Counted from the stretch's first letter, positions 1 to 64,000 are shown. The stretch: 64,000 nucleotides of DNA from Planctomycetota bacterium (GCA_965223845.1 CBDCXR010000004.1:5824001-5888000), one strand, 5' to 3'. Notes: a model not told the origin generated them from the letters alone. Program-made: numbers and translations.

Positions 1-2091
1 TCCACCGGGGAGCCGCCGAGGATTCCACTGTGTCGCCGGAAAATCCGGCCCGCTGTCGAGTAGCAGATCGAGGCGCTCGACGATTGGCTCTCCGACCTTG
101 GGCCTGGCCTCGATCTCGACTCGCAACGGCGCGCCGGTGGCCGTCGCAGGCGGAAGCGAGATGCCGTGTTCGTTGAGGCTGACCACGAAGCTGCCCGATT
201 CCGATCGTTCGTCGAGCGAAACGCGCGCACTTCGTCCGCCCGCAGCGCTCACGAAGAGCCCGACCGAGCCCGATTCCTCCGAACTAGCTGGGACGCGAAG
301 CGTCTCCGGCATGCCGGCCCCGTCGACAGTGAATTCCAGTACGATATCTCGGTCTTCGTCGACCTCGGCCATGGAGACTCTCACGGCACTCTCCGCGTCG
401 CGGAGGTCGAAGGAGGGAGAATCGTCTTTCCCGCGCCTTTTGAGCCGCAGAAGCTGTAGTTGGGATGGCGAGGCGGGTGCGACAGCGATCTCGAAAAACT
501 GTATGAACTCCCGCGCGTTGCTTCCGAGGCGCCCGCGCAAGGCTAGAGCTCTCCGGACCACCGAGCGAGGATTCTCTCCGACTTCCTCACGGATCGCTTG
601 CAACATTACAGGGATGTTGAGCCGGATACGGTCGGGCTCGACCCGGATCCAACCTCGGTTGTCGGGCAAGACCGATTTCTCCTCAACCTGCGTCCGCTCA
701 GCGTTTATGCCCAAGATCAATAATTCGACGTCCGCAACGCCTTCCGGAATCTCGCGCGAGTCTCGTGTCTCGTTCGTTCTGAATCTCCACGGCTCGAACC
801 AGAGCACGCGCCGATCGTATTGGCGCTCCTGGAAGGTCCAAGATTCTTTTTCGACTTCCTCGTATCGGCCCTCGGGCGTCCCTTCCCAGAAGCTAGCAAT
901 TGGTTGTGGGGGCTGATTTCCGAACAGCACGAGCCACGCCACCACCAGCATGGCGATCGACAACAACCCGAGGAGTGTGGGCACGACTGCATCGCGCGGC
1001 GTGACCGTTCTCAACCACGCCGCATCGAACACCCGTCGGTAGATTTCGTTTCGTACGACTAATCGACTCCGTTCGTCGCGTCTCAGCAAGCCAGAGAGTC
1101 TTGCCAACGTGTGGAGCTTCGAAGCGCTATCGCGCATCGGCTTCCCCCGCAAAGCGGAACGATACAGCTTGAGTAGCTCGGCTGGTCGATCCGAGCGCTC
1201 AGACACGAAACTCGCGATCCGCTGGAAATGGGTGTCGTGCTCGGGCATCGAATCGAGGCTGACAAATCGCGTAGAAACGAGCTCGTCGAGCGCGTCAGTC
1301 TCGCGCAGTTCTTGCTCGACGACGTATCCGGCGAGACGTTGCGTCAGGTAGGGCTGGCCGGAAGTCCAACGCAGAATCGCATTAAGCATCGAGTCTGCGT
1401 CGGGAACTTCGCGAGCGAGGGCATCTCGAATCGGAGACAAGTCATCCTTCGCAGAATCGAAGTCCCGCAGGCTCACATTCTCGCCGACATTGAACGGCGT
1501 CGCCCGCTTGCTCTTAATGAGCTCGTCCGGAGCAGCGACTCCCACCAACGCAAAGGTCACGCGCTCGAAGTCGGGATGCCCGGCACGGTCGTTGTAGAGG
1601 CCTCGGATAGCGAAGAAGAAGTCGTCTGTATAGTCGAGCTCAAGAGTCGAGTCGATCTCGTCGATGATCGCGATCCATCGCTCGTCGTTTCCACCGACCA
1701 ACTGCTCGAAGAACGCGATCAGCCTCTGATTCGGCGTACCGTCCTGCTTCCGCCACCAGGCTGAGAGTCCGCCTTCAAGTTGAACCTCCCAGTCTCGAAC
1801 CAGCTTTCTCAGGAGCCCTCGGTACCACTCCGCGACTCCCTCCGGTCGGCCGAGTTCCGAGGCGAGATCGATCTTCGCGACTCGGCACCCGTTCTTTTCG
1901 AGTCGGTCACCGATTCGATTCATTAGGCTCGTCTTGCCGACCTGGCGCGCCGAGACGACGTTTGTGTACTCACTCCGCAAGAGCAGGTCAAAGACTCGAT
2001 TCTCGACATCACTGCGCACGACGTAGACGTGTCGCTTGAAGTCGAGCGCTCCGCCCGCACGAAGCATTCGGGGACGGTTTGATCCGTTCAA
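1..2091 (-). CDS. AAA_35 / STAND-class NTPase with a transmembrane helix and large C-terminal domain; runs off the window start (3' end missing)
   Basis: Not in the ORF track. I read the minus frame and found no stop from 2091 to 1. TTG at 2091 has a GAGGT SD-like motif upstream; alternative ATG at 2067. Translation MLRAGGALDFKRHVYVVR...VSARQVGKTSL (Walker A)...WIAIIDEIDS (Walker B)...RATPFNVG...WTSGQPYLTQRL...VRNEIYRRVF, then hydrophobic VVPTLLGLLSIAMLVVAWLVLFG (~919-987). Confidence 0.85.
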   Translation of the reverse strand, partial: MNGSNRPRMLRAGGALDFKRHVYVVRSDVENRVFDLLLRSEYTNVVSARQVGKTSLMNRIGDRLEKNGCRVAKIDLASELGRPEGVAEWYRGLLRKLVRDWEVQLEGGLSAWWRKQDGTPNQRLIAFFEQLVGGNDERWIAIIDEIDSTLELDYTDDFFFAIRGLYNDRAGHPDFERVTFALVGVAAPDELIKSKRATPFNVGENVSLRDFDSAKDDLSPIRDALAREVPDADSMLNAILRWTSGQPYLTQRLAGYVVEQELRETDALDELVSTRFVSLDSMPEHDTHFQRIASFVSERSDRPAELLKLYRSALRGKPMRDSASKLHTLARLSGLLRRDERSRLVVRNEIYRRVFDAAWLRTVTPRDAVVPTLLGLLSIAMLVVAWLVLFGNQPPQPIASFWEGTPEGRYEEVEKESWTFQERQYDRRVLWFEPWRFRTNETRDSREIPEGVADVELLILGINAERTQVEEKSVLPDNRGWIRVEPDRIRLNIPVMLQAIREEVGENPRSVVRRALALRGRLGSNAREFIQFFEIAVAPASPSQLQLLRLKRRGKDDSPSFDLRDAESAVRVSMAEVDEDRDIVLEFTVDGAGMPETLRVPASSEESGSVGLFVSAAGGRSARVSLDERSESGSFVVSLNEHGISLPPATATGAPLRVEIEARPKVGEPIVERLDLLLDSGPDFPATQWNPRRLPGG

Positions 2092-2122
2092 TTCCGAACC
2101 TCGCTAATCGAATCTCGGAGCG

Positions 2123-4171
2123 TCAAACGTTTTTGAAGTATCGTGCATAGAGCAGATTGGCGGGGACGACCTTCTTGCCGTCGCGTCTTACGAGTCCCGC
2201 GGCTTCGAGGCGATGGACCATGTCTCGAGCCGGCGTCCTCCGAGTTCTCATGAACTTTCGCAGCGGATCGAGTAGCTGGCCATCTGTGAGCAGGCCAAGC
2301 AAAGCTCGCAAGTGATCTCCGAACGGTCCCCGATCGTGATCCGCCATTTCGTCGAGATCGTCGAAGCTCATTCCTTCCTCGCGCATTCGGTAAAGAGATA
2401 GCCGGGTAAGATACGGATGGCCGCCTAGCAAATCGTGAATTCGAGGGATGTTTTGCTCTGCCAATACGCCGTGGTGAGATCGATTCAACTCGGCGCAGCC
2501 ATCTTCACCGAACGGACTGAGCCGAAGCGGGTCGGTAACGTTGAATGGAGAGCGATACGGGCTAGTGATCAGGAGAGATGGATCCGTGGAAATCGAGAGA
2601 GCCAGGCTGAACGCGTGGAACGGCCGCTCGATTCGCTCGTGCCAGCCGCGCAGCATCGTGTAAAAGTCTTCGGCGTATTTTCGTCCATACAAGCGATCGA
2701 CGTCGTCCAGCGCAAGGACGACAGGAGAGTTTTGATCCGCGCGCAATCTCTCCTCCACGAACTCGTTCATGTCGATCTGGTTTCGAATGGTGACGTTCTC
2801 ACGAGTTCCCTCTGACCGAAGGAGTGCACGCGCGAGTCCGGTCAGAAACGAGCCGTAGGATTCGAGATCATCGTGAGTAAAGTACAACGCCAAATTGACG
2901 AACCAGATTTTTCGTTCTCGTCTTTTGCAATCGAGCAGGTATCTAAGCAACAAGCTGCTCTTCCCGAATTGTCGAGGTGCCTTGAGCACCAGTGTCTCCT
3001 TGTCGTTCGCGGCTCGTCGTTCGACGATCGAATCCTCCCGACGCATGACATAGTGAGGATCGTGTTCGGGAATCTTGGCGTCGAAGAAGAGCACCCGCGG
3101 GTCCGCTTCGGAGAGAGGCCGGGGCGACTCTCGAGTGTCGGCCGGAACCGGGTCTTTACTCTGTGAGCCTTTTCGCGGCGTGCCGGCGGCATAAGGAGTG
3201 ATTTCGGTTGAAGAGATGTTCGACGACGGGTCCGCAATTGCCACGCACAGTTCGTCGAGAATCGCCTGGGAATCTTCGCGCGAAGAAAAGAACAGATGGT
3301 GCAGGTGGTCGACGAAGTGGCCGATCACCCAATCGAGGTCGTCGAGGTAGTTGACGCGAACCGGAAAGATTCGGAGCTTGCCTTCGCGAGCCCGACTGCC
3401 CGCGCGCTTGACTTCACCCATCACCGCCTCGCTGCTCGCTGAATGTTCTGAGAGAAGCAAAACGAAGCAGTCACACCAATCGACGCGTCTCGCGATGGTC
3501 AGCCACCAATCTTCACCCGCTTTGAGCCCGAGGTCCGCAAACACTTCGTGACTGGCACGGTTAAATCCATCAACGAGGAAGCGCGCTAGATTCTCTTCTG
3601 ACGGATTGCGGTGCGTATACGAAACAAACACCTTTCGCCGCGACTCGGACGAAATCTTGAGCGAAGAGGGGACTGCGTCGAGTTCGAGCGGGACCGGAGA
3701 GCCCAGGGGCTCCGGCACGACCTCCGGCTCTTCGCGTATCCTGCGGACCAGATTGCTGTAGCCTTCGTCGTCCGACACGTCGAAGAAAGTGTGTCCGCGA
3801 AGAGGCCGGGGAATGAGTTCCGATGAGCCAACGTCGAAGAGAACGGGGATGTACCGCCCCGGATCCTTTCGTTCGTACAGCTCGTTGTAGATTTGCCGGG
3901 CCTCCCAGATAACTCCGTTGCCGGTCTCGTCCTTCCCGGTCAGGCGACGGAAGTACTGGGCCGTGCAGACAAGGAGGATGAAGTCGGCGCTGCCGATGCG
4001 CTCCTCCATCCATCGCGGCCAGCCCTGTTCCGGCCAAGGTTCGAACCGATCGACCCACGCGTCGATGCCGTCTGTCCGAAGCCGCTGCGTCAGTCCGAGC
4101 ACGCGCTCTCGATGCTCGGGAGAGTCGTGACTGTAGCTCACGAAAACTTCGGGAGGATTTTCGGGCGACAT
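2123..4171 (-). CDS. SEFIR/TIR + TIR + AAA_35 (STAND-like) NTPase
   Basis: Two TIR-type starts (EVFVSYSHDS...GVIWE; KVFVSYTHR...SEAVMGEV), Walker A KAPRQFGKSS, Walker B VVLALDDVD, SPFNV, GGHPYL and C-terminal NLLYARYF, all typical of AAA_35 proteins. Confidence 0.9.
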   Translation of the reverse strand: MSPENPPEVFVSYSHDSPEHRERVLGLTQRLRTDGIDAWVDRFEPWPEQGWPRWMEERIGSADFILLVCTAQYFRRLTGKDETGNGVIWEARQIYNELYERKDPGRYIPVLFDVGSSELIPRPLRGHTFFDVSDDEGYSNLVRRIREEPEVVPEPLGSPVPLELDAVPSSLKISSESRRKVFVSYTHRNPSEENLARFLVDGFNRASHEVFADLGLKAGEDWWLTIARRVDWCDCFVLLLSEHSASSEAVMGEVKRAGSRAREGKLRIFPVRVNYLDDLDWVIGHFVDHLHHLFFSSREDSQAILDELCVAIADPSSNISSTEITPYAAGTPRKGSQSKDPVPADTRESPRPLSEADPRVLFFDAKIPEHDPHYVMRREDSIVERRAANDKETLVLKAPRQFGKSSLLLRYLLDCKRRERKIWFVNLALYFTHDDLESYGSFLTGLARALLRSEGTRENVTIRNQIDMNEFVEERLRADQNSPVVLALDDVDRLYGRKYAEDFYTMLRGWHERIERPFHAFSLALSISTDPSLLITSPYRSPFNVTDPLRLSPFGEDGCAELNRSHHGVLAEQNIPRIHDLLGGHPYLTRLSLYRMREEGMSFDDLDEMADHDRGPFGDHLRALLGLLTDGQLLDPLRKFMRTRRTPARDMVHRLEAAGLVRRDGKKVVPANLLYARYFKNV

Positions 4172-4792
4172 GGTGGGAACCGACCCCGGCGCTGCGCATC
4201 GAATGAACTCCCGCGCTGCCGGGTTCGTGTTTTGGGATTCCTATGCGTTGACGAATTTTCTCGAAGCGCCGAGATCAGTAGGCAAGTCTTCAGACGACGA
4301 GCCCGGCCGGTCACGTGTCGATACTCGCTGCGAAGGCTCATACTAATAAACGGGAACGAATGGTTGGAACCGCGAATCGTGAGAAAACCCGAGGTAAATC
4401 GGTTTCGTGTCGAGATCGAATTGGATCGATTCAACAGATTTTCTCTGAGCGTCCGTTCCGATTCTCTTCAACCATCGGTTCCGTCGAGGGAATAAACGAA
4501 ACGACACACTGGTAGGCAACTTCGGGGGTATGAAGGCGCGACGAGGTCGGGTTTGGATTTGGCCGAGCTAGCGCGTTGTCGCCCGCCGTTCGGCGGTTAC
4601 TCCGAGCTTTCGCAGCGAGAATCGACAGTTTCGCGCATATCGTGTAGCTCCGAACGCCTTCGTTGGCCTCACGTCCGGAAGGTAGGCCGACGGTCGCTTC
4701 GTCACGCTTCGTTAGCGCTCGCGGGGAAGCCTTCGATCGCCGGCTCTAGTCTGCCTCGCGGTTGAAGAGACGCGCCGAGTTCGAGCGAGAAC

Positions 4793-5572
4793 TCACTTCT
4801 GCGTCGCCAGCCGAACGAACTTGGGAGCGTCACTCCAGCCCTTCTCTAGGGCCACGCGCTCGAACATTCCGGGGAGCGGGGCACGAATCGTTCGCTCGCC
4901 GCCGAGGATGTCGGCCGGCAGCACGACCTCGGTGCAGTGAAGCAGAAAGTGCGGCACGCCGAATCGCTCGAGGAATTGCTCGGCGGGTCGAGGCTTTCCG
5001 TAGCGCCGGTCGCCGCCGAGGGGGTGCCCTTGCTGTGCGAAGAGCGCGCGCACGAGATGTCGGCCTCCGTCCCGAACGTTCGCTTCGACGAGGCTCAGGC
5101 GCTCGTCGCTCGCGATCGTGTGGTAGGAGAGCGCAGCGTCTCGACGTTCGTACCGGTGCCCGACGCGCGTCCGCAGCTTGCCCCGAATCTCCCCTTCGGC
5201 CGCGAGCGGGCCGGCGACGACGGCAACGTATCGCCTCTCGATCTCGCCCGCGCTGAACGCGGCCTGAAGGCGACGCGCCATCGCCCGGCGAGTCGCGAGG
5301 AGAAGAACACCCGTCGTCTCGAGATCGTGATGCTGAACCGGGAGCGGGCGCTTCCCCACCTTGAGGTCGAGGACGCCCGGATGGCACCGCCCCCACTCGG
5401 CGACGATGTCCGCGATTCCTCGATCGTGGCCCGTGCCTTCGTCGACGGGGATTCCGGCAGGCTTGTCGATCGCGAGGAGGCCGCCGCCCTGAAAGAGAAC
5501 GCGGTCGGGACCGAACTCGTCCGGTTCTTCGCGTTCCGCGCTGTCGCTCGGAGGTCGTTCGCCCGTCGCCAT
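4793..5572 (-). CDS. RluA-family pseudouridine synthase-like protein with degenerate motifs
   Basis: LLAIDKPAGIPV (motif I), VQHHDLETTGVLLLA (HRLD-equivalent), RRYVAVV, GHPLGGDRRYG, FLLHC. Confidence 0.75.
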   Translation of the reverse strand: MATGERPPSDSAEREEPDEFGPDRVLFQGGGLLAIDKPAGIPVDEGTGHDRGIADIVAEWGRCHPGVLDLKVGKRPLPVQHHDLETTGVLLLATRRAMARRLQAAFSAGEIERRYVAVVAGPLAAEGEIRGKLRTRVGHRYERRDAALSYHTIASDERLSLVEANVRDGGRHLVRALFAQQGHPLGGDRRYGKPRPAEQFLERFGVPHFLLHCTEVVLPADILGGERTIRAPLPGMFERVALEKGWSDAPKFVRLATQK

Positions 5573-5582
5573 CGCTCTCAGC

Positions 5583-6350
5583 TTACTGGCCGTAGTAGAT
5601 CCCGCCGTTGACGTGGATCACTTCCCCGCTGATGTACGCCGCCGCCGGCGAGGCGAGGAAGGCGACCGCACCGGCGACATCTTCATTCGTACCGGCTCGC
5701 TTCATCGGGACGTGCGAGAGGAGCTGCTCGAACATCGCGGGGTCGGTGTGCACTTCGTGAAATGCGTTGTCGATCACTCCCGGGGCGACCGAATTGATGG
5801 TGATCCCCTTCCCGGCGTAATCCTTCGTGAGCGTGCGCGCGAGATTCGACACCGCCGCTTTCGCCGGTCCGTAGTGGGGAGTCGTCGCCGCTCCGCCGTT
5901 GTGTCCGGCGACCGACGAGATGTTGATCACGCGACCGTCGCCGGTGCGGACCATATGCGGGATGACGGCTTTCGTTACCAGAACCACGCTCGAGAAGTTG
6001 AGGCGCAGGACCTCGTCGAGCAGCTCGGGGGTCAACTCCTCGAGATGCGCTCGCTTCACCATGCCCCCGGCGTTGTTGACGAGGATATCGATCCTTCCGG
6101 ATCCCAACGATAGCGCCTCTTCGACGACGCGGTTGATCTCCCCTTCTCGCGTCGCGTCGCCCTGGATGGCGACCGCGCGACGACCCAAATCTTCGATCGC
6201 GCCCGTAGTCGCGCGGGCTGCGTCCGCACTCTGGTGGTAGTTGATCGCGACGTCGGCGCCGAGGCTCGCGAGCTCGAGCGCGACGGCTCTTCCAATATCG
6301 CGCGCACCTCCGGTGATGAGGGCGGTCTTTCCGCTCAAATCAAACAGCAT
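5583..6350 (-). CDS. SDR family NAD(P)-dependent oxidoreductase
   Basis: TGGARDIG, LVNNAGG, INISS, YGPAK (YxxxK), NSVAPG, GEVIHVNGG. Confidence 0.92.
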   Translation of the reverse strand: MLFDLSGKTALITGGARDIGRAVALELASLGADVAINYHQSADAARATTGAIEDLGRRAVAIQGDATREGEINRVVEEALSLGSGRIDILVNNAGGMVKRAHLEELTPELLDEVLRLNFSSVVLVTKAVIPHMVRTGDGRVINISSVAGHNGGAATTPHYGPAKAAVSNLARTLTKDYAGKGITINSVAPGVIDNAFHEVHTDPAMFEQLLSHVPMKRAGTNEDVAGAVAFLASPAAAYISGEVIHVNGGIYYGQ

Positions 6351-6589
6351 GGCTCGTTCTCCGCGCCGGACAGCTCATCTCTACCGAGCCGGCCACCGTA
6401 CTCCCATGGTCCGGAAAAGCAAGCCTCGCCGCCATGCGCGGCAAAGCGGAGGTTCGATTGCACCCTTCAGCGCAAAAGGGTGAAGCGTGAACTCGCCCCC
6501 GGTCGATGCCTACCAAGTACGCCCAGGTCCTTCCGTCCCGATCGGATCTCCGGCGCTCCCACCGAACTCCGCCCCTCAACGACGCCTCG

Positions 6590-9500
6590 ATGAACCAAGC
6601 GACGCAATCCGGCGCCGTGCGCCCGAATCCTACCGCGGTTGTGGCGGCGAGCGTGGGATTTGGGATGACGCTCCTTGTCTGGACCGCAGTCGTCCACGCA
6701 TCGGGAGAATCGCTCTCGCTCAGTACGCTGGCGTCCGCGCACGCGGAGTTCCCGGCGCTGTTTCTCGTCGATCTCCTGCCGGTTGCCTTCGGCGTCTGCG
6801 CTTACCTGATAGCGAGCGGAATCACGAGTGCGAGCGGCACCGAGCGGTTCATGGCGAACGTCATCGATGCCTCGGGCCACGGACTCATCGTCTGTCGCAC
6901 CGACGGTACGATCGAGCGCGCGAGTCGCGCTGCGACCGAGATTTGCGCGGACGGGAAAGGACCGCTCGTCGGCCGCACGATCGGTTCCGTGCTCGACCGC
7001 GTCTGTATTGAACCGACTCGCGCGAGCCTCGTACTCGATCGCTCGCTCAGCGTTCCGTTCCTAGCCTCCGACGGGAGCTCGGTTTTTCTCGAGGTCCGTC
7101 TTTCTTCGTGCGAGTACCGCGGCGAGCCCCGCATTCTCTGTTCCGTCCGCGATCATACCGAGCGTCGTCGCGCCGCGGCCCAGCTCGATCGCGCGCGCCG
7201 TCGCTTGCAGTATCTGCTCGCATCGAGCCCGACGCTTCTCTACAGCACGAAGCCCGACGACAACTACGCCTGCACGTTCGTGAGCGAGAACATCCGCGAG
7301 GTCACGGGACATGAGCCTCACGAGATGCTCGAGGATCCGAACTTTTGGTACAACCACCTCCATCCCGACGACGCGGCCGGCGTGATGGAGGCGATGATGG
7401 TCCAGATCGAGCGCGGTGGAGGTACTCTCGAGTATCGTTTTCGCCGAAAGGACGACGACTATCGCTGGATTCAAGACGCGTACAAGGTCATCAGCGATCG
7501 ATCCGGACGGCTCGTCGAGATCGTCGGCACGTGGACAGACATCACGGAGGCCAAAGTCGCGCAAGCAGAGCGCGATCGCGTTTTCTCCCTGTCGATCGAC
7601 ATGATCGGGATCATGGACGATGCCGGCGTGCTTCGACGAGTGAATCCGGCGTTCGAGAAGACCCTCGGGTACTCGGAGGCGGAGCTCGTCGCAGGACCGA
7701 TTCACGAGCTCGTTCACCCGGCGGACCGCGATCACATGATGGAGACATGGCGCAGCCTGGAGGATCAGGACGCCGGCAGCCATTTTGAGCTGCGCTTTCT
7801 CTGCAAGGACGGTGCGTACAAGTGGCTGTCGTGGTCCGCGGCGCGCGAGAAGCGGGAAGGGCTCGTCTACGTCGTAGCGCGAGATGTGACCGCCTGGAAA
7901 GAGAACGAGGCCAGCCTCATCGCCGCGCGCGAATCGGCGCTCGAAGCCGTTCGCTCGAAGTCGGCCTTTCTCGCGACGATGAGCCACGAGATCCGCACGC
8001 CGATGAACGGGCTCCTCGGAATGCTCGGACTCCTCCTTCGCGGCGAGATCACCTCCGAGCAGCGAGAGATGATCGACACCGCGCGGAGCTCGGGCGAATC
8101 GCTACTCACACTGATCAACGACATACTCGATTTTTCAAAGATCGAGGCGGGTCGCCTCGAACTCGAAACGGTCGACTTCGATGTCGAAGATCTGCTCGAC
8201 GATTGCACCGCGCTCTTCGCGGAAGCGGCCGAAGCGCGGGAGATCGAGCTTTCCAGCCGGATCGCCTCCGGTGTTCCGTCGATGGTGAGAGGAGATCCGA
8301 CCCGACTCCGTCAGGTCCTCAGCAACCTCCTATCGAACGCGCTCAAGTTCACCGAGAGAGGATCGGTCGCGATCGACGTGCGTGCGCTCGACGCACCGGC
8401 GGGAGAAGCGAACGTCGAGTTCTCGATTCGCGACACGGGCGTCGGTATCGACGCGAACGCCAAGGACAAGCTCTTCCAAGCCTTTTCGCAGGCCGATGCC
8501 TCGACGACGCGTCGCTTCGGAGGCACAGGACTCGGTCTCGCGATCTGCAAACAGCTCGTGGAGCTCATGGGAGGCGAGATCAGCGTCGACAGCGCCCCTT
8601 CGGTCGGGACGACGTTCCGATTCAGCGTTCGCTTCACCGCGAGCGAAGCGAAAGCGGCCGGATTACCGGCAGTCGAAGAATGGCGCGGTCGTCGCGTTGT
8701 CGTCTTGGCCGGAAGTGAGAGAACTTGCGACGTCGTCGTCGACTATCTGACGCGGTGCGAAGCTCGAGTGCGACCGGTGTTCGGACTCGACGAAGCCGCG
8801 GCAGTGCTCGGACAATCGGTTGAGCCGGCCGTGGTGGTGATCGGGACGGCCCAGTACGGCGCCGCTCTTCAGCAAGCCATCGCGACGCTTCGCGAGGCGA
8901 CTCGCGGCGCGGTTCGCGTCGTAGCGATCGCCCCGGTGGGAACGGCGCGCAACTCCATCGAGTCGAACGGAGCGGACGCACTCATCTATCGCCCCGTGCG
9001 GCGGCGTCAACTCGTCGCGGCGATCTCTACTCGCGTCGACGAAGCGAGGGATCCGGACACGACACAGTCGTCCGACTCGATGTCGAATCTCCGACTCCTG
9101 CTCGCGGAAGACAACATCGTGAATCAGATGGTCGCCCGAAAGACCATCGGACCCTGGGTGAAGGAGCTCGACATCGTCGCCGACGGCAAGGCGGCGCTCG
9201 AAGCGATCTCGACCGGGAAGTACGATCTCGTACTGATGGATTGCCAGATGCCCGTGATGGACGGGTATCAGGCAACGATCGAAATCCGGCGCTGGGAGCG
9301 CGAAACCGAAAGCAAGCGGACTCCGATCGTCGCTTTGACCGCGAACGCGATGCAGGGCGATCGCGAACTGTGCCTCGAGCACGGGATGGACGACTATCTC
9401 ACAAAACCGATCAACGAGACGATCATCCGTCGGACGATCGAAAAGTGGGTCGAAGGAGCGAGCAGCGCCTGCTCGTCCTCGTCTCGTCCCGCGGGCGCGA

Positions 9501-9841
9501 TCGTCTCGCGTACGCTCGACGAGTTTCGACGAGTGATGGCGGACGAGTTCGAAGCGATCGTCGACGTGTTCCTCAGCGACGCCCCGGCTCAACTGGACGT
9601 GGCGGAACGCGCCATCGAGTTCGACGACCTCGCGACCGCTCAGCGCTCGATTCACTCCCTCAAGTCGACGAGCGCGAACTTCGGTGCGACGTGCCTCAAT
9701 CAGCTCGCCATCGCGGCGGAGCGCGCCGCGAGCGAGGGAGATCGACCCGAGTTTCTGCGCCTCTTCGCCGCGCTTCGGGCAGAGCTCGACAGCGTGATGC
9801 GCGAACTGCGCGAGATCGTCGATCGGGAGCCCGCGCACTGA
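6590..9841 (+). CDS. Membrane hybrid sensor histidine kinase (2 TM, PAS domains, HisKA, HATPase, degenerate REC, REC, Hpt)
   Basis: FLATMSHEIRTPMNG (H-box), NLLSNALKFT, DTGVGI, GGTGLGL, DLVLMDCQMP (REC), IHSLKSTS (Hpt). Start uncertain (6506 or 6590). Confidence 0.93.
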   Translation: MNQATQSGAVRPNPTAVVAASVGFGMTLLVWTAVVHASGESLSLSTLASAHAEFPALFLVDLLPVAFGVCAYLIASGITSASGTERFMANVIDASGHGLIVCRTDGTIERASRAATEICADGKGPLVGRTIGSVLDRVCIEPTRASLVLDRSLSVPFLASDGSSVFLEVRLSSCEYRGEPRILCSVRDHTERRRAAAQLDRARRRLQYLLASSPTLLYSTKPDDNYACTFVSENIREVTGHEPHEMLEDPNFWYNHLHPDDAAGVMEAMMVQIERGGGTLEYRFRRKDDDYRWIQDAYKVISDRSGRLVEIVGTWTDITEAKVAQAERDRVFSLSIDMIGIMDDAGVLRRVNPAFEKTLGYSEAELVAGPIHELVHPADRDHMMETWRSLEDQDAGSHFELRFLCKDGAYKWLSWSAAREKREGLVYVVARDVTAWKENEASLIAARESALEAVRSKSAFLATMSHEIRTPMNGLLGMLGLLLRGEITSEQREMIDTARSSGESLLTLINDILDFSKIEAGRLELETVDFDVEDLLDDCTALFAEAAEAREIELSSRIASGVPSMVRGDPTRLRQVLSNLLSNALKFTERGSVAIDVRALDAPAGEANVEFSIRDTGVGIDANAKDKLFQAFSQADASTTRRFGGTGLGLAICKQLVELMGGEISVDSAPSVGTTFRFSVRFTASEAKAAGLPAVEEWRGRRVVVLAGSERTCDVVVDYLTRCEARVRPVFGLDEAAAVLGQSVEPAVVVIGTAQYGAALQQAIATLREATRGAVRVVAIAPVGTARNSIESNGADALIYRPVRRRQLVAAISTRVDEARDPDTTQSSDSMSNLRLLLAEDNIVNQMVARKTIGPWVKELDIVADGKAALEAISTGKYDLVLMDCQMPVMDGYQATIEIRRWERETESKRTPIVALTANAMQGDRELCLEHGMDDYLTKPINETIIRRTIEKWVEGASSACSSSSRPAGAIVSRTLDEFRRVMADEFEAIVDVFLSDAPAQLDVAERAIEFDDLATAQRSIHSLKSTSANFGATCLNQLAIAAERAASEGDRPEFLRLFAALRAELDSVMRELREIVDREPAH

Positions 9842-9914
9842 CTTCGCGCCCGGAACGAAATCGGTTCCGTTTCGCGCTCGAGTTCACCGCTAGATCCGGA
9901 TGTGAACCCTCTCG

Positions 9915-10289
9915 ATGGCTCGCCGTCGACAATCTCCGCGGTTTCCGCTTCCCCTCGTCGTCAGCTGGACCCTCGCACTCGCGTCCGTAGCGGGTACGGG
10001 GGCACTCGTCGTGCTGCTCGACTGGCCCGCCTGGGCGGCCTACCTCGCTCCGCTCACCGCCGCGACGTTTCTCCTCTACGGCTTCGACAAGGCCGCAGCG
10101 CGACTCGATGGGCGCCGTGTTCCCGAGGCGACACTCCACCTGTTCATGATCGCCGGAGGCACCGCGGGCGCGTTGCTCGGACAAGCCGTGTTTCGTCACA
10201 AGACGGTAAAGTCCGCGTTCCGTCGGAAGTTCTGGGTTCTCTGTGTCGTGCAGATCGCGCTCATCGCAGCGTGGATCTGGTGGCGCTAG
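9915..10289 (+). CDS. DUF1294 family small membrane protein
   Basis: YGFDKAAA...RRVPEATL...GGTAGALLGQAVFRHKTVK signature. Confidence 0.88.
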   Translation: MARRRQSPRFPLPLVVSWTLALASVAGTGALVVLLDWPAWAAYLAPLTAATFLLYGFDKAAARLDGRRVPEATLHLFMIAGGTAGALLGQAVFRHKTVKSAFRRKFWVLCVVQIALIAAWIWWR

Positions 10290-10501
10290 GTCGCCCCGGC
10301 GGCGAGCCCCGCAATGGGCGGGGCGGGCGGCCTCCCCACTCGCGCGCGAGACCCGCTCGGCAGACTGGAAAATCGCCGGCAGCGCGGTAAGGTGCGAGCG
10401 TGTCGAGTCGCCCCTCGCGCGCCGCACGCGCTTCGTTCGCTCGAGTCTTCTCCGCCCTCCGCTGATCGATGGACCGCCCACGCTATCCGCGAATCGGATC
10501 G

Positions 10502-11938
10502 ATGTCTCCGGACGTCTTCCGCGCGCACCTGAGAGAGGTCGCCGGGGGCGTCCCGTGCGATCCCGAGATTCTTCCGGCGCCGGACTCGCCACTCGCGACC
10601 CCGTTCGTCCATCGCGATCGAACGATCGGAAACCGCTGGTGCATTCATCCGATGGAGGGCTGGGACGGAGGCGAGGACGGGACGCCGACCGAGTGGACGC
10701 GCCGGCGCTGGCGCCATTTCGGCGAGAGCGGGGCGAAGCTGATCTGGGGCGGCGAGGCGGTAGCCGTCACGTTCGATGGCCGCGCGAACCCGAATCAGCT
10801 CGTCGCCGACGAGTCTACGCTCGGCGGACTCGCCGAGTTGCGGCAGATACTTCTCGAAGCTCACGGCGAACGATTCGGATCGACCGACGATCTCCTCCTC
10901 GGGCTTCAACTCACGCACTCCGGACGCTTCGCGCGCCCGCGTACGTCCGGCCGGCCCGAGCCGCGCGTCGCCTACCGCCATCCGATTCTCGATCGACGCT
11001 TCGGCGTCGAACGCGACGAGCAAGTTCTCACGGACGGTGAGCTCGAAGGGCTCATAGAGCGCTTCGTCGCCGGCGCTCGCTTCGCCGCAGAACTCGGCTA
11101 CGACTTCGTCGACGTTAAGAACTGTCACGGCTATCTCCTCCACGAAATCCTTGGGGGCTGCACGCGTGAAGGACCGTACGGGGGGGCGCTTTCGGGAAGA
11201 ACGCGTTTCTTGCGCGAAGTGATCGAGGGCATCCGGCGAGACGCACCCGCGCTCGAGATCGGCGTTCGTCTGAGCGCATTTGATCTCGTCCCCTATCGAC
11301 CGGATCCCGCGACGTCGAGCCCCGGCGCGCTCGGAATCGGAGTTCCCGAGGAGTACGACGAAGCGGCAGGTTATCCCTACGGCTTCGGGGTCGATCGCCG
11401 GGATCCGACGAAGATCGATCTCACCGAAGCGAAGGAACTGCTCGGACTTCTCGAGAAGCTCGACGTTCGGCTCGTCAACATCTCCGGCGGAAGCCCCTAC
11501 TACAATCCCCACGCGCAGCGTCCCGCGCTCTATCCGCCGTCGGACGGGTATCTGCCGCCGGAAGATCCGCTCGCCGGTGTCGCGCGGCATCTCGCCGTTA
11601 CGCGCGAGCTGAAGCGGGCCGCACCCGGACTGGTGCTCGTCGGATCGGGCCTCTCGTATCTCCAGGATTATCTCGTCCACGTAGCGCAGGCGCTCGTTCG
11701 CGAGGAGTGGATGGACTTTGTCGGCATCGGCCGCATGGTTCTTTCGTACTGGGATCTTCCGGCCGATTCGCTCGCGCACGGCGAGTTCGATCGACGGCGC
11801 ATCTGCCGCACGTTCAGCGACTGTACGACCGCGCCGCGACACGGTCTCCGGAGCGGTTGCTATCCGCTCGACAAGGACTACTCGCGTCTTCCGGATGCGG
11901 CCGAGTTGCGGCGAGTGAAGCGGGCGGGCGGCTCCTAG
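10502..11938 (+). CDS. NADH:flavin oxidoreductase / Old Yellow Enzyme family
   Basis: NRWCIHPMEGWD, GLQLTHSGR, KNCHGYLLHE, VGIGRM and a C-terminal Cys cluster (CRTFSDC...GC). Start uncertain (10469 or 10502). Confidence 0.88.
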   Translation: MSPDVFRAHLREVAGGVPCDPEILPAPDSPLATPFVHRDRTIGNRWCIHPMEGWDGGEDGTPTEWTRRRWRHFGESGAKLIWGGEAVAVTFDGRANPNQLVADESTLGGLAELRQILLEAHGERFGSTDDLLLGLQLTHSGRFARPRTSGRPEPRVAYRHPILDRRFGVERDEQVLTDGELEGLIERFVAGARFAAELGYDFVDVKNCHGYLLHEILGGCTREGPYGGALSGRTRFLREVIEGIRRDAPALEIGVRLSAFDLVPYRPDPATSSPGALGIGVPEEYDEAAGYPYGFGVDRRDPTKIDLTEAKELLGLLEKLDVRLVNISGGSPYYNPHAQRPALYPPSDGYLPPEDPLAGVARHLAVTRELKRAAPGLVLVGSGLSYLQDYLVHVAQALVREEWMDFVGIGRMVLSYWDLPADSLAHGEFDRRRICRTFSDCTTAPRHGLRSGCYPLDKDYSRLPDAAELRRVKRAGGS

Positions 11939-11963
11939 TCCCTTGTGAGAAGATTCACGCGAG

Positions 11964-12926
11964 CTAACCTCGTGTCTTTCTTCGTCCCTCGCTCAACTCC
12001 GGAGGATTTGTGGGTTTCTTCGCTTCGGAAGACTCCGGTCGCATCGACGCGATGAGCTTTGAGGAGTAGCGCGTCGCGACGAAGCACGCGACGACGATCG
12101 CGACCGCCCCGGCGACTCCGCGGACGGTAGGATCCTCGTTCCACAGCAGAGCACCGAGAACGAACGAGAGCGCGACGCCCGAATAGTTGTAGATGATGAG
12201 GTTCCCCGCCGGCGCCTGCGCGAGTGCGTACGTGAGAAGCACTTGCCCGAGTACGGCGAAAACGCTGGTGAGGACGAGAGGGACCCACGCCGCCGCGATC
12301 GAGCCCGCGTCCGCGTAGAGGAGTGCCGGACTCGAACTGACGAGACACCAGATCGCGAACGCGACGACGATCGTCAGCGGGTGCTCCGAGTCCGTGAGCC
12401 GCTTGATGCAGACGACCGCCGCGGCGGCGAAGAGTCCCGTTCCTGTCGCAGCGATGAGTCCGAGGTCGAACTCGGTGGCCGAGGGCGAGCTCCCCGTGCC
12501 GGCCGATCCCGTCGTGATCGCCAGAACGCCGGCGAACCCCACGGCGAGTAGAACCCAGAGGAGCCCACGCGGCCTCTCGTCGAGAACGAAGATTCCGAGG
12601 ATCGGAACGAAGAGCGGCGCGGTGTTCGCGAGAACGACGACCTCGGCGAGATCCGAGCGCGAGAGCGCGTAGTAGTAGAGCTGAAGCGCGAGCGTTCCGA
12701 AGAGACACCGGAGCTGCATCAAGCCGGGCCGGCGAGCTCGGAAGGGAATCCCTCGCGCGCGCATGAAACCGCCGACGAGGACGATGATCACGACGCTCCG
12801 GGCGAATACGACGAGCGGACTGCTGACGAGCTCGCTCGCGGCTTTCGCACTCGCGGCCATGAGAGCGAAGCTGACGGACGACGCGGTCATCGCCGCTGCG
12901 CCTCGCAGTGGATGCGCTTCGCTCAC
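11964..12926 (-). CDS. DMT/EamA family transporter
   Basis: About ten hydrophobic segments in two repeats; LANTAPLFVPILG...LDERP. Confidence 0.88.
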   Translation of the reverse strand: MSEAHPLRGAAAMTASSVSFALMAASAKAASELVSSPLVVFARSVVIIVLVGGFMRARGIPFRARRPGLMQLRCLFGTLALQLYYYALSRSDLAEVVVLANTAPLFVPILGIFVLDERPRGLLWVLLAVGFAGVLAITTGSAGTGSSPSATEFDLGLIAATGTGLFAAAAVVCIKRLTDSEHPLTIVVAFAIWCLVSSSPALLYADAGSIAAAWVPLVLTSVFAVLGQVLLTYALAQAPAGNLIIYNYSGVALSFVLGALLWNEDPTVRGVAGAVAIVVACFVATRYSSKLIASMRPESSEAKKPTNPPELSEGRRKTRG

Positions 12927-12996
12927 GATTCGAGATCGTCGAGCGACGAAGTGTCGACACGCGATCCTTCGGCGACGTTCGAACGACGCCCCGCGC

Positions 12997-15015
12997 TCAC
13001 GGTCTGCTGATCCAGACGGGCGACGACCACGCCATCACGGGAAGTCCGCGCACTAGGTTCTTCTGGCGCACGCGGACGTAGTAGATCGTCTGTCCGCTCG
13101 CTCGCCGATCGCGATGCTCACCGCGAAACTCTGCGGCGTGCGGCGTCCAGCGATGCGCGACCGCGAACGCGTCGTCGCCGGCCCGGTAGCGGAGGATCTC
13201 GACCAGGACGATCTCGTCGGTCCCCACGACTGCGACTCGAATCGAGTGGTCGTCCGCTTCTTCCTCGCTCGCCGGGACGATCGATCCCATCGGGTGTCCA
13301 TCGACCGTGACCTCGAGAATGATCTTTGCCCCGGTCGTTGCGTAGGTTCTTCGCTCGTAGAGTGCGTCGAAGATGCTCTCTCGTGTCAGCTCTCTCGCGA
13401 AGGCTGCGACGAGACCGTGGTGCGCCTGACCCGGGCGCGCGCGGTGGTCATCGGTCGACGCGATCGCCGAGAGCGCGAGGCCCTCTCGGAGCGCGTCTTG
13501 GAAGTAACTCGGGTAATCGAGACTCGTCGATGGCGCGGTGAAATCGCTCTTCTCGAACGCGAGCGGGTGGTCGGGAGCGAACGTCTCGCTGAGACCGTGA
13601 CCGGAGTAGATCTCGAAGTTCCGGCGGTGCTCGGAGTTCTGCGGATAGAACGTGATGCCGCTCGGGAACTTTCCCGTGTGGTGCGGAATCGTAAGGGCTT
13701 CGCCCGCCCGGAGCGCGTGCCAGATTTCCGGGAGGCTGGTACGCCCCGGGAAGAAGAGCGGGCCCGGCCCACCGCGAAAATAGATGTTGTGGTGTCCCCA
13801 CGGTCGGCCGAGGGAGCATTCGTACGCGTGGAGCGTGACGAATTCGCCTGGCGCGTGGTGGGCGTCTGTGAGGGCGGTGTACTCGTCGTAGTTTCGGTGT
13901 GAGAGACCGGAAGACGCACCGTCCCGTCCACCGTTCATCGCGTGATCGGTCATCGCGTAGAAGTCGAGCGCCGCGACATCGCGCGCGTACTCGAACGAAC
14001 GATCGCCGACGCCGTCCCAACTGAAGTGGGTGTGCGAGTGGAGATCGCCCCAGTAAATGCGTCGTTCGGGCGTCGCCTCTCCTACGCGGGCGGGATTGCT
14101 CGTCGCGGTGAGATCGAGACCGACCGCTTCGGCGTCGATGCGGACGATTCCCGCCGCGCGGGGGAGCAGCTCGAAGCGCGCGTGACCGCCGGCGAGCGTG
14201 ATCGTCTCCCGCACGGAGATCTGACCCGATCGCCGCGCGAGACGAACGACCGCCGGCGTGGAGACGGGATTGCTCTCCTTGTCGAGAAGTGAGACGCGTC
14301 CGGAGAGCGGTTTTCCGGCGACTCCATCGGAGGAGAGATGCACGAAGAGCTCGACCGGCTTTCCCGCACGCGCGGTGAGAGTCGCACGTCGACTCGTGTG
14401 GAGGCGAAAGCGACTCGTTGCCGTCGAATCGACCGCGACGAGGATCGGCTCCGGACCCGTGCTGATCGCCGCGGCGCGATAACCGCGACTTCCGCTCGAA
14501 CGGTCGCCGTAGACGACGCGGATTTCGTCGCCTTCCTGGAGGTCGCCATCGGCAACGTGGATGCGAACGACGAATACGTAGCGTTCACTCCGGCCGTCGA
14601 GCGAGCGCTTTCGGTGCTTGACGAGCCGGTGCGCGACTTCGCGTTCGACAACGGTGACGAGGCGGACGCTCTCCCGCGACGCGCTCGCGCTCACGTAGTG
14701 ATCGTCCTTTGGGTCGGTCGCTTGGAGACGGTTCGCCGAGTTGCGCGGGCCTGCGTGCCAAGCGTCGGAAAGCTGGAGGCGGATCCCACCGCCCTGCGGG
14801 ATGCCTGGCGCACCGATAACGTACCGCACGGTCCACGTGCCGAACTCGCCGCTCACGCCGTGATCCGGATCGACGTGGAGCGAGCCCGCGCTCGTCGGCT
14901 CGGGATCGATGAGCGGCGGCGGAAGGCGCGGGCGGTCGTCGGCGCGGGCGATCGTGCCGATCAGGACGACCGCCAGCCGCGAAGCAAAGAGGAGAAGAGT
15001 CGAGGGAGTTCGCAC
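12997..15015 (-). CDS. Secreted PHP-like metallohydrolase (CehA/McbA / DUF3604-like)
   Basis: YWGDLHSHTHFSWDG, AMTDH, GHHNIY, IPHH, EIYSGHG, ASTDDH, RRTYATTG, YYVRVRQ...AWSSPVW. GTG 15015 precedes a signal-like segment; the ORF-track start at 15312 is probably too long. Confidence 0.82.
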   Translation of the reverse strand: MRTPSTLLLFASRLAVVLIGTIARADDRPRLPPPLIDPEPTSAGSLHVDPDHGVSGEFGTWTVRYVIGAPGIPQGGGIRLQLSDAWHAGPRNSANRLQATDPKDDHYVSASASRESVRLVTVVEREVAHRLVKHRKRSLDGRSERYVFVVRIHVADGDLQEGDEIRVVYGDRSSGSRGYRAAAISTGPEPILVAVDSTATSRFRLHTSRRATLTARAGKPVELFVHLSSDGVAGKPLSGRVSLLDKESNPVSTPAVVRLARRSGQISVRETITLAGGHARFELLPRAAGIVRIDAEAVGLDLTATSNPARVGEATPERRIYWGDLHSHTHFSWDGVGDRSFEYARDVAALDFYAMTDHAMNGGRDGASSGLSHRNYDEYTALTDAHHAPGEFVTLHAYECSLGRPWGHHNIYFRGGPGPLFFPGRTSLPEIWHALRAGEALTIPHHTGKFPSGITFYPQNSEHRRNFEIYSGHGLSETFAPDHPLAFEKSDFTAPSTSLDYPSYFQDALREGLALSAIASTDDHRARPGQAHHGLVAAFARELTRESIFDALYERRTYATTGAKIILEVTVDGHPMGSIVPASEEEADDHSIRVAVVGTDEIVLVEILRYRAGDDAFAVAHRWTPHAAEFRGEHRDRRASGQTIYYVRVRQKNLVRGLPVMAWSSPVWISRP

Positions 15016-15640
15016 GGGAGGTCGTCTTCCGGGTGGGGAGATTCGGCGGAAAGCTCGGATTGTACTACGTGAGTCGTCGTTCGACCCGCGGAGGCCGGAT
15101 CGTCTCCGCGCGTGCGATCCGGATGGATCTCGCTTCGAGGTCGACCTGCAACGACCCGTACTCCTGCAAACAAAACTCAAACTGGGCCAGCCGCGTCCGT
15201 GAGCTGCCAGTGCCGCCCCGATGGATCCGACCGCCGGCGCGAACGCGACGTATCCCGAAACGCGCGACCGAAACCACGGATGATGTCGACCGGGCCCTCG
15301 CGAATCCCTCATCGAAAGACGTGAGTCGATCTACGGGCCGGCTTCGCGTGCTTGGTCGCGCGGCGAACAACCGGTTCATCATCGCCGTTCGCAAAGACGT
15401 CGACGATGACGCCGCAGTTCCCGTGACCGCCGACGAAGTTCCTCGAGCCGTGCTTCTACGGGTACCGATGGCGAGGACGAACCTCACCCAATGCCACCGT
15501 CCGATCGGCGACGAGCGCGGCCGAGACGCGGGCGGGGTGAGTCGTCCGGCGGCCGAGACTCGTTCTCGACGGACTCCGGCGCGCTCCGATGCAGCTCGGC
15601 TGCCGTCGTTTACCGCCGAGGCGTCCGGTACGATGCTCTC

Positions 15641-16435
15641 ATGCCCCGAACGCTGTCCCCCACTCTCCCGGAGTGGCTCTACGAGTCCCCGATCGACGGT
15701 TCGCTCCTCGTGCTCGTTCCGGCCGGCGAGTTCGTCGCGGGGGGAAGCGAGCGTCACGAAGGCCGAAGCGGCCGCTTCCCGGTCCAACTGCCGGCGTTCT
15801 ATATCGCGCTTCACGCGGTGACGAACGCGCAGTACCGGCGTTTCCTTCGTGCGGCGGATTATCCTCCGCCGCGTCACGGGGACTTCGGTGATCACGTCTG
15901 GCGCGCGGGCGAACCCGCCGACGACGACTTCGAGGGAAAAGCGCACCACCCGGTCGTCCACGTGACTTGGCACGACGCCGCCTCGTACGCGCACTGGGCC
16001 GGGCTCCGTCTTCCGACCGAGCTCGAGTGGGAGAAGGCCGCGCGCGGGAGCGACGGCCGGCGCTTTCCGTGGGGTGAAGACTGGGATCCCGAGCGATGCC
16101 GAAACGACGAGAGTCGAAGGCGCGAGACGACGAGTGATGTGTGGAGCCATCCCAGGTCGTGCAGTCACTGGGGCTGCTACCAGATGAGCGGGAACGTTTG
16201 GGAATGGTGCGCGGACTGGTTCGCCGAGGACGCCTATCGCCGCTATGCGCGTGGTGAGCGCGCGCCGCCCGAGCGCGGCGAGGAGCGCGTTGTTCGCGGG
16301 GGATCGTGGTTCAACGCCGCGGCGGAGAGCTTCCAGGCTTGCTCGCGCTTCGGGCTCGCGCCGCTCAAGTGCGGGGATCACTACGGGTTCCGGCTCGCGC
16401 TCGATGCTGTGCGCGCTGGCCGAAGAGATGGATGA
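15641..16435 (+). CDS. FGE-sulfatase (SUMF1-like) fold protein, probably non-catalytic
   Basis: VTNAQY, HPVVHVTWHDA, RLPTELEWEKAARG, MSGNVWEWC, RVVRGGSW...GFRL. The Cys pair of true FGE after RGGS is absent. Confidence 0.88.
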   Translation: MPRTLSPTLPEWLYESPIDGSLLVLVPAGEFVAGGSERHEGRSGRFPVQLPAFYIALHAVTNAQYRRFLRAADYPPPRHGDFGDHVWRAGEPADDDFEGKAHHPVVHVTWHDAASYAHWAGLRLPTELEWEKAARGSDGRRFPWGEDWDPERCRNDESRRRETTSDVWSHPRSCSHWGCYQMSGNVWEWCADWFAEDAYRRYARGERAPPERGEERVVRGGSWFNAAAESFQACSRFGLAPLKCGDHYGFRLALDAVRAGRRDG

Positions 16436-17702
16436 GAACGGGCGTGTGAAACTCTTCAAAGAACCCGAGCTCGACCGGTGGCGCCGCGCTTTTCTCGGTG
16501 AGGGATGGCTCGGCACGTTCGGGCATTGGCTCGCCGCACGCCGGCTGCGCACTCGACTCGACCGGGCGGACGTCGTGTCCGTGCTCGTCGAGGGAACGGC
16601 GAGCTCGCGTTCGCGCGTCCGTGATCGCGCGTCCGAATTGCTGCGCGCACTTCGTGCTCCCGCCGCGATCGAAGCCGCGTGCGAGGCCGCGACCGCAGCA
16701 CCGCGGTCCCCCGTCGCGACGATTTGCATCGAGGAGCGCTTCGAGCCGCGGGACGATGAGCGCGCGAGTCTCTTTCTCTTCGTCACCGGCCAGCTCGATC
16801 GGTACTTCGAGCTCGACGAGGACTTCCGCTTTCTCCGCCCGGCGTTTGACCGCGCGAATGCGACCCTCCGGCGCGATCTCCTCCGCGTCCTTCGGAGCGG
16901 TGATCGGCGGTGTCTCGATTTCTTCACGGCGCGTAAGGCGCTCGCGGAGTGTTCCGGAGTCGAGGTCGAATCTGCGCTCCGGTCGTACTGGAAGCACAAG
17001 GACGGCGCGCGGCTCTTTCGCGCGTGCCTCGAGGTACCGCTTCGCTACGGGCTGCCGTATCTGCAGCGGCTCGCACGCGCGAACTGGGAACCGGACGAGC
17101 CGGAGGCGCGGAGCGCGTTCGCGAAGATCGCGCGCGATCTCGAAGGGCTCATTGCGCCGAGCCCGCGCGCGGAGTCCGCGGCGAGCGCGACCTTTTCGGC
17201 TTGGATCGCAGAGGGTCGAGAACGCTCGAGGTCCGCAGCGACGTCGATCGAAGAACTTCTCGCAGCGCTCGGGGATGCCGCCGAGCCCCGAACGCGCGTT
17301 GCGATCGTGGCCGAAATCGCGGAACGGGCCGAGCTCGGGAGCTTGGCGGCGAAGCGCGTCGCTGAACATCCCGACTGGATGGTTCGCCTTGCCGGGGAGA
17401 CGACTGGACTGACGCTCCGCGCAGACGTCGACGAGTCGCCCGACGAAATCTATTGGGTCCGCCGACTCGCACCGGAGTATCCGGTTCTTCAGATCGCGCC
17501 TGCGAAGGCGACGCCCGCGCTTCTCGACTCGCTCGAAGAGACGCGCCCCGAACTGTGGACGGGGCCACTCGGCGTCGCACGGCGAGTCCTTCAGACGCTC
17601 ATGGCCTACCGAGTGACGACGGGGAGCTTCGACGAGGTCGCTGTCGATGTCGGCGCGTACGACGGTGAGTTCGAGCCGATCGAGGACGGGAGCGAGAGAT
17701 GA
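16428..17702 (+). CDS. Hypothetical alpha-helical (HEAT-like) protein with acidic C-terminal tail
   Basis: Overlaps the upstream stop and the downstream Hsp70 start (translational coupling). Helical Leu/Ala/Arg/Glu pattern, LFLFVTGQLDRYFELD segment, tail FDEVAVDVGAYDGEFEPIEDGSER. Confidence 0.72.
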   Translation: MDENGRVKLFKEPELDRWRRAFLGEGWLGTFGHWLAARRLRTRLDRADVVSVLVEGTASSRSRVRDRASELLRALRAPAAIEAACEAATAAPRSPVATICIEERFEPRDDERASLFLFVTGQLDRYFELDEDFRFLRPAFDRANATLRRDLLRVLRSGDRRCLDFFTARKALAECSGVEVESALRSYWKHKDGARLFRACLEVPLRYGLPYLQRLARANWEPDEPEARSAFAKIARDLEGLIAPSPRAESAASATFSAWIAEGRERSRSAATSIEELLAALGDAAEPRTRVAIVAEIAERAELGSLAAKRVAEHPDWMVRLAGETTGLTLRADVDESPDEIYWVRRLAPEYPVLQIAPAKATPALLDSLEETRPELWTGPLGVARRVLQTLMAYRVTTGSFDEVAVDVGAYDGEFEPIEDGSER

Positions 17703-19324
17703 CGACCTCGATCGCCGTCGACTTCGGGACGAGCAGCACCGCAATCGCGCGGCGCGCCGGCGACGCGGCCCCGCGGACGATCGAGATCCCGGGGATCACG
17801 CGCGCCGTGCGGTTTCGTCGCCGGCGTGACGAGGACCCGGAGACGGCGCATCTCATCCCGTCCGTCATCCACTACGCCGATGGGAAGACGCTGATCGGTG
17901 AGCAGGTCTTCGCGGCGGGCCTCATCGATGACCGAAACACCTGGCGCTGGATGAAGCGGAGCATCGCACTCGGCGCGAACAAGCGAAAGCGCACGCCGCA
18001 AGGTGAGAAGGGCGCGGCCGACGCGGGCGAGGATTTTCTTCGGCTCGTCCTTCGGTACATCTCCGCAGACGTCGCTCTCGATAGCGAACAATTCGTGTTT
18101 ACGGCGCCCGTTGAAGCGTTCGAGGATTTTCAAGATTGGCTTCGCCGGGTCGCCGAGCGCGCCGGGATCGGGCGCGTCCGCATGCTCGACGAGCCGACGG
18201 CGAGCATCCTCGGTTACGAGGGCGCCGTGCGCGAAGAGGATCGCTTCCTCGTTTTCGACTTCGGCGGCGGAACGCTCGACGTCTCTGCCGTGCGGATCGA
18301 TCTCGACGCGAACGACGGCAAGACCGCCGTCCAGCTCGGCCAGGCGGGAAGCGAGCTCGGCGGGATGGACATCGACGGCTGGATCGCGGACGACCTCCTC
18401 GCGCGAGAGGACTTGACGGCGAGCGAGCGAAAGGACGTGCGCCCGGCGGTCCTCTCGGCGGCCGAACGAACGAAGATCGAGCTCTCCGCTCCCGGGAGCG
18501 AGACCGCGGAGCTGTCGTGTTCCGTCGCCGGGCGTGACTTTCGCATGATCTATCGGCGCTCGTGCGAGCGCTGCGCGAGCGGCGATCGTCCGGAGCCGAG
18601 TGAACGCGCTGCGCGCGAAGCCTGTCTCGGCTGTCTCTTATCCTCATCGGACTTTTCCCGGCGCGTACGCGACACCATCGACCGGGCTCTCGAGAACGCG
18701 GCGATACACTCGGGACTTCGCCGGGGCGACCTGAGCGCGGTCGTGCTCACCGGCGGAACGAGTCTCGTCCCGGCGGTGAGGCGTGTTCTCCTCGATGCCT
18801 TCGCCGACAAGGTGAGGCTCGACAGTCCGTACGACGCGGTCGTCCGCGGCGCGCTCGCGGGCTGGGTCGCGCCGCGACTCCAGCACGACTACGCGATCGA
18901 GAGCTTTAGCCGCGAGCGCGGGGAGTTCGAGTTCCGGCCGTTGTTTCGCACGGGAACACCGTACCCTTCGCCCCCGAACGCCGCGCAGTTTTGGGCGAAG
19001 GGAAGCTACGACGGCATGACGCGAATCGGCATCCTTGTCTTCGAGGTCTCGGAGATGACGGAGCGCGTGTTCGACGTCGCCCTCGTCGATGAAACGGGCG
19101 CGCTCCGCGATACGAGTCGCGTGCGAACGGACCGGCGGTACATCTGTCTAAATCGCGACAACCCGACCTTTATCGTCGCGGATCCACCGATCGATCTCGC
19201 GCGCGACGCCGAGCGGTTTCGGTGCAGCTTCGCGGTCGACGGACACCGGCGGCTTCTCGTCACAGTACGGGATGAGATGACGGGAGCGGTGCTCTTCGAG
19301 GGGCACCCGGTGGTTCGGTTGTAG
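17699..19324 (+). CDS. Divergent Hsp70-family (actin-like ATPase) protein
   Basis: IAVDFGTSST, DEPTAS, VFDFGGGTLDVS, LGGMDID, VVLTGGTSLVP. The C-terminus is short and unlike DnaK. ATGA overlap with the upstream gene. Confidence 0.88.
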   Translation: MTTSIAVDFGTSSTAIARRAGDAAPRTIEIPGITRAVRFRRRRDEDPETAHLIPSVIHYADGKTLIGEQVFAAGLIDDRNTWRWMKRSIALGANKRKRTPQGEKGAADAGEDFLRLVLRYISADVALDSEQFVFTAPVEAFEDFQDWLRRVAERAGIGRVRMLDEPTASILGYEGAVREEDRFLVFDFGGGTLDVSAVRIDLDANDGKTAVQLGQAGSELGGMDIDGWIADDLLAREDLTASERKDVRPAVLSAAERTKIELSAPGSETAELSCSVAGRDFRMIYRRSCERCASGDRPEPSERAAREACLGCLLSSSDFSRRVRDTIDRALENAAIHSGLRRGDLSAVVLTGGTSLVPAVRRVLLDAFADKVRLDSPYDAVVRGALAGWVAPRLQHDYAIESFSRERGEFEFRPLFRTGTPYPSPPNAAQFWAKGSYDGMTRIGILVFEVSEMTERVFDVALVDETGALRDTSRVRTDRRYICLNRDNPTFIVADPPIDLARDAERFRCSFAVDGHRRLLVTVRDEMTGAVLFEGHPVVRL

Positions 19325-19454
19325 GGCGAAGAGAATCGCGTACGGCGGAAGAGGCTCGGTGAAGGACGAATGGACTCCCGATGGCTCGAGTTATCGGACG
19401 CGATTCGCCTTCGAGCAGTCCAGTCCGCAAACCGGCGCCCGCTCCCGACCGACG

Positions 19455-20063
19455 ATGAGAGAAACCCCCTCGCCCCTCGCCGCGATCGGAGACCGACCCG
19501 CCATGCCCCCGCTTCCTCGTTCCGCCCGCATCTTGCGCTCGGCCGTGCTCGCCGGCGGCCTCGCGTTCCTCGTTGCTCTCGCCACGCCCGGCTGCGGCGG
19601 CTCCGCTGCCTCGGCCCCGCCGCCGTGGCTTCTCTCCGCCGAGGTCGACGGCGCGCCCAACATCGCGCCGCTTCACGTTTGGAACGTGTACCTCTACGAC
19701 AACTCGGCGGTTCCCGAAGACTTCGAGTTTCTCGGCGAAGGCATCGCGCTCGTCGGCCGGATCCCGAAGGATCTCAGCGTCGGCTACGCGGAGAACTGGG
19801 AGAAGCTCCTCGGAAAATCGCTTCCGATCTCGCGCTCGGGCGGCGATCCGCGCGCGCGGAAGGAGTCGTACATCGAGTTCACGGGTCACCGCCGCTGGGA
19901 AGTGCGCGGCGGTGAGATCCTCCCCGAGAAACTGAGCGGGTCGAAGGCGGGAAGCGAAGGTGATCGAACGCTTTCGGGTCGGCTGCGCGTACGCGTCCTC
20001 ACGCCGCTCGGGGAAAAGACGATCGAAGGAACGTTCGCGATCCAGGTTGTGAGTTGGGGCTAA
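19455..20063 (+). CDS. Hypothetical lipoprotein
   Basis: Basic N-region, hydrophobic stretch and lipobox-like LATPG-C. Start uncertain (19455 or 19503). Confidence 0.6.
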   Translation: MRETPSPLAAIGDRPAMPPLPRSARILRSAVLAGGLAFLVALATPGCGGSAASAPPPWLLSAEVDGAPNIAPLHVWNVYLYDNSAVPEDFEFLGEGIALVGRIPKDLSVGYAENWEKLLGKSLPISRSGGDPRARKESYIEFTGHRRWEVRGGEILPEKLSGSKAGSEGDRTLSGRLRVRVLTPLGEKTIEGTFAIQVVSWG

Positions 20064-20214
20064 CGAGAAAACCTCGGGGCGTCCGCGAACCCTGAGCTCG
20101 TCTCGGTACCCGTTCCCGAAACGGACGAGCTAGCGGGCTAAGTTAGCGGACCCACTCCGCGCCTCCGAGATCCACCGCCGAACCGGTTGTCGTCTCCCGC
20201 CCCCATCCCCGAGA

Positions 20215-21753
20215 ATGAGGGCGTCTCCCCAACCGACCGGGCTCGCACACGTGGATCTCCAACAAGAACTCGCCGCACTTCTCGGCGCGGGCATCCCCCT
20301 CGTCCATCTCGTCACCTACGAAGAGGAGCGCGTCGTTCGCCTCCTCGAAGGGATCGAACGCGCCGAAGGGCTCGGTCTCGCGACCTGGGACGCGGCGGAC
20401 GGCTTCTCGGTCATTCGCGAAGGCCGGGAGCCGTTCCCCGTGAAGGACTGCACGTCCGACACCGTGCTCCCTCACCTAGCCGAGAAGATGCCGCCTGGCG
20501 GGATCGTCGTCCTGCGTGACTTTCATCACGCGTGGTCACAAAAGCGCGGCTACGTCACACGAAAGCTCCGGAACATGGCGCCGGAGCTCCGCGCGAAGTC
20601 GCAGTTTCTCTTTTTCACGTCGCCCGTCGCCGAGGTTCCCGTCGAGCTGAAGGACGATCTCGTCGTCGTCCACGTTCCGCTTCCGACGACGGACGAGCTC
20701 GATCTCCTCTTCGAGACGGTGACGGCGCGGCTTCCGCGGGACGTCCTCCCGGCGCCGCCCGTCCGCGCGAAGCTCATCGCTTCGGCACTCGGCCTCACGA
20801 CGAACCAAGCGCGTCTTGCGTTCTCGCGCGTTATGGCACGCTATGAGCGATTCGACGAGCGCGGGATCGAGGTCGTCACCTGGGCGAAGCGAGAAATCAT
20901 CCGCGAGAGCGGCGCGCTCGAGTTCTGGCCGATCAGCGATGCGGACACCCAAGTCGGCGGCCTCGACGTCCTCCGCGAGTGGCTGAAGAAGCGCGCGCTC
21001 GCGTACACCCCCGAGGCGCGCCGCGCGAAGGTGCCGTTTCCGCGAGGAGTTGTGCTCATAGGGATTCCCGGCACGGGAAAGAGCCTCACCGCAAAGCTCC
21101 TCTCTCAGCTTTGGCGCATGCCGCTCCTTCGCCTCGACGTCGGCGCGGTCTTCGGTGCGCTCGTCGGTGAATCGGAGAAGAACATGCGCCGGGCGATCGA
21201 GCTCGCCGAGACGGTGAGTCCGTGCATCCTCTGGATCGATGAGATGGAGAAGGCGTTCGCGGGATCGTCGACGGCGTCGGCGCACCTCTCGAGCGGCGTC
21301 GGAACGCGCGTCTTCGGGACGTTCCTCACCTGGATGCAGGAGCATCGCTCGCCCGTCTTCGTGCTCGCGACGGCAAACGAGATCGCGGGGCTGCCGCCCG
21401 AGCTCATCGGGCGGTTCGATCGGACGTTCTTCCTCGACTTGCCCACCGAGAGCGAGCGGCGGCAGGTGTTCGCCATTCATCTCAAGAAAGCGGGCGAAGC
21501 CTTCCCCGAGCGGCGATTCGACTTGGGCGCGCTCGCCCATCGAGCGGAGGGATTCGTCGGGCGCGAAATCGAGCGGGTCGTGCGCGAAGCGCAATTCACG
21601 GCACTCGCCGGCGGCAACCGGGAGATCGAGGAAGACGACCTCACGCAGGCGCTCGAGGAAGTGGTTCCGCTCAGTCGTTCTCACCGCGAGGTGATCGACG
21701 GACTCCGGCGCTGGGTGCGGGAAGGCCGGGCTTTCCCGGCTTCGGGGGCTTGA
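20215..21753 (+). CDS. Ycf46-type AAA+ ATPase (SpoVK/Ycf46/Vps4 group)
   Basis: N-terminal degenerate domain (VTYEEERV...LRDFH), VGGLDVLREWL, Walker A GIPGTGKS, Walker B ILWIDEMEK, ATAN...GRFD. Confidence 0.9.
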   Translation: MRASPQPTGLAHVDLQQELAALLGAGIPLVHLVTYEEERVVRLLEGIERAEGLGLATWDAADGFSVIREGREPFPVKDCTSDTVLPHLAEKMPPGGIVVLRDFHHAWSQKRGYVTRKLRNMAPELRAKSQFLFFTSPVAEVPVELKDDLVVVHVPLPTTDELDLLFETVTARLPRDVLPAPPVRAKLIASALGLTTNQARLAFSRVMARYERFDERGIEVVTWAKREIIRESGALEFWPISDADTQVGGLDVLREWLKKRALAYTPEARRAKVPFPRGVVLIGIPGTGKSLTAKLLSQLWRMPLLRLDVGAVFGALVGESEKNMRRAIELAETVSPCILWIDEMEKAFAGSSTASAHLSSGVGTRVFGTFLTWMQEHRSPVFVLATANEIAGLPPELIGRFDRTFFLDLPTESERRQVFAIHLKKAGEAFPERRFDLGALAHRAEGFVGREIERVVREAQFTALAGGNREIEEDDLTQALEEVVPLSRSHREVIDGLRRWVREGRAFPASGA

Positions 21754-21774
21754 GTCTTTTCTTGAGGTGAAGAT

Positions 21775-22089
21775 TTCACACGAAGAACGCGAAGTTTCGC
21801 GAAGGAAGACGAAGGAGGAGATATGAAGTTGGTGGGAGAATAAGTGGGGAGAGCGAGAATACATCCATCATCGGGATGGATCCGGGAGTACCGCAGAATA
21901 GTTGTCACGCGATCCCGTTCCCCCTCTCGGCGAAGAGAAAGCCAAGGACGAGGAGACTCGATTGCCGGGGAGAAAAAACGCGTTGCGTGCGAGTCGCGCA
22001 CGACCGACCCTCTTCTCCAATTTGCGTTTTTTCTCTTTCTCTCTTTCCCTTCGTCTTTCTTCGCGTCCCCTTCGCGCCCTTCGTGTGAA
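21775..22089. repeat. ~315-bp intergenic element bounded by imperfect inverted repeats of phased CGAAG units (MITE/REPIN-like)
   Basis: Left arm TTCACACGAAGAACGCGAAGTTTCGCGAAGGAAGACGAAGG (21775-21815). Right arm (~22048-22089) reverse-complements to TTCACACGAAGGGCGCGAAGGGGACGCGAAGAAAGACGAAGG. Internal perfect 12-bp IR at 21970-21981/22024-22035. Confidence 0.75.
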
Positions 22090-22102
22090 CCGCTTCCTCA
22101 GA

Positions 22103-22492
22103 ATGTCCCACTTCGTCAGAATCCGCACCCAGCTGAAAGAACGAGCCCCTCTCCTCACCGCGCTTCGAGACCTCGGATTCACGACGCGCGAAGGGGAGGC
22201 GATCGAGCTCCGCACTGACGGCCGGGAGGAAGCGGCCGCCGAGATCGTCGCCGCCACCGGCTGCGAGTACGAAATCGGCTTTCGGAAGGTCGGCGATACC
22301 TACGAAATGATCGCCGACTGGTACAACGTCGAGCGCCACACTCCGCATCGTCGGCAAGTGTTCATCGACGCGCTCCGGCAACGCTACGCCTATGCGATCG
22401 TTCGCGAGCAAGCGCGTGCGCAGAATCTCATCGTCGAAGAGGAGACGGATGCGAACGGCGACATCGTCATCGTTCTCTCCGAGCGCGGATAA
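22103..22492 (+). CDS. DUF1257 (Ycf35-like) domain protein
   Basis: MSHFVRIRTQLK...LLTALRDLG...EIGFRKVGDTYEMIADW...QRYAY...GDIVIVL. Confidence 0.85.
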   Translation: MSHFVRIRTQLKERAPLLTALRDLGFTTREGEAIELRTDGREEAAAEIVAATGCEYEIGFRKVGDTYEMIADWYNVERHTPHRRQVFIDALRQRYAYAIVREQARAQNLIVEEETDANGDIVIVLSERG

Positions 22493-22495
22493 GCG

Positions 22496-22693
22496 ATGAA
22501 GAAGATCCGAATCGTCCTCCGAAAGGATGGCTCGCAGTCGCTCGAGGTGATCGGCGCCGAAGGGGATGAGTGCATCGAGCTCACCGCTGAGCTTGAGCGT
22601 CGCCTCGGCTCGATCGATGGTGTGCGCGAGCTGAAGCCGGAGTTCGACGCGGAGACGACCGGTACCGACGAGTCCGAGGTCGAGCACGAATGA
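22496..22693 (+). CDS. DUF2997 domain protein
   Basis: IRIVLRKDGSQSLEVIGAEGDECIELTAELERRLG...KPEF; adjacent to DUF1257. Confidence 0.82.
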   Translation: MKKIRIVLRKDGSQSLEVIGAEGDECIELTAELERRLGSIDGVRELKPEFDAETTGTDESEVEHE

Positions 22694-23283
22694 TGCACGG
22701 CGGGGCTCGATCCACCGGCGATGCGGGCGTAAACGTGCGCGTTCACGCGGTCGAGCCGCGGAGTCGCGCGAACGGTCCGGGCATTCGCACCGCGATTTGG
22801 CTTCAGGGCTGCAGTCTCGGGTGCCCGGGCTGCTTCAACCCGGAGACGCACGAACCCCCGGGCGGGACGAGCTGGACGACCGCTCGGCTCAGCGAGTGGA
22901 TCATCGCTCAGAAGAATGCCGTGGAAGGCGTGACCTTTTCGGGTGGCGAGCCTCTCGAGCAGTCCGCCGCTCTCCTCGACATTCTCGAGCGCATCGACGG
23001 ACTCGGCCTCTCCGTCGTGCTCTTCAGCGGCTTTCGTCTGGCGGAGATCGTCGCTCTCCCGTTCGGCGCGCGGGTGCTCGAGCGGGTCGACGTGCTCGTC
23101 GCCGGACGCTACGACGTCCGCCGGCGTACGGCGCGCGGGCTCCTCGGCTCCGCGAACCAGACCGCGTATTTCCTCACGGACCGCTACTCACCGGCTGACC
23201 TCGAGCGCGTCCCCCGCCGCGAGTTGATCATCCGGCGTGACGGCACCGTGACGGCGAGCGGGATCGATCCGGTTCGTCTCTAG
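22690..23283 (+). CDS. NrdG/PflA-like radical SAM (4Fe-4S single cluster) protein
   Basis: SRANGPGIRTAIWLQGCSLGCPGCFNPETH (CxxxCxxC), GVTFSGGEP, DVLVAGRY, GSANQ. Confidence 0.88.
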   Translation: MMHGGARSTGDAGVNVRVHAVEPRSRANGPGIRTAIWLQGCSLGCPGCFNPETHEPPGGTSWTTARLSEWIIAQKNAVEGVTFSGGEPLEQSAALLDILERIDGLGLSVVLFSGFRLAEIVALPFGARVLERVDVLVAGRYDVRRRTARGLLGSANQTAYFLTDRYSPADLERVPRRELIIRRDGTVTASGIDPVRL

Positions 23284-23398
23284 ATCGTCCCGGTTCGCCG
23301 CGCCGAACGGACCCATCGCAGCGGCACCGACCGCGCCGACTCGAATCCCGGCTCGAAGTTGCGCGAGCACCTAGGCGGTGGCCGGAGTTTGAAGAACG

Positions 23399-25216
23399 CT
23401 ACTCGCTCTTCCGGATCAGCTCGATTTCGACTTCGTATTCGCCTCGAGGCAAGTTCGGAGAGAGTTCCGCCGTCTCGAAACCCTTCGCACTCACTTGCAG
23501 CCGGTGTTCCCCGGGCCCGAGGTGTGAGAAACGAAACTCTCCGCGCGCGTTCGTGACCGTTCGCCGGCGCGAGGAGGACGAGACCACCTCGTCGGTGTAC
23601 GTCCAGAGGAGTAAGACGTTTCCTCCTGCGAGCGGTTGACCGCTTTCGGTGACGGCCGTGCCGAAGAGCGTGCGTTCGCCGCGATCGACCACGAGAAAGA
23701 CTTCGCGGACTTGCTCCGCATCGAGATCGATGCCGCTGATCACCGTTGGTGGCGAAGGCGATTCGAACACGATCGAACCCGCGGGGACGCCGTCGACTTC
23801 GAAGCTGCCGTCCGTGCGCGCGACGAACGCTCTTCCCTGCTCGGCGGCCGCGTCACTGGTCGCGGTGAGCTTCACTTGGGGGACGGGATTCCCTTCGACA
23901 TCGATCACCCGGCCGACGAGGCGTCCGTAGCCGACCTCCTCGAGCGCGATCGGGAGCTCGACGTGGGGGGACGCGATCACGAAGTCGCGAGTAGTGAAGT
24001 CGCGAAACATTCGCCGGGGCTGCACCCAGACGTGGTAGTCCTCGGCGTACGGCACGGCCCGAAACTCGAACTCGCCGCGCACACCGGCGACCGCGCGCGC
24101 TTGGAAGCGTCGCGAGGATGATGCGATGCGAATCTGCTGACCGAACGCAGGCGCGCCCGTGGGCGTGACGATCGTGCCCGAAAGCGTGGCGGAGTTCCGC
24201 AGGACACGCAGCTCGGCGTGGAGAAAGAACCCCTGACTCACGGCTTCTGCGTCGAACGCGACGACGTGACTCTTCGGCTCGTACCCCTCGTGCTCGAAGC
24301 GGAGAGTCCGCTGTCGCGGGGCGTTCGCTGCAAACGCGAGCTCGAGCGAGTATCGGCCGGAGTCGTCGGTCTTCGAGGACTGCTTCGGTGATCCGAGTGC
24401 GCTGATCTCGACCCCCGCGAGCGGGAATCCGTCTTCGTCCTTCACGACGCCTTCGACGTGAATCCATTCGTTCTTTGCGACGACGATCGCGACACCTGAA
24501 TCACCCCCGCTCGTCAGGACGGAAGCGCTCGGATAAGACTTCGTCTCCACCGTACGGAGCTCGTACGGGCCATCGGCTAGGTTCGCGAATCTGAACGCGC
24601 CGCTCGAGTCGGTGACGACGGAAGGATCGTCGAGTTCGCGGAGTTCGTGCTCGAGCCCGAGGATCTGTCGTGCGGCGACGACGACCATGCGCTCGACCGG
24701 TTCGCCGGCGGGATCGAGGACCTGTCCGGTGATGGCGCGATCGAAAAGGGGCGCCGTGATCTCGAGGCGGCGGTACTCTCCGTCTTCGAGCTCGATCCGA
24801 ATCGCCGACGTGAGTCGCGGCCGGTCGGAAGCGTCGACCGTGAGCGCGTAGCTCCCCGCGGGGATGGGCGCCCAGTCGACGCGTCCGAGGCCGTCCGTGC
24901 GGGCGGGACGATTTCGCCGCCCGTCCATGAGCGTGACGCGCGCCCCCGCCACGGCGGTTCCGTCCGGGGAGGTGAGAATGACTTCGATCGCGCCGCCCGT
25001 GCCGATCCCGGCGGACGCGACGGGGTCGCCGTCGCTATCCCCGTCGCGCGTGCGCGAACCGATCGCGGGGAGTGCTCTCCCGGAGCGGTGGCGTCCTCCT
25101 CCGACGGACGGACGATCGCGGTCGCTGTGCGCGTCGCCGGTCTTCTCTCCACCGAGCCAAATCGCCCCGACGACGGCGATGACGGCGACCGGCACAATCC
25201 AGTAAAACGGTCTCAA
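23399..25216 (-). CDS. Membrane-anchored protein with multiple carboxypeptidase-regulatory-like (beta-sandwich) repeats
   Basis: N-terminal TM, then repeated GxVxDxxGxPxxG...TDxxGxF units. Confidence 0.8.
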   Translation of the reverse strand: MRPFYWIVPVAVIAVVGAIWLGGEKTGDAHSDRDRPSVGGGRHRSGRALPAIGSRTRDGDSDGDPVASAGIGTGGAIEVILTSPDGTAVAGARVTLMDGRRNRPARTDGLGRVDWAPIPAGSYALTVDASDRPRLTSAIRIELEDGEYRRLEITAPLFDRAITGQVLDPAGEPVERMVVVAARQILGLEHELRELDDPSVVTDSSGAFRFANLADGPYELRTVETKSYPSASVLTSGGDSGVAIVVAKNEWIHVEGVVKDEDGFPLAGVEISALGSPKQSSKTDDSGRYSLELAFAANAPRQRTLRFEHEGYEPKSHVVAFDAEAVSQGFFLHAELRVLRNSATLSGTIVTPTGAPAFGQQIRIASSSRRFQARAVAGVRGEFEFRAVPYAEDYHVWVQPRRMFRDFTTRDFVIASPHVELPIALEEVGYGRLVGRVIDVEGNPVPQVKLTATSDAAAEQGRAFVARTDGSFEVDGVPAGSIVFESPSPPTVISGIDLDAEQVREVFLVVDRGERTLFGTAVTESGQPLAGGNVLLLWTYTDEVVSSSSRRRTVTNARGEFRFSHLGPGEHRLQVSAKGFETAELSPNLPRGEYEVEIELIRKSE

Positions 25217-25384
25217 GTTTCTCTCCGGATCTTCCGTTCATCGATCACCGGTCCTGCGGAGCGGATTCGCTCGGCTCCGGTCTCTTTCTCTATCGGCGTT
25301 CGGGTGGGACTAGAACGACTCTCGCGGTGGTCGAGACCCATTCGCCGCTCCCCGCCCGACCCCGAGTACTTTGGAGGTGCGATA

Positions 25385-25708
25385 ATGTTGCGCTTAGTTC
25401 TTTCGCTCGTTCTATTCGCGGCCATGGGGACCGCATCCGGTTGCGCGCTCCCGCAGCTTTCGCCCGTCTACGGTGGTCTCATCACGAACGAGGTGAAAGG
25501 CCCCGTCGGTGGAGTCGACAACAGCGTGAAGCCCGAGAAGACCGGTGTTGCGCAGGCTAAGTCCATCGTCTTCTTCGCCGACGGCGATGCGTCGATCACC
25601 GCGGCGATGGCGAACGGTGGGATCACGAAGGTGCATCACGTCGACAGCGAGGTGTTCAGCATTCTCGGGATCTACGCCGTTCATAAGACGATCGTCTACG
25701 GCGAGTGA
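25385..25708 (+). CDS. TRL-like family lipoprotein
   Basis: GGAGGT SD, signal ending TASG-C, GDASITAAMANGGITKVHHVD...KTIVYGE. Confidence 0.82.
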   Translation: MLRLVLSLVLFAAMGTASGCALPQLSPVYGGLITNEVKGPVGGVDNSVKPEKTGVAQAKSIVFFADGDASITAAMANGGITKVHHVDSEVFSILGIYAVHKTIVYGE

Positions 25709-25740
25709 GGAAGGCTGGGAAGGGACGACGCACTGAAGCG

Positions 25741-26238
25741 ATGAGCAGCGACCGAGTCAGCGTCCTCTTCGTGTGTATGGGGAACATCTGCCGCTCCCCG
25801 ATGGGGGAGGCGGCGATGCTGCGTGTCGTCGACGATGCCAAGCTCTCGGATCGCATCCTCGTGGACTCGGCCGGGACGATCAGCTTCCACGTCGGGAAGC
25901 CGCCCGACGCGCGCATGCGTCGCGCGGGCGCGAAGCGCGGCTATGAGTTTCGGAGCCGCGCGCGGCAGATCCACCGGCGCGACCTGCGGCGCTTCGATCT
26001 CATCGTTCCGATGGATCGGTCGAACCTCGAGGACATCCTCCTTCTCGATCCGTCGGCGAAGACGGGTCACATTCGTCTCTTGAGCAGCTTTCTCGGGGAC
26101 GGGTGGGATGTCGACGTGCCCGATCCCTACTACGGGGGCGATGCGGGGTTCGAGTACGTGATCGAGATGGTCGAGGCGGCTTGTCCGGCGATCCTCGCGG
26201 AGCTGCGGGTGAGGCTTGGCGGGGGTGGCACTTCCTAG
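25741..26238 (+). CDS. Low-molecular-weight protein-tyrosine phosphatase
   Basis: VLFVCMGNICRSP and DVPDPYYG. Confidence 0.93.
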   Translation: MSSDRVSVLFVCMGNICRSPMGEAAMLRVVDDAKLSDRILVDSAGTISFHVGKPPDARMRRAGAKRGYEFRSRARQIHRRDLRRFDLIVPMDRSNLEDILLLDPSAKTGHIRLLSSFLGDGWDVDVPDPYYGGDAGFEYVIEMVEAACPAILAELRVRLGGGGTS

Positions 26239-26265
26239 CGCCGGCGTGTGGCCGGAAGAAAGAGA

Positions 26266-26287
26266 TCACCACGAAGGGCACGAAGGA
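26266..26287 (+). repeat. Single CGAAG-phased repeat arm
   Basis: TCACCACGAAGGGCACGAAGGA, identical to 34983-35004, followed by a purine-rich tract. Confidence 0.7.
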
Positions 26288-26320
26288 AGAGCAAGATATT
26301 GAGGGAGAGAGGGAGAGGAT

Positions 26321-27232
26321 TTGGACGCGGCGCTTCGTGCTTCGATCGAAGCTTTGATTGCTGACGAGACCGGTTCTCGAGCGTCGATTGCTGGTGATCG
26401 CGCGGTGAGCGGAGGATGCATCAACGACGCGCGGGTTCTCGCGTTCGACGACGGGCGAAGGTTTTTCGTCAAGTCGAACCCGGCGCCGCTCGACGGCCTA
26501 TTCGAGCGAGAGGCGGAGGGGCTCGCCGCGCTTCGAGACGTAGGGGCGATTCGCGTGCCCGAGCCGATCGGAACGGGAGGCGAGCCGGGAACGGAGGTGC
26601 CGCCCTTCATCGTGATCGAGGCGGTCGAACCCGGGACCGCGAAGCCGAGTTTCCACGCATCGTTCGGTCGCGCCTTTGCCGAGCTTCACCGAAAGTCGGC
26701 CGAAGGCGCCGCTAGCGGCGGTCGCTTCGGCTTCGACCGCGACAACTACATCGGCGCGACGCCGCAGCCGAACTCGTGGTCACGAAATTGGTGCGAGTTT
26801 TGGCGAGACCATCGCCTCGGTTTCCAGCTCGAGCTCGCGCGAAAACTCGGCCGGAGCGACGCGACCCTCGCGCGCCTCGGCGATCGCCTTCTCGGTCGAC
26901 TCGACGCCTACCTCGCCGAGCCCGACGAACCGCCGACTTTGCTCCACGGCGATCTCTGGAGCGGGAACTATATGGTCGACGAGACCGGCGCTCCGGTTCT
27001 CATCGATCCCGCCGTCTACTACGGGCGTCGTGAAGCCGACATCGCGATGACGCGCCTCTTCGGCGGCTTCGGCACGGGGTTCTACGCCGCGTACGAGGAG
27101 GCCTGGCCCTTCGCCGATGGCGCGGGCGTGCGGATCGATCTGTACATGCTCTACCATGTGCTCAATCACCTGAACCTTTTCGGGTCGAGCTACTACGGCC
27201 AGTGCGTGGAGATCCTGCGGCGTTACGTGTGA
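26321..27232 (+). CDS. Fructosamine kinase family protein
   Basis: VSGGCIN, FFVKSN, GFDRDNYIGATPQPN, LLHGDLWSGN, IDPAVYYG, LNHLNLFG. Confidence 0.92.
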   Translation: MDAALRASIEALIADETGSRASIAGDRAVSGGCINDARVLAFDDGRRFFVKSNPAPLDGLFEREAEGLAALRDVGAIRVPEPIGTGGEPGTEVPPFIVIEAVEPGTAKPSFHASFGRAFAELHRKSAEGAASGGRFGFDRDNYIGATPQPNSWSRNWCEFWRDHRLGFQLELARKLGRSDATLARLGDRLLGRLDAYLAEPDEPPTLLHGDLWSGNYMVDETGAPVLIDPAVYYGRREADIAMTRLFGGFGTGFYAAYEEAWPFADGAGVRIDLYMLYHVLNHLNLFGSSYYGQCVEILRRYV

Positions 27233-27417
27233 GGGACGAGTCCTATAGATGGTCACTTCGCCCCCAAAGAGTGTGACCGTCCGTCTCCTCCTCGCGTTGA
27301 ATCGCTGCGGGGACCGTTCCGCCCGCGGTGTGGAACGCGCACAATGAGAGAGAGTCCGGGGCCGGTGGCTCGGACCGACCGAACCATACCTTCTCCTGGC
27401 AACGAATCGCATCCCTC

Positions 27418-30108
27418 ATGAGAGTGCCATCCATGATTAGTCGAAGACACGCTGCGCTGGGCCTAGCTTCATGGTGTGCATTCGTGTTGATCTCCTCGCC
27501 CGTCCGCGCGGAATCCGTGTCGGTCTTCGCTCGCGAGCCCGCCTCGACGCACGGCTACCGCATTCCCGCGTTCGTGGTCACACGGAAGGGAACTCTGCTC
27601 GCTTTCTGCGAACGCCGAATCGGTCTTCACGATCACGCCGAGAACGACATCGTCCTCCGCCGGAGCACGGATGGCGGTAAGTCGTGGCATCCCATCCAAA
27701 TCATCGCTGACGATGGCGGTGATTCGCTGAACGATCCCTGCGCCGTGGTCCTCCAAACGGGGCGCGTTCTGCTTCGCTACAAGCGCTATCCGAAGGGAGT
27801 TCATCAGCGGAAGAGCGGCCACACCGTGATGGCCGAGCCCGGCTACGGTGGTCCGAAGAACGTCCGCGTTTACCTGACTCATTCAGACGACGACGGCGTG
27901 ACCTGGTCGCCGCGTCGAGAAGTGACTCGCGTCATGCGGCGAGAGTCGTCGATCTCCGTCGGAAGTCCCGGGAACGCGATCCAGCTTACGCGCGGACCGC
28001 ACCGCGACCGAATCGTGTTCGCGAACTACGAAGGGGTGCGACTCTCCGAAACCGAGCGGACGTTTCGAAACTCAGTGTCCTACAGCGACGATGGCGGCAC
28101 GACCTGGAAGCTGAGTGAACCCATCGACGACAGCCCGATCGCGCCGCGAACCGGAAACGAGGCGCAGGTCGTCGAGCTCGCCGACGGATCGATGCTGCTC
28201 AGCGCGCGCGTCACCGCCTCGGTCGGGCGGAAGCTCGTACGCAGCGCCGACGGGGGTGCGACCTGGAAGAACCTGCGGATCGATCTCTCGCTCGAGACGC
28301 CCGCGTGCATGTCGAGCGTTCTTCGCTACTCGTGGCCGGAGGGGGACCGGCCGGGGCTCTTGCTTCATTCTCTCCCCAACACGAAACGGAGTCGCTCGAA
28401 CGGGACGCTGTTCGCGAGTCGCGACGACGGGAAGAACTGGAAAAAGCTCCTTACGATCGAGCCCGACGGGTTCGCATACAGCTGTCTCGCGCGCCTGCCG
28501 AACGGGGACGTCGGCTGTCTTTACGAGACGGGAAGCGGAGCGGGATTTCGCATCGTCTTCAAGCGGATCGCTGCCGCTTCGGTCGGCGGGTCAGCGAGTT
28601 CCTCCAGTACGTCTTCCCCTCCAGAAGAAGAGGCTCGGCGAGATGCTCGATCGCGACGACCCAACATCCTCCTCATCACATCGGAGGATCACAGTCCGGA
28701 CATCGGTTGCTACGGCGACAAAGTCATCGCAACTCCACGTCTCGATCGACTCGCCGCCGAGGGCGTTCGGTTCTCCCGCGCCTACGTTCCCTACTCGGTT
28801 TGTAGCCCATCCCGAGCATCCCTGCTGACGGGACTCTACCCTCATCAAAACGGCCAGATCGGACTCGCGACCCACAAGATGGCGATGTTCCGAGCGTGGC
28901 CGAACATGGTGAGCCTTCTCCGAGGCGCGGGGTATCGAACGGGGATGATCGGAAAGCTGCACGTCAACCCGGCGTCGGCATTCCCTCTCGATTTCCATGA
29001 GTATGCGGGAAGCAATTTTCGCGATCGGCCGGTCCGGCGCTTTGCCGACCGCGCGGAAGCGTTCATGCGGGACGCGGCGGAGACTCCGTTCTTCCTGATG
29101 GTGAACTATCCCGACGCGCACATCCCGCTCTTGGATCGCCAGCACGGACTACCGGAGCGCCCGCTCCGCGCTGCCGAGGTCACGACACCCGCCTACATCG
29201 GAGTCGATACTCCTCGACTTCGAGTGGCCGTCGCGAAGTACTACAACTGCCTCCTCCGTCTGGACGCGGGCATCGGAATGCTGCTCGACGCACTCGCGCG
29301 AACGGGAAAGGAGAAACAAACCCTCGTCATCTGGCTTTCGGATCACGGTACGCCGTTCGCTCGCGGAAAGACGACGGTCTACGAGGCGGGCCTCCGCGTT
29401 CCGCTGATCGTGCGCTGGCCCGGTGTAGCGCGGCGAGGAGCGGTCGAAGATCGGTTTGCCTCTTCGCTCGACCTTCTTCCGACGATCATCGCTGCCGCCG
29501 GAATCGCTGCGCCTGCGTACGCGCTGCCGGGGAGGTCCCTTCTCCCCCTCCTTCGCGGTGATTCCGTCAGCGACTGGCGTCGCTACGTCGTCGGCGTCCA
29601 CGAGGGCTCGTGGTCGCAGACGTATTTGCCGCAGCGCTCGATACGCGACGAACAGTACAAGCTCATCGTGAATCTACTCCCGGATAGGGAGAACCAGCTG
29701 TGCACCTGGTACTACATGAAGGAACACCGCACCCGCTGCCCCACGCCGGAGGAGCTCGCGTCCGCCTCCGAAAACGTGCGGGACGGCTACGCGACCTGGG
29801 CCGAGCATCCCCCGTTCGAGCTGTACGATCTCGAGAAGGATCCACACGAGTTCACGAATCTGGCGAATCGTGAACCGTTCGCCGGCGTGAAAGCGCGGCT
29901 GATGGACGCCTACCGGGAATGGCAGAAGCGAACCGGGGATCCGTTCTCCGACCCGGAGCTTCTCGCGCGGCTCACGCGAGAATTCGACGATCTCGTCGAT
30001 CAGTACGGCGGCACTACGTCCTACCGAAAGGACCCGGCGTTTCGGTGGGATTACCTCGACTACCTCGCGCCGTCGCCGGAGAACTGGCGGAGCGAACGCG
30101 GCCGGTGA
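27418..30108 (+). CDS. Secreted sialidase (BNR/Asp-box) - sulfatase fusion
   Basis: YRIP motif and five Asp boxes (STDGGKSW, SDDDGVTW, SDDGGTTW, SADGGATW, SRDDGKNW), Ser-rich linker, then PNILLI...CSPSRASLLTG, GKLH, SDHG, ELYDL. Start uncertain. Confidence 0.9.
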   Translation: MRVPSMISRRHAALGLASWCAFVLISSPVRAESVSVFAREPASTHGYRIPAFVVTRKGTLLAFCERRIGLHDHAENDIVLRRSTDGGKSWHPIQIIADDGGDSLNDPCAVVLQTGRVLLRYKRYPKGVHQRKSGHTVMAEPGYGGPKNVRVYLTHSDDDGVTWSPRREVTRVMRRESSISVGSPGNAIQLTRGPHRDRIVFANYEGVRLSETERTFRNSVSYSDDGGTTWKLSEPIDDSPIAPRTGNEAQVVELADGSMLLSARVTASVGRKLVRSADGGATWKNLRIDLSLETPACMSSVLRYSWPEGDRPGLLLHSLPNTKRSRSNGTLFASRDDGKNWKKLLTIEPDGFAYSCLARLPNGDVGCLYETGSGAGFRIVFKRIAAASVGGSASSSSTSSPPEEEARRDARSRRPNILLITSEDHSPDIGCYGDKVIATPRLDRLAAEGVRFSRAYVPYSVCSPSRASLLTGLYPHQNGQIGLATHKMAMFRAWPNMVSLLRGAGYRTGMIGKLHVNPASAFPLDFHEYAGSNFRDRPVRRFADRAEAFMRDAAETPFFLMVNYPDAHIPLLDRQHGLPERPLRAAEVTTPAYIGVDTPRLRVAVAKYYNCLLRLDAGIGMLLDALARTGKEKQTLVIWLSDHGTPFARGKTTVYEAGLRVPLIVRWPGVARRGAVEDRFASSLDLLPTIIAAAGIAAPAYALPGRSLLPLLRGDSVSDWRRYVVGVHEGSWSQTYLPQRSIRDEQYKLIVNLLPDRENQLCTWYYMKEHRTRCPTPEELASASENVRDGYATWAEHPPFELYDLEKDPHEFTNLANREPFAGVKARLMDAYREWQKRTGDPFSDPELLARLTREFDDLVDQYGGTTSYRKDPAFRWDYLDYLAPSPENWRSERGR

Positions 30109-30124
30109 GCCTCCCCTCGAAGCA

Positions 30125-31363
30125 TCAGTTCTCCCCCGAGATCCTCCACAGATGCTCGTCGCTCCGCACGAACATCGCGTCTCCCGCGATCGCCGGTGTG
30201 CAGAGAATCGTTTCACCGAAGTCGCTCGTCGCGACGATCTCGCCGCTCTCGCCTCCGAGGGCGACCACCTGCGCGAGTCCCTTCTCGTTGATCGCATAGA
30301 GATGGTTCCCGGCGATGACCGGCGTCGCGCTGAACGGGCCCTCGAGGCGGAGACGCCACTCGATGTCACCCGATTCGAGCGAGGCTGAATGGAGGATCGA
30401 GCCCGCGAGCGCGTAGACGCTGCCGCCTCGCACCGCTGCGCTCGCCGTGCCGAGTCGGAGTCGCCTCTCCTGCCAAAGGACTTCGGGCTCGAGGGTCGCT
30501 TGATCGAGACGGATCGCAGTGATGCCGTTCGAAGGGAGGAGGATCGTCTCGCCGGCGCGCGTCGCGGACGGGATGGCTCCCGCGCCGCCCGGAAACTCCC
30601 ACAATGTGTCACCGGTGAGCGGATCGTGTCCCGTCGTGATCGGAATCGATTGAAGAAGAACCATCGACGCCGCGTTCACTCGAGGAATGACGATCGGCGA
30701 CGTCCAGTTCACTCGCGCGGGGCGATCGATCTTCCATCGGTTCACTCCCGTTTTGATGTCGATTCCGGCGGCGAAGGACTCGCTGTCGTTCTCGACCTGA
30801 ACGATGACCGTTCCCGCGACGATGATCGGCGACGACGACATACCGACCGAGTTGCTAGCCGCGGGATAGTCGTGCGTGAGGCCGCGGACCCATTCGACGT
30901 TGCCGTCGAGGTCGAGACAAACGAGATCGTTCGACGAGTAGAACGCGACGACGCGCTCGCCGTCGCTCGCCGGCGTGGGAGTCGCCATGCACATCTTCGG
31001 ATGGCACTGCGTGAGTCCGGTCGCCCAGAATCGTCGCTCCCAGTGCTTCGTTCCGCTCACCCGATCGAAGGAGAGGACGTGAAGGTTGTTGTCTTCCGCG
31101 CCGCTGCTCGCCGTCAAGATCACGCGATCGCCGACGATGATCGGTGAGGAGAGGCCGCGTCCCGGCAGACCGACCGACCACGCGATCTTCTCGCGCCGCT
31201 CGACGTCCCACGAGGTCGGAATCGATGCCGTCGCCGCGACCGCGCTCGAGTCGCTGCCGCGAAACTGACGCCAGTCTTCGCCGGCGCTGAGGAAACCGCA
31301 GACGAAAAGCGCGATGGGACCGGCGCAGCGGCCGAGCGAGCGTCGGTTTTTCGGGCGCATCAT
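30125..31363 (-). CDS. PQQ-binding-like beta-propeller protein (BamB-like, planctomycete type)
   Basis: Signal peptide, DWRQFRG, GLSSPII, TPTPASDG, ATPVIAG, CTPAIAG. Confidence 0.88.
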   Translation of the reverse strand: MMRPKNRRSLGRCAGPIALFVCGFLSAGEDWRQFRGSDSSAVAATASIPTSWDVERREKIAWSVGLPGRGLSSPIIVGDRVILTASSGAEDNNLHVLSFDRVSGTKHWERRFWATGLTQCHPKMCMATPTPASDGERVVAFYSSNDLVCLDLDGNVEWVRGLTHDYPAASNSVGMSSSPIIVAGTVIVQVENDSESFAAGIDIKTGVNRWKIDRPARVNWTSPIVIPRVNAASMVLLQSIPITTGHDPLTGDTLWEFPGGAGAIPSATRAGETILLPSNGITAIRLDQATLEPEVLWQERRLRLGTASAAVRGGSVYALAGSILHSASLESGDIEWRLRLEGPFSATPVIAGNHLYAINEKGLAQVVALGGESGEIVATSDFGETILCTPAIAGDAMFVRSDEHLWRISGEN

Positions 31364-32589
31364 TCTTTCTTCTCCTTGGCTTCGTTGCGCGGCCGCTCGG
31401 GACGCGTCGCCGAGAGGATCGCCGATCCCTTGGCGTCACACACGCGCAGTTGAAACTGCCACGGATCCGCCCAGTCTTCGGTCTGCTCGTTCTGACAAGA
31501 TTTGATCAGGATCGTGTTACCGCCCGCTCGCAATCGTCCCTTGCCGCGGTAGTGGTCGATACGCGTTCCGTGGTGATATTCGTCGCGCGCGAAGATCAGC
31601 TCTCCGTTCAGCCACAGCTTGAACGCGTTCTCCGTTCCGATGCGGATCTCGGCTTCGCGCGCCCGCGCGCTCGTAAACTCGGTCGCAGCGTAGGCGGCGA
31701 CGCCTTTTTCGTGCGCGATCTCGCGATTGAGGTCGACGATGCCGTACTCGTCCGTCGTGACGTGCTTCTTCCATTGGACCGGACCGTGTTTCCCATCGTA
31801 CTTCGACTCGAAGTGGACGGGGCGCAGCGGAACGATCGTCTCGGGCGCGTATTCCGCGGCGTATCCGCGCTGGACGCCCGCCTCGTTCTTCGTGCTGTCG
31901 AACGGCCCGACGAGATGCCAATCGAGGATGAAGCCGAAGTGCCGGGCGACATCGACCTCGCGCCCGAGCTTTCGGAGTCGCTTCGTGATCTCCCGTACCT
32001 GTTTCGGGTCGAGCGCGGCGAGGAGCGCAGCCTCGTAGCGCGCCGTGGTTTCCTCCTTCGCGCGGGTCGCTTCGCCCTCTTCGATCTCGTGGAGGAGCCG
32101 AGCGACCGCGTCGCGGCGGAACGCGGGTGCGGGGTCGTCGAGCATCCCCGGGATCAATCGCTCGACGGCGGACGGATCGACGGCGGTGAGCCAATCGTAG
32201 GCGAGCCGCCGCGCACTCGCGTCGCGTCCGGTGTCGCGAACGAAGGCGTCGAGCGCGTCGACGGGGAGTTTTCCCCGCGCGGCGAGTGTGCGTTCCGCGA
32301 TCGCATCGACCGCACTCCGAAGCCAGTTCGCGCCGATCGGAGCCTCGGCGTCGATCGCGCCGAGGATGGCCGGGATCGAATCCGCCTTGCTCTTCTCGAC
32401 GAGCTCTCGCCACGCCGATCGCGCGTCGTCCGCCCCGGCGCCCTCGCGTCCGGCGCGTGCGATGCGCCCGGCGAGCGCCGTGACTCCGTCGTTCTCGGGT
32501 GCGGCGTCGACCGAACCGCTTCCCGCCGCGATGAGGAAAGAAAGCAAAGCGCACTTCGCCGAGTGCAGCAGAATCGTTCTGAGTGTCAC
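31360..32589 (-). CDS. Secreted hypothetical protein (helical N-domain, beta-sandwich C-domain)
   Basis: Signal peptide after GTG 32589; NWLRSAVDAI, HFGFILDWHLVGPF, KLWLNG, LIKSCQNEQTEDWA. Overlaps the downstream gene. Confidence 0.7.
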   Translation of the reverse strand: MTLRTILLHSAKCALLSFLIAAGSGSVDAAPENDGVTALAGRIARAGREGAGADDARSAWRELVEKSKADSIPAILGAIDAEAPIGANWLRSAVDAIAERTLAARGKLPVDALDAFVRDTGRDASARRLAYDWLTAVDPSAVERLIPGMLDDPAPAFRRDAVARLLHEIEEGEATRAKEETTARYEAALLAALDPKQVREITKRLRKLGREVDVARHFGFILDWHLVGPFDSTKNEAGVQRGYAAEYAPETIVPLRPVHFESKYDGKHGPVQWKKHVTTDEYGIVDLNREIAHEKGVAAYAATEFTSARAREAEIRIGTENAFKLWLNGELIFARDEYHHGTRIDHYRGKGRLRAGGNTILIKSCQNEQTEDWADPWQFQLRVCDAKGSAILSATRPERPRNEAKEKKE

Positions 32590-32927
32590 TGAGGTTCCCT
32601 TTCGACTGCGCCGCTTGGAGCAGGCCGCGCGACCGAAGTCGCGAAGCATCGACCACGGAATCGTTCTGCACAGTGTCGTCGGGTCTCGAACGGCTGTCAT
32701 GAAAAAAGGCACGCTCGGCGCTGCGATCCTCCCGTCGCCGCGGAGCCGGGTGAGTCCGCGCGGGGTAACCGCCGCGTCGAAATCGCCGACGCGGAGTCCT
32801 CGCGTCCTTCGGGATATGTTTCCCGAGGTTTCCGTGGTTCGCGCGGCGCGCCCGCCCGAGGATAGTCTTCAGACCGCCGCGACGGTGCGACGGGAGTCGA
32901 TCGAATGGAATCAGGGCGTACGCTCTC

Positions 32928-33566
32928 GTGGAATCGACCGAGCTGTTTAGAGAAGACAAGGTGAAGGCGCTTCTCGGGGGGAGTCCCGCCGATGCGACGC
33001 GAGGACTCGAGCAGATCGCGGTTCACCTCCGATTCGGAATCTGCGGCTGGATTCGGCGGCAGTTCCCCGGGATGTCGCCCGAAGATCTCGCCGATACGTG
33101 GCAGGAGACGCTCGTCTCCGTGCTTCGCGCGGTCCGCGAGAAGCAATTCGATCGATCGCGCGAGCTCGCACCGTGGGTCGCGACTCTCGCCTATCGGCGC
33201 GCGGTCGATCTCCTCCGGCGGCGAACCACCGACGGCGAGGCCCTCGATGCGGTGAGGGCGGCGCTCGAAGAAACTCCGCTGGGAGATTGGCGGCGCGAGC
33301 TCGGCCGGATGCAGAGCGCGGAGGTCTTCGAGCTCGTTCGGCGCGAGATCGTCGCGCTTCCCGAGCGCCAGCGCGTCGTCCTTCAAGTCTTCAGCGATCA
33401 TTACCCCGAGACGGCGAGCATGGAACGGCTCCGCGTTCTCGTCGCGGAAACCTCCGGCGAGACGGTGAGCCTCGCCGCCGTCAAGCGCGCCCTTCAAGAG
33501 GGGCGGCGCAAGCTCCGGACGGTCCTCGGCCGCCACGGATTCTCCAACACGAGGAACGAATCATGA
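32928..33566 (+). CDS. ECF-type sigma-70 factor
   Basis: DLADTWQETL (region 2), WVATLAYRRAVDLLRR, LPERQRVVL, VKRALQEGRRKLR (region 4). Confidence 0.75.
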   Translation: MESTELFREDKVKALLGGSPADATRGLEQIAVHLRFGICGWIRRQFPGMSPEDLADTWQETLVSVLRAVREKQFDRSRELAPWVATLAYRRAVDLLRRRTTDGEALDAVRAALEETPLGDWRRELGRMQSAEVFELVRREIVALPERQRVVLQVFSDHYPETASMERLRVLVAETSGETVSLAAVKRALQEGRRKLRTVLGRHGFSNTRNES

Positions 33567-33976
33567 ACCCGCCCCGCAAACCACATCGTGGGGACGAATC
33601 GAAGGGAGCCGAGCGCGGCGAAGATCGTTCGCGCGACGAACTCGCTCTCGATGCTCTACTCGCGGAATCGCTGCGATCTCCGCCGCGGGCTCCAAGCTTG
33701 AAGGATCTGCGGCAATCGGAGAGCGATCTCGGCGAAAGTGATCGCGCGGCGCTCGAGGCGCGGGAGACGCGGGCGAAAGGGTCTCCGCGCTTCTCCGACA
33801 GCTCGCGTGGGATCGGACCTCTTCGCGATACGGTCGCGCTCGACGCGGTCGGTCGTCGTAACGGGGCAGCGACGGGACGTATCGAAGGGCAGACGGGGGA
33901 AAGCGTGCGCTGGGCGCGAACGAGTTCGCGCGAGCGCGGATCGGGAAATTTACACCTCTCTCGGGAGACGAGAACG

Positions 33977-34936
33977 ATGCAGAAGCTCCTCATTTCGAGT
34001 CTGGCCGCCGTCGCCGCCGTGGCCGTGATCGCGCTGGGAATCTTGGGTCCGTGGAACCAGACGCCGCAGACTGCGAGTATCGATGAGGACGCTCGCTTGG
34101 AAGTCGAACGACTCCGCAGCGAATTGGTCACACTTCAGGGACAGATCGATCAGCTTTCCCAGTCGTTCGAGTTCGCGATGATCGAGCGGGCGGACGAGGG
34201 AGATGACGGCGAAGACGGCGCCGCCGCCGCGTCTGAGGAGGGCGGCGGGGCGAAGAGCGCGCTCGCGGCGGCGGAAGAGCTGCGCCGGACGAGTGGCGAC
34301 GAGGGTCTACGCGCGTACGTCGCGCAGGTCATCGAGGATGATCGACGCGAGCGAGCGGAGAAGCGGCAGCAGGCGATCGCGCAGCACCAGGCGGAGATCG
34401 AGGCGCTTCACCAGGGACCCTACGGCGACCAGAACTTCCGAGTGAACTCCATGGCGAAGAAACTCGGGCTGAGTGATCGGCAAAAGCAGCACTACTACGA
34501 CCTCGTCGTCGACTACAACGCGCAGATCAAGACGGCGCGCCAAGAGGAGGCGAAGGACCGTGCGAACCGCCAGGTCTACCGCGACCGCCGGAAGGTGATC
34601 CGAAAGGAGTTCGCGACCGTCTTCGCCCAGGCGCTCGATCCGGAGCAAACCGAGGTCTTCAACGCCCTCAATGAATGGGAAACGCGACCGGACGGAAGCG
34701 TCGTGAATGCGGTCACCTTTCACGACACTTGGGGTGGAAATCAGGGGGCGGCGGCCCTCACCCCGTCGGTCCGGTATTACAACTACATTCACACCACGAC
34801 CGACGACGGCACGGCGGCGACCGGGACGGTGGAAGCATTCGCGAAGCCAATCGTGGAGAAGCTCGAGCGGGCGACCGTCGAGCTCCAGGTGGAGCACGAG
34901 AGGGCGGCTTCGTCGGCGGGGGCGAGCGACAAGTAG
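33977..34936 (+). CDS. Hypothetical exported coiled-coil protein; open frame extends upstream to ATG 33563
   Basis: GGGAGA SD-like motif before ATG 33977, hydrophobic N-terminus, coiled-coil segments, LGLSDRQKQ/LDPEQ (LTxxQ-like) motifs. Confidence 0.65.
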   Translation: MQKLLISSLAAVAAVAVIALGILGPWNQTPQTASIDEDARLEVERLRSELVTLQGQIDQLSQSFEFAMIERADEGDDGEDGAAAASEEGGGAKSALAAAEELRRTSGDEGLRAYVAQVIEDDRRERAEKRQQAIAQHQAEIEALHQGPYGDQNFRVNSMAKKLGLSDRQKQHYYDLVVDYNAQIKTARQEEAKDRANRQVYRDRRKVIRKEFATVFAQALDPEQTEVFNALNEWETRPDGSVVNAVTFHDTWGGNQGAAALTPSVRYYNYIHTTTDDGTAATGTVEAFAKPIVEKLERATVELQVEHERAASSAGASDK

Positions 34937-34982
34937 AACTTGTCGAGTGTCCTCGAGCTTCTCGTCGGTTGACGAGAATCGG

Positions 34983-35138
34983 TCACCACGAAGGGCACGA
35001 AGGACACGAAGAGAGGCGATAGGAACGGAGAACGAGAGAGAGACTGTTTGCCGCGAATCGCCTTCGCGGGGCCACACACCCTCTCTCACTCTCTCCTATC
35101 AACTCTTCCCTTCGTGTCCTCCGTGCCCTTCGTGGTGA
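34983..35138. repeat. 156-bp palindromic element (REPIN/MITE-like; possible bidirectional terminator)
   Basis: 29-bp terminal IR with one mismatch (34983-35011 TCACCACGAAGGGCACGAAGGACACGAAG; 35110-35138), inner GATAGGA/TCCTATC pairing and apical CCGCGAA/TTCGCGG hairpin. Lies between convergent genes. Confidence 0.85.
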
Positions 35139-35163
35139 TTGACTCTTTCAGCCACCCGCAGCG

Positions 35164-36645
35164 CTAAGGATCCCCGCCCTCACCGAGCTCCCCCATCCGA
35201 GCGATCACGGCCCGAGTCCGCGGCCCGCGCTCGACCAACCACCGGGTTCGCCAATCCATCTCCCGCCGGAACCCTCCCACCCGTCCCCGGCGAACTTTGA
35301 GCGCGTTCAGATCGCCATTCCAGTTCGGCGTCCCGAGGCGATGGAAGAGCTCACCGGTTTTCTGCTCGCGACAGAGCGCGATCTCGACCTCGCGCATAGT
35401 GTCGAAGCCCGAGGCCTTCGTCGCGGTGTCGAGACTGTGATCGTCGGGCGCGGTGCCGTCGACGAAGCGAAGGAACCGACGAAACTCGGCGGGTGGATCG
35501 CGCTGGAGGTCCTCGTACGCGAGGACCAATCGCGACTCGGGACTCGCGGCGGCGAAGTCGAGGAGCTCGAGCACGAACGCCGAGACGCGCTCGACGCCGT
35601 AGATGTCCGACCCGGCGAAGTTCCGGAGCGAGCCCACGGCGACCCCTTCCCGCGCGCGCTTTTGGTGATAGTAGGACGTCACAACGTCGCGTGGATCGCG
35701 CGTGAGGATCACGCAGCGCTTCCGGGCGAGATCCTCGGCGAAGAGGAGCCTTGGCTCACCTCGGCAATCCTGGAAGAGATCGAAGTAGTTGTGCGTGAAC
35801 AGGACGCCCGGGCTCCGTTCAGCGGGCGGAAAATCGAGCGAGAGCGGTCTCCCGTCGCGGTGAAACCGATACTGTGCGAGAAAGTACCGAAGCCACGTTC
35901 GGCCCGACTTCGGCACGGAAAGCACCACCACGTCGGCGTCGCGCGTCCTTCGCTCGAGCCGTTCTCGCTTCGCCTTGAGGTCGTGCGGGCGCCACTCGAG
36001 CCATTCGTTCGAACGGACGTTCTCGTCGATCGTCGAGTAGGCTAGCCCTCGTTTCGCGGCGACGAAATGGAAGCTGAGCTGATCGCGGCGACTGAAGCGC
36101 GCGATCTCGCTCCACCAATCCTCCATCGCTTCCATGACACGCGGATCTCGGTGACGCCGGAGGATCACCATGCACGCGGGAATCGGGGTGTCGCCGGAAT
36201 ACCCCGCGGCGCGATAGGTCTCGATCTGTCGCGCGATGGTTTCGGGATCGTCTTTCCCGGCGCGGATGCACGCTTCCGCTTCGGCCCGGATCCCGGCGCG
36301 GTCTTCGGGATGCCGGAAGAGGGAGAGATTCTCCTCGGCGAGCCCGCGCTGGAGGAGAGCGCGAAGGTCACCGCGGTGGTCGAGATTCGCGTCGACCCAC
36401 ACGCTCGTGTCGTACTCGGGAAAGTACCGGTGCGGGAGAATCTTCGGCTTCTTCGCCGTGCGCACCGGATCGCTGAAGTGCTCGTCGAACCGGCGCAGCT
36501 TCCAGACCCGCGAGCGAAGCGACGGATTGTCGGTGAAGCAGACGTAATCGAAGTCGTCAACGGGCTGCGGAGGATCGCGGAGCTCGTCGTAGTTCCCGCA
36601 GATGGCCGTGTAGACCACGACTCGCTCTTTCGTCGAGACCATCAC
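35164..36645 (-). CDS. DUF616 (TOD1/MUCI70-like) glycosyltransferase fused to a PAPS-dependent sulfotransferase
   Basis: VVYTAICGNYD, YVCFTD, KILPHRYFPEY..SVWVDAN, SRRDQLSF; then SVPKSGRTWLR (5'-PSB), RDPRDVVTSYY (3'-PB), YEDL, KVRRGRVGG. Confidence 0.85.
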   Translation of the reverse strand: MMVSTKERVVVYTAICGNYDELRDPPQPVDDFDYVCFTDNPSLRSRVWKLRRFDEHFSDPVRTAKKPKILPHRYFPEYDTSVWVDANLDHRGDLRALLQRGLAEENLSLFRHPEDRAGIRAEAEACIRAGKDDPETIARQIETYRAAGYSGDTPIPACMVILRRHRDPRVMEAMEDWWSEIARFSRRDQLSFHFVAAKRGLAYSTIDENVRSNEWLEWRPHDLKAKRERLERRTRDADVVVLSVPKSGRTWLRYFLAQYRFHRDGRPLSLDFPPAERSPGVLFTHNYFDLFQDCRGEPRLLFAEDLARKRCVILTRDPRDVVTSYYHQKRAREGVAVGSLRNFAGSDIYGVERVSAFVLELLDFAAASPESRLVLAYEDLQRDPPAEFRRFLRFVDGTAPDDHSLDTATKASGFDTMREVEIALCREQKTGELFHRLGTPNWNGDLNALKVRRGRVGGFRREMDWRTRWLVERGPRTRAVIARMGELGEGGDP

Positions 36646-37532
36646 CCGTCCTCGTCCGCGTGGGGCGGCGGCTCGGCGCGCGCCCCGTCGAGTCGCCGAC
36701 GGAGGACCGTCGTGATGTGGACGCGCTCAGAAATGTCGAACTCGCCGCTTTCGACGAGCTGCGCGATCACGTGCACCGGACCGAGCTCCGGGCGCTTCGA
36801 GTCGTGAAACGCCACCTCACCGCCGGGAACGAGGTGCGGAAGCCAGCACGCGATGTCGCTCTCGACGGCTTCGAGTCGATGATCGCCGTCGATCCAGAGA
36901 AGTCCGACGGGGAGAGTCCAGCCGCGCGCGAGCACGCTCGAGGACAAATTGACGAGCCGCACCGACTCCGCGGTCCCGAGCGCGAGCATCGTGCGGAAGA
37001 ACGCGGCGCGATCGGCGGGACCGAAGCGCCCACCGTTCGCGCCGCGGAACTCTTCGTGCGGTTCGATCGCGTAGACGGGAAGATTCGCACCTGCGCGGGT
37101 TCCGAGCGCGAGCGCCGCCGTCGATTGCCCGCGGTAGCTGCCGATCTCGACAATTACGCCCGAGCTCGCCCGCGCGGCGAGGTCGTAGAGGAGCGCGCAT
37201 TCGGAGTCGTGGATCTTTCCTTCGAGCGAGCGCACGGCTGCGAGCGCTTCCTCTCGCGTCGCCGTGTTCGCGTCGAGCGGGCGATCCACCGAGAACGGCG
37301 GGAGCGCGGCGAGTCGATCGCGCAACCGCCCGCGGATGCGCTCTTGAAGCACCTCCGGGGCGGGGTCGAGCGGCTTCGCGCGCCAGCGCCGGGAGAGCTC
37401 GCCGAGCGCGTTCCCCGTTTTCCAGCGTCTCGTCTCGAGGACCGTCGACAGAAGGCGGTCGAGCTCCTCGTAGATCTCGAGCGGGCAGCTTTCGCCTCCG
37501 CCTTTGCACGAGCTTCGGTCCGGGTCTTTCAC
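36642..37532 (-). CDS. Class I SAM-dependent methyltransferase (Methyltransf_24-like)
   Basis: IVEIGSYRGQST, LLWIDGDH, LVPGGEVAFHD. Overlaps the downstream start. Confidence 0.85.
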   Translation of the reverse strand: MKDPDRSSCKGGGESCPLEIYEELDRLLSTVLETRRWKTGNALGELSRRWRAKPLDPAPEVLQERIRGRLRDRLAALPPFSVDRPLDANTATREEALAAVRSLEGKIHDSECALLYDLAARASSGVIVEIGSYRGQSTAALALGTRAGANLPVYAIEPHEEFRGANGGRFGPADRAAFFRTMLALGTAESVRLVNLSSSVLARGWTLPVGLLWIDGDHRLEAVESDIACWLPHLVPGGEVAFHDSKRPELGPVHVIAQLVESGEFDISERVHITTVLRRRLDGARAEPPPHADEDG

Positions 37533-37561
37533 ACCTCGAACTCTTACGCCTCAGTTCATCT

Positions 37562-37605
37562 CTTCTTCGTCTTCCTTCGCGCTCTTCCCAAACCCTTCGT
37601 GTGAA
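37562..37605 (-). repeat. Single CGAAG-phased repeat arm
   Basis: Reverse complement TTCACACGAAGGGTTTGGGAAGAGCGCGAAGGAAGACGAAGAAG resembles the arms at 21775 and 22089. Confidence 0.7.
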
Positions 37606-37679
37606 TCTCATTACGGAAGGGCTAGAGCGGCACTAGATTTTCATCGAAGCGAGAGGCGCGGTCCAGCCTGCGGTGGTCG

Positions 37680-40600
37680 TCAGCAACTCGTATACGACTC
37701 GCATCCGAGCGACGACGCGGGATCCGGGTCGGGCCCGCAGTCGGTGCCATCGGGTCCCGCGCCCCCGATCGGCGGTGGGCCGTCGCCGAAGAGGCGATTG
37801 AGGCCGAAGATCGGATCGGCGATGTTGTAGCTCGTGTCGCCGTTCACATCGCCCGTCTCCGCACAGCTCGGCGGGGCGCCGTCACCGAAGAGGCCGTTCA
37901 GCATGTAGATCATGTCGGCGATGTTGACCTGCGCGTCGTCGTTCACATCGCCACGGCGGATCTCCGGCTGGGGCGGAGAATCGACGAGCGCGGCGATGCG
38001 GTCGGCGTCGAGCGCTTCGTTGTAGATCCGAACATCGTCGACGATCGAGTCGTGGCCGCGCGCGTTGAACGCGCCGAAGGCCCCGATCTTCGCCGTGCCG
38101 GCGTTCCACCCGTCGCGCACACCGATCGCGGTTCCGCCCTGCGACGGGAGGAGCAGAACCGTTTCCTCCGGCTCGCCGTTCACGTACATGAGCTTCTCGC
38201 CGCCCGCGCCGGTCGACGTGATCGCGACGTGATACCATTCGCCGGGCTCGAGGATCGTCGTACCGACCGGGATTTCGGCCGCCGCGCCATCCCAAAAGAG
38301 GAGCACTCGCTCCTGCAGAATGCCCTCGAACGTATTGTTCATGATGGTGAAGCCGATCGCGTCGCCCGGCGTGTTCACAAGCTGGTACTCACCGGGATTC
38401 GTCACGGCGACGCCCGGGTTCACCCACAGCGCGATCGTGAACCCACCGGTATCGAGCGCATTGACGGCCTGAATCGGAAACTCGACCGCGTTGTCGGTCG
38501 ATTCGTCGGCGCCGAGATCGAGTGCACCTCCCACCGCTCCCTGGACCCATTGTGCGTCGTTTTCGTTGACGAATCCGCGCAGAGTGCCGATCGCTCCGCC
38601 GGCGAGATCGATCGCGATCGACCCCGCTCTTTCGTCGAGCTTGAAATGATGGACGAGGCCCGGCTCGACGCTCTGCTCGAGCGTTCCGAACGAGACGACG
38701 CGATCGATGAAGCCGCCGCGCGAGTCCTCGGCGTGAATCTCCGCCGAATAGATCTCGCCCGCAGCGAGCCCGCCGAAGGAAACGGAACGCGTCGTTTCCG
38801 TGCCGCCGATGACGAGGTCGCCGCTGATGTCAGAGCCGTTCAACATCACCGAAATCGCGCCCGGATCGATCGCCGCGCCGGCGTTCGGCGTTGATACGTC
38901 AAACGAAAACCCGCTCGCGGCGTCGTGGAAGGCATCGCCGTCGGCCGGCGAGAGATTGGAAATCTGAAGTGGCGAAGGAGGAGGAAACGGGACGAGCTCC
39001 TCGATTTCATCCTCCTCGAGGAGGCGCGAGTAGATGCGGACATCGTCGACGACCGAGTTGTGCGTTCGTCCGCCGTTGATCGATCCAATCCGCGCGATGC
39101 CCTCCCCCCAGCCATCGGCGACGGCCTCCGGGGCTCCTCCCTGCGACGGAAGGAGCAATTCTTGTTCGGCCGGAAGCCCGTTGATATAGAACTGCCGCTC
39201 GCCCCCTCCACCACCCGACGTAAGGGCCACGTGGTACCACTGGCCCGGCTCGAGGCTGTCGACGCTGACCGTGATGTTCGGCGGGCTTCCGTCCCAGAAG
39301 AGGAGGACACGATTCCGCTGCGTTCCTTCGAACGTCCCGTTCATGATCGTGAAGCCAACGGCGTCACCGGGCGTCGAGAGAAGCTGGTACTCTCCCGGGC
39401 TGCTGATCGCGTCGCCGGGCTTCAGCCACATCGCGATCGTGAATCCGCCGGTCTCGAAGGCGCTCAGAGCCTGGATGTCGAACTCGACGAAGTTGTTGCT
39501 CGAGCCGTCGGCACCGAGGTCGAGCGCCCCATCTTCTTGTCCTTCGACCCACTGTGCGTCGTCGTTCGCCTCGAAGTTGACGAGCTGTCCGACCGCGCCC
39601 CCGGCGATGTCGATCGCCTGCGTCCCAGCGGTTTCGTCGAACGGGAAGTGATGGAGAAGGTCGCCGTCTTCGCTCGGCATCGCCGTTGCGAAGCGATGCG
39701 TCCGCTGGCACAGTCCGCCGGCGCTGTCGCTCACCGAGATGACGGCCTCGTACGCGGTTTCCGGTTCGAGCGACTCGTACGACACGGCGCGGCGCGTGTC
39801 GGTGCCCCCGATCACGAGGTCTCCCGTGACGTCGACGCCGTTGAGGACGACCGCGATCATTCCGGGATCGATCGTCGTTCCCGCGCCGTTCGCAACGACG
39901 TCGAAATGAAAACCATCGCCCGCTTCGTGAAACGTCTCGCCCGCGGGTGGAACGAATGTGTCGAACCCCGGCGCCGGCGCCGGTGGATTCGATTGAATGG
40001 CGTCGATTTCCTCCTCCGAGAGCGCTTCGTCGTAGATGCGAACGTCGTCGACGATCGAGTTGTGAGTGCGAGCTTGGTTGATCGCACCGATGCGCCCGAC
40101 TCCGGCCGGCCAGCCGTTGCGGACTCCGACTCCCGATCCGCCCTGAGACGGCACGAGGAGCGTCAAAGGTTCCTCAACTCCGTTCACGAAGATTCGCTTC
40201 TCGCCCCCGGCGCCGGTCGACGTGATCGCGACGTGGTACCACTCGCCCGGTTCGAGAGAGGTCTCACTGATCGGGATTTCCGGGAGTGAGCCGTCCCAGA
40301 AGAGCAGGACGCGCTCCTGAAGAACGTCCTCGAACGTGTTGTTCATGATGGTGAACCCGATCGAGTCGCCCGGCGTCGAGAGAAGCTGAAACTCCCCTGG
40401 CGAGCTCGTGAAGTCTCCGGGGTTCAGCCACATCGCGATGGTGAATCCACCGGTCGCGCTCGCGTCGACGGCCTTGAGGTCGACCTCGACCCAGCCGGGC
40501 GCCCCCGGCGTGCCGAGATCGCATGCACCGCCGAACTCGCCGGGAACCCACTGGCCGTCACCGGCGTCGTCGAATCCGACGAGTCGGCCGTCGCTCCCAC

Positions 40601-40724
40601 CGACACAATCGGCGGCGACCAGGCCTTCCTCTTCGTCGAAGCGCCAGTGATGCACGAGATCTGCGCGCGCGTGAACACCGAGCGAGACTAAGAACACAAG
40701 GAGCGAGATGGAACGAGTCTGCAT
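37680..40724 (-). CDS. Secreted protein with three LamG-like domains, two Ig-like spacers and a C-terminal dockerin-like domain
   Basis: Signal peptide from ATG 40724; three repeats L(V/L)HH(W/F)...GGFTIA.W...WYHVA.T...DDVRIY; tail RRGDVNDD...GDVNGD...C. Confidence 0.87.
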   Translation of the reverse strand: MQTRSISLLVFLVSLGVHARADLVHHWRFDEEEGLVAADCVGGSDGRLVGFDDAGDGQWVPGEFGGACDLGTPGAPGWVEVDLKAVDASATGGFTIAMWLNPGDFTSSPGEFQLLSTPGDSIGFTIMNNTFEDVLQERVLLFWDGSLPEIPISETSLEPGEWYHVAITSTGAGGEKRIFVNGVEEPLTLLVPSQGGSGVGVRNGWPAGVGRIGAINQARTHNSIVDDVRIYDEALSEEEIDAIQSNPPAPAPGFDTFVPPAGETFHEAGDGFHFDVVANGAGTTIDPGMIAVVLNGVDVTGDLVIGGTDTRRAVSYESLEPETAYEAVISVSDSAGGLCQRTHRFATAMPSEDGDLLHHFPFDETAGTQAIDIAGGAVGQLVNFEANDDAQWVEGQEDGALDLGADGSSNNFVEFDIQALSAFETGGFTIAMWLKPGDAISSPGEYQLLSTPGDAVGFTIMNGTFEGTQRNRVLLFWDGSPPNITVSVDSLEPGQWYHVALTSGGGGGERQFYINGLPAEQELLLPSQGGAPEAVADGWGEGIARIGSINGGRTHNSVVDDVRIYSRLLEEDEIEELVPFPPPSPLQISNLSPADGDAFHDAASGFSFDVSTPNAGAAIDPGAISVMLNGSDISGDLVIGGTETTRSVSFGGLAAGEIYSAEIHAEDSRGGFIDRVVSFGTLEQSVEPGLVHHFKLDERAGSIAIDLAGGAIGTLRGFVNENDAQWVQGAVGGALDLGADESTDNAVEFPIQAVNALDTGGFTIALWVNPGVAVTNPGEYQLVNTPGDAIGFTIMNNTFEGILQERVLLFWDGAAAEIPVGTTILEPGEWYHVAITSTGAGGEKLMYVNGEPEETVLLLPSQGGTAIGVRDGWNAGTAKIGAFGAFNARGHDSIVDDVRIYNEALDADRIAALVDSPPQPEIRRGDVNDDAQVNIADMIYMLNGLFGDGAPPSCAETGDVNGDTSYNIADPIFGLNRLFGDGPPPIGGAGPDGTDCGPDPDPASSLGCESYTSC

Positions 40725-41352
40725 AGGAGTCCCTCGGGCGTCTCTCGTGGGGCACGGAATCCGTCCGCGTACCGGAGTCAACCGAACGACGACTTCGTCG
40801 GCGACCAAATCGTCGCGAAGCTCGACGATTCCGCCGGATTCGCCGACGGCTCGCGCGGTGATCCCGTTCGCGACGATCGTTTTCCGTTCGCGAACCGGTG
40901 CGTCGACAGATTCCTAGAAATCAGGTTTCTTTCCGACCGAAAGACCATGCTCCCCGACGTTCCGGCTCGGCGCAACCTACATGTCGACGCGACACCAGCG
41001 TTCGGTCGCGACCTTCGAGTACGGCTCCGTGCCGAATCCGTGCGAGCGGTCTGAGCTTCCGAGGTCGTGGCGCGGAGAGTTGGTCACCCTGACTTGATCC
41101 CGAGGCGCGGAGGAAGGCGGCGACCGGCCCGTTGACGGTGTGCTCGAGCGCGGTCTCGGACCCGCGCCCGTCGTCGACGCTCCCTTTCGCCTTCGCCGAT
41201 CCACGGCCGGACTCGAGGTGGCGGTCCAGACACAAAAGAAGATCGCGCGACCATCGCCCTCCGGGGACAGCGCGCGACCTTCCGTTGCGCGGAGCTACGT
41301 CCCCTCGCCGGCGTGGGGTGACTCGCACGCCGGGAGGGGTTGCGTAAGCCGC

Positions 41353-43140
41353 CTAAAAATTGAGCAAATCGGAATCGTCCGCGGCGTCTTCGGACTCCAG
41401 CTCGACGGGATCCGAATCCGCGTCATTCGCCGGTTCCGGCTCGTTCTCGACCGGCTCGTCGAAATCCGCCGCGGGAGGATCCACGTCGTCGCCGAGGTCA
41501 GGGGCGGGTAGGGGTGGAGCGGGCTCTGCGGGGACTCCGAGTAGAGGAGCGGGCTCACTCACTGGCTCGGGATCCGCGTCCGGGACGACCGGCCGACTCG
41601 GCGGCAGTGCGGGCAAGCTCTCCGGCACCGGAATCGGCCGCGACTCGTTGCGAGTCCTGCCGCGGGAAGGAGCTCGAATCGGCGCGGGCCGCTCGCCGGG
41701 GATCCGCGGCGCTAGACCGGACTCCCCGACACCGGTGCTCCTCTGGACCGGGAGGGCGAGTTTCGAGGGAGTTCTCGAAGTGTGTCGAGATCGAGGCACG
41801 GCCGGCAGCCGTCTCCGCGCGTCGGACGATTTCGTCGAGAGCGCTCGCTCTACGAGGCGTCGGATCTCCGTGAGCTCGCGCCGGATCGAGCTCACTTCGA
41901 TCCAGATCTGTTCGATGTCACCACCTCGCGCGCGCCGCGCTCTCGTCGCGCTCGGACGCGCGACCGAGCGCGGCTCGTCCGGTCCGCTCTCTACCGATCT
42001 CGTCGAGCGCCGACGGCGACTGCGCGAGGTTCTCGGCTCTGCGTCGCTGCTCCGTCGCACCGAGCGCGTCGTTCCACTCGAGCGTCGGGCTCCGGACTGG
42101 TTGTTCGAAGATCGGATTCCCGAGCCCGCCAGCTCGGCTTTTTTCGCCTGCATCTGGGAGATCGCGGCCTGGAGCGCTTCGACCTGCTTCCGGAGTACCT
42201 GGATCTGATTCTCCTTGAACTGGAGCTCTCGCTTGTGCCGTACGCTGTCCTTGTTCACAGAGTCCGGACTCGCTTCGTCGTGGCCTTGTCCGGCGTAGAC
42301 GCCGTCGCTCGCGATGTTCCCCTCAACGACGTAGGTCCTTCTCTTATCCGAGTACTCGTCGCGCCTCGACTCCTTCTTGCCTTGGGTCCTTCCCTTTTTC
42401 TTCGAAGTCTCGCCCACGAGGCCGCTCACTCGAGAGCCGTCCGGCGCCAGCACCTCGATGAGCTTGCCGCCCTTCCCGAGATCGGTCACTTCCAAGAGCT
42501 TTCCTTCGAACGTGAACACGTCCCCGTCCTCGGTGTCGAACCGATAGAGCGTCCGTACCCGATCGTCTCCATCGGTGGGGACCAAGTTGAGGTTCTGTGC
42601 CTCGTTGCCGAAGAGGTCGAGCTCGACGAAGTCTCCGTCCGCCGTCGTCACGACCCTGAGGAGCTTGGTCTTTTCTTTGTTCGCCTTCGCTTTTCCCACC
42701 GTCTTCACGGGCTCGGTGAGACGAACCGTTTTTCCTTCCTCTGTGACGAGCAAACGAAAGTCGTTTCCTCCGTCTGGATTCGGCCCGACGAGGACGTTGT
42801 TCCCGTCGGTGACCGTGACGGTTTCGCCGATCCGGATCGTCTTTCCATCCTGGGTAATGAGGAGCCTGAAGTCGCCTCCTCCGTCGGGATCCGAGCCGAC
42901 GACGACGTTGTTTCCGTCGGTGACCGTGACGCTATCTCCGACGAGGACCGACTTTCCGTCGGTCGTGACGCTCAACGGAAAATCGTATCCTTCGAGTGGA
43001 TCGGAAGTGGCGGTGAGCGCGCCCTCCTCGGTTCCCGTTTCGGCTTCGACGACATCATCTCCGTCGGCGGCCAAACGCCCCGCGGTGACGATTCCCGCAA
43101 GCGCGGCAACGCAGAGAATTCGCTGGTGTAGACGACTCAT
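41353..43140 (-). CDS. Secreted hypothetical protein with ~37-aa internal repeats, coiled coils and Pro/acidic tail
   Basis: Signal peptide; repeat FxLxxTxDGKxxxxGxxVTVTDGNNVxVGxxPDGGxD about 2.5 times; overlaps the anti-sigma stop. Confidence 0.7.
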   Translation of the reverse strand: MSRLHQRILCVAALAGIVTAGRLAADGDDVVEAETGTEEGALTATSDPLEGYDFPLSVTTDGKSVLVGDSVTVTDGNNVVVGSDPDGGGDFRLLITQDGKTIRIGETVTVTDGNNVLVGPNPDGGNDFRLLVTEEGKTVRLTEPVKTVGKAKANKEKTKLLRVVTTADGDFVELDLFGNEAQNLNLVPTDGDDRVRTLYRFDTEDGDVFTFEGKLLEVTDLGKGGKLIEVLAPDGSRVSGLVGETSKKKGRTQGKKESRRDEYSDKRRTYVVEGNIASDGVYAGQGHDEASPDSVNKDSVRHKRELQFKENQIQVLRKQVEALQAAISQMQAKKAELAGSGIRSSNNQSGARRSSGTTRSVRRSSDAEPRTSRSRRRRSTRSVESGPDEPRSVARPSATRARRARGGDIEQIWIEVSSIRRELTEIRRLVERALSTKSSDARRRLPAVPRSRHTSRTPSKLALPVQRSTGVGESGLAPRIPGERPAPIRAPSRGRTRNESRPIPVPESLPALPPSRPVVPDADPEPVSEPAPLLGVPAEPAPPLPAPDLGDDVDPPAADFDEPVENEPEPANDADSDPVELESEDAADDSDLLNF

Positions 43141-43835
43141 CCTCGGCTCCTTTCCGAGAGAGGTGGATTGTTCGGGCTCGGACTCTCTTCGATTTCGAGA
43201 CGCTCGCTCCCCGGAGACGACTCGACGCGGCGTTCGAGGGAATTGATCCGTTCCCGCGTGGACTGAATTCGCGCGCGGATTTCCGTGCGCTCGATCGCGT
43301 CTTTGGGAAGCTGTTCGCTGAGGTCGAGAAGCTCGCGCAGGTCGCCGCGGAGCGCATCGACTTCGAGGCGGATGACCGCTCGATCCTCCGGGTCGAGACG
43401 GTCGGGTGAGGGGAGCGGCTCGACCACAGCCGCTCCTTCGCGCGTCACCGAGACGTCGTCGAACGCGTCGGCGCGCGACGAGTCAACATGCGGTGCACCG
43501 GGCTGCAGGGGCGCGGTCGTGCCGGAAGACGCGCTGTCCTGCGCGACCGGTGGAGCGTCGTCGCTACGGTGATCCGCTCCCCCGCCGTCGAGCGCGAGCA
43601 TCGCGGCAACGAGTACTCCCGCGGCGAGGCCGGCTGCCGCGAGCACGCCGCGTCGACCGCGACGGCGCTCCGCCGACGACTGGACCCTCGCGACGGCGAG
43701 GACGCGCGTGCGAACCTCACCGGACGGCTCCTCGAGCTCGAGTCCCGAGCGCCGCCAGCCGGCGAGAAGATCGAGCGTCGGCTCGCTCGGCTCGCCGGAT
43801 TCGTCGAAAAGATGGTCGATGCGCTCACGCGTCAT
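43137..43835 (-). CDS. Putative membrane anti-sigma factor
   Basis: GAAAGGAG SD, overlaps the ECF gene, single TM (GVLAAAGLAAGVLVAAMLAL), C-terminal coiled coil. Confidence 0.7.
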   Translation of the reverse strand: MTRERIDHLFDESGEPSEPTLDLLAGWRRSGLELEEPSGEVRTRVLAVARVQSSAERRRGRRGVLAAAGLAAGVLVAAMLALDGGGADHRSDDAPPVAQDSASSGTTAPLQPGAPHVDSSRADAFDDVSVTREGAAVVEPLPSPDRLDPEDRAVIRLEVDALRGDLRELLDLSEQLPKDAIERTEIRARIQSTRERINSLERRVESSPGSERLEIEESPSPNNPPLSERSRG

Positions 43836-44424
43836 GACCGCTCCTTTCACTCCATCCGCCTTGAAGAAGAGATTGCCGTAGCTTCTGCGCGGCGTAACGA
43901 CAGCGCGAGACGACGGTCGACTCGGGCACGTCGAGAAACGCCGCGACCTCGGCGTAGGTCATGCCCACGAGCTCGCGGAGAACGATCGCCTCGCGCTGCG
44001 CGTCGGGAAGCTCGTGGAGTGCCCGGCTCAGCTCGTCCGCATCGAGTGCGCAGCTCGGCTCGGCGCTCGCCGATCGGCGAAAGAGAGGGTCTTCACCGAG
44101 GAGCGTGATCGCGCTGGCGCGTCGTCGTTCGCGGCGCTGGTGGTCTCGCGCGGCGTTGCGAGCGATCGTGAGAAGGTAGGGTTTCATGTTCGGCTTAAGT
44201 TGGATCCGCTTCACACTCCGTACGATCGCCACGAACGTTTCTTGCAGCAGCTCTTCGGCCGTCTCGCGCCGTCCGACGAGGGCGACGAGATAGACATAGA
44301 GCTCCCGCCGGTAGCGGTCGTAAAACTCGGCGAACGCGCGCTCGGAGCCGCGGGCGTAGGCCTCGAGAAGATCTCGGTCCGTCATAGGTTGAGTCGACTC
44401 GGAGGAAATCCCTTTGGGATCCAA
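43825..44424 (-). CDS. ECF RNA polymerase sigma factor
   Basis: AFAEFYDRY, AEELLQETF, YLLTIARN, LPDAQREAIVL, YAEVAAFLDVPESTVVSR. Confidence 0.92.
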   Translation of the reverse strand: MDPKGISSESTQPMTDRDLLEAYARGSERAFAEFYDRYRRELYVYLVALVGRRETAEELLQETFVAIVRSVKRIQLKPNMKPYLLTIARNAARDHQRRERRRASAITLLGEDPLFRRSASAEPSCALDADELSRALHELPDAQREAIVLRELVGMTYAEVAAFLDVPESTVVSRCRYAAQKLRQSLLQGGWSERSGHDA

Positions 44425-44429
44425 CTGGA

Positions 44430-44458
44430 TAAACGCTCCGGGGACGCGGATTCTTTCA
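44430..44458 (-). promoter_or_regulatory. Candidate ECF-type autoregulatory promoter
   Basis: Minus strand TGAAAG-N17-CGTTTA ending 5 nt before TTG 44424. Resembles SigW-like TGAAAC-N16-CGT promoters. Confidence 0.45.
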
Positions 44459-44518
44459 ACCGATCTGGAAAAAATGAGCTCGAACCCACTCGAAGTGTAC
44501 GGCCCTTAGGAGTTTCCC

Positions 44519-46555
44519 GTGAAAACGATCACTTTCCTCGCCGTGGTTGCTTCTGTTCCGCTCCTCGCGCAGTCGACCGCCGAGCCGTACGAGCTCGGCC
44601 CCGACTCGGAGCGACGACAGGGCGTCCCCCGCGGGGAGGTGAGCCGGCACGTCTGGGAGAGCGAGGTCTTTCCGGGCACTGTGCGCGAGTACTCCCTCTA
44701 CGTACCCGAGCAGTACGACGGGGAGCGCGCGGCCTGCGTTATGGTGTTTCAGGATGGGCACGCCTACGTGAGCGAGACCGGCCAATTCCGTGTCCCCATC
44801 GTCTTTGACAACTTGATTCACCGCGGTGAGATGCCGATCACGATCGGGATTTTCATCAATCCCGGCCATCACGCGAAAGCGTCGGCGACGGGCGGCGATC
44901 GATTCCCGGAGAATCGCTGGCGATCGAGCAATCGATCCTTCGAGTACGATCGGCTCTCCGACCAGTACTCGCGCTTCCTTCTCGAAGAGATCCTTCCCGC
45001 CGTCGGCGAGAAGTACAAACTGCGCACCGATCCGCGCGGCCGAGCGATCTGCGGGATCAGCTCCGGCGGCATCTGCGCGTTCACTGCGGCGTGGGAGAGA
45101 CCCGAAGAGTTTCACAAGGTGCTGAGTCACGTCGGGAGCTTCACCAACATCCGCGGCGGCCACAACTATCCAGCGATCATTCGAAAAACGAAACCGGCGA
45201 AGCCGATCCGGGTCTTCCTTCAGGGCGGGGAGAAGGACCTCAACAACTCCCACGGGAATTGGTGGCTGGCGAACCTCCAAATGGAGAGTGCGCTCCGCTT
45301 CGCCGGATACGAAACGAAGTTCGTCGGCGGAGTCGGCGGACACAACGGGATCCACGGCGGCGCGATCCTGCCCGATTCGCTCCGTTGGTTGTGGCGAGAC
45401 GAGGTCGCGACGGTACCTGCAGCTGCGGCTCGACTTTCACCGGAGAAGCTTGCCGGGATCGATCCTGCGGTCGAAGCCCTCATCGATGAGGGACGCTACA
45501 AGGGTGCGATCACGGTAGTCGCGCGCGGCGGCAAGATCGCGCACTTTCGGGCGTTCGGTGACCTGCGATCGGACTCGATCCTGCGCATCTACTCGATGAC
45601 GAAGCCGATCGTGAGCGTCGCCGTGATGATGCTCGTAGAGGCGGGAAAGGTCGCGATCGACGATCCGGTCGCGAACTACCTTCCGGAGTTTGCGCGAGTC
45701 CGCGTCTTCGAGAGCGGCGAGCGTGTCTCGCCCCGTCGCCCTCCGACCGTACGCGATCTCCTCCGTCACACGGCCGGTCTCACCTACGGTTCATTCAGCG
45801 ACTCGCCGGTCGACAAGCTCTATCGCGAAGCGGATCTCCTCCGGCGCGATCATACGATCGAGAGCATGGTGTCCGAGCTCTGCGAGCTGCCGCTCCTCTA
45901 TCATCCGGGTGAACGCTGGCACTACTCGGTCAGCGTCGACGTCCTCGGCGCCGTCGTCGAGGCCGCTTCCGGCGAGGCGCTCGATGGTTTCCTTCGCACG
46001 CGGATCTTCGAGCCCCTCGGCATGCGGGACACTGGCTTCGCGGTGTCGGAAGCTCAGCGGTCGCGCTTCGCGACCAACTACGGGCCTGAGCACGACGGAA
46101 GCGGACTCCGCGTGATCGACGATCCGGCGCAGAGCCGCTATCTCACGACTCCGAAGTTTCTCTCCGGCGGTGGTGGACTCGTCTCGACGGCGGACGATTA
46201 CCTCAAGTTCGCGCTCGTGCTCGCTGGTGGCGGCGAATGGGGCGGGGTGCGACTTCTCGAAACGGCGACGGTCGCCGAAATGACACGAAATCAACTTTCC
46301 GAGAGTCTGCTTCCCATCGCGATCGGATCTCCGCGTCCCGGGACGGGGTTCGGTCTCGGCGTCTCGGTCCGCGTCGCGGAAGAACCGCGGGCGCGCCGCG
46401 GCGAGTACGGTTGGGGAGGGCTGGCGAGCACTCAGTTCTGGGTGTCGCCGGAGACTGGCCTCGTCGTCCTCACGCTCGCGCAGCACATTCCGTACACCGA
46501 TACGATCCAGCGTCGCGTCCTTCCGATCGTGTACGACGCGGTGGCCGAAAACTGA
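44519..46555 (+). CDS. Secreted fusion: enterochelin-esterase-like alpha/beta hydrolase + beta-lactamase-family serine hydrolase
   Basis: AGGAG SD and signal peptide; MVFQDG, GISSG nucleophile elbow, GGHNG; then YSMTKP (SxxK), LLRHTAGL, WHYS, GGGLVST, YGWGG. Confidence 0.87.
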   Translation: MKTITFLAVVASVPLLAQSTAEPYELGPDSERRQGVPRGEVSRHVWESEVFPGTVREYSLYVPEQYDGERAACVMVFQDGHAYVSETGQFRVPIVFDNLIHRGEMPITIGIFINPGHHAKASATGGDRFPENRWRSSNRSFEYDRLSDQYSRFLLEEILPAVGEKYKLRTDPRGRAICGISSGGICAFTAAWERPEEFHKVLSHVGSFTNIRGGHNYPAIIRKTKPAKPIRVFLQGGEKDLNNSHGNWWLANLQMESALRFAGYETKFVGGVGGHNGIHGGAILPDSLRWLWRDEVATVPAAAARLSPEKLAGIDPAVEALIDEGRYKGAITVVARGGKIAHFRAFGDLRSDSILRIYSMTKPIVSVAVMMLVEAGKVAIDDPVANYLPEFARVRVFESGERVSPRRPPTVRDLLRHTAGLTYGSFSDSPVDKLYREADLLRRDHTIESMVSELCELPLLYHPGERWHYSVSVDVLGAVVEAASGEALDGFLRTRIFEPLGMRDTGFAVSEAQRSRFATNYGPEHDGSGLRVIDDPAQSRYLTTPKFLSGGGGLVSTADDYLKFALVLAGGGEWGGVRLLETATVAEMTRNQLSESLLPIAIGSPRPGTGFGLGVSVRVAEEPRARRGEYGWGGLASTQFWVSPETGLVVLTLAQHIPYTDTIQRRVLPIVYDAVAEN

Positions 46556-46574
46556 ACCGAGGCACCGGGCGCGC

Positions 46575-49500
46575 TCACTCGCACGGCGGAAAGAACTCGC
46601 ACTCGAGCTCGTCCGCGGTCGGGTCGAATCCGCAGAAGGGATAGAACGGCGCCGGCGGTGCGGATCCGGCCATGAACGAGTAGCCGAGCGTCCACATCAC
46701 GTCGGAGATGTCGACCTCGCCGTCGTCGTTCGCGTCGGCGGCATCCATGCACTTCGGTGGGCGTCCGTCGACGAAGAGGAAGAGCACGGTCCAGATCGGA
46801 TCGGCGATGTCGAGGAGCGAGTCCGAATTCGCATCGCCGCGGACGAACGCGCGCTCGCCGCGCTCGATCGTAACCTGGAACGTACACGTCGACTCGTTCC
46901 CTGCGGCGTCGCGCGCGCGGCAAGTGATCGTGTGCTCGCCGAGCGTGAGGCGACTTCCCGATGGCGGATTGCAGTCGATGAACACCTCGTCGTCGCCCGC
47001 GCAGAGATCCGTCGCGGTCGGGGCATTGAAGGTGACGATCGTCGTACAGGGAATCGGTCCGCGCTCGTTCGTCGGCGGCCAGCCCGGCGGCTTCTGCGCT
47101 TCTTCGCCCACGGAATCGCATTCGAGGAAGAGATCGACGAGGTCGTCGCAGAGAATCTCGGGTGCCGTGCGATCGATGACGGTCACGGTGAATGAGCACT
47201 CGGCTTCGTTCCCTTCGGCGTCCGTCGCCACGCAGGTCACGGTCGTCTGGCCGACCGGAAAGAGGCTTCCCGAGGCCGGAGTGCACACGACCGCGACGTC
47301 GGGATCGCAGGCGTCTTCCGCGGCGACGTCAAAGTCGACGACCGCACCTTCCCCCGAGGTACACTCCGTGACGATCGGCTCGGGACAAGTGAGCGCGGGC
47401 GGCGTGGTATCGACGACGTTCACGACGAACGAGCATTGCGTCGAATTGCCCGAGCTGTCGGTCGAGGTGCAGACGACCTCGGTCTCGCCGAGCGGGAAGA
47501 TTGTCCCCGAGGGCGGAACGCATTCGACCGGAGGTTGGCCGTCGCACGCGTCATTGCTCACCGGGAGGTCGTACTCGACGAGCGCGCCGCCCTCGCGGTC
47601 GCACTGAACCATCATCGTCGGTGGACAGATGAGCTCGGGCGCGACCTCGTCGACGACCGTGATCGTGAACTCGCAGCTCGCCGAGTTCCCGGACGCGTCG
47701 GTTGCGGTACACGTAACGACGTGCGATCCCGGCGGAAGGACACTCCCCGAGGGAGGATCGCACTCGACGACGGGACGCGGATCGCAGTCGTCGGCGGCTG
47801 CCGGCAGCGGAAACTCGACGACCGAGCCTCCGTCCTCGGTGCAGGAGCGCTCGAACCCTTCAGGACATTCGATCGTCGGCGGCGTGTTGTCGAACACGGT
47901 GACGCTAAAGGAGCACATCGACTCGTTCCCGAGATTGTCGGTCGCAGTGCACTCAACGACCGTGACGCCGAGCGGGAAGAGACTCCCCGACGGAGGCACG
48001 CATTCGACGACGGGGTTCGGATCGCCGGAGTCCGACGCGGTGACGTCGAAGCTGACGACCGCGCCGTCGGCCGATGTGCAGTGCGCCTCGATGTCGCTCG
48101 GGCACTCGATCATCGGCGGGCCGGAGTCGGTCACGATGACGTTAAACGAGCATTCGATGACGTTTCCGCCTTGATCGTCGGCGGTGCAGGTGACGACCGT
48201 CGTCCCGATCGGAAACATGCTCCCCGACGGGGGAAGGCACGAGAGGTTCGGGGCGGGATCGCAGTTGTCGTTCGTCACTGGCGTCGTGTACTCGACCACC
48301 GCGCCTTCGGGACTCGTCGCTTCGGTCGTGATGTCGCCGACGCAGAGGAGCTCCGGCACTTCCACGTCGACGACCTCGATGTCGAACGTGCACTCCGAGG
48401 CGTTTCCGCTCGCATCGGTCGCCGTGCACGTGACGCTGTTTACGCCGAGAGGGATGACCGCGCCGCTCGGCGGGTCGCACACGAGGACCGGATCGGCGTC
48501 GCATGCATCGAAGACGACGGGAAGCGGATACTGCACTTTGCCACCGTCGTCGCATTCGACGACGATCGCTTCGGGCGGGCAGACGATCATCGGCGGAGTT
48601 CGGTCGACGACGGTGACGTCGAACGAACATTCCGCTGAGTTTCCGGCCGCATCGGTCGCGGTACAGACGACGGTCGTCACTCCGACGTCGAAGTTTGAAC
48701 CGGACGGAGGGTCGCAGGTGGCAGTCACGGAAGTGTCACACTGGTCCACGGCGCTGACCTCGAACATGACGACCGATCCTTCGGCCGATTCGCACTCGTA
48801 CGTGAAGCTCTCGGGGCAATGGATGGCGGGCGGAAGCGTATCGACGACGGAGACGGAGAACTCGCTCTCGCTTTCGTTCCCGAACTGATCGGTCGCGCGG
48901 CAGGTCACCACCGTGACGCCCGGTAGAAACACCGATCCGCGCGGAGGGTCGCATTCGACCGCGGGTGATGGGTCGCACGCGTCGACGGCCGTTACCGAGA
49001 AGTCGACGGGAGTTCCGCCCGGACCCGCGCACTCGACGATGAGGTCGGCGGGCGCGACGATCTGCGGCGGCGAGAGATCGTCGACCGTCACCGAGAACTC
49101 GCAACTCATCTCGTTTCCGCTCGAGTCCGTCGCCGTGCAGGTGACGAGCGTCGTTCCCATCGGGAAGAACGAGCCCGACGGCGGATCGCACGCGATGGTG
49201 ACGTCGCCGTCGCACTCACCGACGACCACGGGTGCGGGGTAGTCGACGGTGGCGCCGTCGACGCTGTCGCAGTCGACGAGGACATCTTCAAGGCAAACGA
49301 TAGCCGGAGGTGCTTCGTCGACGACGACCACCTCGAATGAGCACTCGGACGAATTCCCCGAGGAGTCGGTCGCGGTGCAAGTCACGGTCGTCGTTCCGGG
49401 CTGGAACGCGCTTCCCGATGGTGGCTCACAGACGATCGTCACTCCGCCGTCCCCGCAGGCGTCGGTCGCCATCGGAGACGGAAACTCGACCTCGACGCCG

Positions 49501-51308
49501 CCTCCGACGGGGCCATCGGCGCTGCAGGAAACTTCGATCGGCCCCTGCGGACAGGTGATCCGCGGCGGGGTCGTATCGCGCACGACAACCGAGAATTCGC
49601 ATTCGGCGCTGTTTCCCGCCTCGTCGGTCGCGACGCAGCGGACGATCGTCTCGCCGAGCGGGAACGCGCTTCCGGACGGCGGGTCGCAAACGACGTCGAC
49701 ATCGGGGTCGCAGCGATCGGAAGCGACCGATCGAAAAAAGACCGGCGTGCCGTTCTCCGATGTGCACTCGACCGTGATGTCGCTTGGGCAAACGACGGCG
49801 GGCGGCGTCGTATCGACGATGTTGACGACGAACTCGCACTGATACATGTCGCCGGCGTCCGTCGTCGCCGTGCAGCGAACGGTGGTTTCGCCGAGGGGAA
49901 AGAGGCTTCCGGACGGCGGATCGCACTCGACGGTCGCCGGCGTCTCGCAGGAGAGACTGAGCATCGGAAGCGGAAACTCGACGGTCGCGCCGCCCGGCTC
50001 CGTCGCTTCGGCGGTGACGTCACCGGCGCAGTAGAGTAGCGGTTCGGCGTCGGCGACGACCTCGACCACAAACGTCGCCTCGGAGGAGTTGCCCGAATCG
50101 TCGCTCGCGACGCAGGTGACGGTGGTCGCGCCGACTGGAAAGACACTTCCGCTCGGCGGGTCGCAAATGATCTCGACGTCGCGATCGCAGATATCGGTCG
50201 CGACCGGCGCGGGATAGTTGACGACGGCGTCATCACCGCCCGCGCAGTCGACGACGATGCGCTCGGCCGGAACGCTGAGCGCCGGAGGAGTCGTATCGAC
50301 GACTTCGACCTCGAACGAGCAGCACTCCTTGTTCCCTTGAAGATCGATCACCTGGCATCGCACCGTCCGGCGACCGAGCGGAAGGATCGTTCCCGGCGGC
50401 GGAAAGCAGATCACCTTCGGGTTCGGATCACAGTCGTCCTCGGCGTGAACGTCGTAGACGATCGCGGCGCCTTCGGGGCACTGGCACTCGAAGGTGAGAA
50501 CGCCTTCGGGGCAGCGAATCGTCGGCGGAGTCGTATCGTCCGGACAGAGCGCGCAATCGCCGGACTCGGGATTCGATCGCCAGACGTCGCGGAGGATGTT
50601 GGCGAGGCGCGCGATCGTGAGCCCGCAGGGATCGCCGCCGCCCGGGCAGCTCGCGAGCTCGCAGAGCGTTTGCGCGGCAGCGAGGAACTCGGAAAGCGGG
50701 GTCGCTTCGGTGACGACGAGCGCGGCATCCGGATCTCCCGCATCCGGATCCGGGACGAAGATCGCGCCGCAGCGAAGGACGACGCGGAAGGGATCGATCC
50801 CGAAACACGAGAGAGTGTTCTCGCTGAGCTTTCCGTCGCCGAAGAGACGCGAGCGGCGGAGGTTGAGCTCCGTCACGAGCGCGTCGGACTTCAGCCAGAC
50901 GCAGGGTTCACCGTCGATCCGATTCGTCCGGAGAATGCGCTGCGCATCCGCGGCAGTCGCGACGACTTCGCCGCACACCGACGGCGGATCGAGTGGATCG
51001 TCCGGCGTCCCGAGCAGCAAGGTCTCGAGCGGATGGTCGTCGAACGACTTGTAGCAGGACCGCGGGTTGGTGCCGTCGTTTGACGGACATGCCCCGGGTC
51101 CACCTCCGTCGCCGGCGTCGAGCGCACCGGCGCCGCCGGCGAGATCGTCGGCCGTCGGACAGCCGAGGTCGATCGGCCCGTCGGCCGAAAGAGGACTCGC
51201 CGCGGAGAACGCGATGGCGGTCATGAGTCCCGCCGCCACTTTCAGAGCGGCCATCCCACGACATCCCCGCACGACGCGCGTCGACGCTTCGTCTCGCATC
51301 ACTCTCAC
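46575..51308 (-). CDS. Large secreted HYR-repeat protein (15 repeats) with C-terminal dockerin-like domain
   Basis: 15 copies of DTTPPxIxCP...CxPPSGSxFPxGxTxVxCxATD...CxFxVxV; tail FVRGDANSD...DANDDG...C. Start uncertain (could be ~51299 or ~51254). Confidence 0.9.
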   Translation of the reverse strand: MRVMRDEASTRVVRGCRGMAALKVAAGLMTAIAFSAASPLSADGPIDLGCPTADDLAGGAGALDAGDGGGPGACPSNDGTNPRSCYKSFDDHPLETLLLGTPDDPLDPPSVCGEVVATAADAQRILRTNRIDGEPCVWLKSDALVTELNLRRSRLFGDGKLSENTLSCFGIDPFRVVLRCGAIFVPDPDAGDPDAALVVTEATPLSEFLAAAQTLCELASCPGGGDPCGLTIARLANILRDVWRSNPESGDCALCPDDTTPPTIRCPEGVLTFECQCPEGAAIVYDVHAEDDCDPNPKVICFPPPGTILPLGRRTVRCQVIDLQGNKECCSFEVEVVDTTPPALSVPAERIVVDCAGGDDAVVNYPAPVATDICDRDVEIICDPPSGSVFPVGATTVTCVASDDSGNSSEATFVVEVVADAEPLLYCAGDVTAEATEPGGATVEFPLPMLSLSCETPATVECDPPSGSLFPLGETTVRCTATTDAGDMYQCEFVVNIVDTTPPAVVCPSDITVECTSENGTPVFFRSVASDRCDPDVDVVCDPPSGSAFPLGETIVRCVATDEAGNSAECEFSVVVRDTTPPRITCPQGPIEVSCSADGPVGGGVEVEFPSPMATDACGDGGVTIVCEPPSGSAFQPGTTTVTCTATDSSGNSSECSFEVVVVDEAPPAIVCLEDVLVDCDSVDGATVDYPAPVVVGECDGDVTIACDPPSGSFFPMGTTLVTCTATDSSGNEMSCEFSVTVDDLSPPQIVAPADLIVECAGPGGTPVDFSVTAVDACDPSPAVECDPPRGSVFLPGVTVVTCRATDQFGNESESEFSVSVVDTLPPAIHCPESFTYECESAEGSVVMFEVSAVDQCDTSVTATCDPPSGSNFDVGVTTVVCTATDAAGNSAECSFDVTVVDRTPPMIVCPPEAIVVECDDGGKVQYPLPVVFDACDADPVLVCDPPSGAVIPLGVNSVTCTATDASGNASECTFDIEVVDVEVPELLCVGDITTEATSPEGAVVEYTTPVTNDNCDPAPNLSCLPPSGSMFPIGTTVVTCTADDQGGNVIECSFNVIVTDSGPPMIECPSDIEAHCTSADGAVVSFDVTASDSGDPNPVVECVPPSGSLFPLGVTVVECTATDNLGNESMCSFSVTVFDNTPPTIECPEGFERSCTEDGGSVVEFPLPAAADDCDPRPVVECDPPSGSVLPPGSHVVTCTATDASGNSASCEFTITVVDEVAPELICPPTMMVQCDREGGALVEYDLPVSNDACDGQPPVECVPPSGTIFPLGETEVVCTSTDSSGNSTQCSFVVNVVDTTPPALTCPEPIVTECTSGEGAVVDFDVAAEDACDPDVAVVCTPASGSLFPVGQTTVTCVATDAEGNEAECSFTVTVIDRTAPEILCDDLVDLFLECDSVGEEAQKPPGWPPTNERGPIPCTTIVTFNAPTATDLCAGDDEVFIDCNPPSGSRLTLGEHTITCRARDAAGNESTCTFQVTIERGERAFVRGDANSDSLLDIADPIWTVLFLFVDGRPPKCMDAADANDDGEVDISDVMWTLGYSFMAGSAPPAPFYPFCGFDPTADELECEFFPPCE

Positions 51309-51538
51309 CCTTTCGCGAGTCTCTCGCTCGGCCTCAGCCGATCCGCGCGCGCGGATCAGCGGTACCCGAGCGCCCTATCCTTCGACTCGCAGGATACGGC
51401 CCGCGGCGGGCGCACAACAACCCCGACGCGCAGAGCGGCGCTCGCGGCGACGCGTTCCGGTTCGTCAAACGTTTGGGTTCCGCGCGCCGAGAAACTCGGA
51501 TCCACTCGGCGCGCGTAGCTCGAGATTCAAGCCGGGAG

Positions 51539-52867
51539 TCAGAATTTGACGGTCACGGAGCGGCGCTCTCCCTTTCGAAGAACGTCGAGCCGGAGCACGG
51601 ACCCGGGGCGATAGTGGTTCAGCCGCAGGTACGCGTGAAACTCGCCCTCGGAGCGATGCTCGGTGTGACCGTCGTAGCCGACGATCACGTCACCTTTCTT
51701 GAGGCCCGAACGGCGTACGGCCGAGCCGAAGATTCCGCGGACGTTCAGCGCGAGCTGGTTCGCCGCGATGCCCCGCTCCTTTTTCGCGTCCGGCTTGAAC
51801 GCTTGCACCCAGAGTCCAGGCGACGGCGGCATTCCGTACATCGAACCGCGCCAGGAGAGATTCCCCTCTCGCCATTTTCCCGAGAGCGCGAGCGTCGCGG
51901 CGATGGTTCCGCCGTCGCGTTTCAGCGTCGCGGGGAGCTCCGTCTTGACCGGAAGGTGATGCAGCACGAACTGCACGTCGGCGAAGGAGAGGATCTTTTG
52001 GCCGCCGAGTGTGTCGAGCTCGTCGCCCGGACGGATTCCCGCTCGGGCCGCCGCTGAGTCGGGAACGACCCGCTCGACGCGGCGTCCACCGGTCCTCTCG
52101 AGGACGACGCCGACGGAATCGGGAAGCGGATACTTCCAAAGCTTCCGCGGATCGTACGTCCCCGCGTCGAGGGCGACGTCGTGAAACGCGTCGTAGACGT
52201 TGTGGCAGTGGATGCACTGCTCGCGCCCCGGCTTCCGGGCGAGGATCTTTCGGATGCGCTTCGAAGGGATCTCCTTCACGAGGCGAACCTTCGGCGACGG
52301 TCCCTTCTTCGCCGCGAAGAAGTCGCGGTTCTTCGGATAACGAGAGTGCTCCTCGAGCACGCGCTCCATCGTCTTCGTGAGACCGGCGACGGAGTTGATC
52401 GCCATCGGCCCTTCCTTCGTGCGACTCCCGTACCTCGCGAATACGGTTCCGTCGGAGTGAAGAAAGAGCGCCGCCCAGGTGAGGTCGAAGTCGAATTGAT
52501 GCTGCGCGAGGTCGAGATCGTTCATGCGAACGATGCGGACGCAGACGAACTTCTCGGTCAGCTTCCTCAGCTTCGGATCGCGACGGACAACCTGCCCGTC
52601 AAAGCCTTTGCAGGTCTCTCACGGCACTCACCGAAAGAGGAGAAAGATCGGCTTCTTTTCTCGCGCAGCTTTCGCGCGGGCCGCCTCCCAATCGCCGTAG
52701 ATCCAGTGCGAAGCGATCTCGTCGCCGAGTTCGCGCTGGAGGGAGTCGGCGCCGTCCTGGGCCGGCGCGACTGAAGAAAGTGCGCCGGTGAGAATTCCGA
52801 GCGTGCCGAGCGCGATGAGCGCGCGCAGCGTCCTTCGGGATAAGGAAGATGAGTGCGAACGCGACAT
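51539..52867 (-). CDS. Trx-like/CxxCH/PDZ domain selenoprotein with two in-frame UGA (Sec) codons
   Basis: ORFs 52628..52888 and 51539..52525 are in one frame. The linker reads KKPIFLLFR-TGA-V-P-TGA-ETCKGFDGQVVRRDPKLRKLTEKFVCVRIVR-MND... TGA at 52630-52628 and 52621-52619. GGAGGT SD before ATG 52867, signal peptide, CIHCH, two PDZ-like domains. Confidence 0.85.
52582..52600 (-). promoter_or_regulatory. Candidate bacterial SECIS hairpin
   Basis: mRNA GACGGGCA-GGU-UGUCCGUC (8-bp stem with one G-U, loop starting with G). The stem begins 18 nt after the second UGA. Confidence 0.55.
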
Positions 52868-53003
52868 GCGAACCTCCGGGGAAATCACACGGCATCGAGT
52901 GTCGCGCTAGTTCGGCCGATGATCAATGAAGATTCGTTCGTCGAAGGCAGTGTGGCCCCGGCTCTGTGCGCAGGCCGGTCCCGAGCGCGCGTAATGCGAA
53001 GTG

Positions 53004-53044
53004 AAAAACCGCCCCGTCCGCAGCCTCGAGCGGTCGGGGCGGTT
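53004..53044 (-). terminator. Rho-independent terminator of the spondin-domain gene
   Basis: CCGCCCCG..CCGC / GCGG..CGGGGCGG stem followed on the minus strand by a T-run, about 40 nt after the stop at 53085. Confidence 0.6.
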
Positions 53045-53084
53045 GCCGAGATGCGCGAGGTACTGCGCTCGCGCGCGAACGGTC

Positions 53085-53798
53085 TTACTTGCGAAGGCGC
53101 ACGCGGCGGAGCGTCACGCGCGCGACCGGGTTTTTCCAGTCGCTCTCGGAAGATTCGAGGTCACCGACACCGTGGATGCCCGAGTGCACGTGTACGAACC
53201 CTTCCGCACCCTCGGTTGCGCGGACGCCCGGGTTGCCGCAAGGAGGTCCGGGAATGTGCGAGCAGAGCTCGTTGTTGGCTTCGCTTCCGGCGTCGTAGCC
53301 GCGAAGGAGGAACGAGCGCTCGCCGTACGTCGGTGCTCGCTGACCGCGCATGGCGTAGAAGCCGTCGTTCGTCGTCACCATCATGCCGACGAGGGAAATC
53401 CACGAGGCGCGCCGCGAACCGTCGATCACCTTCGTGACCGTCTCGCCGGGAAGTATGGGGCCGTTCTCGCCCGTGGCGAGTTGAACGTCGCGCACCTGAG
53501 AGCTGCCGGAGAGTTTGTCGATGAGCGGATCGTTCATCGCGTCTTCGGCCACCGCGGCGAGCTCGTCTGACGCCGGCGCCCCGAGAGTGAAGAGCGGCAT
53601 CATGTCGCTCGAGTGAGCGTAGATGATCGCGGGCGAAAAGATCTGCCCTCGGGTGATGTTCGTGATGCTCACTTCGATTCCGAAACTAGGCGACTCCGGG
53701 CGCATGATCTGTCGGTGATCCGCCTCGAGCGCCGCGAGTCCGACCAAACCGAGAGATCCGACGACGATCGCGCTGCCCACGATCCGCTTTCTATTCAT
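53085..53798 (-). CDS. Spondin_N domain secreted protein
   Basis: GGAG SD and signal peptide; ITNITRGQIFSP, LAAVAEDA, MMVTTNDGF, YDAGSEANNE, VHVHSGIHG, WKNPVARVT. Confidence 0.87.
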   Translation of the reverse strand: MNRKRIVGSAIVVGSLGLVGLAALEADHRQIMRPESPSFGIEVSITNITRGQIFSPAIIYAHSSDMMPLFTLGAPASDELAAVAEDAMNDPLIDKLSGSSQVRDVQLATGENGPILPGETVTKVIDGSRRASWISLVGMMVTTNDGFYAMRGQRAPTYGERSFLLRGYDAGSEANNELCSHIPGPPCGNPGVRATEGAEGFVHVHSGIHGVGDLESSESDWKNPVARVTLRRVRLRK

Positions 53799-54016
53799 GA
53801 CAACTCCTGTTTTCCTCCGATGAGCCCCGTCGACGGAGCTCCTTCGATCGCACTTCGGAACCGCATCCGATAGTGGTTCGTTCCGTTTGAAAACACCGCC
53901 GCGCGGGTCGACACTCTCCCGCGCGCCGCGGGTTCTCGTTCGTGGTAAGATTTGCCGTTCTCGGTCGATCGGTTACGGGAATCTTCATCTTCTCGCCCAC
54001 CGGAAATTGTTGTGAC

Positions 54017-54625
54017 ATGCGGCCCCCCACCGGCTCATCCGCAGGTAGGATCGGTTCGAGCGCGACGTCGGGTCCGCCGGATGCGAGTTACGCGGAATGG
54101 ATGGTCGCCTATCAGGCTGGCGATGCTTCGTCGTTCGAGAAGATCTACGGACAACTCGCGCCGGTTCTGCGCGGGTATCTTCGTTCCCTCTGTGCCGACG
54201 CGACGCGGGCCGAAGACTTGCTTCAGGACAGCTTTTTGCAAATCCATCGTTCACGTCACACTTATCAGCCCTCGCGGCCGTTTCGGCCGTGGGCGTTCGC
54301 GATCGCGCGTCACGTCTATCAAACCGATTGCCGCTCCCGGTCTCGGCGTGCGCGCCACGAAAAAGAGGCCGCGGTGGACGACGTGTACGTGCCGCCAGAG
54401 TTCGAGCGGTTCGCCGCGCGCGATGTACTGGCGTCGGCGCTCGCCTTGCTCGCACCGGATCGACGCGAGATGCTCGTTCTCCATCACGCGTTCGGTTTTT
54501 CCTTCGCCGAGATCGGTCGAGTTTTGAGCATTCGTGCCGGCACCGCCAAGGTACGAGCCCATCGCGCGCTCGTTCAGTTGCGGAATCACCTGGGAGCTCA
54601 AGGGAGTAGCGGCGATGTCGAGTGA
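54017..54625 (+). CDS. ECF RNA polymerase sigma factor
   Basis: AEDLLQDSFLQIHRSRHTY, PFRPWAFAIARH, SFAEIG, TAKVRAHRA. Start uncertain. Confidence 0.9.
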   Translation: MRPPTGSSAGRIGSSATSGPPDASYAEWMVAYQAGDASSFEKIYGQLAPVLRGYLRSLCADATRAEDLLQDSFLQIHRSRHTYQPSRPFRPWAFAIARHVYQTDCRSRSRRARHEKEAAVDDVYVPPEFERFAARDVLASALALLAPDRREMLVLHHAFGFSFAEIGRVLSIRAGTAKVRAHRALVQLRNHLGAQGSSGDVE

Positions 54626-55280
54626 ACCGCTTCCCCCTCGATTGAAGGAGGCCGTGTCTGAGGATCTCGCGCCCGTTCGTCCCCTCGGGCCTTCGTGGCG
54701 TCGCGCGCTCGCGGTCGTGCCTTGTCTCGTCGTCGCGGGGGTGATCATCGCGCTCTCCGGAATCCGCGGTGACGTGGACGCGATGGGACCGTGGCTCTCT
54801 TGGGGAGCGTCGGCCCTGCTCGTCGCCATCGCGATCGGCGGATTCGTTCTGCTCGCGCGGGAGTCGGTACCGGGTTCGGGCGTGCCTCTCTCGATGATTC
54901 TCGCTGGCGCGGCGATCGCGGGGGTGATCGAGTTCGCATTCGCGCGTTCGGTGCACCAAGCGACGCCGAATCCCGCGCCGGCGAACCAGACGGTCCAGAT
55001 GGTGGGCGCCTGCTTCGTTGCGATCGTACTCTTTGCCGCGCCCTGTGTTTTCGTGGGCGCGGTGATGGTTCGGCGCGCGCTTCCGGCGCGACCGGCGATG
55101 TGCGGCGCGCTCGCCGGAGCCGCCGGCACGATCGGAGCGGAGGGGCTCTGGCGGCTTCACTGTCCGTTTACCGACGCGGGACACTTCGCGTTCGGCCACG
55201 TGCTTCCCGCGGTCGTGTTTGCGGTCGCGGCGATGTTGCTCTTCCGTCGATTCGCGCGGCCTCGAGGAGAGGTGAGCTGA
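54615..55280 (+). CDS. NrsF/DUF1109-like membrane anti-sigma factor
   Basis: DLAPVRPL N-terminus, about six TM segments, conserved Cys and WRLHCP...H. Overlaps the sigma gene. Confidence 0.8.
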   Translation: MSSEPLPPRLKEAVSEDLAPVRPLGPSWRRALAVVPCLVVAGVIIALSGIRGDVDAMGPWLSWGASALLVAIAIGGFVLLARESVPGSGVPLSMILAGAAIAGVIEFAFARSVHQATPNPAPANQTVQMVGACFVAIVLFAAPCVFVGAVMVRRALPARPAMCGALAGAAGTIGAEGLWRLHCPFTDAGHFAFGHVLPAVVFAVAAMLLFRRFARPRGEVS

Positions 55281-55622
55281 AGGCGGAGTGCGCGGTGCGG
55301 CGGGTGGGGTTCGCATTCGCGCCGCTCCCGCGTCCTCCCCGTTGAGAGCGTCGCGGCCGGCCGAACGGATCGGGCTCCGCGGGCGCCGTTCGGCGGAGTT
55401 CGTCCGCGTGCGCCCGCGCGGGCTCCGGGCTAGCGCGGCCCGGTGCTCTCGGCGACTCGGGAGGCGAAGTTCGCCGAGCGATTCGGGTGGCGGCCGCATC
55501 TCCGCGCGCGCGAGTCCGCTTTGCACCGCTTGCGAACGTCGGCTCCGCGCTCCAAGCTACCGATGCCTGACTCGCCGTTCTCCGAGCCAACGTCACCTCG
55601 CTCTCTCGGAGAACTCGATCTC

Positions 55623-56537
55623 GTGCAACCGCGACGAATACTCTTCGGCGCGACCTATCTCGTCACTCGGCGCTGCACTCAGCGGCAGTTCCTCCTGCGT
55701 CCGGACGAGAGGGTCAATCGTGCCGTGCTCTACTGTCTCGCGTACGCGGCCAACGAAACTGGCGTCGAAATCCACGCGTTTGTAGCGCTCTCGAATCACT
55801 ATCACCTCTTGGTCACCGATCCGGCGGATCGGATCCCGCGTTTCCTGCATCGGCTCAATTCGCTCCTCGCGCGGTGCCTGAACGCCATGCGAGCCCGGTT
55901 CGGCAACCTCTTCGAAACTTCGGGGCCGAGCTATGTGCGGGCGATCGAGCCGAACGACGTGCTTCGGCAACTCGCCTACACGATTTGCAATCCAGTGTCG
56001 TCGGGACTCGTGCTCAACGCGAAGGACTGGCCGGGGGTTCGAAGCGAGCCGAGTCAGTTCGGAACGACGGTGATCGCGGAGAAGCCCGACTGGTTTTTCT
56101 CGGAACAAATGCCCGACGAGGTTCCGATCGTAGTCTCGCCGCCGCCCTGTTTTGGAGGGTGGGATCTCGCTCAGCTCAGGGCGGAGGTCGAACGAACGGT
56201 CGCCGAGCACGAAGCGACCTGCCGCGCGGAGATCGAGCGATCGAAAAGCGGATTTCTCGGCGCGAAACGGGTGAGGAATCAGAGCCCGACCGACTCACCC
56301 GCGGGCTACGAGAAGAAATGGAAGTTGTCGCCGACGATCCAGGCGAAGCGACCCGGGCCGAGAGTCGAAGAGATTCGCGCGCTGATCGCGTTCCGTGTCC
56401 GCTACCGCGCGGTGCTTCAGCAATTCCGCGAAGGTGCGAAAGACGTCGAATTCCCCGCCGGGACGTATTGGATGCGCGTCTTCCATCGCCAGCGGTGCGA
56501 ACGCCTCGTCTCGGGAGCGGTGCCGCTCGCCCCGTAG
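55623..56537 (+). mobile_element. Y1 (HUH) transposase, REP-associated tyrosine transposase (RAYT)-like
   Basis: YLVTRRCTQRQFLL, FVALSNHYHLLV (HUH), AYTICNPVSSGLV...DWPG, FPAGTYWMR. Start GTG 55623 is likelier than 55443. Confidence 0.82.
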
Positions 56538-56750
56538 CGGTATCCGCATCACTTCCGACTCTCGACTGCGCCAAGAACTCGGCGCCGCAGGGGGAGAGGT
56601 CTGTCCGGACGGAGCGCTTTTTCGCTTGGAACTGTACAAACTCGCGCCAAGTGTCGCGAAGCGACCGGTTCCCGGGCGAAATGCGGCCAACGGAGCCCCA
56701 TCAACAAAATCCAACATACTCCTTAATAACTAATCATTCCCAGATGAACC

Positions 56751-56827
56751 CGGTTTGTCGCCGCGCCAACCCGGTTCCGGTCCGGCCCCTCGGTTTGTCG
56801 CCGCGCCAACCCGGTTCCGGTCCGGCC
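56751..56827. repeat. Perfect 37-bp direct repeat (40-bp period) downstream of the transposase
   Basis: CGGTTTGTCGCCGCGCCAACCCGGTTCCGGTCCGGCC at 56751-56787 and 56791-56827, plus a partial third copy to ~56847. Confidence 0.85.
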
Positions 56828-56854
56828 TCGGTTCCGGGTCCGGCCCCGACCCCC

Positions 56855-57964
56855 CTACGCGATGTGCGCCCCACGCGTCTCGACGTACACCGCGTACAGC
56901 GACTGACTCGCCGTCATGAACAACCGGTTCCGCTTCGTTCCCCCGAAGCAGACATTGCCGCAGATCTCCGGGAGAAGGATCTGTCCGATCCGTTTCCCCT
57001 CGGGCGAGAAGATGTGGACGCCGTCGTATCCTTCACCCACCCAACCGGCGCTCGACCAGATGTTTCCGTCCTCGTCGGCGCGAATGCCATCGGCGAAGCC
57101 GGCGTTCTGTGGCTTCTTGATGGAATCGAGCTTCATGCTCGTGAAGACCCGGCGATTCGTGAGCCGCTTCTCGTCGGCGACGTCCCACACCTTGATATCT
57201 CGGGGCGCCTCGGGGTAGTGCGATGCGCCCGTGTCCGCGACGTAGAGCTTCTTATAATCCGGCGAAAAGCAGAGGCCGTTCGGCTTGTAGATCTCGTCGG
57301 CGACCTTCGCGAGCTTCCCCGTTTTCGTGTCGAGCCGGTAGACCGCTTCCTTGATGTGAAGCGGGCCCTTCGTGCCCTCGTAATGCATGAGGCTCCCGTA
57401 GCCGGGATCGGTAAACCAGATGGCTCCGTCGGGATGGACCACCGCGTCGTTCGGCGCGTTGAGGGGCTTTCCGTCGTAGCGGTCGGCGAGGACCGTCTTC
57501 GTTCCGTTGTATTCGTAGCGGACGAGCTGCCGCGTACCGTGCTCGCAGGAGATCTGCCGGCCTTGGTAGTCGAACGTGTTCCCGTTGCTGTTGCCCGACG
57601 GGTGGCGCATCGTCGAGACGTGTCCGTCGTCCTCGATCCAGCGCTTCTGCACGTTGTTGGGGATGTCACTCCAGACGAGGTAGCGCCCGACGCCATTCCA
57701 CGCCGGACCCTCGGCCCAGAGCATTCCCGTCGCGAGCCGCTGAATCGGCGTGTTGCCGAGCTTGTACTTCGCGAAGCTCGGATCGAGGGCGACGATGTCG
57801 GGATCGGGGTACCGAACCGGTGGCGCGTTCGGACCGTAATCGCGCGCGAGGACTTTCGTTCCGAGCGCCGCCGCGGCGGCGCCGAGAAAAGCGCGGCGGC
57901 CGAGGCGCGGTGCTTGCGGGGCGGGCGTGTCAGCGCATGCGGGCGTGTTCGATCGAGTCGTCAT
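56855..57964 (-). CDS. SMP-30/gluconolactonase/LRE family protein, Tat-exported
   Basis: RRAFLG Tat motif, WAEGPAW, WSDIPN, NAPND, WFTDPGYG, PNGLCFSPD, ADGIRAD. Confidence 0.92.
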   Translation of the reverse strand: MTTRSNTPACADTPAPQAPRLGRRAFLGAAAAALGTKVLARDYGPNAPPVRYPDPDIVALDPSFAKYKLGNTPIQRLATGMLWAEGPAWNGVGRYLVWSDIPNNVQKRWIEDDGHVSTMRHPSGNSNGNTFDYQGRQISCEHGTRQLVRYEYNGTKTVLADRYDGKPLNAPNDAVVHPDGAIWFTDPGYGSLMHYEGTKGPLHIKEAVYRLDTKTGKLAKVADEIYKPNGLCFSPDYKKLYVADTGASHYPEAPRDIKVWDVADEKRLTNRRVFTSMKLDSIKKPQNAGFADGIRADEDGNIWSSAGWVGEGYDGVHIFSPEGKRIGQILLPEICGNVCFGGTKRNRLFMTASQSLYAVYVETRGAHIA

Positions 57965-58483
57965 CTCGGGATGCTCCTTCTCGCGAGCTGGTCGCGACGA
58001 GTGAATCGGAATCGGGCGCCTCGATCCGATACGCCAACTTGCGGTGGCGCGCCGTGAGTGGGGATGAGAATGAGGCGTGGGAAAGGGTCCGGATGAGCGC
58101 CGGAGTCTTCACTATCGGGGAGAACGAAAGAGCGATGCAAGGACTCGAGACGGGCCCCGGTCGATCGGCGGCTCCGTGGAGACCGCCGGCGGACGGTCGC
58201 CTGCCCCGCTCTAAGTGATTGCTAAGAAGCGAGTTGAGCCCGTGGTCCGAACCCCGAGGCCGACACCTTCGATTTCCCTTTCCCCCGATCCAGATCTGGT
58301 ACAATGGCGAAGCTTATGCGCAGCGCGTACGCACCCGCCGCGCCGAATCGGCGCAGACGAGGGTCGGGTGCCTGACGGTCCGTGTTTTCTCTACGGACGG
58401 GGTCTGCCCCGCGCGAATCGAACGCTGCGGAGCCGCGCTAGCCGACCGACGAACAGCGAACGGAACTGGAACGGAGGCTGACC

Positions 58484-59953
58484 ATGCTCGTCATTCCGGG
58501 CGACCAAGGACGGGTTACGTGCGACGGACTTTCGCGGCGCGAGCTGCTCCGGATCGGAGGCTCCGCGCTACTGGGCCTGAGTCTCCCGCAGCTCCTCGAG
58601 CTTCAGGCCGCATCGGCGGCTTCCGTCGCCGGGAAGTTTTCCGGGGCGGCGGGCTTCGGTAAGGCGAAGAGCGTCATCCTGATTTACCTCCAGGGCGGAC
58701 CGAGCCACCTCGACCTCTGGGACCCGAAGACGGACGTCCCGAGCGATGTGAAGAGCATCTTCAAGCCCATCAAGTCGAAGGTGCCCGGGATGGAAGTCAC
58801 CGAGCTCCTCCCGAACCTCGCGAAGGTGACCGACAAGTTCACGTTCATCCGGACGATGAGCTACACGCCGAACGGCCTCTTCAATCACACCGCGGCGATC
58901 TACCAGATGCTGACCGGCTACACCGCGGACAAGGTGAGCCCGTCCGGCCAGCTCGAGCCGCCGACTCCGAAAGACTTTCCGCACGTCGGCTCGAACATCG
59001 CGAAATTGAAGCCGCCGACCGTGCCGATGCTGCCCTTCGTCATGATGCCGCGGCCGCTTCAGGAGAGTAACGTCGTCGGAAAGGGCGGGACGGCCGGTTT
59101 CCTCGGCCGAGCGTACGATCCCTTTACGCTCTACCCGTCGGGCGACGATCTCGACAACTCGAAGATGGACCGGATCAAGATCGACGACCTCACGATGCGC
59201 CAGGAGCTCACGACTCCGCGAATGCGTCGCCGGGCGAATCTCTTGAAGGCGATCAACGGCGGCATGCCGGCGCTCGAGAAGGCCGTCGCGAAGTACGATC
59301 TCAATCAGTACACCGAGAAGGCGCTCAGCCTCGTTCTTTCGGGACGTGCGCGGAACGCGTTCGATCTCAAGCAAGAACCGGACAAGCTTCGCGACGAGTA
59401 CGGCCGAACGACCTTCGGTCAGTGCTGTCTCCTCGCGCGTCGCCTCGTCGAATCGGGCACGCGCTTCGTCGAGGTGAACTGGCCGAAGATCGCGAACTCC
59501 GATCGCCACTCGTGGGACGTCCACGTCGGGCTCCCCGATCGGATGAAGAAGCTCTCCGGGCCGATGCTCGACCCGGGACTCGCGACCTTGATTCGCGATC
59601 TCGACGACCGCGGGCTTCTCGACGACACGCTCGTCGTCGCCGTCGGCGAGTTCGGCCGCAGCCCGAAGCGCGGCATCAGCACCTCCGGAAACGGAAACTC
59701 CGCCGACGGACGCGACCACTGGCCGTACTGCTACACCGCCGTCGTCGCCGGCGGCGGCGTGAAGCGGGGAAACGTCTACGGTCAATCGGACGCGACCGCG
59801 TCGGGCCCCATCGACAATCCGGTCAGCCCCCAAAACCTGCTCGCTACGATCTACCACGCGATGGGTCTCGACCCGCACATGATGATCTACAACCACCTCA
59901 ATCAGCCTCGGGAGATGGTGCAGGGCGATCCGGTCCTCGACCTCTTCGCCTGA
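58484..59953 (+). CDS. DUF1501 domain protein
   Basis: SRRELL Tat-like motif, [43 protein letters not shown]. Confidence 0.9.
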
Positions 59954-60169
59954 TCCAGTCTCCCTAGGCATCGGCGGCCGGACTCCGAAGCGTTCGTCCG
60001 CCGGTCCCGCTCGATCACCGCGACCCACGCCGGGAGATTCGCGCGTCGCGCGAAACATTACCGGAGTTTCGACCGTCGATGCGTTCGCGAACGAGCGCTC
60101 CATTGAAGCGGAGATCGGCGGGCGTCCTCCGGCACCGCCCGCAACCGCGAACGAACACGGAAAGCCAGG

Positions 60170-61573
60170 ATGAATTCGCTCCGATATACGACACTCTTCC
60201 TCGCCGTCCTCGGAGGCGCGAAAGCGGTCCACGCGGACGACGCGACCAGCGGCGAAGGAGTCAGCTATTTTCGCGACGTCTGGCCGATTTTTCGCGCCAA
60301 GTGTCAGGGTTGTCATCAGCCAGCGAAGCCGGGAGGGAAGTTCGTGCTCACCTCACACGAGCTTCTGATGGCCGGGAGCCGCGGCGATCCGGTCGTCGTA
60401 CCCGGAAAGCCGGATGAGAGCTCGCTCCTCGACGAGATCACTCCGGACGGCGACGATCCCCCGGCGATGCCGAAGGACGCCGCGCCCCTCTCGGAAACCG
60501 AGGTCGCGACGATTCGACAGTGGATCGCCGCGGGGGCGAAGGACGACACGCCGGCGTCGGCCAAGGTGAGATTCGACGCCGACCATCCGCCGGTCTACGA
60601 GAACGCCCCGGTCCTCACCGCCGTCGATTGTTCCCCGGACGGAACACTCATCGCGGCGTCGGGTTACCACGAAGTCCTCCTCCACAAGGCGGACGGAACC
60701 GGGCTTGCCGGGCGACTGGTCGGTCTCTCCGAGAGGATCGAATCGCTGCAGTTCTCTCCCGACGGGAAGAAGCTTGCCGTGACGGGCGGATCGCCGTCGC
60801 AGATGGGTGAAGTTCAGATCTGGGACGTCGAGAAGCAGAAGCTGCTCGTCGGGCACGCGACGACATTCGACAGTGTCTACGGTGCGAGCTGGTCGAACGA
60901 CGGGAAGCTCGTCGCCTTCGGCTGCGCAGACAACTCGGTCCGCGCGATCGACGCGACGTCCGGAAACCAGGTGCTCTTCCAGGGCGCTCACAACGATTGG
61001 GTGCTCGGGACCGCGTTCTCGGTAGACGCATCCCATCTCGTGTCGGTGAGCCGTGATCGCAGCATGAAGCTGATCAAGGTCGACACCGAGCAGTTCATCG
61101 ACAACATCACGAGCATCACGCCCGGAGCGCTCAAGGGTGGCTTGATCGCCGTCGACTGCCATCCGAAGGAGGATCGACTTCTCGTCGGCGGTGCGGACGG
61201 CACGCCGAAGATCTACCGGATGCACCGCGAAAAGGCGCGAAAGATCGGCGACGACTTCAACCTCATTCGCGCGTTCGGCGCGATGCCGGGCCGGCTCTAT
61301 TCGGTGGAGTTCAACGCCGACGGCAGCCGGTTCATCGCGGGGAGCAGCTTCAACGGACGCGGGGAGATCCGCAGCTATCAGACGGCGGACGGCAAGCAAG
61401 ATTGGGCGACGAAGCTCGAGACCGCGGTCTATTCGGTCGCTTACAGCCACGACTACGGACGAGTCGCCGTCGGCGGCTATGACGGCATGATAAGGATTCT
61501 CGACGCGAAGAGCGGCGAGGAAGTCCAGCGGTGGGCGGCGGCGCCGGTACAGCGAACGCGCCGCGAGTTCTGA
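60170..61573 (+). CDS. Planctomycete cytochrome c (PSCyt1) + WD40 repeat protein
   Basis: YFRDVWPIFRAKCQGCH (CxxCH), PGKPDESSL, MPK...WIAAGA, then WD40-like blades. Confidence 0.87.
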   Translation: MNSLRYTTLFLAVLGGAKAVHADDATSGEGVSYFRDVWPIFRAKCQGCHQPAKPGGKFVLTSHELLMAGSRGDPVVVPGKPDESSLLDEITPDGDDPPAMPKDAAPLSETEVATIRQWIAAGAKDDTPASAKVRFDADHPPVYENAPVLTAVDCSPDGTLIAASGYHEVLLHKADGTGLAGRLVGLSERIESLQFSPDGKKLAVTGGSPSQMGEVQIWDVEKQKLLVGHATTFDSVYGASWSNDGKLVAFGCADNSVRAIDATSGNQVLFQGAHNDWVLGTAFSVDASHLVSVSRDRSMKLIKVDTEQFIDNITSITPGALKGGLIAVDCHPKEDRLLVGGADGTPKIYRMHREKARKIGDDFNLIRAFGAMPGRLYSVEFNADGSRFIAGSSFNGRGEIRSYQTADGKQDWATKLETAVYSVAYSHDYGRVAVGGYDGMIRILDAKSGEEVQRWAAAPVQRTRREF

Positions 61574-61673
61574 GCGCGGCACCGTCGAGCGACGGCCGCG
61601 GGAGAGCGACTCTCCGACGAGAGCGAGCGACGATCACAAAACCAGTCAACGCGCGTGCACGGGAACGAAAACG

Positions 61674-64000
61674 ATGAAGCGAAATCCCTGTGACAACTCC
61701 GTTCGAGTCCGGTGGGCGGCCTGCCTGCTGGTCGGAACCATCGGTTTGCCTCTCAGCGCCGCGGCGGATCCGGCGAAGGAAGCGGCGGACGAAGCGCCTA
61801 AGGCGACCGAGTCGATCCCCGACGGGCGGAGAGTGACTGCGATCGAGGTGTTTCCCTCTGCGGTCGAAATCGCCGATCGCTATCGCTACCGTCAGATCCT
61901 CGTCACGGGCGTGCTCGACAGTGGAGAGCGCGTCGATCTGACGCGTCTCGCCGAGCTGACCGATGCGAACGGTCTCGTCTCCGTCTCGGCGCAGGGCATC
62001 GTGCGACCGAGAAAGGGCGGCGAAGGCGCGATCGCGATTTCGTTCGGCGACCACCGTGCATCCGTTCCGGTGAAGGTCGGTGCGATCGACCGGCCGAGCG
62101 AGGTGAACTACATTCAGGACGTCGCCCCGACGATGTCGCGTATCGGTTGCAACCAGGGAACTTGTCACGGCGCGGCGAAAGGGAAGAACGGCTTTAAGCT
62201 GTCCCTTCGCGGCTACGATCCCGTCTTCGATCACCGCGCGCTCACCGATGACCTGCAGGGCCGGCGATTCAACAAGGCCGCGCCCGACCGCAGCCTCTTT
62301 CTCCTCAAGGTTTCCGGCGCGGTGCCGCATGTGGGCGGCGTCCATACGCAGCCCGGCGAAGCCTACTACGAGATCCTGCGCCAGTGGGTCGCCGACGGCG
62401 CTCCGCTCGATCTCGACGTAGCGCGCGTCGAGAAGATCGACGTTTTCCCGAAGAGTCCGATCATACCGCTTCCGAACATGCGTCAGCAGGTGGCGGTTCT
62501 CGCGACGTACACCGACGGCAAGGTGAGAGACGTCACCGCCGAGTCGTTCGTCGAAGCGAGCAACACCGAGATCATCACCGTCGACGACTACGGCACGGTC
62601 ACCGGTCTCCGGCGTGGAGAGTCGGCCGTCCTCGTTCGCTACGAGGGACGCTACGCGTCACTGCCGATCGTCGTGATGGGTGATCGAACGGGATACGAGT
62701 GGAAGGACGTTCCCGCGTACAGCTACGTCGACGAACTCGTGTACGAGAAGCTGCGCGCAATCAAAGCCCTTCCGAGCGAGGTCTGTACCGACGCGGAGTT
62801 TCTTCGCCGCGTGTCGATCGACCTCACGGGTCTGCCACCGTCGACGAAGGCGATTCGCACTTTCCTGCTCGACTCGCGCGATTCCCGGGTGAAGCGCGCG
62901 GAGGTCGTCGACCGACTCATCGGAAGTCCCGAATTCATCGAGTTCTGGACGAACAAATGGGCCGACCTCCTCCAAGTGAACCGAAAGTTCCTCGGCCCGA
63001 ACGGGGCGAGCGCGCTTCGCGATTGGATCCGCAGGGCGGTCGCGAGCAACACGTCGTACCAGGATTTCGTCTACACGATCCTCACCGGATCCGGATCGAC
63101 GCTGAAGAACCCGCCGGCAGCGTACTTCAAGATTCTCCGGAACGCGGAAGACGCGATGGAGAACACCACGCAGCTCTTCCTCGGGGTTCGGTTCAATTGC
63201 AACAAGTGCCACGACCACCCGTTCGAACGCTGGACGCAGCACAACTACTGGGAGCTCGCGTCGTTTTTCGCGCAGATTGGCCGAAAGGACGCTCCCGGCT
63301 CGAGAAAGATGCCGCGGCGCTCCGCGACCCAGACTCAAATCCCCGCGTTCGAAGAGATCATCTTCGACAAGGAGGAGGGCGAAGTCTCGGCGCCCGATGG
63401 AAGCAAGATCACGGCGGCGTTTCCGTATTCGCACCAGGCGTCGATCCCGGAGAAGTCGAGCCGGCGTGAGCAGCTCGCGAAGTGGCTGACGGCGGACGCG
63501 AACCCGTACTTCGCGCGCAGCTTCGTCAACCGAGTCTGGAGCTACTTCTTCGGCGTCGGATTCATCGATCCGGTCGACGATATCCGTGCCGGGAACCCCG
63601 CCACCAATCCAGAGCTTCTCGATCGGCTGACGGCCGAGTTCGTCGAGAGCGGGTTCGACGTCCGGCGGCTCATGCGGCGCATTCTCCACTCGCGCACCTA
63701 CCAGCACTCGATACGGACCAATCGCTGGAACGCGGACGACGACATTAATTTCTCCCACGCGCTCGCGCGTCGCCTTCCGGCTGAAGTGCTCTTTGACGCG
63801 ATCCACATCGCGACCGGCTCGCGACCGGAACTCCCAGGAACGCGTCCAGGCACGCTCGCGACCGAGCTCGTCGATGCGAGCGTGAAGCTCCCCGACGGCT
63901 TTCTCGATCTCTTCGGGCGTCCGCCGCGAGAGAGCGCGTGTGAGTGCGAGCGGACCGGCGGACTCTCGCTCGGTCACTCGCTCAATCTCGTCAACGGGCC
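61674..64000 (+). CDS. Ig-like + DUF1549/DUF1553 (PSCyt2/PSD1) protein; runs off the window end (3' end missing)
   Basis: Not in the ORF track because it has no stop in the window. MKRNPC...signal, GCNQGTCHGAAKGKNGFKLSLRG, EFLRRVSIDLTG, FNCNKCHDHPF, FVNRVWSYFFGVG, CECER. Confidence 0.85.
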   Translation, partial: MKRNPCDNSVRVRWAACLLVGTIGLPLSAAADPAKEAADEAPKATESIPDGRRVTAIEVFPSAVEIADRYRYRQILVTGVLDSGERVDLTRLAELTDANGLVSVSAQGIVRPRKGGEGAIAISFGDHRASVPVKVGAIDRPSEVNYIQDVAPTMSRIGCNQGTCHGAAKGKNGFKLSLRGYDPVFDHRALTDDLQGRRFNKAAPDRSLFLLKVSGAVPHVGGVHTQPGEAYYEILRQWVADGAPLDLDVARVEKIDVFPKSPIIPLPNMRQQVAVLATYTDGKVRDVTAESFVEASNTEIITVDDYGTVTGLRRGESAVLVRYEGRYASLPIVVMGDRTGYEWKDVPAYSYVDELVYEKLRAIKALPSEVCTDAEFLRRVSIDLTGLPPSTKAIRTFLLDSRDSRVKRAEVVDRLIGSPEFIEFWTNKWADLLQVNRKFLGPNGASALRDWIRRAVASNTSYQDFVYTILTGSGSTLKNPPAAYFKILRNAEDAMENTTQLFLGVRFNCNKCHDHPFERWTQHNYWELASFFAQIGRKDAPGSRKMPRRSATQTQIPAFEEIIFDKEEGEVSAPDGSKITAAFPYSHQASIPEKSSRREQLAKWLTADANPYFARSFVNRVWSYFFGVGFIDPVDDIRAGNPATNPELLDRLTAEFVESGFDVRRLMRRILHSRTYQHSIRTNRWNADDDINFSHALARRLPAEVLFDAIHIATGSRPELPGTRPGTLATELVDASVKLPDGFLDLFGRPPRESACECERTGGLSLGHSLNLVNG

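Follow-up and report, generated by a model that had tools for sequence, protein, structure and literature searches.

The window analysed here is a 64,000-nucleotide stretch of DNA from a Planctomycetota bacterium. On its minus strand, to which all coordinates in the window given below refer, a frame of 442 codons begins with an ATG at 52867 and ends with the stop codon TGA at 51541-51539. This coding sequence (51539..52867, stop included) is defined by frame reading and by a match to the NF041199 profile. A Shine-Dalgarno-like GGAGG (52873..52877) lies 5 nt 5' of the ATG, and translation might alternatively begin at an in-frame GTG at 52888. The frame is interrupted only twice, by a TGA at 52630-52628 (codon 80) and a TGA at 52621-52619 (codon 83), in the context K-P-I-F-L-L-F-R-U-V-P-U-E-T-C. 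The first-pass annotation had described two TGA codons three codons apart in an otherwise continuous 442-residue frame, and the reading of the frame bears this out. The neighbours are a HYR-repeat protein, an esterase/beta-lactamase fusion, a DUF1501 protein and unassigned ORFs, with no functional link to the gene. A promoter and terminator scan returned 0 sites, and a search for the stretch in sequencing runs listed no RNA runs among those that contain it. No Rfam family came near its gathering score between 51400 and 53000; the best match, a SAH-riboswitch-like hit within the signal-peptide codons (22.9 against 37 bits, E 0.13), was rejected.

When the two TGA codons are read through, the protein matches the NCBIfam family NF041199, Trx7/PDZ domain-containing (seleno)protein, at 414.6 bits for a cut-off of 300. 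Residues 54-441 cover positions 1-389 of the 390 in the profile, and the score read from DNA is 398.3 bits. The architecture is also that of the family: a Thioredoxin_7 domain is followed by two PDZ domains, and the [C/U]-x-x-[C/U] motif stands after a strand ending in F-R. NF041199 is the planctomycete Trx/PDZ (seleno)protein with CxPC to which the first-pass annotation had referred. The Thioredoxin_7 match comprises residues 55-116 (52520..52705; Pfam PF13899, E 7.6e-12), and the modelled fold extends further. PDZ domain 1 comprises residues 261-303 (51959..52087; Pfam PDZ_6 and PDZ, Foldseek DegP/DegQ) and PDZ domain 2 residues 382-441 (51545..51724; Pfam PDZ_2, E 3.6e-15). An AlphaFold model built on a 19-row alignment has a pLDDT of 83 and a pTM of 0.79. 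In a PDB profile search, positions 43-145 were matched to the disulphide isomerase 3fk8, and this search together with Foldseek matched the PDZ tandem to DegP, DegQ and RseP. The likeness to DegP/DegQ (HtrA) and RseP lies in the PDZ tandem, for which they are the best structural and sequence matches, and in the periplasmic setting. In contrast to DegP/DegQ, which have a protease domain, the protein has a thioredoxin-like domain in its place. No trypsin-like protease domain was found; TIGR02037 reaches 58.2 bits against 416.2 and is matched only over profile positions 255-360, which are PDZ.

The N-terminus (residues 1 to about 36, SRRTLRALIALGTLGILTGALSSVAPA/QD, 52760..52867) looks by eye like the signal peptide that had been proposed for it, with a helix at residues 9-30 in the model, and similar N-termini are seen by eye in relatives. 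Export of the protein is therefore plausible. The RR-x-hydrophobic pattern occurs in only 9 of 128 N-termini of relatives, which suggests, again by eye, that export is probably mostly of the Sec type. Between the thioredoxin-like and PDZ parts lies C-I-H-C-H (residues 218-222, 52202..52216), also described in the first-pass annotation. The C.HCH pattern is present in 128 of 129 relatives and C..CH in all 129. No cytochrome family was detected around this motif: residues 170-260 searched alone gave as best hits PSCyt3 (E 0.12) and a zinc finger (E 0.14), neither anywhere near its cut-off, and the PDB profile search yielded no relative for the linker. As far as the sequence goes, CxHCH could attach haem, form a second redox pair or bind a metal.

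How widespread is the double-TGA form? A survey of 401 genomes of the phylum, the studied genome included, found the family in 136, in 118 of them over the cut-off. Among the 150 family matches listed (30 further matches fall outside the listing), a hand count gives 73 with two TGA codons, 44 with one, and 33 with no stop. The 129 loci that were read include every one of the 117 matches with a TGA, but only 12 of the 33 that are stop-free, the other 21 being left out; residues 80 and 83 were mapped by local alignment. These loci divide into 73 U-x-x-U, 44 C-x-x-U and 12 C-x-x-C forms, and U-x-x-C was found at none of the 129. The 73 U-x-x-U loci are spread over 62 genomes. The expectation that UxxU is rare holds for the selenoprotein catalogues compared but not for the Trx7/PDZ family in this phylum, where it is the commonest form listed (73 of 150). 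Relatives were also seen in Gemmataceae and Isosphaeraceae MAGs (two matches in a contig scan).

The residues opposite the two codons are clear. An alignment with the 18 full-length homologues from the database, none of which carries a name, shows no variation at R79, C80, P82 or C83, so that all 18 have Cys opposite both TGAs, as had been anticipated; both UGAs are likewise opposite Cys in the 12 Cys-form loci read. UGA1 (52628..52630), at the first position of the redox motif, is TGA in 73 of the 129 loci, and UGA2 (52619..52621), at the second position, in 117. The same two TGAs thus recur in 73 loci, in 62 of 401 genomes, opposite Cys in every full-length homologue, which agrees with the earlier argument that chance nonsense mutations at exactly these codons are unlikely. 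Cys86, the third position of U-x-x-U-x-x-C, is kept in 116 of 129 loci only and is therefore considered non-essential.

In bacteria, the insertion of selenocysteine (Sec) at a UGA depends on a SECIS whose distance from that codon is constrained; that of E. coli fdhF is a known example. In the studied gene, a hairpin with the sequence GACGGGCA-GGU-UGUCCGUC (hairpin B; 52582..52600, 8 bp, -12.1 kcal/mol) was identified as the SECIS by folding and family comparison; the hairpin predicted earlier at 52600-52582 is exactly the conserved one. It comprises nt 30-48 when the U of UGA1 is counted as 0, the distance to the start of its loop is 26 nt from UGA2 and 35 nt from UGA1, and it codes for D-G-Q-V-V-R. 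A hairpin of -4 kcal/mol or lower, with a loop G at position 1-2 and GU, is present at this site in all 73 U-x-x-U and all 44 C-x-x-U genes. Among the Cys forms, 9 of 12 have a hairpin at the site, 4 of these with the loop G. Mean energies are -11.6 kcal/mol (U-x-x-U), -10.3 (C-x-x-U) and -4.4 (C-x-x-C), compared with -5.9, -5.3 and -4.1, respectively, in synonymous-codon resamples. In a gap-free alignment of the 73 U-x-x-U genes, 90.9% of the cells of helix B are paired and 5 of 7 pairs have changes on both sides, while the amino acids vary with the pairs (D-G-Q-V-V-R, D-A-Q-V-A-R, D-E-Q-V-A-R, and others). For the whole two-hairpin structure in these 73 genes, the covariation score is above those of 500 of 500 shuffles and of all slid registers. 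Taken alone, the studied sequence folds no better than its dinucleotide shuffles (z -0.72, 47 of 200 as good), and its two hairpins fall only in the 7% and 6% tails of the synonymous resamples; the support for the hairpins therefore comes from the comparison.

The bacterial SECIS model, after Zhang and Gladyshev and as set out in the passages compared (PMC13188914), has a loop of 3-9 nt, a stem of 4-16 bp, a G in loop position 1-2, a location 16-37 nt after the UGA, and an energy of -7.5 kcal/mol or lower. Against this model, hairpin B fits on every point, whether the spacing is taken from UGA2 (26 nt) or from UGA1 (35 nt). It resembles the consensus in its 3-nt loop GGU, 8-bp stem, first-position G, energy of -12.1 kcal/mol and spacing. 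The consensus in these passages has no second abutting hairpin, whereas in the studied gene one stands between the SECIS and the two UGAs, and it is specific to genes with both of these codons. Counted from the U of their UGA, the loops of three further selenoprotein candidates in this genome (GPx, CxU-Trx and UshA-like) start at +28 (GUC), +23 (CGUGA) and +28 (GUU). The loop of hairpin B, at +28/29 from the U of UGA2, is similarly placed.

The second hairpin (hairpin A; 52601..52619, -5.6 kcal/mol) was likewise identified by folding and family comparison. It occupies nt 11-29 on the same count, so that helices A and B abut. Its loop, which contains the UGC of Cys86, starts 16 nt downstream of UGA1 and 7 nt downstream of UGA2. 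The first-pass annotation had predicted CAAA-GGC-UUUG at this location; the location stands, but the comparison supports a different register, AGAG.CCU-GCAA-AGG.CUUU (52619-52601). Some genes, the studied one included, have the register shifted by one. In the majority register, 64.4% of helix A is paired, and 6 of 7 pairs have changed on either side.

The occurrence of hairpin A goes with that of the first UGA. An energy of -4 kcal/mol or lower is reached in 62 of 73 U-x-x-U genes (it is absent at this threshold in the other 11); among C-x-x-U genes the count is 13 of 44, and among C-x-x-C genes 2 of 12. The mean energies are -6.4, -3.0 and -2.0 kcal/mol for U-x-x-U, C-x-x-U and Cys forms, and the difference between the first two has an uncorrected Mann-Whitney p of 1.8e-9. 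Resampling of synonymous codons gives -3.24 against the observed -6.41 kcal/mol for U-x-x-U genes, and -3.09 against -3.04 for C-x-x-U genes. As judged from these resamples, hairpin A is under synonymous-site selection in U-x-x-U genes only. Genes with Ser, Ala, Asn or Phe in place of Cys86 also retain the hairpin.

Does this association survive a correction for shared ancestry? A tree of the 129 proteins was obtained by a quick LG+G4 search, and 48 of its 126 inner branches are unsupported. The three motif states need 22 changes on this tree; if only well-supported branches are considered, the U-x-x-U label must have changed at least 14 times. An independent-pairs test for hairpin A on supported branches gave 13 pairs, with 6.1 in the expected direction, 1.7 against and 5.2 without a difference, which is not significant (median p about 0.2). 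When unsupported branches are included, 20 sister contrasts between U-x-x-U and C-x-x-U genes have the more stable hairpin A in the U-x-x-U member in 14.2 cases and in the other member in 5.8. The median difference in these contrasts is -2.9 kcal/mol and the median Wilcoxon p 0.023 (range 0.006-0.21). No such difference is seen for hairpin B. After phylogenetic control, the association of hairpin A with the double UGA appears real but is not yet proven.

What is the role of hairpin A? One proposal, the main rival to the reading favoured below, is a tandem arrangement in which hairpin A would be a SelB-binding SECIS for UGA1, at 16 nt, and hairpin B would serve UGA2 only. This would account for the tie between hairpin A and UGA1, the 16-nt spacing equals the lower limit of the 16-37 nt range published in the passages compared (PMC13188914), and a G stands at loop position 1-2 in 54 of the 62 A hairpins that are stable. 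However, GU is found in only 9 of these 62 loops, compared with 117 of 117 B loops and all three other SECIS candidates of the genome; the loop G is mostly supplied by the conserved UGC codon of Cys86; and -7.5 kcal/mol is reached in only 22 of 73 U-x-x-U genes. For these three reasons, hairpin A is not regarded as a second copy of hairpin B. Moreover, hairpin B already fits the published model, in the passages compared, for UGA1 at 35 nt. The tandem arrangement is thus unlikely, though it keeps an appreciable chance of being correct. We prefer to see hairpin B as the SECIS of both UGAs, with hairpin A as an accessory that would help in decoding the farther one, UGA1.

Which residue is inserted at the two UGA codons? 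The genome (7.93 Mb in 4 contigs, 91.7% complete) carries selB (320 bits), selA (536), selD (308) and tRNA-Sec (68), all over cut-off; the Sec machinery, which the first-pass annotation had set out to be looked for, is therefore in place. ARAGORN assigns the anticodon UCA to the tRNA-Sec and lists 58 tRNAs in the whole genome, among them one UCA tRNA and one tRNA-Cys. In the phylum, selA (E <= 1e-60) is found in 288 of 401 genomes. A hand tabulation by form shows selA in 60 of 62 genomes for U-x-x-U copies, the two exceptions being 67% and 92% complete, in 42 of 43 for C-x-x-U copies, but in only 13 of 30 for stop-free copies. Three genes of the studied genome are NF041199 members over cut-off, namely the studied gene, a second double-TGA gene with U-I-P-U (C4:861952-863145), and a C-V-P-C paralogue (C4:324650-325825).

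Sec is predicted here from sequence, and one or both UGAs could instead be read as Cys by a tRNA-ReC/SelC*-like tRNA in a SECIS-dependent manner or by a near-cognate tRNA-Cys, so that the product would be C-x-x-U or C-x-x-C. In the passages compared, this possibility was raised for UXXU hydrogenases, and such tRNAs were reported to be enriched in UXXU genomes (PMC13582414). The studied genome offers little basis for it. Its one UCA tRNA is called as tRNA-SeC and has, by eye, a G before CCA, and ARAGORN finds a single ordinary tRNA-Cys, with anticodon GCA. Seven matches to the tRNA-Sec model are listed, of which the other six are Ser, Leu and Gly tRNAs; thus, no candidate for a Cys-inserting SelC*-type tRNA is seen among them. 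Keeping TGA at codon 80 in 73 loci, together with the hairpin, would also be pointless if TGC made the same protein. Cys insertion is accordingly given a small probability, well below that of the tandem arrangement, and Sec is the residue that we infer at both codons.

Could the TGAs be artefacts? Sequencing error is ruled out because the same codons recur in 62 genomes. In addition, the stretch 52450-52800 is found identical, with both TGAs kept, in assembled Logan contigs of four DNA runs, in line with a check proposed earlier; these runs come from one study, may derive from the source sample, and therefore give no independent support. Genome-wide reassignment of TGA is also ruled out, since the gene itself ends with TGA and homologues have Cys at the aligned positions. 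The least probable alternative, to which we give hardly any weight, is a pseudogene or two separate genes: table 11 does split the frame into two ORFs of 86 and 328 codons, and the protein-database entry for this DNA holds the 328-residue piece only (100% identity, 74% of the query), but the split point falls inside the thioredoxin fold, at the active site, 73 loci from 62 genomes share the same two TGAs, keep an intact frame and score above cut-off over the full length, and the genome has the Sec machinery and a conserved, covarying hairpin downstream. The gene is therefore a genuine one, currently mis-split, and a member of a known selenoprotein family in a predicted two-Sec form. The thioredoxin part is similarly missing in 45 of 63 family matches in the protein database. 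Gene callers split these genes in two, and selenoproteome catalogues thus undercount the double-Sec form.

Taken together, the interpretation of the first-pass annotation is supported: the three conditions that it had named as refuting (no Sec machinery, residues other than Cys in homologues, TGC or TGT in reads) all turned out in its favour, the last by way of the contigs described above. It is highly probable that the gene encodes an exported Trx7/PDZ protein with a U-V-P-U centre, in which both UGAs would be decoded as Sec by SelA, SelB, SelD and tRNA-Sec, with hairpin B as the signal and hairpin A as a helper. The mature protein would have about 405 residues, comprising a thioredoxin-like domain, a helical linker with the invariant CxHCH, and a DegP/DegQ-like PDZ tandem. 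By analogy, the Sec-Sec centre may exchange with cysteines of substrates, which would make the protein a catalyst of the disulphide isomerase or reductase type with a diselenide as its resting state; the diselenide itself is suggested by the motif. The PDZ pair, to judge from the domains, may bind envelope proteins or their C-termini.

With regard to decoding, hairpin A would most likely act while UGA1 is in the A site, when the folded hairpin could keep hairpin B near the ribosome at the mRNA entrance. Once the ribosome has moved 9 nt to UGA2, hairpin A would be unwound. A more specific proposal, which we advance tentatively and at somewhat less than an even chance, is that hairpin A is a dedicated recoding accessory that evolved repeatedly with a second UGA 9 nt upstream, and that it either pulls the SECIS to the ribosome or binds SelB. 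Repeated origin of the two-hairpin module is suggested by the changes of the U-x-x-U label that well-supported branches force. A geometry with one SECIS and an accessory hairpin would, in addition, account for the lack of Sec at the first position alone (0 of 129 loci), and the recoding accessory for Sec always taking the second position before the first.

The family itself is known from published catalogues. It appears in the table of a 2022 review as 'PDZ domain-containing protein, pfam13899, CxxU' (PMC9312934), and two review tables, as compared, give it as CxxU, with one Sec. The GOS study, in the part compared, lists two CxxU selenoproteins as 'putative secreted serine protease MucD' (PMC2398784); judging from their table position and motif, these are probably members of the Trx7/PDZ family. 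The studied gene shares with NF041199 the succession of Trx7 domain, linker and two PDZ domains, a full-length match, and Sec at the second motif position. It differs from the review tables compared in having Sec also at the first position. U-x-x-U is not recorded for this family in the passages compared, whether from published selenoprotein catalogues or from papers that mention UxxU. The double-Sec form, common in the phylum, is missing from these sources.

Two known systems resemble this arrangement. In UXXU Group 4 [NiFeSe] hydrogenases, two UGAs three codons apart also replace CxxC, CXXU and UXXU alternate on the tree, and one downstream SECIS has been proposed for both codons, according to the passages compared (PMC13582414, 2026). 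By contrast, their motif provides metal ligands in the cytoplasm and belongs to a protein of no relation to this one, and an extra hairpin linked to UGA1 is absent from those passages (PMC13582414). A further parallel is found outside bacteria, where U-x-x-U likewise takes the place of C-x-x-C. Eukaryotic SelL, reportedly described by Shchedrina et al. in 2007, is said to have a UxxU diselenide in a Prx/Trx-like fold. SelL is alike in carrying this motif in a thioredoxin-like fold, where a diselenide is expected, but it differs in its eukaryotic 3'-UTR SECIS and is not known to have PDZ domains.

Since the SECIS must lie at a constrained distance, two UGAs three codons apart offer a natural way to probe how much latitude that distance allows. 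On a single tree, the family provides 73 independent-looking examples with two UGAs, 44 relatives with one UGA, and Cys forms; with the hairpin that follows the extra UGA, these make the question of distance directly testable. Selenoproteome catalogues undercount the double-Sec genes through the splitting by gene callers. An exported U-x-x-U thioredoxin fold with PDZ domains, if true, would be a rare bacterial case of a diselenide redox centre, and a two-hairpin recoding module, if true, would make a distant UGA readable.

A short way 3' of the stop codon of the main gene, the two-UGA Trx7/PDZ (seleno)protein gene, lies a GC-rich inverted repeat (CGCGCGCCGAG ... CUCGGCGCGCG; window 51473-51525). 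A T-run is absent from it and the terminator scan returned no site; its match to a miRNA model was put down to chance. Further downstream, on the same minus strand, 46575-51308 encodes a protein of 1577 aa that combines 13 HYR-domain stretches with Ig-like domains. The plus strand encodes a 678-aa fusion of an esterase with a beta-lactamase fold (44519-46555) and a DUF1501 protein (58484-59953).

Outside the window, ARAGORN called two tRNAs with anticodon CUA ('tRNA-Pyl') on contig C4 of the source genome, G000, at 1643846-1643919 (complement) and 6791124-6791203. They may decode amber codons, or the calls may be false.

Is hairpin B, the proposed SECIS, confined to the main gene? In three of the four sequencing runs whose assembled contigs contain the main-gene stretch, the contig breaks at window 52583-52614, and a 30-32-nt word spanning the hairpin is also present in a separate 2820-nt contig. 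Judging by this shared word, an identical putative SECIS word seems to be present elsewhere in the sample, in a different gene or a different organism.

In several Cys forms of the family (L035, L040, L047, and others), a weak hairpin still folds at the position of hairpin B, with a loop that lacks G, such as AACU; these hairpins may be SECIS remnants or precursors. G000 itself contains, alongside two U-x-x-U copies, a Cys-form paralogue with the motif F-R-C-V-P-C (L020, C4:324650-325825); which of the two versions, Sec or Cys, is used may depend on the selenium supply.
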